From Octopus bimaculoides (lineage: Eukaryota), in NCBI RefSeq assembly GCF_001194135.2, contig NC_068982.1:65629668-65693667 (forward strand): a stretch of DNA of 64,000 nucleotides, given 5' to 3'. Position numbers and translations under genes: made by a program. The notes beneath the pieces were generated by a model. It was not told the origin of the DNA. It ran no database searches and saw only the letters and a program-made list of their open reading frames with translations. Positions 1 to 64,000 of the stretch are shown here, piece after piece. The first letter of the stretch is position 1; each line of letters opens with the position of its first letter.

Positions 1-342
1 GTTTCATTTTAAAAGTGAAAGTATTTGACATGAGTGTTTTTGTTTCACTTTTAACACGTAATACTTAAATAGTGGAGGAGATATGATGTTGCTGTGGGCT
101 CGAACTATGCAAGAAGTTTAAAAAAATTTTTGACTAAAACACAACCGGAACCCTAAGTAAGACATGTGTAAAATTTGAATGAAATTGGTTTTGTAGTTCT
201 CGAGTCTTAGGGAAACAGACACACATTCTCATTTTTATATATATAGATTACTAAATACCTAGTTAAGCAACTCGGAATGAAATCTGCATTTCACATCTGG
301 CCTGGTTTTTGTCCGGGCCTTCGCATGCAAGCTCATTCTTCA

Positions 343-560
343 TATGATAATGAAAAGGAATTTCTTAACGGTTATGCTAATCAAGTTAGAAAGACTATTC
401 GACGTGAGCTTACAACATAATACAGCATAATTATGGGTACAACTCCAACTTCGTCACATACAGAACAAATTACATTGGTATTACAATGCGTTTATCTTGA
501 CAAGGTTACTTGCCAATATGAAACAAGAGAAAACTTGATTTTGTTGATTGTAACCAAAAG
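343..560 (+). mobile_element. Degenerate hAT-superfamily transposase fragment
   Basis: Translates to YDNEKEFLNGYANQVRKTIRRELTT*YSIIMGTTPTSSHTEQITLVLQCVYLD...YETRE, then after a frameshift DFVDCNQK. This resembles the hAT/ZMYM-type YSIIxDxTPDxSHxEQ..LRYV block. Contains a stop and a frameshift. Confidence 0.7.
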
Positions 561-1683
561 TAAGTCGTTGTTGTGGTCAAACTGATATTCGATTAGCTAA
601 AAAAAGAAAAAAGAAATTTGCCTATCATAATGAAGACTGAACAACGAGAGTAAGACGTTTGGTTGCTATAATGGTTGTGAAGCAATTCTAGATAAGTCCA
701 ATCCCATTTACACCATACATTAGCAGTCGTTCTCGACGATAACGAATCCTAAAGAAAAAAGATTGTATTTTGGTTTCACTGTATGGTATATCTATTGCTC
801 AGTAGTCAGCAAGAGATGCAAGCTAAGCTTTCTGCAATTCACATTCCTACTTTACAAAACAAAATTGTATCCCTGTTTACTCTGAATCTGATTCCAAATC
901 CAATTTCAAACATAAGAAGCATCCAAACTTATGTAACAGACAATATGTAATATGTGGAAATGTAGCATGTAAGCTGTAACAAGTTAGTAATTTATGGATG
1001 TATTGAAATCAATAGACGAAAGATAATCCATACTTATAACAGACTTCATTCAATTGTTAAGTAAATTACAAAACAGGGTTCTTTTCTATGGATCTCTGGG
1101 ATCTTTTGAAGTTTTAAAATTTAGTGAAAATTTTCAAATTTGGAAAATTGATGTAATTTTTCACGCTGAATCTGATGTTGTTACTCACTTGTTCCAGAAA
1201 AATTTTAGAAAAATGTTACTGCGGTTTGAAGTTTGTTTTCACTCAATCAGAAAACAGGATTTGGAAGCTAACAATTTCTGCATGATAACTTTTGTTAATC
1301 AAGATTTCAAAAACCACATTAAAATAAAAATCATTAATTGAAGAAAATACTAACATGAACGAAGAAAGAAAAAAACCCCCATCAATTCAGTACCAAGTGG
1401 CTCAATTAGTCTATAAGAATTGGATGAGATATGACGGCTCGGCCGTCTCTCCCCAGTTCTTATATTAATCATTATAATCCAGAAATACAACACGAGGGAT
1501 AACGGTAACAACAGATCAATAATTTATTCTAGGTTGGTGTAGAGCCGTTTCGTTCCTGGGTGAACAGGCATGCCTCTAGAATACCAAAGGAAGCTTCGAC
1601 CACATGTCGGGGTCGAGTTGGGACAGCCTGAAAGAACGTCCTGTCGCCACAGCTGCTGGATGGATAAGAGAGCGAACGCTATT

Positions 1684-2244
1684 NNNNNNNNNNNNNNNNN
1701 NNNNNNNNNNNNNNNNNNNNNNNNNNNNNNNNNNNNNNNNNNNNNNNNNNNNNNNNNNNNNNNNNNNNNNNNNNNNNNNNNNNNNNNNNNNNNNNNNNNN
1801 NNNNNNNNNNNNNNNNNNNNNNNNNNNNNNNNNNNNNNNNNNNNNNNNNNNNNNNNNNNNNNNNNNNNNNNNNNNNNNNNNNNNNNNNNNNNNNNNNNNN
1901 NNNNNNNNNNNNNNNNNNNNNNNNNNNNNNNNNNNNNNNNNNNNNNNNNNNNNNNNNNNNNNNNNNNNNNNNNNNNNNNNNNNNNNNNNNNNNNNNNNNN
2001 NNNNNNNNNNNNNNNNNNNNNNNNNNNNNNNNNNNNNNNNNNNNNNNNNNNNNNNNNNNNNNNNNNNNNNNNNNNNNNNNNNNNNNNNNNNNNNNNNNNN
2101 NNNNNNNNNNNNNNNNNNNNNNNNNNNNNNNNNNNNNNNNNNNNNNNNNNNNNNNNNNNNNNNNNNNNNNNNNNNNNNNNNNNNNNNNNNNNNNNNNNNN
2201 NNNNNNNNNNNNNNNNNNNNNNNNNNNNNNNNNNNNNNNNNNNN
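1684..2244. other. Assembly gap (N run)
   Basis: Run of N. Confidence 1.
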
Positions 2245-2276
2245 TGAACATTTAGTTTGATTATCTTAGAAGAAAC

Positions 2277-2873
2277 AAAAATCGAACTTCAAATTTGCCG
2301 ATAAGCAGGTGGTCATATTTTGTTCACTTTCTTTTTTATATGAATCGACCCTTGCCTGCGTGTGTACAGATCATGGTGTACCCATGTGCGTAGACACGTG
2401 CGCGTACGTACATACATACATACATACATATGCGACTCTGTGTGTGTATGTGTATCTGAGAGTGTGTGTGTGTCTGCGTGTGTGTATGTGTACAGTGATG
2501 GATTCGAGGGTTTCGTTTATTTACGACTTGATTTTTTAATTTCACCGGAGTATAAAATACCTATGATGCTGATACTTAAAAAAAAAATCGAACTTACATA
2601 TTTCCCAATGAGCAAGCGGTCATATTATTTGGTTCGCTTTTTTTTTTTTCTTCATAAGAATCGACCCTCGTCTGCGTGTCTATAGATCATGGTGTACCTA
2701 TGCGCGTAGATACGTGTGCGTACATACATACATACATCCATACATACATAAATGTGTGTGTGTGTGTGCGTGTGTACACTGATGGATTCGAGGGTTTCAT
2801 TTATTTACGAGTTGATTTCTTAATCTCACCGGAGTATAAATACATAGGATGGTGATACTCAAAAAAAAAAAAA
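2277..2873. repeat. Tandem duplication, ~306-bp unit x2, with internal (TACA)n/(TG)n
   Basis: ATCGAACTT at 2281 and 2587. GAATCGACCC...GATCATGGTGTACC...GATGGATTCGAGGGTTTC...CACCGGAGTATAAA recurs in both units. Confidence 0.85.
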
Positions 2874-3109
2874 TGAATTCAGTTCAATTGAAAAGCATGG
2901 GTAAGCAACACATTGTAAGCCACACTATAATTTGTGAAAAAATTTATCTGCGCGCAGGGTATGCATCGCCCCTCCGATGCCTTTTTTTTTCTTTCATACG
3001 GTTTATAATCATAAAATAAAAGTAATAGGCATTAAAAAAATCGAATCACTGATCATGAAACACCGTCTTCGATGGTCAGGATAGTAGCAAGAAAGGAAGA
3101 ATCAAAGTT

Positions 3110-3450
3110 CCCCTACCAACTCTAATTCAGCGAACACACTTCAAGAAAAGGACCACGAGGTTGCCCTCTTCGAAGATACAAGGACCAACTCAAAACAACA
3201 CTGAAAGCTATTGGACTTGAGCCTAAATCTTTTGAAATACAGGCCCGAGACCGTACCACCTGCGGTGTTCCATCACCATCAGAACCAAAAATTTAGAAGT
3301 CACCAGAAGAGAAAAGGAAGAAATAAAACGACAAGAGAGAAATGTTCGACAAAATCAACCTCGCCCTCCAACAACATTACCTTGCACTCAATACCATTGA
3401 CTCTTCCATGTAAGAATTGGTCTACAGAGTCATCAATGCCATCACCATAA
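3110..3450 (+). mobile_element. RTE-clade LINE ORF2 C-terminal remnant
   Basis: Frame-broken translation RGCPLRRYKDQLKTTLKAIGLEPKSFEIQARDRTT...PPTTLPCTQ...RIGLQSHQ matches the RTE C-terminal RYKDxLK/WE..A.DR motif and zinc-knuckle region. Confidence 0.7.
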
Positions 3451-4859
3451 AGAAAGTGTTCAGCAAAGGAAAAAACCAAAGTGCCGACAGTTTTATTTAT
3501 GATAGAAAATGACATTACCAAAACAATGAGAGAAACCATTGATAAATATCAGCAGTCGACTCAATATATGTATATAGTGGATCTTGCATGCATGAAGTGG
3601 ATTCGATCCACCATAGCCAAATTTAAATTAACACTGCAACAGAACTTTTCCTACAGTGGAGCAATGGTTTTTCTCTGACAGCAATTTTACATTTTCCAGA
3701 TGCCTTTAGCTAGGCTGAAATAATGTCTTCACCACTTGACCCTTTCTAACCTCTTCTACTTCACCAAAAGCTAGAATAGAGATAACGAGATCACCAACTA
3801 AATCTATTGTTCTCAATGATATGTCTATCCTTCTGGATAGTTATAAAAGCAAGAACTCCCCAAGTAAAAATCAGTCGGTAACGACTCAACCTAACCTTTA
3901 CATGCATATACACTGAATTGAAGCACTTGAAGAATCAGATACGACTGTAACGCCTCTGTTGAAAATAGGACATATGTGCGTATGTGTGTGTGTGTGTGTG
4001 TGTGTACACATACACATATATTCGTTGTTTGTGTGTGTGCGTATGTGGCGCGTGTGTGCGTGTTCTGCGTCTTTCTACAAATAGACAATGCAATACAGAC
4101 TTTATTTTAAAACGTAAGATTCTAAAAAGGAAAAAAGTTCAAATAAAAAAAAGCTAGAAGCGTTGGTGGTGGGGAGTACTTCTCGTGGGTAAAATCGTAA
4201 TCTCCGTTGTCGAAACGGAATTCCAAAGAAATTTTGAAATAAATAAATAAACAAATAAATAAATATGGTGGGGAAGCCTATTGGGCATGTCCACCTAGAT
4301 GCGTTAATATTTCCACTTTCATTTTGTAATCAAAACCCAAGAGAATGCCCTAATGCCATTATCATACTATAGACAGAGCATCATTCACAATGCGTTTCCT
4401 CCTTTGTTGTTTTTGTTTTTGTTCCCCAATGAGTATGGAGGCGGGCTCTAGGACGTATTCTTCGAAGTAATGGAAGAGGTATATTCAAGGCTGATGATGC
4501 ATGACCACAGTGAAAGCACGAGGTATAGTTGTTAGGGTGTTGTATTCATGATATCGATTCCCAGACGGATGCTTTGAGCTCTTGAGCAAAACTCATTTAT
4601 CTCATATTCTAGTCCATTCAGCTGTAAATGCGTAACCCTACGACGACGAACTAGTGCCCTATTTAGGGGAAATATGATATCGGTTACTTAAACACCATGG
4701 AAACCGAGTAACCGAGAGACTTATGGAAGAGGATGATTTTGCTCTATCTGGGGGTACTGACAGGGATAATTAGCATAAAATTGGCAGATCTTCAATCAGT
4801 CAGCTGACTTAGAATGTCATAAGCCCCAGAAGCTGGTAAGAGCATAATGTAGTACGTAG

Positions 4860-5500
4860 GTGTATGGTGCGTAGTCATGACAAGGCAAGGGCCGGATGAT
4901 AGGTACAGAAGAAACAGCTATGATTCAGTTGAGACTGGGCTAGGAGGTGGAAAAAAGATCAAAGGGATTTTTCGTATTCATGTATCGGTGATGGGAGCGT
5001 ATCGGGAATGAAACTAGCTGATGTAAAGAGCTGAAGATTATAAAACATTTGAATTCTGCACCGGCGACATCAGTATGATGAGTTTAAGAGCCAAAAAGAA
5101 TGGTGAGCTTTGAAGTGACTAAGAAAGATGATTCAGAGATGAGTGAAATAAGGTAGATTTGCTTCATACTGGATAAGATAATGGTTGAAAAGTTAATAAT
5201 GGTTCAAGGAGCTCAAAGAGCGGTATATGAAATAAATGTGTTTGGAGAACAAGGGAAGATTTGAACAAGCGTAACGGTAAGTCGTCTTTGTGGATGCTGT
5301 CCAGGTGAAAGGGCTGAGTGGTAGAGAGAATGGTGGGTACGTATGTGCAGGCGTCAGGGAAGTTTAAGTAAAGACTACACTCTTTATTTAGGAGAGATGG
5401 ACAATAGATAGTAATTGAACGATTTGTGTCTCAAAGGGGAATAGAATGTTTGGTTTGTGTATTAGAAAGAGAGGATGTGTAGGGTCGTTGTTGGATTTAA
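4860..5500 (-). mobile_element. Highly degenerate LINE (CR1/L2-like) 3' region
   Basis: The minus strand reads ...ASFIP-like, as in the RT C-terminal SFIPRT motif. Many stops. Confidence 0.35.
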
Positions 5501-5969
5501 GGTCATGTAAATTAGAAAAGAGGAAAGAGAATTATCTTGTGGATTTAGTTTTAGATTCTGGTTCGTGGAAAGTATAGAAAGTATAGAAAGTACCAGTGTG
5601 TCGTGGGGTAAGCCCCTGTCGAGAGCCTAGTCCGAATACTTACAACAGAGAGAATTGCACAAAAGAGACCCATGGACCAGATTGTGGAATTAAAAGGGTT
5701 AGTGTGATGTGCCCATAGCTCAGAGAAGATCTATATACTTTCTGTTTTTGCCTCAATGATTAAAATATCAGTCATTGAGCTGATGCTGTCTAAACCTCAC
5801 TGCATAAATATTTCTAATTAGATATTTAATTTTCGCTACATTAAATGTGTTAACTCTAGTTTAACTCTAAAATGTTAGTATATTTATATCTTTTCCGTTC
5901 AGATCGAAATTAATTCGTTTGAGATACTTTCGTACAGTGGATGAAGCGTCTGTCATAGAATGATTTCTG

Positions 5970-5986
5970 TGACGTCACATAGTAAC
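5970..5986 (+). promoter_or_regulatory. Palindromic CRE (TGACGTCA) overlapping an RFX X-box-like motif (GTCACATAGTAAC) upstream of the ARL3 ATG
   Basis: TGACGTCA at 5970-5977 and GTCAC-AT-AGTAAC at 5974-5986, ending 19 nt before the start codon. Confidence 0.5.
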
Positions 5987-6005
5987 CATCGCAGGCGAAT
6001 ACACA

Positions 6006-6008
6006 ATG
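6006..6008 (+). CDS. ARL3: ARL3 coding exon 1 (ATG only)
   Basis: acaATG followed by a gtgagt donor. The ATG-only first coding exon matches vertebrate ARL3 and supplies the Met missing from exon 2. Confidence 0.85.
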
Positions 6009-9000
6009 GTGAGTGACGCGTCTTTTGTGTATATTTGTCTATGATTTAGCACTTCTTCTAACTTGACTCTTCTAAGCTTTTATTATTTCTGATATATTTC
6101 ATATATCAACGAATGTTACTATTGCTTTCTACATAGAACTGTTTTTACTAAAGCAATTTAAAAACATCGCTATAAGAATGCCGTTGCCATCTCACTGATG
6201 ATGGCGACCGTTTGAATGAATTGAATGTCTTAATTCATATATCGCGTCTTTTCTGAAATAATTCCAGTATTTCAATAGATTATAATTATAGTATAATTAT
6301 AATATAATATAACAAAGTATGGTAATTGTTCAGTTTACGTTCGTAAAATCTAAACGTATTGTTGACAATATTGATAACTTTGATTTTAGCTTTAGTCGTT
6401 TTTATTTATTTCTCAGTTCTTGCTTATTTTATATCTTTTCTGAGTCGTACTTTTAGCTGCAAGTCTGTTTTATGAAGGGAAAGAAGAAAGCAGCAAGAAA
6501 TGGTAGCTAGATAACCAGTCAGAAATATAGATTTATGTGTGAGAGATACAGGTAGATAGTTTTAAAAGTCGAGTAAATAATCATTTTCTTCAAAGCGAAG
6601 CTAGAAATCAGTTGTAAATAGCAGAATAAGATGACGAAGGGTAACAAGGGTGAATAAAGTATTAGATAACATACTTTAGTGTATTTAGTTATGTTCCTTC
6701 GCTTTTTTTTACGAACGTAAACTAAACAATTACCCAAAGTATAAACAATTATACTTTGTAGATTTTATTCTGCTCTATCGCAGTTTTGTAATGAAATTTT
6801 TCCTGAACTAGGAGCAAGGCCAGATTTTATTGGTGATGAATCAGATTTATTGACTAAACTGTTGATTATTATTTATTGCATATAATAGAAGGAAAAGTGA
6901 AATTAATTGCAGCCAAAATTGAACTATGAGCACGGAAGCATGTAATCAGGTATAATTAAAGCATATTGTGTGAGGTTTTACTCTCTCGACCATCAATATT
7001 CTCCTTTCGAGGGTCTAGCTGGCGGACAACGTGTTACCTGTGGAAATATTTAGAATATTTTCACACACACACACACACACACACACACCATCACTACCAC
7101 CTTCATCAACCTCATCCATCGAAATAGTAACATGCATTCTACACTCTACAGCAGATTAAATTTGTTAGATACACAAAATATAACTTTGACAACCAACACA
7201 AAATATAACTTTGACAACCAATCGAGGAAATTCTCTACGTGGTCTTTCTGTGTGCTAAAAATAACAGCCAAACCATACCCCATATTCTTAAAAATAGTCG
7301 GACACATTCGATAATGCAGTACTAGATACACATGTTTAAATACAAAAGACAGAATAGTTACGGCTGGAATGTTTTTAGTTATTGGTTTATTTAATCAGGG
7401 ATTGTTGATCTAATGTTAAACGTCCACAATATAGCCTTGAAATTGTGCATGAGTATGCACCCATTCACACATACAAGTTGGTGGGTATGTATGTATGTAT
7501 GCATGCATGCATGCATGAAACAAAAAGGTGTGTTATTATATTATTCTTGAATGCTTTCTGTATAATTTCATGATCAGCCCCCATCTCAAACCTGGATAAA
7601 CTATACCTGTTTGAGAACGCCAGCATATCTATTGTGTTGTGAAGATTGGGTCAGTGGAATAGTATTCAATGGTAATTTTATATGTAGTTGTATTAATTTT
7701 AAAGTGTTAAGGTGTGATTTGAGGAAGATTTGGCTGCTGTTCCTTGTAAGTTGAGCTACTACAAAGAAGCCCACTTGTTGGCTTGTATTTTTGTTTTATT
7801 GTATTGATTAGCTTTTTGAGTGAAACTAGTGAGAATGAAGCATAACTCATTTAATCTGTGTGAATCTGATGTATCATTTGTATTCTGATATAATTAAACA
7901 TCTAAACACCTTCCAAAACAGCAAAGAATTTTGGTTGGTCCATTGGCAGAGTATTCTATGAGATCTCTTCAAACACAGTCTGATTTAGCTTTCCAAACTT
8001 TGCTACAAACACCACCTAAAATCCAAACAAATTAAATCAACCAAATGGATGAAACATATCCAGACACTATGTTTACATATAACAAATTGTGCAGCCTAGA
8101 CCTAGACGAGGCTGAGGTATGGTGTACTCAATGAAATGGACTTGTGGATTTCTTCCTGATCAACCGTTGTCATGCTACAAGATCCATTAGAAGAAGACTG
8201 AGAATACTCAATCACAATAACTTGTGCTAATAATTATGGACAGAAAATTCTGGAAATAATTGAAACTAATCATATTCAATTTTCCCAGTTTTGAGTTGTG
8301 GTTTGACTTTCTCAAGGGAGTAGCAAACTCTTCTTCAAATACACTTCCGACAATTTCAAAATAGTGATGTATTTTTAAGTCCTAAATCATAGGTTAATAT
8401 ATCCTCAAAAATTTGGAAAACCACAACCAATAATTTGATCAAGCACTGAAATAAATTCAGTCAGAGCCAACTTGCTGAACATCTTATATCAACATATCCA
8501 GAGTGCAAGCGCAATGAGTTACTTATTGGATTACCTGCCTCCATGCCATAGGTCTTTTGAAGCTGATAGTTCTTATGTAATACAACTACTATAGGTTATA
8601 AAGTGAAACCATTCCATTAGCTTTTTTTACTAATTCAGTTCTCTTTTCATTATGCTAATCTACTGTGTTCAAATAACAATGGAAATTTACTATTACACAC
8701 TACAGTCAAGAATGACCTGCCAATGACAACACATTTCTCTGATCTCTTTAATTATTTTCTTTCTTTTATTTTCCCAAAATATCATAGGGTCATTAAACAA
8801 ATTATGTATGTTAATTCAATAATTTTCTTTTTGTTTTCATTCATTGACATCACTTTACATACTTGCAATGCAAATATTTATCTCATTTTGCAAATGTTTA
8901 TCTCCTTTTGCAAATGTTTATCTCATTTCAAATTAATTATTATTTTGATATTGTATTTGCCAGGGTTTATTAGCATTACTTCGTAAACTGAAATCTCAGC

Positions 9001-9865
9001 CTGACAAGGAAGTACGATTATTGTTATTAGGACTTGACAATGCTGGTAAAACTACACTTTTGAAAAAGCTTGCTTCAGAAGATATTAGCCACATAACACC
9101 AACTCAGGTAATTGTTTAGATATTCTGTTACTGTTACTTAACCTACTGTTTTTATAATCAGAAGTTTCACATTGATTGCATACTTGTTGTGACCATTCTG
9201 CCAGTTTAATTATTGCATATTTTTTAATGCTTCTGTTTTCTCTCTCATCAGTGCAGTAATTAGTAGCAAATATGAACTATGTTAATGATTATATTTGGTT
9301 AAATATAAGTTAAAACCTGGTGATCAGTGACAAGACCAGTTAATTGTATCAATCTATAGATACAGGCATGATTGTGTAGTAAGAAGTTTGCTCCATAACC
9401 ACATGGTTTTGGGTTCAGTCCCTCTGCATGGCACCTTGGGCATTTATCTTCTACTATAGTCCCAGGCCAACTAAAGCCTTGTGAACAGATTTGATAGAAG
9501 AAAGCTGACAGGATAGGATGTTCTTGAGAAGACCCACCCACCTCAGCAAAACAGTTTTGGAAGCACTGTGTATTATGTGTCCTCTACATACACATTATAT
9601 TAAGGCACCCCCATCAATGAACCACACTAATCTCATTGTACAATTTGCTTGTCTCTGCCACCACTGCCAACTGTATCATTGCTGTCCTACCCTATAAACC
9701 TGTGCTCACTACTCACTGCATTCCCCTTTTCCACCCCTCTCTCCCACTCTTCTTTTACACTCTTGTGAACTCCCTCCTCATTCATCTTGTTTGGTCCTAT
9801 TGTACTACTCCACTTACATTCATCTCCTTGTACCTTGAGAGTATATCCTGGCACATCTTCACCAC

Positions 9866-9899
<34 letters not shown>

Positions 9900-12800
9900 T
9901 ATGTATCTTCTCTAGAGCAAGACATCTATTTCTGTCTCTCTGTCATAGTTTCTCTCATCGCCTATATATACATAGAGAGAGACAGAGATACGCACACATA
10001 TATACACAATTTTAATGTCCATTTTGCCATGCATGGGTGGGGAGGTAAGGCTTCTCCCACACAGCCTATTTCCACTCAGTGCAGTCTTTTGTCATCCCCT
10101 CATATGATGTAACAACTTTATCACTTTTTCAGAAAATCTTCCCCTTCCACAGGTTCCATTTACCTTGAGTGTGCACCACCTCTTTGTACAATTGTCTGTG
10201 TCCATTTGTATCACATGTTCATACCAATGCAATCTTCTCTCTTGCACACTACATCTGATTCCTCTTATATTTACTTTTCTCTCAGTTCATTTGTACAGTC
10301 TCATTATAGACTTTAGTATTACACATCTAGCAAAGCATGTCTGCTTCATTTTTTTTTCTAGTTTTCACAAATCCTCTGTGTTCAAGACAATGTCTCACTG
10401 CTCTACAACACCATGTTTCATACTTTATCATTATAAATCTATCCCTCATTATCAGTGAAAAACCCTTTGTTGCCAGCATAAATATTAGTACCTTGAATTT
10501 TCCAATCAGTTCTTATTCTGGCCACAATCTTCTCTGAACACTTGCCCCCACTGCAAGTTGGGTAAGTGTTCAGAGAACTAAATAACTGAAGATATCCACT
10601 TCTTCTAGAGACTTGTCTAGGCACAGGTGAGAGAGTCTGCTTTGGATGTGCTTTTAGCAATTATTTCTGCAGTACAACCACTGTGAGCAAAGGCTATTTA
10701 TGTTTGTTATCCTGCTTGTGAACCCACTACACATCCTATGCATTTATAGTTTATTCTTGAAACACTACTTGGAATCTTGCATCCAGTTTTCCTTGCTTGC
10801 ATGAAGTGGACAGAGATAGAATTTCTATGGCTTGATGCCCTTCTTGCTCCCAACCTTTACTTGTTTCCAAGCAAGGTAATATGCTTGAATGACAGTGACA
10901 CTCTCAACTATCATATGAAATCCTCTCATTCAGTTATGTTTGCTCCCATTTCCTGGCAGCTTCTTGTTTCGGGTGCCACCAGAAGGGAATGAATATTATT
11001 GTAAAGTGTAAAATTGTGTTTGACCCTCTGGCTGATAACTGATGAGGAGTTGATGACCTGTGTTTGTTTTCCATTTGTTTGTGCATTTATTGTTTTTTTT
11101 AATATATATANNNNNNNNNNNNNNNNNNNNNNNNNNNNNNNNNNNNNNNNNNNNNNNNNNNNNNNNNNNNNNNNNNNNNNNNNNNNNNNNNNNNNNNNNN
11201 NNNNNNNNNNNNNNNNNNNNNNATATATTAGTAACAGAGGTGGATGCTCCAAGAGTGCAGCTGTGAGACTAAGAATAGGATGGGGAAAATTCAGAGAGCT
11301 CTTACCTCTGCTGATAACAAAGGGCCTCTCTTTCAGAGTGAAAGGCAGATTGTATGATACTTGTGTGCGAACAGCTATGCTACACAGCAGTGAAACATGG
11401 GCTGTGACAACCGAGGACATGCATAGGCTTAAAAGAAATGAAGCCAGTATGCTTCACTGCATGTACAATGTCAGTGTGCATGTTCAACATAGTGTAGGCA
11501 TCTTGAGAGAAAAGTTGGGCATAAGAGGTATCAGATGCGGTATGTAAAAGAGACAACTGTGCTGGTATGATCATGTGATGCATATGGACATGGACAGCTG
11601 TGTAAAGAAGTGCCGATCTCTAACTGTGGAGGGAATCTTTGGTAGAGGTAGACCCAGGAAGACATGGGACAAAGTGGTGAAGCATGATCTTCAAACTTTG
11701 AGCCTCATAGAGGCAATGACTAGTGACTGAGACCTTTGGCAATGTGCTGTACTTGAGAAGACCTGTCAAACCAAGTGAAATCATAGTCATGGCTGATGCT
11801 GGTGTCACGTAACTGGAGCATAAAAAGCACCTTTTGAGCATTGGGCCACATGGAGGCAAAGTGGCTGATGCTGGTGGCATGTTGAAAAGCTCCTTTTGAG
11901 TGTTGGACCTCACAGAGGCAATGACTGAGACCTTTGGCATTATGTCATGTTTGCGAAGAAGACCCATCAAGCCAAGTAAAATTGCAGTTGTGGAAGATAA
12001 CTGTCATGCAAATGGCACCCTTGCCAGAGGCATGTAAAAAGCACCCATTACACTCTTGGAGTGGTTGGTGTTAGGAAGGGCATCCAGCCATAGAAACCAT
12101 GCCAAATCAGACTGGAGTCTGGTGCAGCCTTTCAGCTTGCTACCCCTGTTCAAACCATCCAACCCATGCCAACATGGACAACAGACAGTAAATGATGATG
12201 ATGATGATGATATATGTAAAACGAGATATATTTTATGGTTATCTTATGGCTGTATATTTTCTGTTGAAATATGTTTGCATAGTAGTGAGTGAAAAGTAAA
12301 TGTTCTGCTATGTCTCTCTCATTTGAAATTTACCATAATTAATGTTGATGGTTTTTTTTTTTTTTTTTCATTCTTATGGTTTCTAATAAATCTTTGTTTT
12401 ACTTATTTTCCTAAAGGGCTTTAATATAAAAACCGTGCAATCAGGAGGTTTCCGCTTGAATGTCTGGGACATTGGTGGGCAGCGAAAGATTCGTCCATAC
12501 TGGAAGAACTATTTTGAAAATACAGATTTCTTGGTATTTTTTTATTTTTGTCTTATTTTCTTATATTTGTAAAATATTCATGGATGGGTAATGTCAGTGT
12601 GTATATATGACAGAGTGTAAGTGATTTGAGAGGAAAACTGGGTATACAAGGTATCAGATGTAGTGTGCAAGGGAGAAGACTGTGCTAGTCATGTAATGTG
12701 TTTGAATGAAGACAGTTGCATCAAGAGGTGCCTGTCTCTAATTGTAGAGAGAACATGTGGAAGGTGTGGACCCAGGAAGACATGGGATGAAGTGGTGAGA

Positions 12801-15800
12801 AAGGATCTACAGACATTTGGACTTACAGAGGGGATGACAGAAGACCTAGACTCCTGGCAGTTCACTGTGCTTGAGAAAATACACCAAGCCAAGTAAAAGC
12901 ATGGTTGTCCTTGCATACAGGCTTGTCTCCTGCATCCCTCTCCAGCTGAATATTCCTAAGCTTATGGGTTTGTGTGTGCTGGTGCTATGTAAAAAGCACC
13001 TATACTGGTACCATGTAAGCACATCTGTGCCGGTGCTATGTAATAGCAGTCAGTACAATGGTTGGCATTAGGATGGGTATCTAACTGTAGAGACCATGCC
13101 AAAACAGACATGGATCCTGGGCAGCTCTTCAGCTGGTCAGCTCCTGTGAAACTATCCAACTCATGCCAACATGGAAAATGGACGTTAAATATTTAAAAAA
13201 TATTTTTACCTTTTATCTTTTACTTGTTTCAGTCATTGGACTGGGGTAGTTTGGCAGTGAGGATGGGGGCCACACATACACAAATATATAGACTCAGGCA
13301 TGCACAGCAGGCTTCCACGGAATTTGTTTACCAAATTCACTCAAACGGTTGTATTCAGCCTAGGGCTATTGTAGAAGATACTTGCCCAAGATGTCACATT
13401 GGGACTGAACCTGAAACCACAGGACTGCAAAGCAAGCTTCTTAACCTCACAGCCATAGTTGCACCTATTTGAATATTTAAAATGCTATCCTTTTCAAAGT
13501 TGATTAAAATCAGTGTTTTTATGTCTGCTTTTCCATAGTGGGATGAATTGGATCTTTTCTGAGGTCAACACTTGTATGCCTTTTCGATCACCAACCTTTC
13601 TAGTTACCTCTTATGACTTTTATTAAACATCAACCTTAATCTGAGTCTATCTCTGTGTTAATATTGGCCCCCATTTGTGTCCATCTTTTATAGAGTTATC
13701 TTGGTTACATTCTATAAGCATGTAAGGAAAAAGTGATTCTGTCTTAGAGTGAAGGTCAGATTTATGATATTTATGTACAAAGTGTAATATTGCTTGGTAG
13801 TGAAGCATGGGAATTTAATGTGAAAACTGGAAAGAAATGAAGGAAGCATTGTCTGCTGGTTATGTAATGATAATGTAGATAGTTGATTGAACACAAATGA
13901 GCTGAAAGAAAAATTGTGCATCCGAGGAATCTGATGCAGTGTGCATCAGGGGAGGCTGCACAGCTATGAATATATGATACATATGAATGGTGGTAGTTTG
14001 GTAAAGAAGTGCAAAGTAAAAGGATCCTGTGAAAGAGGAGGGATGAAGAAGGCATGGGAGGAAGTGGTGAAAACTAATTTTAGAATGTTGAAACTGAAGA
14101 AGGGATTACAACAAGTAGAAAGGCATTGTGTTAAAGATCCATCCAATTCATGGTGATAAAAATCAACCCAATGAAATTTGAACTCTGATTGTAAAAGTAT
14201 ATAAATACTGCCAAGTATTTACTTTTGGCTCTGTCGATTCTGCCATTTCTTGTGGAAGAAAATGGTTGTTGATTTATACCAAGTCAGTTCTTATCAAGCA
14301 AATGATCAAAAAGTATTGCAGCTATGATTAGCCTATCTCTTTTCCCAGATATATTGTATCTAAGAACACTATTGGTTTGAAGATGGTAGAGATATGGGGC
14401 ATTTAGCTATCGTTTCTAGTTGGTTAAAATCCATGTAGAGGCACCTTCATTGGTACATAGAAATTGTGTTGTGTAGGTATGATGCTTGTAATTTTTAAGA
14501 GAAGAGTACATGGAGATGTATTGTTGATATCTCTGCTGAAGGCTTTTAATAATATGAAGTGTTACCAATTTATAACAACCTTTGAAAATTTAGTGTTGTA
14601 AGGAGTTTCCATCTCACCATGGGACCATCAAATAATTAGTAAAAGTAATGATTTCTAATATAGCACAAGCCCATAAATTTTAAGGGAGGGTACAGGTGAT
14701 TAAATCAGTCACTAATGCCTAACATGTATTTATTTTATTGGGTTTAGAAGAAGGGAAAGGAAAGTTGCCTAGAACAGGTTTTGAATGCCTAGCATAAAGA
14801 GGCATAACTAAATATCACAAGATTTTAGCTATTTTGTCTGGCTTCCCTCTAATTCTACCATCTACTGCTTTTGTAAAGAATTTTCTTATAAGCCTATCCC
14901 ACAGTCTCTCTTGCAGCCTATACCCACCTTTCCTGAACTTTCTTTCACCACACCACTCTCTTCTGTTCACCTTCTTGGACATGTTATTCCTAAATTTACA
15001 TGATTCAATGCAAACTCATTAGTGCTGGTATCACAGTAAACTGCTCCTGATACACTTTGTAAGGTAGTTGACAAATAAGCAAAGATAAATGTAGAGTCAA
15101 GAGGACTGTGTGGTCTCACTCAGAGCATGACAACCTCTCTAGTGCTGGTGTTAAAATAAAATGCACCGAAAACACTCTGAAGTGATTTGTAATGGGAAGA
15201 GCACCCAGCTACAGAAACTATGCCAAAAATGAAATGTATGAGCAAGATGTCTTAGACGGTAGTAAATTCCAATAAGTGACTAGACCAAGATGACACTTCC
15301 AACCAATGCAGGCATGGGAAGTGGCTGTAAAACAATGAAGGTGGTAACAAAATTTTGTAAACAAACTTTGGAAGTATCGAATGTGTTTTGTATTTTACAG
15401 ATGAAAAAGTAAATTTTGAACGCAGTATAGCTATGAAAACAGCAGAAAGATTGGGCATTTTACCCTTATAGCTATTATTGTTTAGCGTTTAATTTGACAG
15501 TGATTGTTGTCAGTGGGCTGTTTAGCTTAATGACAGAGTACTCAGCTGGTATCTGAGGGGGATGGGTTCGAATCCCATAACTGTATGCTGATAATTTTTT
15601 CTGTCTTATAAGAGTAAAATACCCAATCTTTCTGCTGTTTTCACAGCTATACTGCATTCAAAATTTACTTTCTTGTTTGTAAAATGAAGGTGGTGGTGGC
15701 AGCAGTAATGATAACAACAATAATAATTTAGACAGGAAGAAGGAACTATGTCCATGGCTTTTGCAGGTTGTCTGAAACTTATGAGATTGCTAGGGTTGAT

Positions 15801-18800
15801 GTCACTTTGAACATCTGAAAGTTGATGTCTGTGGGGAGAAATATGGATAAGAAAGGAATTCCCAAAGATGTTGTGGAAATGAAGAAATGAGCATAGTGAA
15901 TAGTGACGGGTATGGTTAAGTGAAATACTATTGGTGATGAAATGAGAAGAAATAGGTGGGTCGGGTTGGAGTTAGCTAGTTCTAAGAAACAGAAGCAGTT
16001 GTATTCGTTGTATAAAAGACAGAGTCACAGACAACACACTCATTCAATCTGTACCAAGCGGTTTCACTCTGCGTACTTCATCTCTGTTACCATAGTAACA
16101 GTCCTGATACTTTTTGATCAGACCTTGGCGAAGAGCAATTCATTTTGACTGTTCCACTTTTGAGGAGAGGAGAAAAGTGAGCTTTTGAGAAGAAGCAAAA
16201 GGTGAGCTTTTTTTTTTGTCTATCAGTTAGATAGTTTAATCAGATTAAAGATTTGATATGCCAAGAAAAAATTTTTAATTTATTCACTCAACACTGTAAC
16301 AAATAAATATTTCACACATTTTTTCTCTTTCAGATATATGTTATTGATAGTTCAGACAAAAAACGTTTTGAAGAAACTGGTGAGGTAAGTTAAAATATCA
16401 ACAATACATTCACATCAATATTTTGACATCTTTCCATCATTGGCATTTCATCTTTTTATCAGGCATAGTGTATCCTTTATCTAGTCTAGAGTGTAAGTTG
16501 GAGAAATTTTTCTTCCATTTTTAACTAATCAAGTAATTTCATAGATGTAACGGTACAAATTACTGCACATAGTTGCAATAATTTGTGTTGTTTAGTCTCA
16601 AAGTCAGCTCTGATCTAGCAAACTTAATACCAAAGCCATTCCAATTGTGACCGTCTCTGGTGCATTTTCTAAATCTGAAGAAGAATCTGGTACTTATTTT
16701 ATTAGTACCAGAAGAATCTTGTACTTATTCTATTTGCCAAACCACTCACTTATGAGGATGTAAACAAACCAACACTGGTTCTCAAGCATGATAGTAGGAA
16801 CAAACGCAATTACAAAGACACACACACCTAACAACATACAATGGGCTTCCACACAGATTCCATCTATCAAATTCACTCAGAAAGTATTGGTCAGCCTGGG
16901 ACTTGAGTAGAAGACACTTGTCCAAGTTGCCATGAAATGGGACTGAACTCAAAACCTCATGGTTGCAAAATGAGCTTAACCATAAAGGCATCTCTGTGCC
17001 TTCACCACATTGAAAATGCTTTAGTTTATTTTTCATGGAAAAACCTTAACCATGGCTGAATTATTTCTAGGCATAACTAATGTGATGTGTATGTTTGCAA
17101 TTTTAAAAGCACACTAGTCTTTTAATGTTTATGTATATGTGTGAGTGTATGTATACGAGGTTTGATCAAAATGTATGAGGACTAGCACTATAAAAAGAGA
17201 ACTACAGCACAATTCGGCATTTACTCTCCTTCCAAGTAATCCCCTTCTGAAGTCACACACTTTATCCAGAGTTGTATCCATTGATGAAAGCACTCTTAGA
17301 ATTCCTTTTTTGGAACAGTGAGTAGCTGTATTGTTGTATTCTCTTTGATTTCCTTGAAGTCTTGAAATTTTGCTGAGAGTCTTCCACTGTGAAGACTGAT
17401 CTTTGGTTTCAAGGTTATAGCCATAGACTTACGATTATGACTGTTTTCAAACACTTAACACTATCAAGGAGATTCTGCACAGGTGAAACCTGATCTTCTT
17501 TTTGAGACAACCACTCTCTACACACATTACTTCCAAGCACTGCTATAAAGAGTAGAAGTGAGTGAGAACATAATAACTTAGTGTGCATGCACAACAGAAT
17601 TAAAGTTTAATCTGTGCCAAGTGGCTTCACTCTGCATACTTTAGCTCTGTTACCATAGTAACAGTCCTAATACTTTTTGATCAAACCATGGCGAAGAGCA
17701 AATCATTTCGACTGTTCCACTTTCGAGGAGAGTTGAAAGACTGAAGAAGCAGAAAGAATGTAACTCAAGACCCAGCAACTTCAGCCTAGACCACCACCTG
17801 CCCTGCCATGTGATAAATGCCTGGGGCTGTTCCATTTCCAACTTGACCTTCTGAGCCATATCAGGTTTAAGCATCATGGGGGCACCAGAAGAACCAAACT
17901 CAGACAGGAGTGGTGCTGCTGCCACCAATCATGTTAAACCATTAATCTGTATACATTTTTTTCATTCTCTCTTTTTTTTTTTCCTTCTTAATCCTTTCTG
18001 TGGAAGAGCATAGGCTCATGATATCAAAGACGTTTCCATTCTTCCCAAGCACCAAACTAATACACCTGCTTGTTTCTTCTTTGTCTTTTGTTTTCTGTAA
18101 ATTTGAACTATATATGTGTGTGTGTGTAAACTTTAAAGTTAATGAAGTCATTTACATAACTTGTTTCATTTTCATTCAGTTATTCACATTATGCTCTGTA
18201 CCTGCCTAATGCTTTACTCTAAAGCAGATGTATACTGAGTTCTAACAACAATACCTAAGTGAAATCATAAAATATTATATTTCTTACAGGAGCTGCTTGA
18301 ATTAATGGAGGAGGAAAAGTTGAATGGTGTGCCACTGTTAGTGTTTGCCAACAAGCAAGATCTTATGTCTGCAGCAGATGCCTCACAAATAGCGGAAGGT
18401 CTCAATTTACATTCTCTTCGAGATCGCAAATGGCAAATCTGTCCTTGTTCTGCAATGATTGGAGAGGGAATTGATGTAAGTTCTAGTTACTTAGAAATAC
18501 TGTGTTTGTTTAGGTGTTTTGGTTTGTCCCCAGTTAATTCAGAACCTGCAAAGATGTTCTAGTCATGACCTTCCCATCCTAATTTCAGATGTAATGTTTT
18601 TAGGGCTACAATATCCAATGTGTCCTTCCAGTTTTTTGTTTTTATTTTAGACAGTTGTGTAAGCCATAAATGTTATACTCTATTTTGTATAAATTTTAAG
18701 TCCCATGGCTACTGGAGATAATGTCAGACAATTATCATGCTGACAACAGCTGTTGATCTAGAAACGCGTCCACAACTGTCCTCTTATCCCCAAACAATAA

Positions 18801-20556
18801 AGCCTGTCTTCCTTAATGGCATGTTAGTTTTGAAGAATACTTGAATCTTGAGATTATATCCCCTTGTCAAGTGGCGTGGCCTGATCTCATTTGCCATTTA
18901 TGATACATGCTCTAGAGGTGGAGATGATTTTAAGAAATCAAGAATTTATGTTGTATGGCCACTCATTTTTGTTTAAATTATTGAGTTGGTGCATAATTAT
19001 TGCAGCTTTTTTTTCAACAAAAATAATAACAACATGTAACAAAAACATCTTTAAATGATTATTCCAGAGCATATTCACCATCTACTTCAATTACTGCTTC
19101 CCACTTGCTTGGCAGACGGTCAGACTGTCATTTAAAGAAGTTTTTTTTAAAATATTGTTATTGTTTTTGTTGGATAAAATTTGTTGAGAAAAAGCTGCAA
19201 TAATTGTGCACCAACCCAATATGATCTAACAGTTTGAGTGATTATTTTGATGCTTCTTTATTTCTTATTTCATTCTTTAACACTTTAATATCATTGGTTT
19301 CCTAACCATTATATTTCTTTCTCTTACTGTTTTGTACTTATTTTTATGTTAATAACTTGGGTGAGATGATATATTTTCTTCATTATTATGCAAGCATGGA
19401 AAGACTTTAAAACAATAAAGACCTGCATGGGTCAGACAAGACTAAGTTGGAGCAGAATTTTCTATGGCTGGTTCCCTTCCGAACACTAATGCCCTTCAAT
19501 CTGTCAAACAACTTGGATGTGGTTATGCAAAGATCTGGAAACAAATGACACCAGTTGAATGAGACCTTTCTTTTACAAAGATTATGTGCCATGTCAAGAA
19601 ACCTGAGTGTGGTTCCACAGTAAACTGCAAGCAAATGATATTGTTTGCTTGGAAGGCCATTATTTACAACTGGCAAAAATGTGAAGATGAAGGTCAACAT
19701 TAACTCACTTACACAAACATGGACTCCCCCACCTCCACTCCATTATATATATATATATATATATATATATGAAGCATTCAGTAGAAGGGAATATTCAACA
19801 AATTTTCAAAAATTGCTTTTTCGTCTTAACGATATATCTGAAACCTCATTTTTATCCATGCAAAAAAAAAAAAAAGTTAGAGCTTAATTCACACTCTTTC
19901 ACATGGAAGGTTGGTAGTAAGCAAGCAAGAGATGGGCTCAAAGGATTCCAAGTGTTGTAGAGACAAAAGTTGTCTGATAATTAAATTTGTTTGGTATAGA
20001 CATGTGATGGACATTTATACTGTTTTCTTTTCCTCTTTCTTTTCTTTGTTATGAAATTAATATCTCCAATATAACCAAAACATTTTACAGTCATATTTAT
20101 AAGCTAGCTATGAATCAAAAAGATATAATAAAAAATTACAATTGTCTTCTTTCAATATATCAACGCTTATTAGACAACAATAGTTCACTTACATACATAT
20201 TCCAATTAGTAACTTAACAAAAAAAACCTTGAAACAAACTTTAAACAGCTTTTATGACAGATTTGTAAAATGTTGACTATTCTCTTCCTTTACTGAACAC
20301 ATCATATCTACAATGCACTTTCAGGTTTTGTCAACAAAATCCACTCACAAGACTTTTAACTGGCCTGGGGCTATAATAGAAGACACTTCCCAAGGTGTCA
20401 TGCAGTGGAACTGAACTCGAAAACATGTAGTTGGGAAGCGAACTTCTTAACCATTCATTTAGAAATTTAAGTTGACATTATATTCATGCTGTGATCTGTT
20501 TTCTTTTTCAGGTTGGTGTATCATGGATGTTGAAAAATTTACCGAAAAGGAAATAA
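6006..20556 (+). CDS. ARL3: ADP-ribosylation factor-like protein 3, complete: join(6006..6008,8964..9107,12417..12533,16334..16384,18290..18475,20512..20556), 181 aa
   Basis: The spliced product [32 protein letters not shown]...[13 protein letters not shown]...FANKQDL...[24 protein letters not shown] has the G1/G3/G4/G5 GTPase motifs and ARL3-specific sequence. All introns are GT-AG, phase 0. Confidence 0.96.
8964..9107 (+). CDS. ARL3: ARL3 exon 2
   Basis: cag|[10 protein letters not shown]...GLDNAGKTT...SHITPTQ|gtaatt. Confidence 0.97.
10090..10620 (-). mobile_element. Degenerate RTE-clade LINE fragment
   Basis: Reverse complement resembles the RTE copies at 11230 and 60850 ([13 protein letters not shown] motif). 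Confidence 0.55.
11111..11222. other. Assembly gap (N run) within a TA microsatellite
   Basis: Run of N. Confidence 1.
11230..12211 (+). mobile_element. RTE-clade LINE 3' fragment (ORF2 C-terminus plus 3'UTR ending in (GAT)n)
   Basis: [54 protein letters not shown]...GRGRPRKTW, followed by a repeated 3'UTR and a gatgatgat tail. Confidence 0.85.
12417..12533 (+). CDS. ARL3: ARL3 exon 3
   Basis: aag|[39 protein letters not shown]|gtattt. Confidence 0.97.
12590..12900 (+). mobile_element. RTE-clade LINE 3' fragment
   Basis: [47 protein letters not shown]. Confidence 0.8.
16334..16384 (+). CDS. ARL3: ARL3 exon 4
   Basis: cag|[17 protein letters not shown]|gtaagt. Confidence 0.97.
17156..17690. 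mobile_element. Internally deleted mariner-like element (~535 bp)
   Basis: The left TIR TA-CGAGGTTTGATCAAAATGTATGAGGACT matches the reverse complement of the right end AGTCCTAATACTTTTTGATCAAACCATG. No TA is seen after the right end. Confidence 0.7.
18290..18475 (+). CDS. ARL3: ARL3 exon 5
   Basis: cag|[25 protein letters not shown]...[15 protein letters not shown]|gtaagt. Confidence 0.97.
18981..19219. mobile_element. Mariner-type MITE (~240 bp)
   Basis: TIRs TTGAGTTGGTGCATAATTATTGCAGCTTTTT and AAAAAGCTGCAATAATTGTGCACCAACCCAA, flanked by TA on both sides. Confidence 0.85.
20512..20556 (+). CDS. ARL3: ARL3 exon 6 (last coding exon)
   Basis: ttttcag|[14 protein letters not shown], equivalent to vertebrate DGMNWVCKNVNAKKK. 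AATAAA at 20811-20816. Confidence 0.9.
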   Translation, partial: VGVSWMLKNLPKRK

Positions 20557-22808
20557 AACCAAAGAGTGTATTATATATGTATTCACTAATCGAGTAAGTA
20601 CACCAAACATGAGAAATATTGATGCTGTCTTTTTTTTTTTTTTTGTACCATTGTAAAATGTCAGTCATTTTACAGACCTCACAATCTATGGACTTGTAAC
20701 CACGTACACATCATTAATGATAAAGTTTGTACAATATTGCCTTTTTTGCTCCGCAGATAATTGCCAACTATTATAGTTATTGTGATCTGTGGATTAGTTT
20801 GATTTGAATGAATAAAGTGCATTATCTTAAAATACCAAATCTGAAATTAGATTGCATGTACTTCAGTATTACAGTTGACATCTTGTGATACTAAATATGT
20901 GTTGAACTAACAGTGGACCACTAATAATATTTTGTCATACAAAATACCAAGCTCAGCTAAAAATAATTTGTCTTGGTTTTATTGAAATGTATAAGTTTCT
21001 GTTAGTCTCAGAATGCCTGTCTTCTAATAAAAATATCTTTGTTTTTTTATTGCAAAATAATTCATTTAGCTTAATATTTGAATTATAATTTAAAAAGAAA
21101 AAGAAGATACATGTAAAGCTGGGATTTGTTAATGCATTTATTTACAAACATTTCATATTGTATTAAATAAGAATTCAAATTTTATACATTGATTTCTAAA
21201 TCTTTTGGGATCTTTTCATCATTTCACACATAAAAGATCTAGTTTCTATGAGAAAAAACATTGTTTAGTATGAAATAATCCTCTTGTTTTATTGTAAATA
21301 AATATTAAATAAAAAATCTTTTAACAAAAAACAGCAAGTCAAGACATTTATTTTTCATCTTTGTGAAAGTTTATATTTGAAATTATTTTAAGAAAAAAGA
21401 AAATATTCAACAGTGAGATATTGATATGATTCTCTAAATGACTCATATGGTTAAAACTGTTGAAGGAAAGATAATAATAGCTGACATTTATGTTGTTTAC
21501 TATTCGTGTAGTTTCATTAATCAGGAAAGTCATGTGAAACTAACCACTAATAAAATTTGTACACTTTACTATATTAAAGTCATTGTTGTTAGATTTTTAA
21601 AATTGTTTTTACATAACTTAGTGACAAACCACAAAGACCATATGTTTTTTAGCACATCTGTATATAAATGCTTTAACATGGACTGAACTTTAAATTTGTA
21701 ACAAAAAGCTTGTAATTCATTAGTTGAAGCAATTGTAGTTGTACTACATCTGCATGACTCTGGTGGAAGAATTATAAAAAGAAAAAATATGAAGATAATT
21801 TCTTAAACCAAATACATCTTTTATCATAAATTTCATATAAACCTGATCAAGTCTCTCATTTTCTTGTTTAGTTTTTAAAACTATATGGTCCCTCATTCTA
21901 CATCAAATCTGACAATGACTGCAATAAAGGTAGAAATTGCCATCATGTAATTCCTGATAATTTTCTCAGTAATATGAGTTTTAAACCTAAATTTCTAAAC
22001 GGCATGACTAAATGATATGTGTTGTATACCAAATGCATTCATTATTTGCTATAAGGTAACAACCAGAAAAGACAGTGATGGAGAATTGTCTGTTATGTTG
22101 CCAGATTGGTGTCTCAATAACTGTAGACATTCTATCATGTCAGCCTAAAAACATTCTACTCAATGAAATCCCTGAGTTGTTACTGAACAAACCAAACTTA
22201 ATTTCCACTGAAAACTAGAGTGTATTTACAATAGACTGACACCAAGACATGAAATTATTACTAAGTTCTTTCTAAGCATTACAAGTTTTCAACAATGGAA
22301 AGGAAAAAAAAAAATCTATGAATTCTAGTTTTAAATGTAAATATTCTGTTCGTTTATTAATTTTTCTCAAAGCATATTGTTTACCCTAGGTGTGTTAATC
22401 TAAGAGCAGTAAAGATGAATTTTAATTGAATCCCTTCCTGAAAATTGAACTTCATAATGAAACAGAAATAATAACAATTTCTACCTGACTATAAATGGAA
22501 ATAATGGAGCAGTCTTTGCACACTGAGTATTTCTGACTGCTAGATCCTCTATTCCTGTGAAGAAAGCTATAGAATGAAATATACACACAACTGGTCCTTT
22601 AAATAGGATGGTAACTGAGGCACAAATCCAGTAGAATGAGGAGCTACAATTACTACAGATTTTGATTTGAAGTAACATCTTTTAAGACAATCCTGTTACA
22701 GTTTAATGATTTGTATACAATAAACAGAACATACTGGTATAAAACTGGAAGAGAATATTCTCATTCATCTTGTTCTTTAACACTTGCATGTATAAATTAA
22801 GCCTAATA

Positions 22809-23260
22809 TTGGCACAAGGCCACACATTTTGATGGCATGTATGATCAATTATATTGACTCCAGTACTTGACTGGTGCTTTATTGTATCAGCCCCAAAATG
22901 ATGAAAGGCATGTTGACTTCAACAGGATTTGAATTCTGAACACAAAGGGCTGTAACTAAATACCAACAGGCATTTTGCTCAGCCTCTAATGAATCTGTGA
23001 GCAAATCCACTACCCTTATTAAGTATATTGGTTTTAAATTTTGACACAAGGCTAGTCATTTTGGGGGAGGGGGTAAGTCAATTACATCGACCCCAGTGCT
23101 CAATTGGTACTTTATTTTATCAACCTTGAAAGGATGAAAGGCAAAGTCGACCTCGGCGGAATTTGAACTCAGAATGTAATGATGGATGAAATGCTGGTAA
23201 GCATTTTGCCCGGCATGTTAACGATTCTGCCAACTCACTGCTTTCTTCTTAAGCATAATA
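22809..23260 (+). mobile_element. Two head-to-tail copies of a SINE-like repeat downstream of the IDH3B stop
   Basis: GGCACAAGG...CCAGTGCTCAA(C/T)TGGTAC...AAAGGATGAAAGGCAAAGTCGACC...ATTTGAACTCAG family, found many times in the window. Confidence 0.75.
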
Positions 23261-23459
23261 TTAACAATTTAATGATTTAATGGTTCACAAATTATTTTGT
23301 AACAGAACATACTGGTATAAAACTGGAAGAGAATATTCTCATTCATCTTGTTCTTTAAAACTTGCATGTATAAATTAAGCCTAACATTGATTTCTAACAT
23401 TGGCGCAAGGCCACACAATGAAACAGAAGCAAAGATGTTAGATACAGTAATACCTATTA

Positions 23460-23537
23460 TCATAGATTTAAGTTGTCGATGACTGCCAATGTGAGATCAG
23501 TTGTTGAAGAGTAGCCACCCATGTCAGGAGTTCGAAC
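23460..23537 (-). CDS. IDH3B: IDH3B exon 10 (last)
   Basis: cag|[25 protein letters not shown]. Confidence 0.95.
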   Translation of the reverse strand, partial: VRTPDMGGYSSTTDLTLAVIDNLNL

Positions 23538-24584
23538 CTGCAACAGAAAATATTGGACTAAGCAAGCATCCAAAAGAACAACAAAAAGTTCATATCATTA
23601 CCTAATACATTAACAGCAAAAACTACTAACTTGACAAACTTTTTTTAGGAAGCATTAAAGCCTTTGCTGTATACTTAACCGAGTTACTTCTATAGAAATG
23701 ACTAACAGTGAAATCTTCATATATGCATTCTTATAGTCACAAGCAATGAAACTTTTTTCATTCCATGTTACTGACAACAGCTGAACTGAAACATGATAAA
23801 TGAGCTAATAAAGGGGACTATGTGGTTGCTTGGCCTGCCAAAAAAGCAGCCATAATTCACTCAAATGACACTACAATTTTCAATAAAGAAGAATTCATTG
23901 GATAATGTATTCTGACATACAAAAAGATGTCATTGTCTTGGCTAGAGTAACAATAAACATAAATATAAAATTCTACAGAAACAAGCAACAGACACATACA
24001 CCCATATAAAGCCACTAAAGCCTAATACATATAAATTTATAATGCTCATTACATACACAACACTTGAATATTATTTCTACAATTATACCCAACCAGTGAC
24101 CTAGATATCGTTGGTGAGAAAACTAGCTTTATCATTAGGTTGTAGAAAATAACAAAGACAGAAATTCCAGTATTTGTAAGGTAAGTGGATAGATTGATAA
24201 ACGAATGACACAACATCACTCCTTTAGCACCTAAGCTCTACTTTCCCTTCCACAAAGAAGTTATAAAGAGACTGACCTTGCCCTCTTCAATGACTTTATA
24301 GAGAGCTTTTGATATCATATCAGCATGGTAATCCAGGTGTATATGTTGAAGCATCTTACAAGCAGCTCGTAAGATAGCAGTTGGGTTGGCTATATTCTTA
24401 CCAAATGCCTCAGCATATGGATGACGAGCACCCTAGCAAATAAAAAAAAGTATTTATATTTACATAGTTATGGTAAACATATATTAAACAATAGGCACAG
24501 GGTTTCTGGTTCAGTCCCATTGCATGGCACCTTCCCAGGCCAACCAAAGCCTTATGAGTAGATTAGTAGGCTGATAGAATTTTG

Positions 24585-24652
<68 letters not shown>

Positions 24653-25031
24653 AAATAGTAAATGAGTATATGCATATATACGTACAGGTATGTGCATACC
24701 GACATCCACCTGTATGTATAGGTGCATATCTGGGTACAGGACATTGCAAACAAACGTAGACGAGAACACACGAGCCACATAGAGAACATTCTACTTCATC
24801 AGCTACCCACGTTTTAACACCGGCATATATATATATATACACACACACATATATATATATACACACATATGTATACACATATATACACACACATATATAC
24901 ACACATATATACACAATATATATATATATACACACATATGTATACACACATATATACACACACATATATACACACATATATACACACATATATACACAAT
25001 ATATATATATATATACACACATATATATACA

Positions 25032-25062
<31 letters not shown>

Positions 25063-28000
25063 TATATATATACATACACATACACACACACACATATATA
25101 TATACACACATATATATACACACACATACACACATGTATATGCATGCGTCTGAAAGTGTACGTTTGTGCCTCTTGATATCACATGATTGTTGTAAATGAA
25201 TATCATTCACTTCTAATCATCCATGAAAAACATGTCTGGCCATGGGGAAATATCACCTTGTTTAGAAACATGTAAGGGCTGGTGACAGGAAGAGCATCCA
25301 GACAGAAAATCTGGCTCAATAAATTCCATCCAGTCCACGCAAGCATAGAAATGTGGATGCTAAAACAATGAATGATGGTGTGTGATCAGAATTCTTTTTA
25401 TGATCGAATTTACACAACATTTAAATTGTACCCAGGTGTCATGTTTTTTATAGTTAAATTCAAAATACACATTTAAATTGTACCCAAGTGTCATGTTTTT
25501 TATAGTTAAATTCAAAATACACATTTAAATTGTACCCAGGTGTCATGTTTTTTTTTTTGTAGTTAAATTCAAAAAAAAGTTATTGAATGGGAAGAGTGAA
25601 GGAAAATAAGACAATATGAGAGGACAATGAGATCTGATAAATGCAATGGTTGACAAAGATGGCTGCAATATCAAAACTGCAGTTCCAATCTTGCAGGCAA
25701 ACATTTTTTGTCATGAGGGAAATATTAACTTACTTGGAAGTAGGTGAGGATTGGTAACAGGAAGGGCATCTGGCCATAGAAAATTTACTTTCATAAATTC
25801 TGTCCAACCCATGAAAGCATGGAAAAGTGGACATTGAAACTGATGATGGTGATGATGATTACTGATTGTACAGTTATTCTTGTTAATAACAGAGATTGAT
25901 AACTAACCCTGTCTGACAGCAAAACAGATCTCACATTAAGTGGCCTTACAAATTATTTAAGACTAATTAAACTAGAGTCAAACAAAGCTGATGAGATTGT
26001 ACACATGTTACATGTACAGCCTCCTTTACTTTGTAAAATATCTTCCAATGTAATTTTAGATTTACAAAGAAAACAGTAGCCGAACAGTAGTCCCATGATT
26101 TAACCCACATCTGCTGTTCCAGTTGTGGTTGGTTATCATGTGTCAAGTATTCAGCTGGTTTCTTTAGAGTAAATAGTAGTTTCCTTTTTAGTTCTTCTAC
26201 TTAACAGCAGATTCATTAAAAGAAGTGATCCTGTTAAAATAAAAGATTCCTTCTTTTAAGTGTTGATGCTTCAGACACAGTAAAATGTCTGTTGCTGAGA
26301 TTTGTAATAGATTTCATGCTGCAACTGTTTTCTTCATATACATGTCAGGAGGGCTTGTTATGCCTTGATATTTTTCGTTTTTCTGTTTTTTGTTTCCACT
26401 AGGAGTGACACAAGATACTTGTAGTCCTCAACAGTTGTGACTTAAATCTTCAATCTAAAAAGATTTGCTAATCAATTTATTGGATGTAAAAAAAAAGAAC
26501 ATTAAACAATTTTGAGCTGTTTGCTGATAGAATCTATTACTAAGACCATATAAAGTGGCTGTTTTATTTTTCAGCTTCGTCAGTGTCTGATGATCAGGTA
26601 TGAAAAGTTTATACACGAAGGGATTATAGAATTCACATTAATATTTCTTTAAACCTTCAGTAAATAGATTTGTTTCAAACTTACTGTATTTGATGGCATA
26701 TAAGACGTAGATTTTTTTTCAAAAAAATGTCTCAAGAAGGAAAAAAAAGGTCCTATATGCAAAGTTAGGCCTCCCATAAGATTTAATGCACTAAAACGTT
26801 TTTCTTACCAAATATGTACTGCTGAGATTGGCTGCATCTGATATGCTTGTGCATGTTTTATGCCATCAAATACAGTAATCATGTAATACTTACTCCCGCC
26901 TCTCCTCCCACTATCTCTTACACATGCTGTAAACCATATCCTTTTATCTACCTTTTGATGAACTTAACCAAATACTTGTCATCTTCATAACTAAGATCAG
27001 AGTAAGAAAGGCAGTTATAAGAAAGTGTAAAAGTAATAAACACTTACTGGCTCAAAAACAGCAACTTCATGGCTATAACTGCCACCAGGTACAACACCTG
27101 CACCTCCAATAAGACCAGCAGCTAAATTGTCCACAATATTGCCATAGAGGTTGGGAAGTACCATAACATCAAATTGATGAGGGTTAGACACCAACTGTAT
27201 ATATAGGTAAAGACAATATATGAAAAGTATAAAACAAATGAAATAAAAACTGATTAATTCTCTTTCAAATGAAAGATAATGGTTGCTGCTTAACCTCAAA
27301 TCATATTGTAATCAAACAGAACTATGATTGAAGCTGTTCCAGCTGTGAACTCTTTCAGGTACAGTACTGTGTATAGGGTTGAATTGTGGAGGCGCAATGG
27401 CCCAGTGGTTAGGGCAGCAGACTCGTGGTCGTAGGATCGTGGTTTCGATTCCCAGACCGGGCGTTGTGAGTGTTTATTGAGCGAAAACACCTAAAGCTCC
27501 ATGAGGCTCCGGCAAGGGATGGTGGCAAACCCTGCTGTACTCTTCCACCACAACTTTCCCTCACTCTTTCTTCCTGTTTCTGTTGTACCTGTAATTCAAA
27601 GGATCAGCCTTGTCACACTGTGTCATGCTGAATATCCCCGAGAACTACGTTAAGGGTACACGTGTTTGTGGAGTGCTCAGCCACTTGCACGTTAATTTCA
27701 CGAGCAGGCTGTTCCGTTGATCGCATCAACTGGAACGCTCGACGTCGTAAGCGACGGAGTGCCAACAACATAGGGTTGAATTAGCCACATTTTCTTCCTC
27801 TTCTAAGATGGTAGGATGTGTTTAGAAGATTTAGCTGCTACTCCTAGAAAGTTGGCGCAGCCATATAGAGGCTCTCTTATCTTGAGATGTTAAAACTTTA
27901 TTAAACAATATTGTTAACAAAGAGAATGAATATGCACACCATACAGGTGCACATATATAGCATTTATTTCTAAGGCATGAAAGTAACCAAGCATAAGTTA

Positions 28001-31000
28001 TATAAGCAATGGGTTAAAATTACCTTTTCACTTTTGAACAACCTGACTGAATTTACTTTAATTATAGCAATTAACATTTATTTCGCTTTTGTATTTGGTT
28101 TCCAAGATTCTTGATGTGAACTCATGTGTTGAAACATATTTTGTTCCATCTATTAAATGTCACTATACTAATAATTAACACACACACTGGTACAATTTCG
28201 CTTCTTTATTTCTTATTTATCAATGGGTTAACTATTTAACCCATTAACTTATTGACTGTTTAATTAATTGCTCGGCCAATCAATCAATCAGCTAAGTTTA
28301 TCAAAGTCCTTTTGTTGCCATTCATAACCTCATCAATAACATGCCCTCAGACTTGGAGTGAAGAAAGCACGTCATTGATGAGGTTGCGAATGACAAAGAA
28401 AGGAATTTGACAAACCTAACTGATTGATTGATTGACCAAATGATTAATTAATTGGTTTCACAAGGTCAGCAATTGCAGAGAAGGGGGTTAAGTTGATTAC
28501 ATCAACTCCAGTGCTTAACAGGTAGTTATTTTACCAACCCCGAAAGGATCAAAGGCACAATTAATTAACTGATTAGTTAATTGGTTAAGCAACTGACAAA
28601 TAAAGAAATGAAACAGAATCAGTGCATATGTTTAGTGTTAGCATAATGCACTCTCTCCACCCCCACCCCCTTCCAAGACACAACAAAATTAACATTTAAA
28701 TTAAGTTAACGAAAACTTACCTGCATGCAGCAGTTGTCAACAATCATTGTGTCTAATTCAATTCTGGGATACATTGCTGCTACCTCATGGCAACACTGCA
28801 GAAATAGACCATCACCAAGTTTCCTGAAAAATTCACAATTTATAGATTTATAGTTTTATTTTTAAGAAAAGAAACATTAATTCAAATAAGTATTAAGACA
28901 ACTCACCAAATTAGCTCCCACTTTTGTAAAGTTAAGAATCTTCCTCTCTGATTATCAGCAGTTTTTTTAATCTCCCTACCACTCATTGCTACACAGCCTC
29001 AAGGCTTCGCCCAATCCTTCCTCCCCAGATCTCCAGTCATTCTGGAATTCCATTCCTGTACATATTCTCTTTGCAGACAATGATCTAGAGGTACTCAAGC
29101 TGAACAATGCCTGCAAAAATTGGGAATGCTGTCTCTCCATCTAAGAATAACTGCAAAAGTCATGAGCACTATCTCACCACCCCCTCTCTTGACTAAATTA
29201 CAAAATAAAAAAAAAATTTAGAAATAAATTTGTTAGCTGCATTTGCTCCACCAATTTGGTGTATAATACTTTATCATTACCTGTAAGATAATGAGCAAGA
29301 GCAGAAGAGATATTTTTGACATTAGTTCTTCTGAAAAACAAATACTTTAAAATCAATAGATCAATAATCTAAAGTAAGAGAAATTAATTATTTCAACAGT
29401 AAATGAAAAACAATTCAGACAACATTTGTAACATCAATTTTACTATGTTGGCATGCAATTATTTATATTTTTTTTTTTTATTTTGGTAAAATCAAATATT
29501 TATTTAAAATATTGTTGCATCTATCTTCTGCTAATGCATACTGGCAAAAGATATAAGTATCTGAGAAAACATGCTTCTGAATAAAAATATCCTGCATTGT
29601 ATGGTCCTCCAGTTGTGATATGAAATAAATAAATCAGTATACCTAATGTACTTGCTGGCATATAGGATACAGTTGTATTTCACAAATATATTTTGTGGAA
29701 AAAATAAATTTAGTAAGTTTCATCATACACTTATTGAATGATATTTTAAAGTATTTTTATAGGGGTCAAATGTATGACTCTGTGCATATAAATACATTAC
29801 TATGACAGTATACTGGAATATGCCTCAAACACAGCTCCCCCATCAACTCCCATTTGAGGAGTTGGTCTCAGGCACCAAACCAGGCAGAGCTACCAAATTC
29901 CGTTTCCAAGACCAGCTAGAGGCCACTCTACTCCACTGCTCCATTGACCCAAATACCATGGAGACAATTGCCAAGGACTTCCCAAAGTGGCGGCATGTCA
30001 TTGTTGAGAGAATGAACCAGATAGAAAATAACAGATGTCAAGATGCAGAGATCAAACATTGAAGACACAAAGAATGATTTGCACTTCCTTATCCCCTGCC
30101 AACCCTATTTTGTGATAAATGCCCCCATCTCTTCTATACTGATCTTGGCCTGAACCTCAGGCACCAGCACCCACCAGGACGAAGAGGCTCAGTCACTCAC
30201 TATAGATTAACTACTTGGACACAAGTTAATGCTGCTGCCAACTGGAATAAAGTATGACACTATAAATTACGGGAACACTGTATTATTAATTGATGTCTGT
30301 TTTCCATGCTGGCATGGGCTGGGTGGTTTAACAGGAGCTGTCCAGGCTTTATGTTTGTTTTGGCATGATTTCTACAGCTGGATGCCCTTCCTAATACCAA
30401 CCTCTTTACAGAGTGTACTGGGTGCTTTTACACAGCACCGGCATGGGTGCTTTTTACGTGGCACCAGCACTCACAAGTCTGCAAGATTAGGATAAGGCGG
30501 CGAGCTGGCAGAAACGTTAGCATGCCAGGCGAAACGCTTATTTTGTTTGCCGTTACGTTCTGAGTTCAAATTCTGCCGGGATCGACTTTGCTTTTCATCC
30601 TTTTGGGGTCAATAAATTAAGTACCACACTGGGGTCGATGTAATAAACTTAATTCCTTTGTCTGTCCTTGTTTGTCCCCTCTATATTTAGCCCCTTGTGG
30701 GCAATAAAGAAATAAGATTAGGATCCCTCTGCTGAAGAGGGATTCATAGGACATGCCTGTATGCAGGGGCAACCATGATTTTACTTAGCTTAATGTCTCT
30801 TTAATTACTCAACACCACATCATTTCTCTACTAAAATAAATAATATAAGGATTTTGATTAAATTTTCAATCTTGGACAAGATGCCCTGTATTGCATTTAT
30901 CCGTTCAGATTCTGGTTCTGAAATCTTGTCACCCTTGGAGTGGTTGGTGTTAGAAAGGGCATCCAGCTATAGAAACTCTGCCAAATTAGATAGGAGCCTG

Positions 31001-33581
31001 GTGTAGCCATCTAGTTCACCAGTCCTTAGTCAAATCATCCTACCCATGCTAGCATGGAAGGCGGACGTTAAACGATGATGATGATCATCAAAAAAACAAT
31101 CTATTCTTTCCAACACAATGCAACTTGACCTCATACTTTTCTTTTACATCTGTTTTTTCTTTCGTAATTTTCTTGTCACTAATCTCTTACTTGTTTTTAA
31201 AGTTCTGAAGCAAGAGATTTTTTTTATTCCAACAGTTTTCAGAAAAGCACAGTTGTAATGTCAATGGAGAATCTAACTCTGTTTCACTAAGGCAGTGACA
31301 AACACAAACTAGGACACTAAATCACAATATTTTTAGCTTGCTTTATCCACCTATCCATCCATTTTTTCCACTCACTATTCCCAGGAGGGATTTTGGGGTG
31401 GAATCCTCAGGTACCTCTTGAGAATCAAACATCATAACACTTTCTGGCTGGATTTCTAAGTACGACCAACTGAGACTATAGATATTATCCAAGCATCTCA
31501 TTCTTGATCTACCCCTAGGTCTCTTGCTGGTTGGCTTGGCTTGTGGAATCATCTTGCAATTCTTTCCTGCAACATTCTAATTACACATTGCAGGTCCAAT
31601 ACAAATAGTTTGGTGCCTGGTGTGAATAAGACCACTAAAACTGCAATATGAAGCGGGGTTTGAAAGAATAACCATACTGCATCATCCATTGCACATGTTG
31701 ATAAGGGATGTTTTTGTTTCTTAGGTAGAGGGGTCTGTTCAAAAAATATATTGCAGACTCTGCCCAATGCTGGTACAACCAGCAATAAACGTGCAACTTG
31801 TTCTGGAAGGTGTGGGTGGGAGCACAAAGGATGTGTCCCCCAGGACCTTGAGGTGCATCAAGGAAGGAACACTCACTAGCTTGCTTTAGATTAACTTTTA
31901 TTAACTGGTTACCAATTAAAAATATATCAGTGGTAATTGTCACAAACAGAAACAAATTGTTATATCATCTGATTTTATGCTTGCAAATGGCTTGAGTAAC
32001 ATCAACTTACATGATATTTGCTTTATGGACTGCAGTGACCTTCTTCCTGTTATGTCGAATAGCATAATCAAATGCAAATTTAGCAATCCTCCGTGAATTA
32101 TCACGAGTCATAATCTTCAAGCTCTCTACAACACCATGGGTACTCTACACAGGAAAAAAAAGGAGAGAATATTAAATGTAAACTCAAATTGCAGCAAACT
32201 TGGTCTGAGGTCATACCCTTAAAAGATTTGTTATTGTTAAATAATGCAATTTTTTTACTATTAATATATATATATATAAACAATAAATTAAACAGAGCGA
32301 TTCAATTGACAATCTGATAATTTATTTATAACATTTTATACTATAAATATTAAATAATATAAGATAACATTAAAAAAATCATAAAAAAAACCAAAATGGC
32401 CAACAATTTGTTTTGACTTATTTACATTATTTGATTTATAAATAATACATATCCACTTATATAAGTCTATTCAGAGCTTTTGTTTATAGACAGACGAAAT
32501 TCCGTGTCAAAGGACAGCTGGACTGTAAAAAAGTTAATTCAAATGCCTATGTATTATGAGCGTTAACTTTTCAACTATATATATATATATATAGCAATTC
32601 ACTCAGCCAGAAATTTGGAAATGATATGCTGTACTGCTTGGCATTCACACTGGAAGCTCTAATACAAACATGTACTGAGAGTGATAAAAATCCAGTCAAC
32701 ATCATGGTGTTTTGAGTGATCACTAGTGATGGTGATGTTATGCCTCCATTCATTTTCTCACACGGCCTCAAACTCAACACAGAGACCAACATCAAGTGCC
32801 TGGAGGAGGTAGTGCTGCCCTGGGTCAAGATGGTGGCTGCTGATAACAGGACTCTGCACCATGCTACACAAGGAAGAGAACACAGTCATGGCTGTCAGAC
32901 AATATCTGCGAACACCCCACCCCTAACATCTGCCCACCTAACTCCCCACACTACAACCTCCTTGATTATTGTGTGAGGCACAGTTGAGTGAGAGACCGAC
33001 AAAACTCATTGTAACACCAAAAATGAACTGAAGGCAAGGATTATGGCAGCATTCACCAACTTAAACAAGGAGACCATCCAGAAGAGTTGTAGAAGATTCT
33101 GAAGTCGTCTGGAGGCCGTGATTGAAACCTATGGCAATTTTATTGAATAAATTTACTCTTTAGTATTTCAAGATATTTTTATGTAATTTTGGTAAATATA
33201 TCGAGCGAGATCGTTGCCAGTGCCGATGGACTGGCTCCTGTGCAGGTGACACGTAATACACCATTTCGAGCATGGCCTTTGCCAGTAAGACATCTGAGCG
33301 AGATCATTGCCAGTGCCGATGGACTGGCTCCTGTGCAGGTGGCACGTAAAATACACCACTTCGAGCGTGGCCATTGCCAGTACCCGCCTGACTGGCCCTC
33401 GTGCCAGTGGCACGTAAAAGCACCCACTTCACTCTCAGAGTGGTTGGCGTTAGGAGGGGTATTCAGCTGTAGAAACTCTGCCAAATCAGATTGGAGCCTG
33501 GTGTCACCTCCTGTTCCACCAGTCCTCAGTCAAATCGTCCAACCCATGGAAAGTGGACGTTAAACGACGATNNNNNNNNNN

Positions 33582-33638
<57 letters not shown>

Positions 33639-36600
33639 TATGCAGTACAAGAATGGATTTAAAATAGATTTTCTTTCTAAACTAAGGTAACATTCTTATC
33701 AAGCAGGTCACTATTTCTAGTGTTGGATTCCTTCAAAAGCCTAAAATATATTTCTATCATAGGTATACACACTGGAGAAGGGTATAGTTGATGGCATAGT
33801 TGTAAATGATTGGACACTGTCATACTAGCAGTGTCATTACTTTCCAGTATTCTGTGACAACATATCTAGCCATGGGGTAAGACTACCTTGCTTGGAAATA
33901 AGTGGTGGTTGGTGAAAGAAAGAGCATCTGATCATAGAAAATCTCCCTCAATAAACTCTGTCCAACACATGCATGCATGGAAAAGGGGATGTTTGATGAC
34001 AACGATGATTATGAAACAGGTGATTATATTATCTGCATGACTAGCCGATACATATTTTATTGATCATAAAAGGAAGAAATACAAAGTCAACCTTGGAAGG
34101 ATTTCAAAGCTATAAAGAGATGTATCTAAATAAGACATTTAAGCTGTTGCTCTACCATTTTTACAGCTGTGACATGAAATGCTTAAAATTATAAGAAAAA
34201 TATTGATTCCGAGTATTGACACTAATCTCAAAACTGCAGTGTTTTTCTTAATTTCTTTACCTCATGTTCAAGTCCACTGTATTCACCTTCTCTCTGTTCA
34301 CGAATTACCACAAAATTCATATCCTTATGTCGGGTTTTGATGCCTGGCATGCTTTTAATCCAAACGACATTGGCAAACATATCAAGTTCACGTCTGGAAG
34401 AGAGTAACGTCTAAACAGTTGTATTTTTAATACTTTTATATTACAATTTTAATTACAAGAAAAAAAATCTCCAAAATTCCAGTTTAAATCAACAGCAGTC
34501 AGGTTTCATGGTATGAAGTGAATCAAATTATTCTCCCCATTGACAGAGGCCACTCTATCATAATATTCCCAGATGACCTGGTACCCCCTCCTGGAAGATA
34601 GATAAACTGAAACATTTTAGAATTAAGAGCTAGTCATAGAAATATATTAAAATGCCAGCAGTGGATTTGAACTTATAATCTGTGAGTTGGTATTATGGTG
34701 TTTGTGTGTGTGTGTGTGTTTACTTATTCCAGACTGTGTATGATTTAGTTCTTCTAGAAAACAACTTGTGTCAGGAAAAGCTACCAACCTTAACTTCATG
34801 TTTAAACTTTCCAACACGCCGCCTTTGGCATCAGCAGGAGTTGCAATGATGCCTTTGATGCCAACACCATTTCTTTTGAATGATTCAACAACAGTATCTA
34901 AACTTGCACTTTGACTTGGCTGTACTTCACTGAAAAAAAGATCATCAGCAATAAGCATTTCGTGTAATCAAAACTGTGACACTTTCAAATATATTTTGTA
35001 CATCAAGATAATCATAATTTCACATACATACACACAAGTTATAGAATCCCAGGTAAACCCTAAAGGAACAGGGTCATGATTGATGGCATACCTACAGTGA
35101 AATAGTCTGATTGCTTCATGTGAATCTAGAACTGCATTACCTAATATATCATTCACTTTTTCAAGATGGTGTGTTGTGATTTAGCTGCTACTTTTTGTAG
35201 GTCAAATGATTATAAAAAGGCTTTTTCATTGGTTTGTCTACATGAGCAAAACATAGCCACCACACAATAGTAAGTATGGCTTAGTACTTAAAACAATTAA
35301 CAAAAGCATGGTACATGGTACCATGCTTTTGTTAATTGCTTTAGGTTCCTATGAGAGCAGATAAAGATGCCCTTTTGACACACCTGACACAGCAGAATAT
35401 CCAGGATGTGACAGCTGAAAAGAGAGAAGACTGAAGCAACTCCCTGCTGGTACTTATTTTTGGTTAGGTAGACATGTGAAATAAAGAGTCTTGCTCAAAG
35501 AGACAATGCACTGCCTGGTCCCAAAATAGAATCTATGACTTTATGTTCATATGCCCAACACTCTAACCACATGGCCTTAATCTTACTAGTGTTTTATTAG
35601 TATTGGTGACTATTGCTTTTTTAAGGGTTTAGTCAGAAGAGAAAGTGAAGCACCCATGTTTTTTATTCAGTCTTTAATAATGGTGGGAAGAATGGAAGAG
35701 GAAGTTATCCACTGATTGGATACCTGGTTTGAATGCTTACAGTAAAGCAGACTACACTGAATGAACCTGGCAACATAAGTCAATCACTCAAGAATAAGAA
35801 CAGTCCCTCTAATGAGCTTCTACATAATTTCCAAGGCTTTTTTTTACCTGAAGATATGACAGAAGACACTTGCTGAAGGCACCGCACATTGAGATACTAT
35901 ACAGCCATGACTGAAGCTTAAACAGTAACAAACCCACATTTCTTTACCTGACCAGAAAGAGTGCAGTTATAAACTAATCTTAAGATAGAAGTTTTAATAA
36001 ATCCAGAACTATATAATTGTTAAAGTGAACTTCTCAGTCACACAGCAATGCTTGCACCTTAACCCTTTAGTATTTCAACTGACCATATGTAGCCCGAATA
36101 TACTGTTTTATGTTCAAACCTGCACCTCACATCTACTCTACAATGTCATTCTAAAAATAAACAATCACACCATCATCATCATTATTTAACTCTATTTTCC
36201 ATGCTGGCACTGATTGGATGGTTCGACAGGAGCTGGGCAGCTGAAAAGCTGCCTGGGTTTCATGTCTGTTTGGGCATGGTTTCTATGACTGGATGCCCTT
36301 CTTAATATAAACCACTTTACAGAGTGTACTGGGTGCTTTTACATGGTACTGGCACAAGTGCCCTTTATGTGGCACCTGCACACATGAGCCCACAAGATTA
36401 GGGTGGTTCAGCTGAAGAGGGATGCAGGGGACGTACCTGGATGCAAGGACAATCATGATTTTACTTAGTTTGACATGTCTTCTCAAGAATAACAAACTGC
36501 CAGAAGTCTAAGTCCCAAGGAACCCATGTTCCATTACCTGATCATCAAGAATGCAATAATAAAATAATCTTAAGGTAGAAGTTTTAAAGTGTAAATCAGA

Positions 36601-38350
36601 GCTTTGGAAGGGGTAGAGGAGGAGGGTTTCAATAATCAGTTACAGTTTAACATGTGTAAGTTAAACTCAAGAAGTAAACAATAACATCTGACAAACCAAT
36701 GAAAGAATTTAAATGTGGTTTCTAAATCTGTTAGAAATAGCAATCAAACTCCCCTCAATTTACACACTTCTGTCTTAAAAAAAGAGGACATACTTCGTAA
36801 TATATGATTGAAAAAAGAATGGGATAGCCATAGCCTTTCATCACAGCTCTGCTCAATCATGGCTGGCATGGGATTAAACAATAATAATAATAATAATGAA
36901 AAAAGATAATACATTTACATCAAAATTTTATGCTAGTATGTCAATTCACTACAACTTGTACTAATACATAAGTCACACCTCTTACAGCTAATTAATCAAA
37001 CGTACTAACAACATGACTAAAATTGCATCTAAAAAAGTAGGTTTTGTGGTCAAGACCAGAAAACAATTCAACCTTGATGTACTGAAGAATTTCAACAAAT
37101 CTCATACATGAACCACATTACAATACAGCTTGATATAATGATTGGCTTGTTGGTGACTAAACTCATCCCTTTATTCTCTTTACTGGTCAAAAAAAAGGAT
37201 GTGACCATCCAGCATAGTTAAAAGTAAATGTGTCAAAGGGCAGATGAGCTTTTCCCTCGATCTCTTTCCTTTTTCCACACTTGCCCTATCTGTCACTGGC
37301 ATTTTTTTTCATTGTCCTCTTATCTTCTGTAGGATTCTTAAAGTAGATATCTAACATTAATTACTACAAATATACTTGTCTTCCACTGTCCCCTAAATAT
37401 CATTAAATTGTAATAACTACTGCACACTTGCAGTCACTTTCCATTTATTGGCTTATAGTGATACTTTAACAATTCTTTCTATTATGAGCAAAAGGCCTGA
37501 AATTTTGGAGAAGTGGGCTAGTTGATTACATCAACCCCCAGTGCTCATCATCATCATTTACCCTCCATCTTCCATGTTGGCATGGGTTGACTGGTACCTA
37601 TTTTATTGACCCCAAAAGGATGAAAGGCAGAATCAATCTCAGTGAAATATGCAACCGGCAGAAATAGCACAAACAATTCTGCTAGCTTGCCTGTAGTAGC
37701 AGCAGCAGTAACAACAATAACAATAGTTTCAAATTTTAGCACAAGGCCAGCAATTATGGGAGACGGGGTGGATAGACGATTAAACTGACCCTGGTGCTCA
37801 ACTAGTACTTATTTTATTGACTCCAAAAGGATGAAAGGCAAAATCAACCTTGGTGAAATTTGAACTCAGTAGTAGTAGAACGTAGTAGTAGTAGTAATAA
37901 CTTCAAATTTTTGGCACAAGGCCAGCAAGTTCAGGGGAAGGAGTAAGTCAATTACATCAATCACAGTGTTCAACTGGTACTTATTTTATTGACTTCAAAA
38001 GGATGAAAGGCAAAGTCAACTTCCATGGATTTGAACTCAAAATGTAGTAGTGGTGGACTCTTCCATTGAAGACAGCTGATTGTTCAGCTTTTGTCAAATG
38101 ACCTGCACAAATGATTAGTTTATGGTGATCAAATGAATGCACTGTACAATTAGCTCACTCCCTCCATCAGATCAACATTGCCTGAACAGGTGCATGGTGT
38201 ACCACATATCAGGTGTTGAAGTGATCGCAGAGCAATGTGAGATGAAGTGCTTTGCTCAAGAACACAACACACCACCTGGTCTAGGAACTGAAACTACGAT
38301 CTAGCAATTGTGAATGCAATGCCCTAACCACTAAGCCATGCATCTTCACA

Positions 38351-38391
<41 letters not shown>

Positions 38392-41239
38392 ATAATAATA
38401 ATAATCATGAAGTTTAACATCAGGAGAGGCATATTCCAGGGAAATAGTCTGTCACCATTGCTGTTTGTGATTTGCATGAAACCCCTCACACAGATATTAC
38501 AGAAAGTCACACCTTGAAAAATGGCAGAAACTTAAATCAATTGCTATATATGGATGACTTAAAGATATTCTGTAAGAGTGAATATGAAGTAAATGGTCTT
38601 GTTTCAACACTGCAAACATTCAGTAAGGATGGAATTTGGATAAAAATGTGTGGTATGTTTACCATAAAAAGAGGCAAAGTAGTGACATCTGATGATGTAG
38701 ATCTACCCAACAGTGAGAGAATCAAGGATATTGAGATGAATAGATGTAAGTATCTGGGTATTTTGGAGTATGACAAAATCAAGGAAAGTGAGATGAAGGA
38801 AAGCCTTAGGCAAGAATATCTCAGAAGAACCAAATTAATCATGGAGAGTAGGTTCAATGGAAAGAACAAGATCAGAGCAATGAATACATGGGCTGTTTCC
38901 TTAATGCAAAACGGTGCAGGTATTAGACAGACAAAAAATGAGCTTGAGGAATTGGATAGAAAAACCAGGTAAGTGATGACAATGAACAAGGAACTGCACC
39001 CTAAAAGAGATATCAGTAGACTATGTGTCTAAGTACAAGGGAGGAAGAGGCCTCATAGGACGCAAGATCTGTATTGTCAAATAAGGAAAACATTCCAGGA
39101 TGGTACGTCAAACAGCAGACTGAACCCTTGCTTGCCTCTGTTAGAAACAACATGTTACCTACTAAAATTGTGGCACCCAAAAACATTTAAGAAACAAGAC
39201 AGAGAACAAAAATTAAACAACTGGAAAATGAAAGCAATGTATGGGCAATACCTCAGAGAAATCGAAGGAAAGACAAGGTTAATACCTGGGGATCACTAAG
39301 GAGAAATGATCTGAAAGGATGCACTGAGACATTGGTATGCAGTGCCCATGAACAAGCTCAGAACTAATTACACCAAGTTCCAAATAAATAAGAACAATGA
39401 ATTTCCCCTTTGTAGGATATGTGGCAGCAAAAACAAAATAATCTGTGAGTGTAGTAAATTGGCCCAAAAGGAATACAAAAGGAGGTATGATAAAATAGTT
39501 AAGTTTGTTCACTGAAGATTGTGTGAGAAGTATGGTCTTGAAAGAACACAGAAATAATACAAACATAAACTAGAAGGTGCCACTGAGAATAATGAATATA
39601 AAATCTTATGGGATTTCACAATTCAGTGTGACTCACTAATTGATGCTCAGAGACCAGACAATATTGTAGTGGATAAAAGGAAGAAAGAAGCTAAGATCAT
39701 AGATCTTACCATACCTGGGGACACATGCATGGGAGACAAAGTGCTGCAAAAGATGGAAAAATACAAGTTACTAAAAAACAAAATTGCAAGAATGTGGGCA
39801 ATGAAGAGATTAACTGTCATCCCAGAAGTTGTAGGGGGAATGGGAGCACAAATAACAGAGTTTGAGAAATATATCGGAGAAATTAGAATTGACATGAGGG
39901 TGGACCCTGCCAAAAAACTACTCTTCTGGGGACAGTGAGGATTTTGAGATTGATACTTGAATGTTAAGTATTGTGGAAAGAGACCCTGTGAGACTTTTGA
40001 CGATAGGTTGCTGTTCACTCTCACAGAATTAACCAAAGCAAGTAAAATCAAGAGCTTTGAATAATAAAATGGAATAATAATAAACATGCACATGAGGTGG
40101 TATTGAAAATTTCCTGGACTAGTTATGTTTACTAATGAAATAACTTATTTACCTAAGTTTTAACATCATCACCTTTGATATAGTCCCCCTGCACAGCAAT
40201 ACACAGGTAATTTACTGCCACTTTTGGAGTCCAGTCTGGAAGTTGTTTCCTGTAAGTGAATCAAGGATCTTCCATGATTCACTCTTGATCTTGACAACAG
40301 TGTTAAAATGGCAACCTTTGAGCTGCATTTTCATCTTGGGGAACAGAGAGAAGTCTGCAGGCGCTAAATCTGGCTGATAGGGTGGTTGTGGAAGCAATAT
40401 GATATTGTTTTTGGTGAGAAACCCATGAGTAAAGAGAGCTTGGTGAAGAATCGAATTCTTTGTGCTCCACAGATTTGGTCACTTCCAATGAATGTTTCCC
40501 CTCAAACACTTCGAAATGTTACAGTAACACTCTCAATTGATAGTCTAGCCCTGGGGGATGAATTCTCAATGCACAATACTGCAGATGTCAAAAAACTGAT
40601 GAGCATGCTTTTGATTGAGCTGCAGCTTTGTTATGCCTTTTGAAGTGCCCATGCCACTCGAAACACTGCATACAACCCATTGCCTCGTCGCCGTAAACTT
40701 GCTGAAGCATGCTCAATGTCACTGTAGCAAAATTTCATGTTGGCTCTTTGTTCCAACTTCCTGTCCATGACAAAAATTGCAGACTACAGCATACACATGA
40801 TCACAAAAAAACCCCCCATAAATTCCACAACCTGTGAGATAAACACAGCAATATCACTCAGTGCACTGCTTCATGAAGGTCACAGCAAGCTCTCACTGCA
40901 CATGCAACCATGTGCAGCCATTTATTGGTATGCTACGGAACTAGCCTGGGAACTTTTTGATACCACCTCATATCGAAACATTTTGAAAGATCACCAACAG
41001 GAATTTACTGATCTTGTTGATAATATTTGTTCTTAATATATACCTAATGAAAATTTCCTCAAAGTCCACAGGTACACCAGCAGCTGTAAAGATATCTTGT
41101 ACACTGGTCATTAGACTGGCACCAACACCGTCTCCAGGTACCATGGTAACAACATGTTTTTTCATAGATTTGGCAACAGGCTCATTTACCTGAAAGGAAA
41201 CAAAACAGTCATTTAATTAATATATTATTTAACTTTTAG

Positions 41240-41278
<39 letters not shown>

Positions 41279-43102
41279 AACAGCTCATGGTATTCAGCTA
41301 TGTTCCTAGCTATGTTCTAAGTTCAGCTCCCATCCAGATCAACTTTGCATTTCTTTCTCTTGGGGGCCAATAAAATAAGTAACAGTTAAGTATCAGGATC
41401 AGTTTAATTAACTGTATCCTTCCACCACAATCTGCAGCTGTGTAAGAAAGTTAGTGTCAACGGTATTATTATCTTGCCATGGTTTTGTCTTTCATCCTTT
41501 CAGGATCAATAAAATAAGTACCAGTCAAGTACTGGGGTTGATGTAATTGACTTGTTCCTCCTCTCAAAATCAGAAAGACTTATTATTTCATGTCATCTTT
41601 GCTGCTTATTACCTCCCTAATCAGGCTCGTCACCAGACTTTGGCGCCTGAAGGTGCTTCAGAATATTCTAGGTGAGAACTAATTTGTATTGTGGGAAGAC
41701 TTTTGTAAACTGTATTTTCTAGATCTGGGGGTGCACTATTTCTGATAGGATATTACAACATCATTTAACATCCACTTTTCCATGTTTGCAAAAGCCAGAG
41801 GGAATTCACTGAAACAGATTTTCTATGGTTAGATGTCCTTTCATGTTCCTGTCTCTCACTTGTTTTTAAGCAACGTGATATTTCCCCATGACTTGGCATG
41901 TTTTCATAGAAGATTAGGGATGTTGGACACCACTTGCATGATGATGACATTTGTTTCCAAATGTCATATGATGTCAAGACAAAGAGACACAAACACACAC
42001 ACATGACAGGATTCCTTCAGTTTCCCCTCTACCAAATCCACTCACAAAGCTTTGGTTGGCCTGAAGCTATAAAAAAGCCTTGTGAGTGATGCATCTACTG
42101 TAAACAGGTAAATAAATATTGTAAATACAGTAATCCCTCGTCCACTGCGGGTGTTACATTCCAAAACCTCCCAGAGAAATAAAATCTAAAAAAATATAAA
42201 TACCTATCAGCCACAGAAACCTGCGATATACATTAGCCAGAAAAATCTACAATGTACTGAGTGCATGATAGGTGAACCACAATGTACTGAGTGTGTGATA
42301 GGTGAACCATGATATGGCAAGTGATTAATGTAGTAGGTATAGTAAATGAAATAAGAAATGATTTTAAATACTTACAGACAGTTGCAACAACCCTTGACTG
42401 GTTTGAACACCACGTTTCAAGCATTTGTAATTACTCTGAAATATAGAGGGAATAAATATATATATATGAATAAAATATACATAAAAGAATAAATAAGAAA
42501 TGAAAATCTAACATTTCAAATTGAAAATTATTTGAATTTGTGAATGGAAATGCGTTGAACTAGAATATTAATACATATTGTATAAAATTTGAATCATAGA
42601 AAAGAGGTTTTGTCTATTCATTCATTTGTTTCTTTAATATCTGTTTTTTTATGTTAGCATGAGTTGGACAAAGCAGGATTTTACAGCTGGTGGCTCTTCC
42701 TGCCACTAATCCCTACTTGTTTTTCAAGTAAGAGATTTCTTATTATTTCATATGTTTTTAAAAGTATAAAACATTGGCCATTATTTCAACAACAAATCAT
42801 AATCATTGTCATCGTTCAATGTCCATGTTCTACACTGGCATGGGTTGGGTGGTTTGACAGGATCTAATGGATCCAAGGACTGCATCATGTTCCAGTAACT
42901 GTTTTGACATGGTTTCTTTGGCTGGATGCCCTTCCTAATGCCAACCACTTTACTGCATGTACTGGGTGCTTTTTTCATGTCACTGGCATAATGAGGTCAC
43001 CAAGCAGCATGCAAGACTATGAGACCTGAGAAGGAGACAGTGGCTTTATCACCACTTCACTCATGTTTTTGTCAAACAAGGCCATGGAATATCCATCTTC
43101 AT

Positions 43103-43154
<52 letters not shown>

Positions 43155-45585
43155 TTTGAATATATACATGTAAGCTTAAACATAAAAGCATATCAAATTT
43201 ACCTATTTCTCTGTAGATTGAAAAAAATTATGAACAGCTTTAATTTTCAACCCTCATTGGGGTCTCATCAGAGGTGTTTACTTCACAAGAAAAGATAGAT
43301 GCAATGTAACGATCTATTAAAATAGAAATTTCCTGCAGAGGATGTATCTCTACAAGATATAATCTCCAGGTGGAAATTTATAAAAGTGATTATGTAGAAG
43401 GTCCCTTATTAGTGAAGATAAGTCAGTTACTAGTTGTTAAAGTTGTTTAACCTCCAGATAAGTTCTGATCCAGTAGACTTGATCAAAGCTTGAAATTTAT
43501 GGGGAATGGGTAAGTCGATCATATTAACCCAGTGCACAATAAGTGAACCTCGGTGTACTGAGTCGTGATAGGTGAATTGCGATATGGCAAGGGATTACTG
43601 TAGTACGTATAGTAAATTAAATAAGAAATCATTTTGAATACTTACAGACAGTTGCAACAAACCTTGACTGGTTTGAACACCAGGTTTCAAGCATTTGCAA
43701 TTACTCTGGTACTTAATTTATTGACCTCATAAAGATGAAAGGCAAAGTCAACTTTGGCTGAATTTGAACTCAGAATGTAGCAAGGAGTGAAATACTGCTA
43801 AGCATTTCACCAGGCGAAAATAAGCATCCCATATTTTATTTTATATATCTTATTTTTGCAGTATTACAGCAATAATGAGCTTATCGAATACATTGCTCAA
43901 GTACACTACAACTCATCAGAAAAGGGGAAAAGGTGATGAAAAGTAGCAATAAGTAAAGGAAAATAGCAATGATAGCAAACTGCATTGTATACAGTACTTT
44001 GTTTTTAATGACATGGTATATATATATATCCTTATATTCACACGCTATATATATATATATCCTTATATTCACACGCTATATATATATATATATATATATA
44101 GATATATATATATACCATGTGAATATAAGGATTTACTTTTCATAAGAAAAAAAAGCCAAGGCTGTGTATAATATAGAACATTTATAAATATTTATACGAC
44201 CTGAGTTGGACCCCCTATTCGCATAATAACCGAACCTAGAGCTTAACTTTGGTCTAATACATAGCACTTACTCAGCATTACCTGAAACCTCTGGGTCTAA
44301 TTGACACCACTATCGCTCATAACCTATATATATATATATATATATCAGGAAGAGAGCCACTCCATCAGATCGTGAAGAAGTTATAGAGAATATTTTATGC
44401 TGAGCTTTTGGATTTTGTCGAGTTTCCTTAATTTCATATCATGTGCCATTTTTCCATGAGCCTCTTTCATTTGACTGAGATATTTAAAATTTTTGTTGCA
44501 TTTCTGATCTTTCTGATATCTAAATACAGATACTTATGTGCATGAATTACTTTTGTTTTGTTTTGTTTTTTGTTTTTTTTCAAATTTAATTCTGAAGAAT
44601 TGAAGAAGTAAATTTACCCTATCGTGTCTTACTCATTTTGCCCCAGCTAATTAAGTCTTTTTTTCTACTCAAAGAGATCGGAGATAATTTCTTGAATTAG
44701 TGTTCTGAATATGTTATAGTGCTTTTAATGCATTCAGAGAAGGTCATTTGCTCAGTTGATATAGTTTTTGTAAGGTAGCGAACATTTGTAAAAAAATATT
44801 TTTGGGTCAAAATCAAAAATGCAGTAAATATTACTCATTGTGCTCCACCCCCTATTTAGACTAGCATAGGGGGAAGAGATAATCATGTTTGAAACGCTTT
44901 TAAAAGATGAAATGATCACAATCGGGATGTTTTTAAAAGACGAAAGAGTCACGGTTGGAAACCTTTAGAAACACGCATGTTTTCAGGCGTCCGTATATTT
45001 CTGTGCATTAGTGCGCACACGAACGGATGCGCAAAGGAATCAACCAAGTTATTTTCAATTTGGGAAATATTCTATTTCGGAGTCTCGACTATGTGATACA
45101 CTATATAAAATATTGACAGTTCAGTAATATGACATTGAAGAGAGAGACATAAATTCAAGACAGATGAATTAATCATACGTATATTCATTCACAGCTGACC
45201 TAGTGTTAAATAACAAATACATTTCCACGGCGGTTGATAGTAAAATATAGTTTCTAATTCCATAGAACTGTACAGCCTTTCGATTAGCAAATTTCATTTC
45301 TTAATGAAATGTCATTCTGACTCGGCATATGACAATTTAATTTGAAGGTTGCGAGAGAAAGAAAATGCGAAAGTCCAACGTATAGGTTGGGAGTAAAGGT
45401 TAATAGATTTGGTGAAGATTACAGCGATTTAACATAAGCCAATATTATCCACAGTATGATATGAACTAAGATAAGATAAACCAAAGAGGGAAAAAAACAG
45501 AAGAATTGTTTAATATACTTACAGAGTAACGTTGAGCTCCTTTAATAAGACCAGACCGAAAGGACGAGATGACAAGGGACGCCAT
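23460..45585 (-). CDS. IDH3B: NAD-dependent isocitrate dehydrogenase subunit beta, mitochondrial: complement(join(23460..23537,24277..24432,27048..27194,28721..28823,32011..32144,34261..34393,34789..34929,41044..41189,42376..42435,45523..45585)), 386 aa
   Basis: The spliced ORF has an Arg/Ser-rich presequence, [85 protein letters not shown] and [19 protein letters not shown] and the C-terminus are beta-type. Splice phases are consistent throughout. Confidence 0.95.
24277..24432 (-). CDS. IDH3B: IDH3B exon 9
   Basis: tag|[21 protein letters not shown]...KVIEEGK|gtcagt. Confidence 0.96.
24587..25142. repeat. (TA)n plus a long compound TA/CA microsatellite
   Basis: Pure TA run at 24587-24648 and a cryptic (TA)n(CA)n array at ~24825-25142. 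These produce the spurious ORFs in the track. Confidence 0.95.
25417..25575. repeat. 52-bp minisatellite, 3 copies
   Basis: ACATTTAAATTGTACCC(A/G)GGTGTCATGTTTTT...TAGTTAAATTCAAAA starts at 25417, 25469 and 25521. Confidence 0.9.
27048..27194 (-). CDS. IDH3B: IDH3B exon 8
   Basis: cag|[37 protein letters not shown]...AVFEP|gtaagt. Confidence 0.97.
27386..27769 (+). mobile_element. Full-length tRNA-derived SINE (~385 bp) with a 13-bp TSD
   Basis: A-box TGGCCCAGTGG, B-box GGTTTCGATTCC and a CAACAAC tail. ATAGGGTTGAATT occurs at 27373-27385 and 27770-27782. Confidence 0.9.
28721..28823 (-). CDS. IDH3B: IDH3B exon 7
   Basis: cag|(M)[34 protein letters not shown]|gtaagt. Confidence 0.97.
29810..30200 (+). 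mobile_element. RTE-clade LINE C-terminal remnant
   Basis: [33 protein letters not shown]...CDKC, as in the RTE RLPK..LYGEL..G.R..GRP..RFKD motif. Confidence 0.7.
30494..30713 (+). mobile_element. SINE nested in an older repeat, with an 11-bp TSD
   Basis: AAGATTAGGAT at 30483-30493 and 30714-30724. The host repeat resumes on both sides. Confidence 0.8.
31320..31960 (-). mobile_element. Degenerate RTE-like LINE fragment
   Basis: Minus-strand [19 protein letters not shown] resembles the RTE C-terminal KRPRGRPRxRWxD motif. Confidence 0.6.
32011..32144 (-). CDS. IDH3B: IDH3B exon 6
   Basis: tag|[44 protein letters not shown](M)|gtaagt. Confidence 0.97.
32680..33187 (+). mobile_element. IS630-Tc1-mariner transposase remnant
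   Basis: [36 protein letters not shown]...DSAPCYT...PPNSPxxNxLDYCV...SRLEAVIE, with frameshifts. Confidence 0.8.
33190..33571 (+). mobile_element. RTE LINE 3'UTR with an internal ~93-bp repeat
   Basis: GAGCGAGATC(G/A)TTGCCAGTGCCGATGGACTGGCTCCTGTGCAGGTG repeated. Ends GGACGTTAAACGACGAT like other RTE tails here. A short N gap follows at 33572-33581. Confidence 0.75.
34261..34393 (-). CDS. IDH3B: IDH3B exon 5
   Basis: cag|(R)[22 protein letters not shown]...[15 protein letters not shown]|gtaaag. Confidence 0.96.
34789..34929 (-). CDS. IDH3B: IDH3B exon 4
   Basis: cag|(S)[31 protein letters not shown]...SLNMKL(R)|gttggt. Confidence 0.93.
35294..35338. repeat. Perfect 21-bp inverted repeat with a 3-nt spacer
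   Basis: CAATTAACAAAAGCATGGTAC-ATG-GTACCATGCTTTTGTTAATTG. Confidence 0.95.
37488..38050 (+). mobile_element. Three head-to-tail copies of the GGCACAAGGCC-type SINE
   Basis: The AAAAGGATGAAAGGCA core recurs at ~37615, ~37826 and ~37997, separated by simple repeats. Confidence 0.8.
38351..38405. repeat. (TAG)13(TAA)n microsatellite
   Basis: Read directly from the sequence. Confidence 0.95.
38406..40085 (+). mobile_element. 5'-truncated R4/Dong-like non-LTR retrotransposon (RT + CCHC + restriction-like endonuclease), degenerate
   Basis: [32 protein letters not shown], a CxxC region and [22 protein letters not shown] (PD..D endonuclease). Ends in an AATAATAATAA tail. Confidence 0.8.
40093..40970 (-). 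mobile_element. Degenerate mariner element with TIRs
   Basis: TIRs TGAGGTGGTATTGAAAATTTCC and GGAACTTTTTGATACCACCTCA. Minus-strand [22 protein letters not shown] matches the mariner HPPYSPDLAPSDF motif. Confidence 0.85.
41044..41189 (-). CDS. IDH3B: IDH3B exon 3
   Basis: cag|[48 protein letters not shown](S)|gtatat. Confidence 0.95.
42128..42330. mobile_element. Tigger-like (TcMar) MITE
   Basis: TA-CAGTAATCCCTCG ... CAAGTGATTAATG-TA. The duplicated copy at 43589-43600 reads CAAGGGATTACTG-TA. Confidence 0.7.
42376..42435 (-). CDS. IDH3B: IDH3B exon 2 (presequence, native copy)
   Basis: ctctatatttcag|[20 protein letters not shown]|gtaagt. 60 nt, phase 0-0, bringing the protein to 386 aa. Confidence 0.88.
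43646..43705 (-). CDS. IDH3B: Duplicate of IDH3B exon 2 (possible alternative exon or pseudo-exon)
   Basis: aattaagtaccag|[20 protein letters not shown]|gtaagt. 57/60 nt identical to 42376-42435. The frame is open and the donor intact; the acceptor is weak and SINE-derived. Confidence 0.4.
45523..45585 (-). CDS. IDH3B: IDH3B exon 1
   Basis: acaaacATGG start context; [21 protein letters not shown]|gtaagt. Basic and hydroxylated, with no acidic residues, as expected for a mitochondrial presequence. Confidence 0.88.
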
Positions 45586-45606
45586 GTTTGTAACAATGAC
45601 AAACGG

Positions 45607-45615
45607 TGAAGGTCA
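45607..45615 (+). promoter_or_regulatory. ERR response element-like TGAAGGTCA upstream of the IDH3B ATG
   Basis: Matches TNAAGGTCA, 22-30 nt upstream of the start codon. Confidence 0.4.
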
Positions 45616-45677
45616 CATTAATATACCTTTTGCAGCAGACGATCGGATATTTCTGACTAGTAATATGTGTTTTTTTG

Positions 45678-45885
45678 TTTACTCTTTTACTTGTTTCAGT
45701 CATTTGACTGTGGCCATGCTGGAGCACCGCCTTTAGTCGAGCAAATCGACCCCAGCACTTATTCTTTGTAAGCCTAGTACTTATTCTATCGGTCTCTTTC
45801 GCCGAACCGCTGGATTACGGGGACGTAAACACACCAGCATCGGCTGTCAAGCGATGTTGGGGGGGTCAAACAGACATATACACAC

Positions 45886-45939
<54 letters not shown>

Positions 45940-46103
45940 GACGGGCTTCTTTCAGTTTCCATCTACCAAATCCACTCATAAGGCTTTGGTCGGCCCGAGG
46001 CTATAGTAGAAGACACTTGCCCAAGGTGCCACGCAGAGAGACTGAACCCGGAACCATGTGGTTCGTAAGCAAGCTACTTACCACACAGCCACTCCTACGC
46101 CTA
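45678..46103 (-). mobile_element. Full-length tRNA-headed SINE with an internal (TA)n, directly upstream of IDH3B
   Basis: Minus-strand head GGCGTAGGAGTGGCTGTGTGGTAAG...GGTTCAGTC. Many CpGs are retained; ends in an AAGAGTAAA tail. Confidence 0.85.
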
Positions 46104-46526
46104 TTTTTATATCGTTTTCTATACACAATAACGTCCTCACTTACAAGTTTCTATTTACAATGGTAAGAATGACAAAAGATTCTGTGTAACTCGGACGAAA
46201 TAGATATGATAGAACATTTTTGTTCGAAGGCCTTGCTGTTTTGTGGGAGGTTTTCTTGCTATTTATAAATTTTGTCAATACACACTGGTGAAAGACACGT
46301 GTGCGCGCGCAAACAATAAACATGCCTCTAAGTTACGTATAAAGCTTATAGCCTTACAGCTACCAAATTTGCAAGCTATGGGTCCATGTACTTGCAAGGA
46401 TACATACATACATACAATAAAAAACCAAATCTTTCTATAATGCTGTAGGAATATTGAGAGAGAATGCAGTGACTGTGCTGAGAGAGCTGAAAGAGACGTG
46501 GGAGACTGACAGAGTTAGAGAGAGGT

Positions 46527-46532
46527 GAGAGA

Positions 46533-46592
<60 letters not shown>
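46527..46592. repeat. (GA)n microsatellite
   Basis: Read directly from the sequence. Confidence 0.95.
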
Positions 46593-46597
<5 letters not shown>

Positions 46598-46829
46598 ATT
46601 CAGTAAACAACACTGGTAGTCAGGTGAGCAGATAGTAAAATATAGGAATGAAAGTAAGAGTGAGTGAGAGAGGAGAAGAGAGAACATGAGTAAGAGATGA
46701 GAGATAGAAAGAAGAAAAATAGCTCTATACAATAAAGAGGATGAAATCAGAAAGGTAAGAATAAAATAACAGAGGACATGCATAAGATATCTCCATATGT
46801 ATAAATTGCACACAGAGTATGCTTTTTCC

Positions 46830-47590
46830 TGGTCCTGAAAGTTATCTTCAATGCTATGAAGAACCAAATTCATCTCAACAACACTGAGAAAAAACCGTTG
46901 AAAGAACCATCTAGAAATTTTATTACCTTCGTGCGCTCAGGTCAGCGGATCCGTTTCAAGAAAAAGAACAAGAAACTTCCTATGAGAGATGAAAAGTGGA
47001 ACGACTATTGGGAAGTGACTGCAGATTTACCTGGGTGCCAGGCATTCTTTCCCATCCCAGTTATGGAAAAACTGGACATTTTGATGTGGTGTGAAAGAAG
47101 GAAAGTTGTAAATCTAGTCGAGTTAATGGTTCCTCATGAAGATAATATGGACGCCACACGGGCTTGAAAGATTGACCATTATGTAAACCTCCTCGAGAAT
47201 TGTGAAGACGCAGGCTGGAAAGTGGAGCATTTTCCAATCGAAGTTGGATGTAGAGTTTGTAGGACACAGTGTGAAACGACTGCTGTTATCGTTAGGCCTA
47301 ACTCATCATAAGGTAAGTATCACCATGAGTGATATCCAAAATACAGAGTAGAAGGCTAGCCACTGGATTTGGTTAAAAAGAGACGATGAGCGATGGCTAG
47401 AGAAATATTGAGCTTTGTTTTTAATAACCAGTTGATCTAGCAAGCGGGGCCTCATATCAGTGAGGGGGGCCGGTGCGCATTGATGCCGTAGAGTGGTAGG
47501 CCCTGAAACAGCGCTCATTCTCTCCTGATGACCCCATACACTTGCTGGCTTCCGGTATGCAGAGTTCTCGACTGGTAGCACTTGCATGTG
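46830..47590 (+). mobile_element. 3' fragment of an RLE-type non-LTR retrotransposon (HERO/NeSL-like)
   Basis: DYWEVTADL...LVELMVPHEDNMDATRA*KIDHY...CEDAGWKVEHFPIEVGCR matches the RLE ELTVPWE...K..Y...GW....EVGCRG pattern. A GC-rich 3'UTR follows. Confidence 0.7.
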
Positions 47591-48600
47591 CAAGTTGTTT
47601 GCAAGACATATATGTAAGGTGGATGCATTCACATGTACACACCTGTATACGAGCAAATACACATATAGATAGTAATTGTCTTAAATTGTTCTGATGGTGG
47701 TGGTTTCCAGTTGCATAGTAAATGTTTGTTGACGTGTTTGCATACACTAAACATCTCTGATCTTGTGTCTAAATACAAGCAAGAGGTTCATGTATCCCAG
47801 AATATGACGCTCTTCTCAGCTATGTAGATGTCACATCATTTGGTTCTCTTTTTGAATGGTTTGAACTTTTTGATACTGTTGTGTTTGGGGAGAGTCATTC
47901 TGTTTTAATGCCTTATTAATTAACACACTCACTAGTTTGATTTCAACTCATTTACTTTTTTTTTTTTTTTTTCTCAAATTTTCATTGCTCCATGCAATCT
48001 CTTCAATAGTTGTTGATACTCCCCAGACACCACAAAATATGTTTCAACATATGTATTCACATAAAGAATCTTGCAAATCAAATACAAAAACTTTTTATTT
48101 CCTACTTAATGAATTTATTTGCTACTGTTTTAAGTTTCAGATCTAATTTGATAGTTTGGTAGAATTCCTATTTTTTATGTGTCTGAACACAGAGGGATGA
48201 GTATGTAACCATATAGCATAGTCCTCTATTATACACTGTACTGAATGCAGTTATCATGGTACCAGCACCAGTGAGGTTGCTTTGTATCTCACAAAACTTC
48301 TGACCACATTAATATTTGTTTATTTTCACAAGGCAAGAAACCAAGAAGGTGAATAAAAGAGAGAGCAATGGAGGAACCAGGATGGATGAATGAAGGTAGC
48401 AAGATTATTATGGTAAAAACAGAATGGAGTGAAAGGTTGGCAGAAAGTGATGGATAGAGATGAATGGCTTGGCACTGTTTTATACAGCCATCATCATCTA
48501 TATATCATATCCCTATACTAACTCTTGCACACTACCTTTGATACTTCTTATAACCAATTTTTCTCTCAGCTCATATATATTCCTTTGTTTATGCACACTA

Positions 48601-48985
48601 GGGAGGCGCAATGGCCCAGTGGTTGGGGCAGCGGACTCGTGGTCATAGGATCGCGGTTTCGATTCCCAGACTGGGCGTTGTGAGTGTTTATTGAGCGAAA
48701 ACACCTAAAGCTCCACGAGGCTCCGGCAGGGGATGGTGGCAAACCCTGCTGTACTCTTTCACCACAACTTTCTCTCACTCTTACTTCCTGTTTCTGTTGT
48801 GCCTGTAATTCAAAGGGTCAGCCTTGTCACACTGTGTCACGCTGAATATACCCGAGAACTTCGTTAAGGGTACACGTGTCTGTGGAGTGCTCAGCCACTT
48901 GCACGTTAATTTCCCGAGCAGGCTGTTCCGTTGATCGGATCAACTGGAACCCTCGAAGTTGTAAGCAACGGAGTGCCAACAACAT
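48601..48985 (+). mobile_element. Full-length tRNA-derived SINE (27386 family)
   Basis: Same head, body and tail as 27386. Imperfect TSD ATGCA(C/T)ACTA at 48591-48600 and 48986-48995. Confidence 0.9.
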
Positions 48986-49005
48986 ATGCATACTAATCTT
49001 ACACT

Positions 49006-49378
49006 GTGGAGGCACAATGGCCCGGTGGTTAGGGCAGCGGACTCGTGGTTGTAGGATTACGGTTTCAATTCCCAGACCAGGCATTGTGAGTGTTTATTGA
49101 GCGAAAAAACCTAAAGCTCCACAAGGCCCCAGCAGGGGCTGGTGACGAACCCTGCTGTACTCTTTCACCACAACTTTCTCTTCCTGTTTCTGTTGTACCT
49201 GTATTTCAAAGAGCCAACCTTGTCACACTATGTCATGCTGAATCTCCCCGAGAACTACGTTAAGAGGTACACGTGTCTGGAGTGTTCAGCCACTTGCATG
49301 TTAATTTCACAAGCAGGCTGTTCTGCTGATTGGATCAACTGGAAACCTCGTCGTCGGAACCGACAGAGTGCCACATGA
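49006..49378 (+). mobile_element. Second full-length SINE of the same family
   Basis: TSD AATCTTACAC at 48995-49004 and 49379-49388. Confidence 0.88.
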
Positions 49379-52293
49379 AATCTTACACATCTAGGAGAGC
49401 ATACTTGCTTAATTTCTTTTTAATCCTTGCTACTCTGCATTTTATGTCCATATTATGTGCAAGTGTGTGTTGAATTTACACATAAAAGAGATATCAGAGG
49501 ATCAGTCTTCTCTTATATATCATGTAGGTCTTTTTAACACTATTTTTAACATATTGTTATTTAGATCTTGGTATGCTTCTGAGATCAGTATTCTGTTTGA
49601 GTCCATGCGACATTATAAAACTTGTTAACAACACACTGACAGAGATGTTTCCACTGTCGAAAACTCTGTCAAATGATGGAATACACTCAGATACACACTT
49701 ACAGCCACCAATTGGCATTCGTATCTGCTGCTTGTTTGCTCAAGAATTTCGTTACCATTATTTTTTCCTGTAACACTTTTTACCTTTTATTACTTTTCTA
49801 TTACAAGCATTATGATCTATAATAAACTTTATCATATTTTACATTCCAAACTGAACCTTATAATTCATTTGCTGAATTTTATTTCATTCAGTTTTTGAAT
49901 TTCTGTTAGTTTTTTGTACATGATCACATTTTTGCTATTTGCACATTGCTTCAAACCTTTTTTAAATACAATTCTTGATCTGCTATGTATATTTTATTTC
50001 AGCATGCGCTATATTTCTTTTTGTGAAACAAAGTTTAATGTCTAAGTACTGATGTTTCTGCAAGCAATCTCACTAGTGCTGGTGTCATGAAAAAATACAC
50101 CAGCACATATTGTCAAGTTGGTGGTGTTAGGAAGGGCATCCAGCCATAGAAGATATGCCAAAGCTGACACTGAATCTTGGCACAGCCGTGTGATTCACCA
50201 GATCCTGCCAAACTGTCCAAGCCATACCAGCATGAAAAAAAAAAATGGATGATAGATGGTGATGATGTTAAAATAACATCAAATGTGACCATTTATTAGA
50301 ACTATTTTGAAAGAAATAGGTTACCATTTTGTAAATACATTGGAGTTCTCTTTCAAGTGGAATATAAAAGCACCACAAACAAAAATATATTTTAACTACA
50401 TATATACTGAAATCAGTTTTTGTATGAATTTTGCAAGTATTCATTATTGTCATCATTTAATATCCGTTGTCCATGCTGGCATGGGTTGGATGGTTTGACC
50501 AGGGCTGGTAAGCTGAGGAGCCGCACCAGATTCTAGTCTGATTTGGCATGGCTTCTACGGCTGGATGCTCTTCCTAATGCCAACCACTCCAGGAGTGTAC
50601 TAGGTGCTTTTACATGTCACTGGCACAGGTGTCAGTTTGCATGACACCAATATCTGCCACAACTATGATTTCACTTGGTTTGATGGGTCTTCTTTTCAAG
50701 CATGTCATTTGTCATTTCCTCTGCGAGGCCCAACATACAGAAGGTGCTTTTTATGTGCCACCGGCATGGGTGATAGTTATGTGACACCAGCATCAGCCAC
50801 ACTGCCTCCACGATATGGCAGATGCTGGTGTCACGTAAAAGTACCTTCTGTATGTTGGGCCTTATAGAGGCAATGAAGCCCAGTGTATAAGTATTATAGT
50901 TCTTTATTTCAAACACGAAATTACAGCTGTAGATTTTATCATTTATGAATCAGCACTATCATTAGTTTAACAAGAACATTACAATCTCACTGAAATAATT
51001 AATAAACACATTGAAAAAAAAAAAAAAAATAAATAAACAGAATAAAAATGTATAAAACATATACAAAATATGGACCAAAAGTAGTAGAAATCATATAACT
51101 TTTGGAACTATAAGTGGTGTTGAAATAATAACAAAAATGTATATAAAATTACTTTCAAAATAATATTTAATTGATAAGAAGGCAGTGAGCTGGCAGAAAC
51201 ATTAGCACACCGGGTGAAATGCTTAGCGGTATTTTGTCTGTCTTTACATTCTGAGTGCAATTTCTGCCGAGGTTGACATTGCCTTTCATCCTTTCGGGGT
51301 CGATAAATTAAGTACCAGTTGTGTACTAGGGGCAATCTAATCAACTCCCCCTGCTCCACTCACAAAAAATTTCAGGCCTTGTACCAAGAGTAGAAAAGAA
51401 TATTTAATTGATAAGGAATTTATACAGCAGGTAATTCTTTTTTTGTTTTAGAAATAATACTGAAGAGTTATCCCAGGCAAGAGTAACAGAATTGATAGAG
51501 TGCCAAACTAATAATAACCTTGTAGTATTTACTTATGATCCTGTATGTTTTGAGTTCAAAATTCTACACCTGCTTCCCTTAAAATTATCTCCTGATGCCT
51601 ATGTTAGATATTACTACTACTACAACCACCACTTAGCTGGCAGATTCATTAAAGTGTTGGAAGCATTCCTTCCAGCTCTTTATGTTCTGAATTCCCATTC
51701 TGCTTAGGTCATCCTTGATTTTCATCCTATGTATATATATTATATTTATATATAAAACCTAAGACAAGATGAAGTTTAGCTGAACACAAAAAAATGTTCA
51801 TCATATATTTATATTTATATATATACAGAAGTTAAAAAGTTTGCAAAAATTTTTTGTTACATTTAATCAGTTAAGTAGTTAACTTACAAAATAATTTGCC
51901 AACAATGTATCTTTCCATTATTAAGATTTGTTTATATTTGCATATACATATATATTCTTTTCTGCTCTAGGCACAAGGCTCGAAATTTTGAGGGAGGGGG
52001 GCCAGTTGATTAGATTGACACTAGTATGCAACTGGTACTTAATTTATCAACCCCGAAAGGATGAAAGGTAAAGTTGACCTTGGCGGAATTTGAACTCAGA
52101 ACGTAAAGACAGATGAAATACCACTAAGCATTTTGCCCAGTGTGCTAAAATTTCTGCCAGCTCACCGCCTTATATACATGTACATTTATACACACATGTG
52201 TGTGTACACACACATACATTCATTATGTAAGGCACACATACATGTTTATTTGTATAATACACGGTTAGCTTAAGGAATGTAATTCAATCTTCT

Positions 52294-52546
52294 TTAAAAT
52301 TTAGCTCCCATGAATTTAAATACCCAAGCTCTTTTGCTTGGCATTTGATTAATTTGAATATTTGGAATCATTAACAGGATACCAAATGTCGTCTCTTTGA
52401 TTACAATATTTCCACTATAGCCCAGTAAAGAGACACTGATAGATGGCAAGTAGTCAACTGATCCAAGATGGATGAGGTTTCCTTTTGGTCTGTCTAAGAC
52501 AATAGCATAGACAGCTGTACCATTGCTGGCTTTATTGGATGTATAC
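52294..52546 (-). CDS. FUCA: FUCA last exon
   Basis: tag|(W)[17 protein letters not shown]...SLLGYSG...[18 protein letters not shown] on the minus strand at 52245-52250. Confidence 0.9.
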
Positions 52547-55500
52547 CTAGAAGAGACAAAAAAGACAGAATTTTAACTGATATTTTTGATTAAACATAAA
52601 CAGAAATAATATTCAGAACAAGTAGTTTAGCCAACAAATTTAGTCAATGATGATTTTTAAAACTGACATATTTCAACATAAATAGATTTTATGTTAGTTT
52701 CAACAAATGATAGTTTTACTTATTAAGTGAATAGACATAAATGTGGCTGTGTGATTGAGAAGTTTGCTTCCCAGTGACATGGTTTAAGGTTCAGTCCTAC
52801 TGCATGGCACTTTGGGCAAGTGCTTTCTATTATAGTTCTGAGCAAACTTGTCAGTGGACTTAGTAGATGGAAACTGAAAGAGACCATCGTACATATATGT
52901 GCGTATAATTTACCTTTTACTTATTTCAGTCATTAGACTGTGGCTATGCTGTAGTAATATGTAAATGCATGTGCGTGTGTGTGTGTGTGTGTGCGCGTGC
53001 ATGTGCATGATTGTATGTGTGGGGTTTAATGCCTCCTTGACTCGACATCACATCACAATTGAATACAAGTGTCAGCATTACACAAGAGGTGTCATTTGTT
53101 TCCGTTCTGTGAAAATATGTCTGGCTATGGGAAAATATTACCTTACTTGGAAACAGGTGAGGGTAGCTGATGAAGGGCATCCAGCTGCAGAAAATTTGCC
53201 TCAGTGAATTCTGTCTGACCCATGTGAGCATGAAAACATGGATGCTGAAATGATGATGATAACTATCTACTTACTGAATTGTAGTACAAATGCCTAAACA
53301 TTAAACATTCTACAGATACATTTAGGCTTAAAGTAATCCTTGAGAAAACTCTGTATAACAATGTGTGTGTCTGTGAGAGAGAGAGATGTTGGCCTTCATA
53401 TTGCATGTACAGTCTATATGGTCAATACAAGGAATAAACAAACTGCTATAACTTACCATACTCTTGGAGTAATTGTATCATTTTGGTGAAGCCAAGGTTT
53501 GGAAGAGTAGATTGCCTCACCATTGAGCTTTAACCATTGTCCAAATTGTAACAAACGTTCCTCAAAGATTGGTGAAATACGGCCATCATGAGTTGGTCCA
53601 ACATTTACAAGCAAATTGCCACCACAACTGAGAAACAAAAATTAAACAGATTCTTGTAATTTTTTCTAAAATCTAGAATTGTTAAAAAAATAAAATGAGT
53701 ACACTTCAACATTTCCTTGACCTTTGACCCAACCTCACACATCCACACTCCTTTGTCTGGTCAAACTTGTCCTCTCACTTAACTGCTTCTCATTCACAGG
53801 TGATTTTTACCAGCAAATCTCGGGAGTTGTCATGGGAACGAGAATGGGCCCTATGTATGCAAACCAGTTCGTTGGCTATGTTGAGGCCCAAATATTCTCA
53901 AGTTTCACTGGTCCCACTCTCGAACTATACAGTCATTATATTGACAACTGTATCACACCTACTTCCTCCCACCCACTTCCCCTCTTCACTCCTACCACCT
54001 TCTCCCTTCATCGTCACCCCTCCCTTGTTACTCCACTCTTACACATTCCAACCCCACCATCCCTTACACCCAACCCTTGCTTCCCCCACACCCCAATACC
54101 ACACCACACCAGCCCGCACACACTAGCACTACTTCCCAGCACCCACGCTAGCACTGACCACTTCCCAGCACCCACACCATAATCCATACACCTACAAATG
54201 CACACACGCACACATCAAGGTCACCAGTCTGCTTCCACATGCACATACACGGTCTCACATACACACACACGTGCACCTTTGTTTTGGGATCACCACTACT
54301 TTATTATCTCTCCTTCTTCCTAGCTCTCCTGTGTGTCCCCTCTGTCTGGCATTTGCCATGATACATCGCTAGCCACTAAACCTTTTTTATTTTCTCTCCC
54401 TGTTTATTTCTGTGTTCCATTCTGCTGAAGAGCGTAGGCTCGAAACATATAAGACTTTCTCACTTCCCAAACATTAAACTAATACATGTTTGTTGTTTAC
54501 ACACCTGTCTTCGTCTTTTGTTTTTTTTGTAAATTCTCATTATATATATATATCATCATCATCGTTTAACGTCCGCTTTCCATGCTAGCATGGGTTGGAC
54601 GATTTGACTGAGGACTGGTGAAACCGGATGGTAACACCAGGCTCCAGTCTGATTTGGCAGAGTTTCTACAGCTGGATGCCCTTCCTAACGCCAACCACTC
54701 AGAGAGTGTAGTGGGTGCTTTTACGTGTCACCCGCACGAAAACGGCCACGCTCGAAATGGTGTCTTTTATGTGCCACCCGCACAAGCNNNNNNNNNNNNN
54801 NNNNNNNNNNNNNNNNNNNNNNNNNNNNNNNNNNNNNNNNNNNNNNNNNNNNNNNNNNNNNNNNNNNNNNNNNNNNNNNNNNNNNNNNNNNNNNNNNNNN
54901 NNNNNNNNNNNNNNNNNNNNNNNNNNNNNNNNNNNNNNNNNNNNNNNNNNNNNNNNNNNNNNNNNNNNNNNNNNNNNNNNNNNNNNNNNNNNNNNNNNNN
55001 NNNNNNNNNNNNNNNNNNNNNNNNNNNNNNNNNNNNNNNNNNNNNNNNNNNNNNNNNNNNNNNNNNNNNNNNNNNNNNNNNNNNNNNNNNNNNNNNNNNN
55101 NNNNNNNNNNNNNNNNNNNNNNNNNNNNNNNNNNNNNNNNNNNNNNNNNNNNNNNNNNNNNNNNNNNNNNNNNNNNNNNNNNNNNNNNNNNNNNNNNNNN
55201 NNNNNNNNNNNNNNNNNNNNNNNNNNNNNNNNNNNNNNNNNNNNNNNNNNNNNNNNNNNNNNNNNNNNNNNNNNNNNNNNNNNNNNNNNNNNNNNNNNNN
55301 NNNNNNNNNNNNNNNNNNNNNNNNNNNNNNNNNNNNNNNNNNNNNNNNNNNNNNATAAATTTTAAATTTTAAATATAAATATACGAAATATAAATATCAA
55401 TATATATAAAAATCTGAATATAGATAAATATATGTCTGAATATATATGCGTATAAAAATTTATGTGTAATTAAGCATGAATATTGTAAAGTCTAAAATAT

Positions 55501-58500
55501 AAAATATAAAGGAACCTAAAATTTAAAGAGTTAAATATCTTACGATCGTTTCGCGGATATTACTATAATCACAAAGTGATCTAAAGATCATCTTATTAAC
55601 AGTAATTCCGCTCTTCAGAGATGCATTAAGAACCAATAGTATATATATATAATATTAAAACATTAGAAATATTTTTAATTTTTAATATTAGAATGTATTT
55701 ATCGCCAAATCAGATTGGAGACTGGTGTAGCCATCTGGTTCACCAGTCCTCAGTCAAATCATCCAACCCATGCTAGCATGGAAAGCAGATGTTAAACGAT
55801 GATGATGATGATGAGTATATACATTCATATAAAAAACTTGTTCCCATGTAGTTCCAATTTATCCATTTCATATAAAATCTGATTTATTTCATGTAGAACT
55901 TAATATATAAATATTTCATGCAGAATCAAATATTTTTTTTAAGCTAATTACATTAATTTTACCTACCTGACAGTTTCAGCAAGTTCAGCAATCAATTTAT
56001 CAACTGTCAGTAAATCTTGAAGCCTTAAGTTGCGTCTGTAACCCCAAGAATATCGGTCGATTGTCATGGCATTTTCCCACTTCTTCTTTACAAGAACACC
56101 TGCAAAGAAATGTAGAACAAAATGATAATCCAAAAAGATACAAAGCTGATGTAGAACATAATGATAATCCAAAAAGATACAAAGCTAATTGTTGCCCTTG
56201 AATAAACTCATATCAAACCTGATCAAATAGCCCTATGATCAAGGGCTTTCCTTCCAAGACCATCCTTTCTTTTATCATTCTAAGGAAACATTGTCAAATG
56301 TAAAATTAGAAATATAATATTTCTAAATCTCTCAGAGAGATTTAAGCAGTAGTGTATTCCCTTATTGGGATTGTCACATTAAGTTGACAATATACTACAA
56401 CTTTAATTGTCAAATGTGTCTCTTTTCCAAAATGGAAGGTGTAATTTGAGGAAAATTTGACTGTTATTTATAGCAGGTCGTGCAACCATTTAAAGATCCT
56501 CTTTTTGGCTCAGGGGTTTCTAAAGCCAGTTTGTTTTCACCTTTTAGAATACTCTAAAGTTAACCTATTGTACACTATTTGGAGAGCTAGATGATGGCCA
56601 CCTAAGACATTTGATACTTTTCATGTATATTTTTAAAACTAGGACATTAAAAAAATATAAAAACATAAAATAAATTGGTTCAATGGTAGAACATCTGTCA
56701 TGTTTATAGATGTAGGTTTGAGTCCCACTGGCACCTTTTGACTTTTTCTATCCAAAAGTTTTTTTAACCCAATACCTATATGCTATTATTTATAACTTTA
56801 TCTATTTTGAGTTCTACTATTATGAACGAATTATCTCAGGTCTCTAGGAGTTTCTAAATTCACGTGATGCAAACAACATACAATTCTTGCTAGTAAAAAC
56901 GAATTTTCTAAAATAGACAGAGAAATCTAAAGGATTGCTTTGGTCTAATGGTAGAACGTCCATCAAATTTACAGATTCAAGTCCTACAAGCAACCTTTGA
57001 CTTCTATCAAAAGGGTTTCTTTCCACCTGATATTTGCACACTATTATTCATAACTTTATCTACTTTGAGTTCCCCCATAAAAAAAATAAAATGAAACTGT
57101 GTCATCTTTATCTGAGTTCTAACTAGAGATAAAGGAAAAGCTATAAGTCGAAATTAACAGATGTTATTGTAAGGGATGTTGTACAACAGAATGCAGAGAT
57201 ACAATCTTTGGTGATGCAACAGTACCAACAGTAATAAGGATTTCTAACAGGCACAAGCATGGTTGTGTCATAAGAAGTTTGTTTCCTAATCACCTGGTTC
57301 TGGGTTCAGTCCCATTGTATGGCACCTGGGGTGTTTTCTACTTTAAGCCTTGGGCTAACCAAAGCACTGTGAGTGGATTTGGTAGACAGAAACTGAAAGA
57401 AGCCCATTGTTTGTAACTGGTGTCGATATGTTTTCATCTCTATAACTTGGTGATTCAGCAAAAGAGACTGACATACTAAGTACTAAGCTTAAAAAAACAA
57501 TAAGTCCTGAGGTTAATTCGTTCAACTAAAAATTTTTCAAGGCAGTGCACTAGCATGGCTGCAGCCAAATGGTTGAAACAAAAGATATGCATAAGACCAC
57601 AAATTTGGGGAGCAGATTTATTTGATTAAACTGACTCCAGTACTTGAATGGTACTTTATTTTCTCACCCACCACCTCCACAGAAAGTTAAATGTTGAGCT
57701 TCATAGAATTTGAACTAAGCATGTAAGGAGCTGATATGTTGTTCAATTCTGCCAATCTAATCAATTCTCACATAAAGACAAGGCCACAAATTTTGGAGGA
57801 AGAGGAGGTGTGAAGCGGATTTCATTGACTTCATTACTTAATTACTGGAATGAGATGATGATTTGGCATGGTTGACTGCTTAGGTTGATGGTATGTTTTG
57901 GCACTCGAGGCAAACATGCACATGTGTGCAGAAATATACAAATACAGATAGAAAAAGTGAGTGTATGTGTGTGTGCATGAGAGAGAGACAGAGACAGACA
58001 GAGAGAAAGAGAGAGAGAAACATTACAATTTACTAATTGAACCTGATTGACATGAACCCTTTCTCTCTCATACACATAGACATGCCCAGAGAGAGAGGAA
58101 GAGAGACAGAGAGGAAGAGAGACAGAGAGGAGGGGAAGAGAACAAGAGAAACATTAAAACTTGATGTCAAATACATTAGCATTGAATCAGCAACATCAAA
58201 TAGGCTATGCCAAAACGGCTGTGCCAAATTGTTGTATACCCTTACCTGGATTGTATCTGTCATTACAGTTGAGAAATCCACCATGTTTGCATCGAACATT
58301 TTTACCCCATCGGTCATTCACACATACTGTGTCTTTCACAGGACTAAAAAGTAAGTGAATGAATAAATAAATATATAAATAAAAGGAAAAACACACAAGT
58401 ATTCTTATTAACTTAATCGACTGTCAAGTGATAATACATTTTCAAAACTTCTGATTTTGATGTCTTATTAAAAATCCATTTTGGCCATCTTACTCCACTC

Positions 58501-61500
58501 TTGATACAGGTATTTCTCATCAACTGAACCTCTACTTTATTCATCCCTGACTATAATCACTTCTACCTCAATCTGTAACCATAGGTTACTACTCTCCCCT
58601 CACACTCTTATGAAATTACCCTATCTCCCTACCCTGATCCCTTGTTTGTATCTTCTCTCATACTTACCATCATTTGTCTTGAGATGCCTTGGCATCTCGT
58701 CAAAACCATCTTTATCTTCTTTCCAGCTACACCATTATACAATGCGAGGTAGCCATGGACCTCCTGTATAGCAAGCCACCTGGGTTTGTACCTCTATCAT
58801 TCTTTAGCCATCAACAGCTAGCATAAAACCATCTCTCCATTTTCACCACTACCCCCACTTCATAGAGGGAGCTTTTACCGGCTTTCCTGTTCTTTTCTTT
58901 CCTTACAAGTTACTTGGCAACCCCACAAGTGCCAACAGGAGGAGAAAAGCAACTAGTACATACTGTAAACTGATTGGGATTAGGGTGGGCATCCAGCCAT
59001 AGAAACCATGCCAAAGCTGGCATCAGATCCCAGCGTAGCCCTGCAGCTCACTACTCACTAGACCCTGTCAAACTGCCCAACTCATGCCAGAATGGAAAAT
59101 GGATGTTAAATAATGATGATGATGATGATAACAACAATGACAACGATGATAATGATGATGATGATGATGATGATATTTTCTACATGAAGGACACCTAGTG
59201 AAGTTTCCTCCAAGACTCTTAGTGTACTGAGTAAAAAATGAACTTTTAATCAATTAAAATCAAACCTATAATGACAGGGATTCATTAGCATTAATGACAA
59301 TTCTATAAAATATGAGATACTTTTAATCAAATGATTATATACTTCTTCTACCTCTAAAGTACCATGTACCAACATAACTATAAAATATAGTTATGACTCA
59401 TATACATCCATTGTATTTGTACAGTTTGAAATGTAAACATGTATTCTACAATCAATACTAGGTTAATGCTAACCTAATTTAATGCCATTGTGTAATTTAT
59501 AGATTGTAATTGTAGCTATATTTGTATTCCTTCAACTGCTTGAGCAAACTGAACAAAGGTCACCAATCTTGGTGTTGGAGAATATGGAAGCTGATTCATA
59601 AATCAAAGCTTGTAAATAAGATCTAAGGGCACATCACAAACATAGATACAAATGGGTTTTAATGTTGAATCCCATTACTAAATATTCAGCAACAAATGAA
59701 ATATAGATTATAATTTTCCAGGAAATCTTAGAAAGTATATTTATATATACTCTACTTTTTGATCTTCAATCACCATCAGGTGACTTATTCCAGACCCAAT
59801 TTGAACAAGGAAATTTATTTTCTACGACACTGGCACATGCATTGCCTTCATGGATAAGTACATTACTACTACCCTTAGATTACAAACAGAAATTCTTGTT
59901 CAAATTTGACACTATATATACACAGGGTGTTCAAGTTAAATTTGACAGTTTGCACAAAAAGGAAAAGAAAACACAATATCTCATTCAAAAATAAAAGTAT
60001 TTAAAAAGCTCAAAAACATCAACTAAATTATTGTTGGGAGATAACAATTTACTCAAAGTAGTCACCCTCAGCTTCTACAACAGCCTCAAGACAGCTCCAG
60101 AACCTAGTGCATGCATTCTTCACTGTGTCATTGGGAAGATCTTTGAACTTGGCCACCAGTTCAACCTTAGTATTGAAGGCAGAGCAGTTAGTGCCTTTCT
60201 CAATGGTGCCACCCCACACTTAGTAATCCAAGTGACAACAGTTGGGGGAACTAGGTCAGAAATTGGGGGCTGGTAAAGTTGCAGAAATTCTCTGACAACT
60301 TCTGACTCTTTCTAGGTATGACAAGGAGCCAAATCTGGCTGCCACGCATATGGCTTCCCAGCAGCAACTCTCTCCAGCAACTTCACGTTGCCATCTGAAT
60401 TGAGCCTAAGGACGATGTCACCCTCACAGGAAACACATCCAAAGAGCATCACAGTTGGAAGGAACTTGGTTTTCATGATACATGGAACATCATATAGATA
60501 GTAGGAAAACCACCCTTTCTGGGTGTTGTACAACTGGTCCTGGTAGAAGTTCTTTTTACCTAAGAAGAACCAGATCATCCTTAGCTCAACAGTATGCATC
60601 AGCTTTTTCAGGAGCTTCTTTATCTTGGCTATCAGAATTTTCCCTTGCACCTTTTATATGAATGGCAAAGGTCTTCATTCACTGTCAGCTTCATAGAGGT
60701 GCAACGATATCAAAGGAAGGCAAACTAGGAAGATAGTTTTTGTATGTGGCAGATGCTCAGGAGCAATAAACACTGAAAATGTGCAGAGAACAACTTCTGC
60801 CACATTCCAGGGAGAAAAACTAGAAGTAGTTGATAGCTTCCGCTATCTAGGTGACCAAGTTTGTAGCGGGGGAGGGTGCGCTGAAAGTGTAGCTGCTAGA
60901 AGAGAATAGCCTGGGCAAAGTTCAGAGAGCTCTTACCTCTGCTGGTGACAAAGGGCCTCTCGCTCAGAGTAAAAGGTAGACTGTATGACGCATGTATATG
61001 AACAGCCATGCTACATGGCAGTGAAACATGGGCCGTGATTGCTGAGGACATGCGTAAGCTCGCAAGGAATGAAGCCAGTGTGCTCCGATGGATGTGTAAT
61101 GTCAGTGTGCATACTCGACAGAGTGTAAGTACCTTGAGAGAAAAGTTGGACCTAAGTAACATCAGTTGTGGTGTGCAGGAGAGACGATTGCGCTGGTATG
61201 GTCACATGGCAAGAATGGATGAGGATAGCTGTGTGAAAAAGTGCCACACCCTAGCAGTTGAGGGAACCTGTGGAAAAGGTAGACCCAAAAAGACCGGGAA
61301 TGAGGTGGTGAAGCACGACCTTCGAACATTAGGCCTCACCGAGGCAATGACTAGTGACCGAGACCTTTGGAAATATGCTGTGCGTGAGAAGACCCAGCAA
61401 GACAAGTGAGACCATAAATCGTGGCCTTTACCAACCCACTTATGTGTACCTTTCCTTCTATGGACACAAAACTCTGCTTGCGAGGACCTGTTGAGGCAAG

Positions 61501-62148
61501 TGAAATCGAAATCGAACCAAATCTGACGACGGGCACCTTCATTGGACACTAAACTCTGCTTGCGAAGATCTGTTGGGGCAAGTGAAATCGAAATTGAACC
61601 AAATTCAATGACTGGCACCTGTGCCAGTGGAGCGCTAGTAGCACCATCCAAGCAGGATCACTGCCAGAGCAGTTGTCTGGCTTCCGTGCCGGTGGCATGT
61701 AATAAGCATTATTTGGCACGTGAACAAAACATTCAAGTGAGGTCGTTGCCAGTGCCGCTGGACTGACTCCTGTGCAGGTGGCACGTAAAAAACACCATTT
61801 GAGCGTGGCCGTTGCCAGTACTGCCAGACTGGCCCTTGTGCCGATGGCATGAAAAAGCACCCACTACACTCTCGGAGTTGTTGGCATTAGGAAGGGCATC
61901 CAGCTGTAGAAACTCTGCCAGATCAGATTGGAGCCTGGTGCAGCCATCTGGCTCGCCAGTCCTCAGTGAAATCGCCCAACCCATGCTAGCATTCACAAGG
62001 TTTTGGTCAGCCTGAGGCTATAGAGAAGACACCTGCCCAAAGTGCCATGCAGTGGGAATGAACCCAGAAGATTGTGGTTAAGAAGCAAACTTCTTAGCAT
62101 GCAGCCATACCTCTGTGTCTGTGCATGTATACATACATAAGTATGCAC

Positions 62149-62179
<31 letters not shown>

Positions 62180-63713
62180 TGCATGCATGCATGTATGTAT
62201 AGGGGTGTCACCAGGACTAAGTAGTCAGTCTCCTCCTATTCATCATAGTTCCCCAAGTTATAACAGAGGAGTTGGCTACCCTTGGGAACTACTATATGTT
62301 GATGATCTCATTCTTATATCAGAATCTGTAGAAATTGGAAAAGAAATTCCAGGTGTGGAAGCAAAGCCTGGAATCAAAAGGCCTTGATTTAACCAAGCAA
62401 AGTCTGAAGTTGTAGTTAGCAAGAGAACAGATAAGACTCTCTTCCTACCAGGTAAAAGTCTCTGCTCAATATGTAGAAAGTATGTTGGAAGGAATTACAT
62501 ACAATGTGCCCAGTGAAAGGTTAACAGAGAAAGTAGTCTGTATATGTGGCAGATGCACAGGAACAATAAACACTAAGAAAACAAGAATTAGATTTTCTCA
62601 AATGTTCTATTATCTAAGTGACCTAATTAGCAGTGGAATACAATGTTCTGAAAATATAGCTGTTAGAATGAGAACAATGGAAAAAGTTCAGAAAGCTATT
62701 ATCTATGTTGGCAAAAAAATTTCTCTGTGTGTGTGTGTAAAAGGCAGATTATATGATGCTTGTGTATGAACAGCTATGCTACATGGTAGTAAGATGTAAG
62801 GACAGGAGAGGAATGAAGCTAGTATGCTCCACTGAATGTGCAATATCAGTGTGCATGTAGATGTCATAGTTCAATATTATGTCAACTGGTCATAGCCCAA
62901 CATCTTATCTGCTTTCAGTAATTTGATACGTTTTCAAATGTTATAGTCCAATATCATTATTGTCATTTTGCCTCTATATCTACTACATATTTATGAATAT
63001 GCCCGTAAGTCTGTTCTGGATTTGCTTAAAAGCAATGAAGAAAGACTCGCAAAACCATGTACATTATTATTCACCATCTACTTTGAAATTCATTTCCTTC
63101 TATACAGCATCAATGTGCTTGAGCTAAATTCTGAAATATCTTTACTCAAATACTATCTTACATGTACACACACACAATCACTCATATATCACATCACATA
63201 CTCTCTCTCACATGAACCTTAGGTGATAGCTGTTATCTGTCATCTAGATATAAACCACCATCTGGGCTTTGAGTGCTTTTAGTCCATTCTATTGCAAGTT
63301 TTGGAAGCTGTGAACATGGTCATGGAATCCTGTCCTCCTTCCCCTGGATAGTTCATGCAAAAAAACTAAAACTGCAACTTGTAAAATCTCACAAATACAC
63401 GCACTTTGTTCTTTCTCTCTCTCTCACTCATGCTTACATACACACATGTACATGTACTATTAGATTTTGTATAAATTGTAAATTAATATAGATATAGATT
63501 GTTTAAAGTATCAAGATATGATTTAAAAAAAATTTCAATGCTTAACTATTAAACTAAATCAGAATAAACTGAAACAAACCTTTCATTATATAACCAAGCC
63601 AGGAATTGTGTTGAATTCCAATAAGTATCATCACATTCCCAGTCACCATCAGACCAAATCACTTCTGGTTTGTATTGCTTAACAATTTCATAAAGCTCTG
63701 GTATAGCTTTTGT
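52294..63713 (-). CDS. FUCA: Alpha-L-fucosidase (GH29), 3' part: complement(join(52294..52546,53457..53627,55967..56099,58246..58343,63580..63713)); the 5' exons lie beyond the window
   Basis: [12 protein letters not shown] (catalytic nucleophile Asp), [34 protein letters not shown] (acid/base Glu), [16 protein letters not shown] and [10 protein letters not shown]. Splice phases are consistent. Confidence 0.95.
53457..53627 (-). CDS. FUCA: FUCA exon
   Basis: cag|(S)[45 protein letters not shown]...TPRV(W)|gtaagt. Confidence 0.97.
53700..54540 (+). mobile_element. Penelope-like element fragment (RT plus terminal repeat)
   Basis: [43 protein letters not shown]...YSHYIDNC matches the PLE RT F...Y.Q..G.AMG..(Y/R)YIDD pattern. 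A C-rich tract and a terminal motif follow. Confidence 0.85.
54788..55354. other. Assembly gap (N run) inside an RTE 3'UTR repeat
   Basis: Run of N. Confidence 1.
55967..56099 (-). CDS. FUCA: FUCA exon
   Basis: cag|(G)[22 protein letters not shown]...LAETV(S)|gtaggt. Confidence 0.96.
56672..57074 (+). repeat. Two tandem tRNA-like-headed units (~145 bp each)
   Basis: A-box TGGT(T/C)(C/T)AATGG-TAGAAC and B-box-like GGTTTGAGTCC / GATTCAAGTCC, with a shared tail ending ATAACTTTATCTA.TTTGAGTTC. Confidence 0.55.
58246..58343 (-). CDS. FUCA: FUCA exon
   Basis: tag|(S)[32 protein letters not shown](G)|gtaagg. Confidence 0.96.
59921..60650 (-). mobile_element. IS630-Tc1-mariner transposase remnant with one TIR
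   Basis: [14 protein letters not shown]...[20 protein letters not shown]; end sequence CAGGGTGTTC. Confidence 0.75.
60700..61985 (+). mobile_element. RTE-clade LINE 3' portion, the least decayed copy in the window, plus 3'UTR
   Basis: [27 protein letters not shown]...LHGSETW...[22 protein letters not shown]...GRPKKT. Confidence 0.9.
62260..62860 (+). mobile_element. Degenerate RTE LINE fragment
   Basis: [16 protein letters not shown] (RT YxDD) ... KGRLYDACV. Confidence 0.8.
63580..63713 (-). CDS. FUCA: FUCA exon containing the catalytic nucleophile
   Basis: tag|[44 protein letters not shown](S)|gtttgt. Confidence 0.97.
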
Positions 63714-64000
63714 CTATCAGTCAAAAACAGAATAAAGATTTATATGTTTTTATGGAACATGCAAGCCTTTCCAAATAGGCCACAACATAGAGAACATTAC
63801 AAAATTAGAAAAAGGAGTTTCAAATCCAGCATGTGCACAGAACCAAGTTTTTTGTTTTTAGGTAAATGCTATAAGTCATAGTTGAATCCTACCATCAGTA
63901 TTCTTGAGAGGGGGAGAGAGTGGGGAGGCAGAATGGGAAACAAGCATATTTTTTCTATGGAGAAACTTGGTTTTGGATAGTTTTATGGTGAACTCCAGTC

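What the first reader, a model, noticed from the sequence alone, without database searches (positions are those of the whole stretch)
43540..43708. In-frame second copy of IDH3B exon 2 inserted into the middle of a SINE
Seen: 43540-43705 copies 42269-42435 (exon 2 plus ~105 bp of its downstream intron), about 1.27 kb away. It splits a SINE exactly between CCCAGTGCACAA (ends 43539) and CTGGTACTTAATTT (starts 43706). That CTG is also the microhomology that restores a CAG acceptor on the coding strand. The copy keeps a GTAAGT donor, phase 0-0 and an open frame. It differs at 3 of 60 nt: Y>C, R>P and one silent change. Known: this exon lies in the mitochondrial presequence, where Arg residues drive import and MPP cleavage. 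Inference: if spliced in, alone or alongside the native exon, it would give IDH3B isoforms with altered import or processing, i.e. a new exon born by templated insertion into a SINE. The acceptor is weak, with AGs upstream and little adjacent pyrimidine tract, so it may be a silent pseudo-exon.
Basis: partly seen in the sequence, partly recalled or inferred. Interest (0 to 1): 0.75.

Follow-up and report, generated by a model that had tools for sequence, protein, structure and literature searches.

The report
Duplicated IDH3B exon inside a SINE
A 166-base copy of exon 2 of the octopus mitochondrial enzyme gene IDH3B was pasted into a SINE repeat in the preceding intron, and a sister species' annotation already uses that copy as an alternative exon, so this is a tidy but probably low-impact example of how a new exon is born.

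Summary
Window 43540-43705 copies 42269-42435 (148/166 identical): exon 2 of Octopus bimaculoides IDH3B plus about 106 nt of intron 2. The copy sits precisely inside a sense-oriented SINE in intron 1, with no SINE base lost or duplicated. There is microhomology at both junctions.

- The same copy in the same SINE is present in O. sinensis and O. vulgaris but absent from Argonauta. It is therefore an old, fixed insertion, about twice the age of the O. bimaculoides/O. sinensis split, and not an assembly artefact.
- The two O. sinensis RefSeq isoforms, X1 and X2 (both 386 aa), differ only in exon 2. X2's peptide is encoded only by the copy, so the copy is annotated there as a substitute for the native exon.

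In O. bimaculoides the copy has the weakest acceptor in the gene. It also carries R29P, which removes the Arg of a conserved R-10-type presequence processing motif. No purifying selection on the copy is detectable, so its use in this species is untested and may be low.

This is a young duplicated alternative exon whose acceptor comes from a SINE. It is a neat case, not a new kind of system. Interest is moderate, and functional impact is probably small because exon 2 is mostly cleaved presequence.

The parts
43646..43705 (-). Copy of IDH3B exon 2 (exon 2'): 60 nt, phase 0-0, encoding [20 protein letters not shown]
   Evidence: The orthologous exon in O. sinensis (L001 6708-6767) encodes [20 protein letters not shown], which equals residues 22-41 of isoform X2, XP_036370364.1.
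43540..43645 (-). Copied first ~106 nt of intron 2, including the GTAAGT donor; it ends about 10 nt into a second 30-nt repeat unit (GGTTCACTTA)
   Evidence: 14 mismatches over 97 aligned columns against the native intron segment, plus one gap column.
43706..43815 (-). 5' part of the host SINE (sense to the gene). It supplies the pyrimidine run TTTGCCTTTCATCTTT and the CAG acceptor of the copy exon
   Evidence: alignment to six other SINE copies; acceptor context.
43484..43539 (-). 3' part of the host SINE (TTGTGCACTGGGTTAATATGATCGACTTACCC...), directly continuing the 5' part once the insert is removed
   Evidence: the empty-site join is contiguous, with no target-site duplication and no loss.
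42376..42435 (-). Native IDH3B exon 2 ([20 protein letters not shown]), the template of the copy. It carries the R-10-type motif R29-G|VQTSQGLL|Q39
   Evidence: A single orthologous 60-nt exon exists in Argonauta (L003 4037-4096).
42269..42375 (-). Native intron-2 segment that served as template. It overlaps a 30-nt tandem repeat (42249-42278 / 42279-42308) that O. sinensis/vulgaris lack
   Evidence: (family D6).
45523..45585 (-). IDH3B exon 1 (ATG at 45585; [21 protein letters not shown]), whose donor would feed either exon 2 version
41044..41189 (-). IDH3B exon 3, the acceptor used after either exon 2 version
42126..42150 (-). Candidate docking site in intron 2, complementary to the intron just downstream of the copy exon (43585-43604). 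Status inconclusive
   Evidence: z about -4; -30.1 kcal/mol in O. bimaculoides, -17.6 in O. sinensis, rank 60/609 there; P 0.006 Watson-Crick only, 0.086 with G-U.

Best explanation
What it is: a young, duplicated alternative version of IDH3B exon 2.

Origin (inferred from the anatomy). In an ancestor of O. bimaculoides and O. vulgaris/sinensis, after the split from Argonauta, a double-strand break opened inside a tRNA-type SINE already sitting in sense orientation in intron 1. The broken end ...AAGTACCAG annealed by its CAG to the CAG acceptor of exon 2, about 1.27 kb downstream. It primed synthesis of about 166 nt through exon 2 and into intron 2. The new end then re-annealed to the other SINE end at T..TGCACT. 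This is microhomology-mediated, synthesis-dependent repair. The SINE was interrupted without losing a base.

Consequence (shown at sequence level). The copy lacks the native acceptor region. It borrows the SINE's CAG and the SINE's upstream pyrimidine run, and it brought its own GTAAGT donor.

Use. In O. sinensis the copy is annotated as replacing the native exon (isoform X2 versus X1). That gives a presequence differing at two residues, plus one residue just after the predicted mature N-terminus. In O. bimaculoides (this window) the same exon has a poorer acceptor and has lost the Arg of the R-10 processing motif. It is most likely included rarely if at all, and it is evolving without detectable constraint.
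For: Identity of the gene: a 10-exon, 386-aa model, 100% identical to XP_014769553.1; PF00180; best solved match human IDH3 beta at 1.3e-138, against gamma at 2e-108.

Direction and precision of the insertion: the flanks join into an intact SINE matching six other copies. The native exon has a normal pyrimidine-rich acceptor, and it is the only copy in Argonauta.

Microhomology: CAG at the 5' junction; T plus TGCACT (7 of 9) at the 3' junction.

Age: the copy is in the same SINE in O. sinensis and O. vulgaris. Nine alignment sites split native from copy, and none split by species. Paralogue divergence of the intron part is 14-16%, against 5-9% between orthologues.

Use: X1 and X2 of O. sinensis are both 386 aa and differ only at residues 24, 26 and 40. 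X2's residues are encoded only by the copy exon at L001 6708-6767.

Weak acceptor: pyrimidines at -23..-4 are 7/20 in O. bimaculoides and 10/20 in O. sinensis/vulgaris, against 12-18/20 for the nine constitutive acceptors. Competing AGs lie at -6 and at -20 or -16.

No constraint: 2 changes in 60 nt between species, and 31% of intronic 60-nt windows do as well. All three changes in the copy exon are non-synonymous.

R-10 motif: the definition is in PMC7996597. It is present at a fixed distance from the PGDG anchor in 11 of 23 lophotrochozoan IDH3B sequences, including all the octopods, and it is abolished by R29P in the hypothetical O. bimaculoides copy isoform.
Against: I could not see any transcript data. 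X2 is a computational RefSeq model. That such alternative models rest on RNA-seq is my knowledge of the NCBI pipeline, not something checked here.

The O. vulgaris and O. bimaculoides annotations in the collection list only the native form.

A weak new cassette exon upstream of a strong exon would by default give a transcript with both exons, yet X2 lacks the native exon. No conserved mechanism for that exclusivity was found.

Templated insertions by polymerase theta are usually 3-30 bp taken from the immediate flanks (PMC7165422). A 166-bp insert from 1.27 kb away is atypical for that specific pathway, so the enzyme is not identified.

The start of the copy exactly at the exon boundary rests on only 3 nt of microhomology.
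Confidence: 0.72

Rival explanations
1. Pure pseudo-exon. The copy is a neutral relic of DNA repair that is never, or only at noise level, spliced in any species. O. sinensis X2 would then reflect a few aberrant reads or a model-building artefact.
For: It has the weakest acceptor in the gene, with competing upstream AGs. Purifying selection is not detectable, and all three substitutions in the copy exon are non-synonymous. R29P in O. bimaculoides removes the conserved motif Arg. O. vulgaris and O. bimaculoides records list only the native form.
Against: The reading frame, CAG acceptor and GTAAGT donor are intact in all three species after roughly twice the species-split time. X2 exists as a RefSeq model. 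It cannot come from projecting a related protein, since the native exon matches the O. bimaculoides protein better than the copy does: 1 mismatch against 2. With only 60 nt, the test for constraint has little power.
Confidence: 0.25
2. Regulated, functional mutually exclusive exon pair. The two exon 2 versions are chosen by competing RNA pairing between the duplicated intron arm and one docking site in intron 2. They tune mitochondrial import or processing of IDH3B in a tissue-specific way.
For: X2 replaces the native exon instead of adding to it. The duplicated unit carries one arm (TACAGTAATC..) complementary to a site about 170 nt downstream of the native arm. That is the geometry proposed by Ivanov and Pervouchine (PMC6071210). 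In O. bimaculoides the copy arm forms a 19-bp helix of -30.1 kcal/mol, which is the top-ranked window in the scan of the two introns (about 430 windows; z -4). Exon 2 carries the processing motif.
Against: In O. sinensis, the species with the annotated isoform, the site is unremarkable (rank 60/609 for the copy arm and 13/609 for the native arm, about -17 kcal/mol). Only a 10-bp core is shared, which is what chance gives. The O. sinensis isoforms differ by a near-swap of residues (Y24C, C26Y) and keep the Arg, so little functional difference is expected. No selection signal was found.
Confidence: 0.1
3. RNA-mediated origin. The chimera arose when the reverse transcriptase copying the SINE RNA switched to IDH3B pre-mRNA and back during retrotransposition, or when a cDNA fragment of the pre-mRNA was captured.
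For: The insert is in sense orientation relative to the SINE and contains unspliced exon-intron sequence. Its 5' end coincides with the exon boundary. Short microhomologies are typical of template switching.
Against: The polymerase would have had to return to the very next nucleotide of the SINE, because the joined flanks show no loss or gain. The template lies 1.27 kb away in the same intron-exon neighbourhood, as expected for local DNA repair. No RNA with a 5' end at the start of exon 2 is expected from splicing chemistry (inference).
Confidence: 0.05
4. Assembly artefact or collapsed/expanded haplotype.
For: The window contains N runs, so the assembly is scaffolded.
Against: No N run lies within 7 kb of the locus. 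The copies are 11% diverged and have different flanks. The same structure is present in the O. sinensis and O. vulgaris chromosome-level assemblies.
Confidence: 0.01

Closest known systems
Mutually exclusive / substitution exons born by tandem exon duplication (Kondrashov & Koonin, Letunic et al.; surveys PMC9013439, PMC9741552, PMC5740500)
   Same: Two homologous exons of identical length and phase sit next to each other in one gene. Annotated isoforms (O. sinensis X1/X2) carry one or the other and are otherwise identical.
   Different: This is not a contiguous tandem duplication of exon plus both flanking introns. Only the exon and its downstream intron were copied, 1.27 kb upstream, into a SINE that supplies the acceptor. 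The pair is very young (genus level), whereas most human events are reported as ancient (abstract of PMC9741552). The affected region is a cleaved presequence, not a structural domain.
Exonization of SINEs (for example Alu exonization in primates; my own knowledge)
   Same: A SINE inside an intron contributes the splice signals that turn intronic DNA into an exon. Here the signals are the CAG and the pyrimidine run of the SINE body.
   Different: The coding sequence and the donor are not SINE-derived. They are a copy of a genuine exon. The SINE is in sense orientation, while classical Alu exons mostly come from antisense Alus.
Templated insertions at repaired double-strand breaks (polymerase-theta end joining, synthesis-dependent MMEJ, MMBIR/FoSTeS; PMC7165422)
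   Same: The insert is identical in origin to nearby sequence on the same strand. There are short microhomologies at both junctions, no target-site duplication and no poly(A).
   Different: At 166 bp, with a template 1.27 kb away, it exceeds the usual 3-30 bp from immediate flanks. It fits the longer synthesis-dependent or replication-based variants better. The enzyme cannot be inferred.
Competing RNA structures generated by duplicating one arm of an intronic stem (Ivanov & Pervouchine 2018, PMC6071210)
   Same: The duplicated unit includes an intronic segment complementary to a single downstream site. That gives two potential selectors and one docking site.
   Different: The pairing is strong only in O. 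bimaculoides. It is at chance level in O. sinensis and O. vulgaris, so it is not established as functional.

Membership tests
IDH3 beta subunit gene (NAD-dependent isocitrate dehydrogenase, mitochondrial) | Iso_dh domain, and closer to beta than to the gamma or alpha subunits | tested here: met
   PF00180 over residues 55-378, E 6.5e-69. Human IDH3 beta 1.3e-138, against gamma 2.1e-108 and alpha 8.7e-84. 100% identical to XP_014769553.1 of O. bimaculoides.
Duplicated mutually exclusive (substitution) exons | Two neighbouring homologous exons of the same length and phase | tested here: met
   Both are 60 nt, phase 0-0, 57/60 identical, 1270 nt apart.
Duplicated mutually exclusive (substitution) exons | Transcripts contain one and only one of the two exons | tested here: inconclusive
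   O. sinensis RefSeq models X1 and X2 each carry one version, and no model carries both. No transcript data could be examined, and there is nothing for O. bimaculoides.
Duplicated mutually exclusive (substitution) exons | Origin by contiguous tandem duplication of the exon with its flanking introns | tested here: not met
   The copy starts exactly at the exon's first base and lacks the native acceptor region. It lies inside a SINE 1.27 kb upstream, with unrelated sequence between the two copies.
Duplicated mutually exclusive (substitution) exons | A mechanism enforcing exclusivity (competing RNA pairing, steric hindrance, or a frame shift with NMD) | tested here: inconclusive
   Double inclusion or double skipping stays in frame, since each exon is 60 nt. 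The intervening intron is 1210 nt, so there is no steric block. The candidate docking site is not conserved.
SINE exonization | Splice signal(s) of the new exon derive from the SINE | tested here: met
   The CAG acceptor and the upstream TTTGCCTTTCATCTTT run match the SINE consensus seen in six other copies.
SINE exonization | Exon body derives from the SINE | tested here: not met
   The exon body and donor are a copy of IDH3B exon 2 and intron 2.
Microhomology-mediated templated insertion | Insert copied from nearby DNA, microhomology at both junctions, no target-site duplication and no poly(A) | tested here: met
   The template is 1.27 kb away on the same strand. There is CAG at the 5' junction and T+TGCACT (7/9) at the 3' junction. 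The joined SINE flanks are contiguous.
Microhomology-mediated templated insertion | Size and template distance typical of polymerase-theta scars (3-30 bp from flanking DNA) | tested here: not met
   The insert is 166 bp from 1.27 kb away, against the 3-30 bp stated in PMC7165422.
R-10 type mitochondrial presequence (MPP then MIP/Oct1) | Arg at -10, hydrophobic residue at -8, Ser/Thr/Gly at -5 relative to the mature N-terminus | tested here: met
   The native exon has R29, V31, S34 and predicted mature Q39. V is non-canonical, but Argonauta has the strict RNFQTSQGIL. The same register is found in 7 of 19 non-octopod orthologues. The O. bimaculoides copy has P at -10, so it does not meet the motif.
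R-10 type mitochondrial presequence (MPP then MIP/Oct1) | Actual two-step cleavage at those positions | not testable with these tools
   This needs N-terminal proteomics or import assays. PMC7996597 also reports a case where the -10 Arg was dispensable.

The most novel reading that the evidence does not exclude
The locus may be a caught-in-the-act example of how a regulated mutually exclusive exon pair arises. A single repair event copied an exon together with one arm of an intronic stem into a SINE that donated the acceptor. That would instantly create two selectors competing for one docking site (42126-42150). The species now differ in which arm pairs best and in whether the alternative presequence keeps its R-10 processing Arg. 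IDH3B could then be imported or processed differently depending on exon choice.
Probability: 0.1. Interest if true: 0.65.

Novelty: new member of a known kind. Interest (0 to 1): 0.4.

Why it matters
Most duplicated alternative exons studied so far are ancient, so the molecular event that made them can no longer be read. Here both junctions are still legible, and they show three things:
- An exon copy need not bring its own acceptor, because a resident SINE can supply one.
- A non-tandem, repair-type insertion can seed an exon-substitution pair.
- The result can persist for roughly twice a species-split time with intact frame and splice signals.

It also gives a natural three-species contrast for testing what makes a new exon usable: a better acceptor with the Arg kept in O. 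sinensis/vulgaris, against a poorer acceptor with the Arg lost in O. bimaculoides. The physiological consequence is probably small, because exon 2 encodes mostly cleaved presequence.

Tried and rejected
1. Looking for transcript-derived protein fragments that carry the copy exon. Two N-terminal queries against the 5.8-billion-protein collection returned nothing. They failed to return even P0001, which contains the second query verbatim. So this is a recall limit of the word index for partial queries and carries no evidence either way.

2. Looking up the hypothetical O. bimaculoides copy-exon isoform on assembled contigs.

3. Docking/selector RNA pairing. A strong helix was found in O. bimaculoides, but it is not conserved in O. 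sinensis and is only marginal against shuffles. I did not adopt it as an explanation.

4. Purifying selection on the copy exon. It has 2 changes in 60 nt, against an intronic background of about 5.5-6% (well-aligned intron stretches), and 31% of intronic 60-nt windows do as well. No signal, and low power.

5. Gene conversion between the copies. No site supports it.

6. A tRNA-like head in the SINE by ARAGORN: no call. The tRNA origin of octopus SINEs is taken from the literature (Ohshima & Okada 1994, cited in PMC9223172).

7. Rfam and ORF scans of both strands around the finding. Only sub-threshold hits on TA/CA simple repeats, and no meaningful ORF.

8. A mariner-like reading of intron-3 ORFs was not confirmed by Pfam.

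9. Literature on octopus IDH3B isoforms: none found.


Full report
1. THE OBSERVATION

The window carries a 10-exon, 386-aa gene on the minus strand. Its exons are 45585-45523, 42435-42376, 41189-41044, 34929-34789, 34393-34261, 32144-32011, 28823-28721, 27194-27048, 24432-24277 and 23537-23460.

The protein has an Iso_dh domain (PF00180). It matches human IDH3 beta (1.3e-138) better than gamma (2e-108) or alpha (9e-84). It is 100% identical to O. bimaculoides XP_014769553.1.

The repeat is real. 42295-42438 matches 43565-43708 at 91%, and a local alignment extends this to 42260-42438 / 43531-43708.

The copy exon (43705-43646) is 60 nt, phase 0-0 and open. It has a CAG acceptor and the same tct|GTAAGTAT donor as the native exon. 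It reads [20 protein letters not shown], against [20 protein letters not shown] for the native exon.

No N run is near the locus.

2. THE HOST IS A SINE AND THE INSERTION IS PRECISE

Joining the two flanks (..43706 with 43539..) gives a sequence that aligns straight across the junction to six other copies of one SINE family in the window. The consensus is ...GATAAAWTAAGTACCAG|TTGWGCACTGGGGTCGATGTAATCGACTT.... No SINE base is missing or duplicated, and there is no poly(A).

The SINE lies in the same orientation as the gene. Because the flanks of the upstream copy are two halves of one element, while the downstream exon has an ordinary pyrimidine-rich acceptor, the direction of copying is unambiguous: 42xxx was the template and 43xxx is the copy.

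At the 5' junction, the SINE's ...CCAG and the native ...TTTCAG share CAG. At the 3' junction, the native continuation TCATGCACT and the SINE TTGTGCACT share T plus TGCACT, 7 of 9.

The copy runs about 10 nt into a second 30-nt repeat unit (GGTTCACTTA). O. bimaculoides has that second unit in its native intron (42249-42308), but O. sinensis and O. vulgaris lack it. The tandem repeat was therefore probably ancestral and later lost in the O. sinensis/vulgaris line.

3. COMPARATIVE EVIDENCE

The protein collection holds O. sinensis, O. vulgaris and Argonauta hians orthologues. I fetched their loci as L001, L002 and L003.

Both Octopus species carry both exon versions at orthologous places, and the copy sits inside the same SINE. 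Argonauta has one 60-nt exon 2 in a 973-nt intron 1 and no copy.

In a four-sequence comparison, nine sites split native from copy, none split by species, and one is ambiguous. So the duplication predates the O. bimaculoides / O. sinensis split, and there has been no gene conversion.

From branch lengths the duplication is about twice as old as that split. R>P is specific to the O. bimaculoides copy. C>Y is specific to the O. sinensis/vulgaris copy. Y>C is shared by all copies.

4. IS THE COPY USED?

This is the main new result. O. sinensis has two RefSeq isoforms, both 386 aa:
- X1 is XP_036370359.1, identical to the O. vulgaris protein CAI9718228.1.
- X2 is XP_036370364.1.

They differ only at residues 24, 26 and 40, all inside exon 2.

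X1 reads [20 protein letters not shown], which is the native exon (L001 8012-8071). X2 reads [20 protein letters not shown], which is encoded only by the copy exon inside the SINE (L001 6708-6767).

So in a sister species the copy is annotated as replacing the native exon. I could not see the underlying reads. That NCBI builds alternative models from transcript alignments is my own knowledge. A projection artefact is unlikely, because the native exon fits the related O. bimaculoides protein better than the copy does (1 mismatch against 2).

Attempts to find transcript-derived fragments failed for technical reasons. No paper in the library mentions these isoforms.

5. HOW GOOD IS THE EXON IN THIS WINDOW?

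The acceptor is the weakest in the gene. Pyrimidines at -23..-4 are 7/20, against 12-18/20 for the nine constitutive acceptors, and there are AGs at -6 and -20. Using the -6 AG would add TACCAG in frame.

O. sinensis and O. vulgaris have a 5-nt deletion relative to the SINE consensus. It moves the SINE's pyrimidine run closer to the AG and raises the count to 10/20. The O. bimaculoides state is therefore the older and poorer one.

Between species the copy exon shows 2 changes in 60 nt. Well-aligned introns differ by about 5.5-6%, and 31% of intronic 60-nt windows are at least as conserved. All three substitutions in the copy exon are non-synonymous. No constraint is detectable, though the test has little power.

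6. WHAT THE EXON ENCODES

The native exon contains R29-G|VQTSQGLL|Q39. This fits the R-10 motif R-X|(F/L/I)-XX-(S/T/G)-XXXX| defined in PMC7996597, except for V at -8. Argonauta has the strict form, RNFQTSQGIL.

The same motif occurs in the same register, 15-19 residues before the PGDG anchor, in 11 of 23 lophotrochozoan IDH3B sequences. The predicted mature start near residue 39 also agrees with where the human beta-subunit chains begin in solved structures: chain residue 16 aligns with residue 54.

Exon 2 therefore encodes the end of the presequence, the processing octapeptide and only about three residues of mature protein. O. sinensis X2 keeps the motif and differs from X1 by a near-swap (Y24C, C26Y) plus Q40L. 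The O. bimaculoides copy has P at -10.

The effect is untested, and the cited paper reports one case where the -10 Arg was dispensable.

7. MECHANISM

The best reading is that a double-strand break in a resident SINE was repaired by microhomology-primed synthesis on the nearby exon 2 region. That is synthesis-dependent MMEJ or a replication-based template switch. The anatomy fits: a same-strand local template, microhomology at both ends, and no target loss.

It is larger than typical polymerase-theta scars, which are 3-30 bp (PMC7165422). An RNA-mediated route is unlikely, because the polymerase would have had to return to the very next SINE nucleotide.

I found no conserved mechanism for the apparent exclusivity. 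Double inclusion or double skipping would stay in frame, and the 1210-nt intron between the two exons gives no steric block. A 19-bp helix (-30 kcal/mol) between the copy's downstream intron and 42126-42150 is striking in O. bimaculoides (P about 0.006 for the Watson-Crick run). However, it is unremarkable in O. sinensis. It matches the geometry of the Ivanov-Pervouchine model (PMC6071210) but is not established.

8. VERDICT

This is a new member of a known kind, duplicated alternative exons, with an unusual and still-legible origin in which a SINE supplied the acceptor. Interest is moderate. Functional impact is probably small, and use in O. bimaculoides is unproven.

Noticed in passing
window 42249-42308 (minus-strand intron 2): A 30-nt tandem duplication (ACAATGTACTGAGTG[C/T][A/G]TGATAGGTGAACC, two units at 93% identity) is present in the O. 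bimaculoides native intron but absent from O. sinensis and O. vulgaris. The exon copy in all three species extends about 10 nt into a second unit, so the tandem repeat was probably ancestral and later lost in the other lineage.
   Followed up: partly
window 43585-43604 pairing with 42126-42150: There is an O. bimaculoides-specific 19-bp complementarity (-30.1 kcal/mol) between the intron just after the copy exon and a site in intron 2 downstream of the native exon. Pairing there would loop out the native exon. The docking side differs from O. sinensis at 6 of 17 positions, mostly transitions (several at CpG sites).
   Followed up: partly
L001 about 6690-6707 and L002 about 6685-6702, against window 43706-43730: O. 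sinensis and O. vulgaris have a 5-nt deletion (AAATT/TAAAT) relative to the SINE consensus, just upstream of the copy exon's acceptor. It brings the SINE pyrimidine run 5 nt closer to the AG and may have improved the acceptor in the lineage where the isoform is annotated.
   Followed up: partly
window 45522-43831 against L001 3064-~6600: Intron 1 differs by about 1.9 kb of indels between O. bimaculoides (exon 1 to exon 3 span 4542 nt) and O. sinensis (6572 nt). Apparent divergence there (12.9%) is inflated by poor alignment.
   Followed up: no
window 22858-23214, 37590-38047, 41484-41553, 51210-51381, 51974-52133, 57635-57656: There are many further copies of the same SINE family in both orientations. 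Each sense copy carries the same latent acceptor-like motif (TTTGCCTTTCATCCTTT...AAGTACCAG), so the family may be generally prone to exonization.
   Followed up: no
window 40172-40850 (intron 3, minus strand): Open frames with a transposase-like look (for example ...[21 protein letters not shown]...) suggested a mariner/Tc1 remnant. Pfam gave no hit at E<=0.01, so this is unconfirmed.
   Followed up: partly
L001 27979-28188, L002 28110-28321, L003 14253-15437: An Arf-family small GTPase gene lies tail-to-tail just downstream of IDH3B in all three other species, so synteny is conserved from Argonauta to Octopus. I did not check the corresponding part of the window.
   Followed up: no
tool behaviour: the search for homologous proteins returned nothing for N-terminal partial queries of 137-157 aa, even though P0001 contains one of them verbatim. 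Negative results from partial queries with this tool should not be read as absence.
   Followed up: yes
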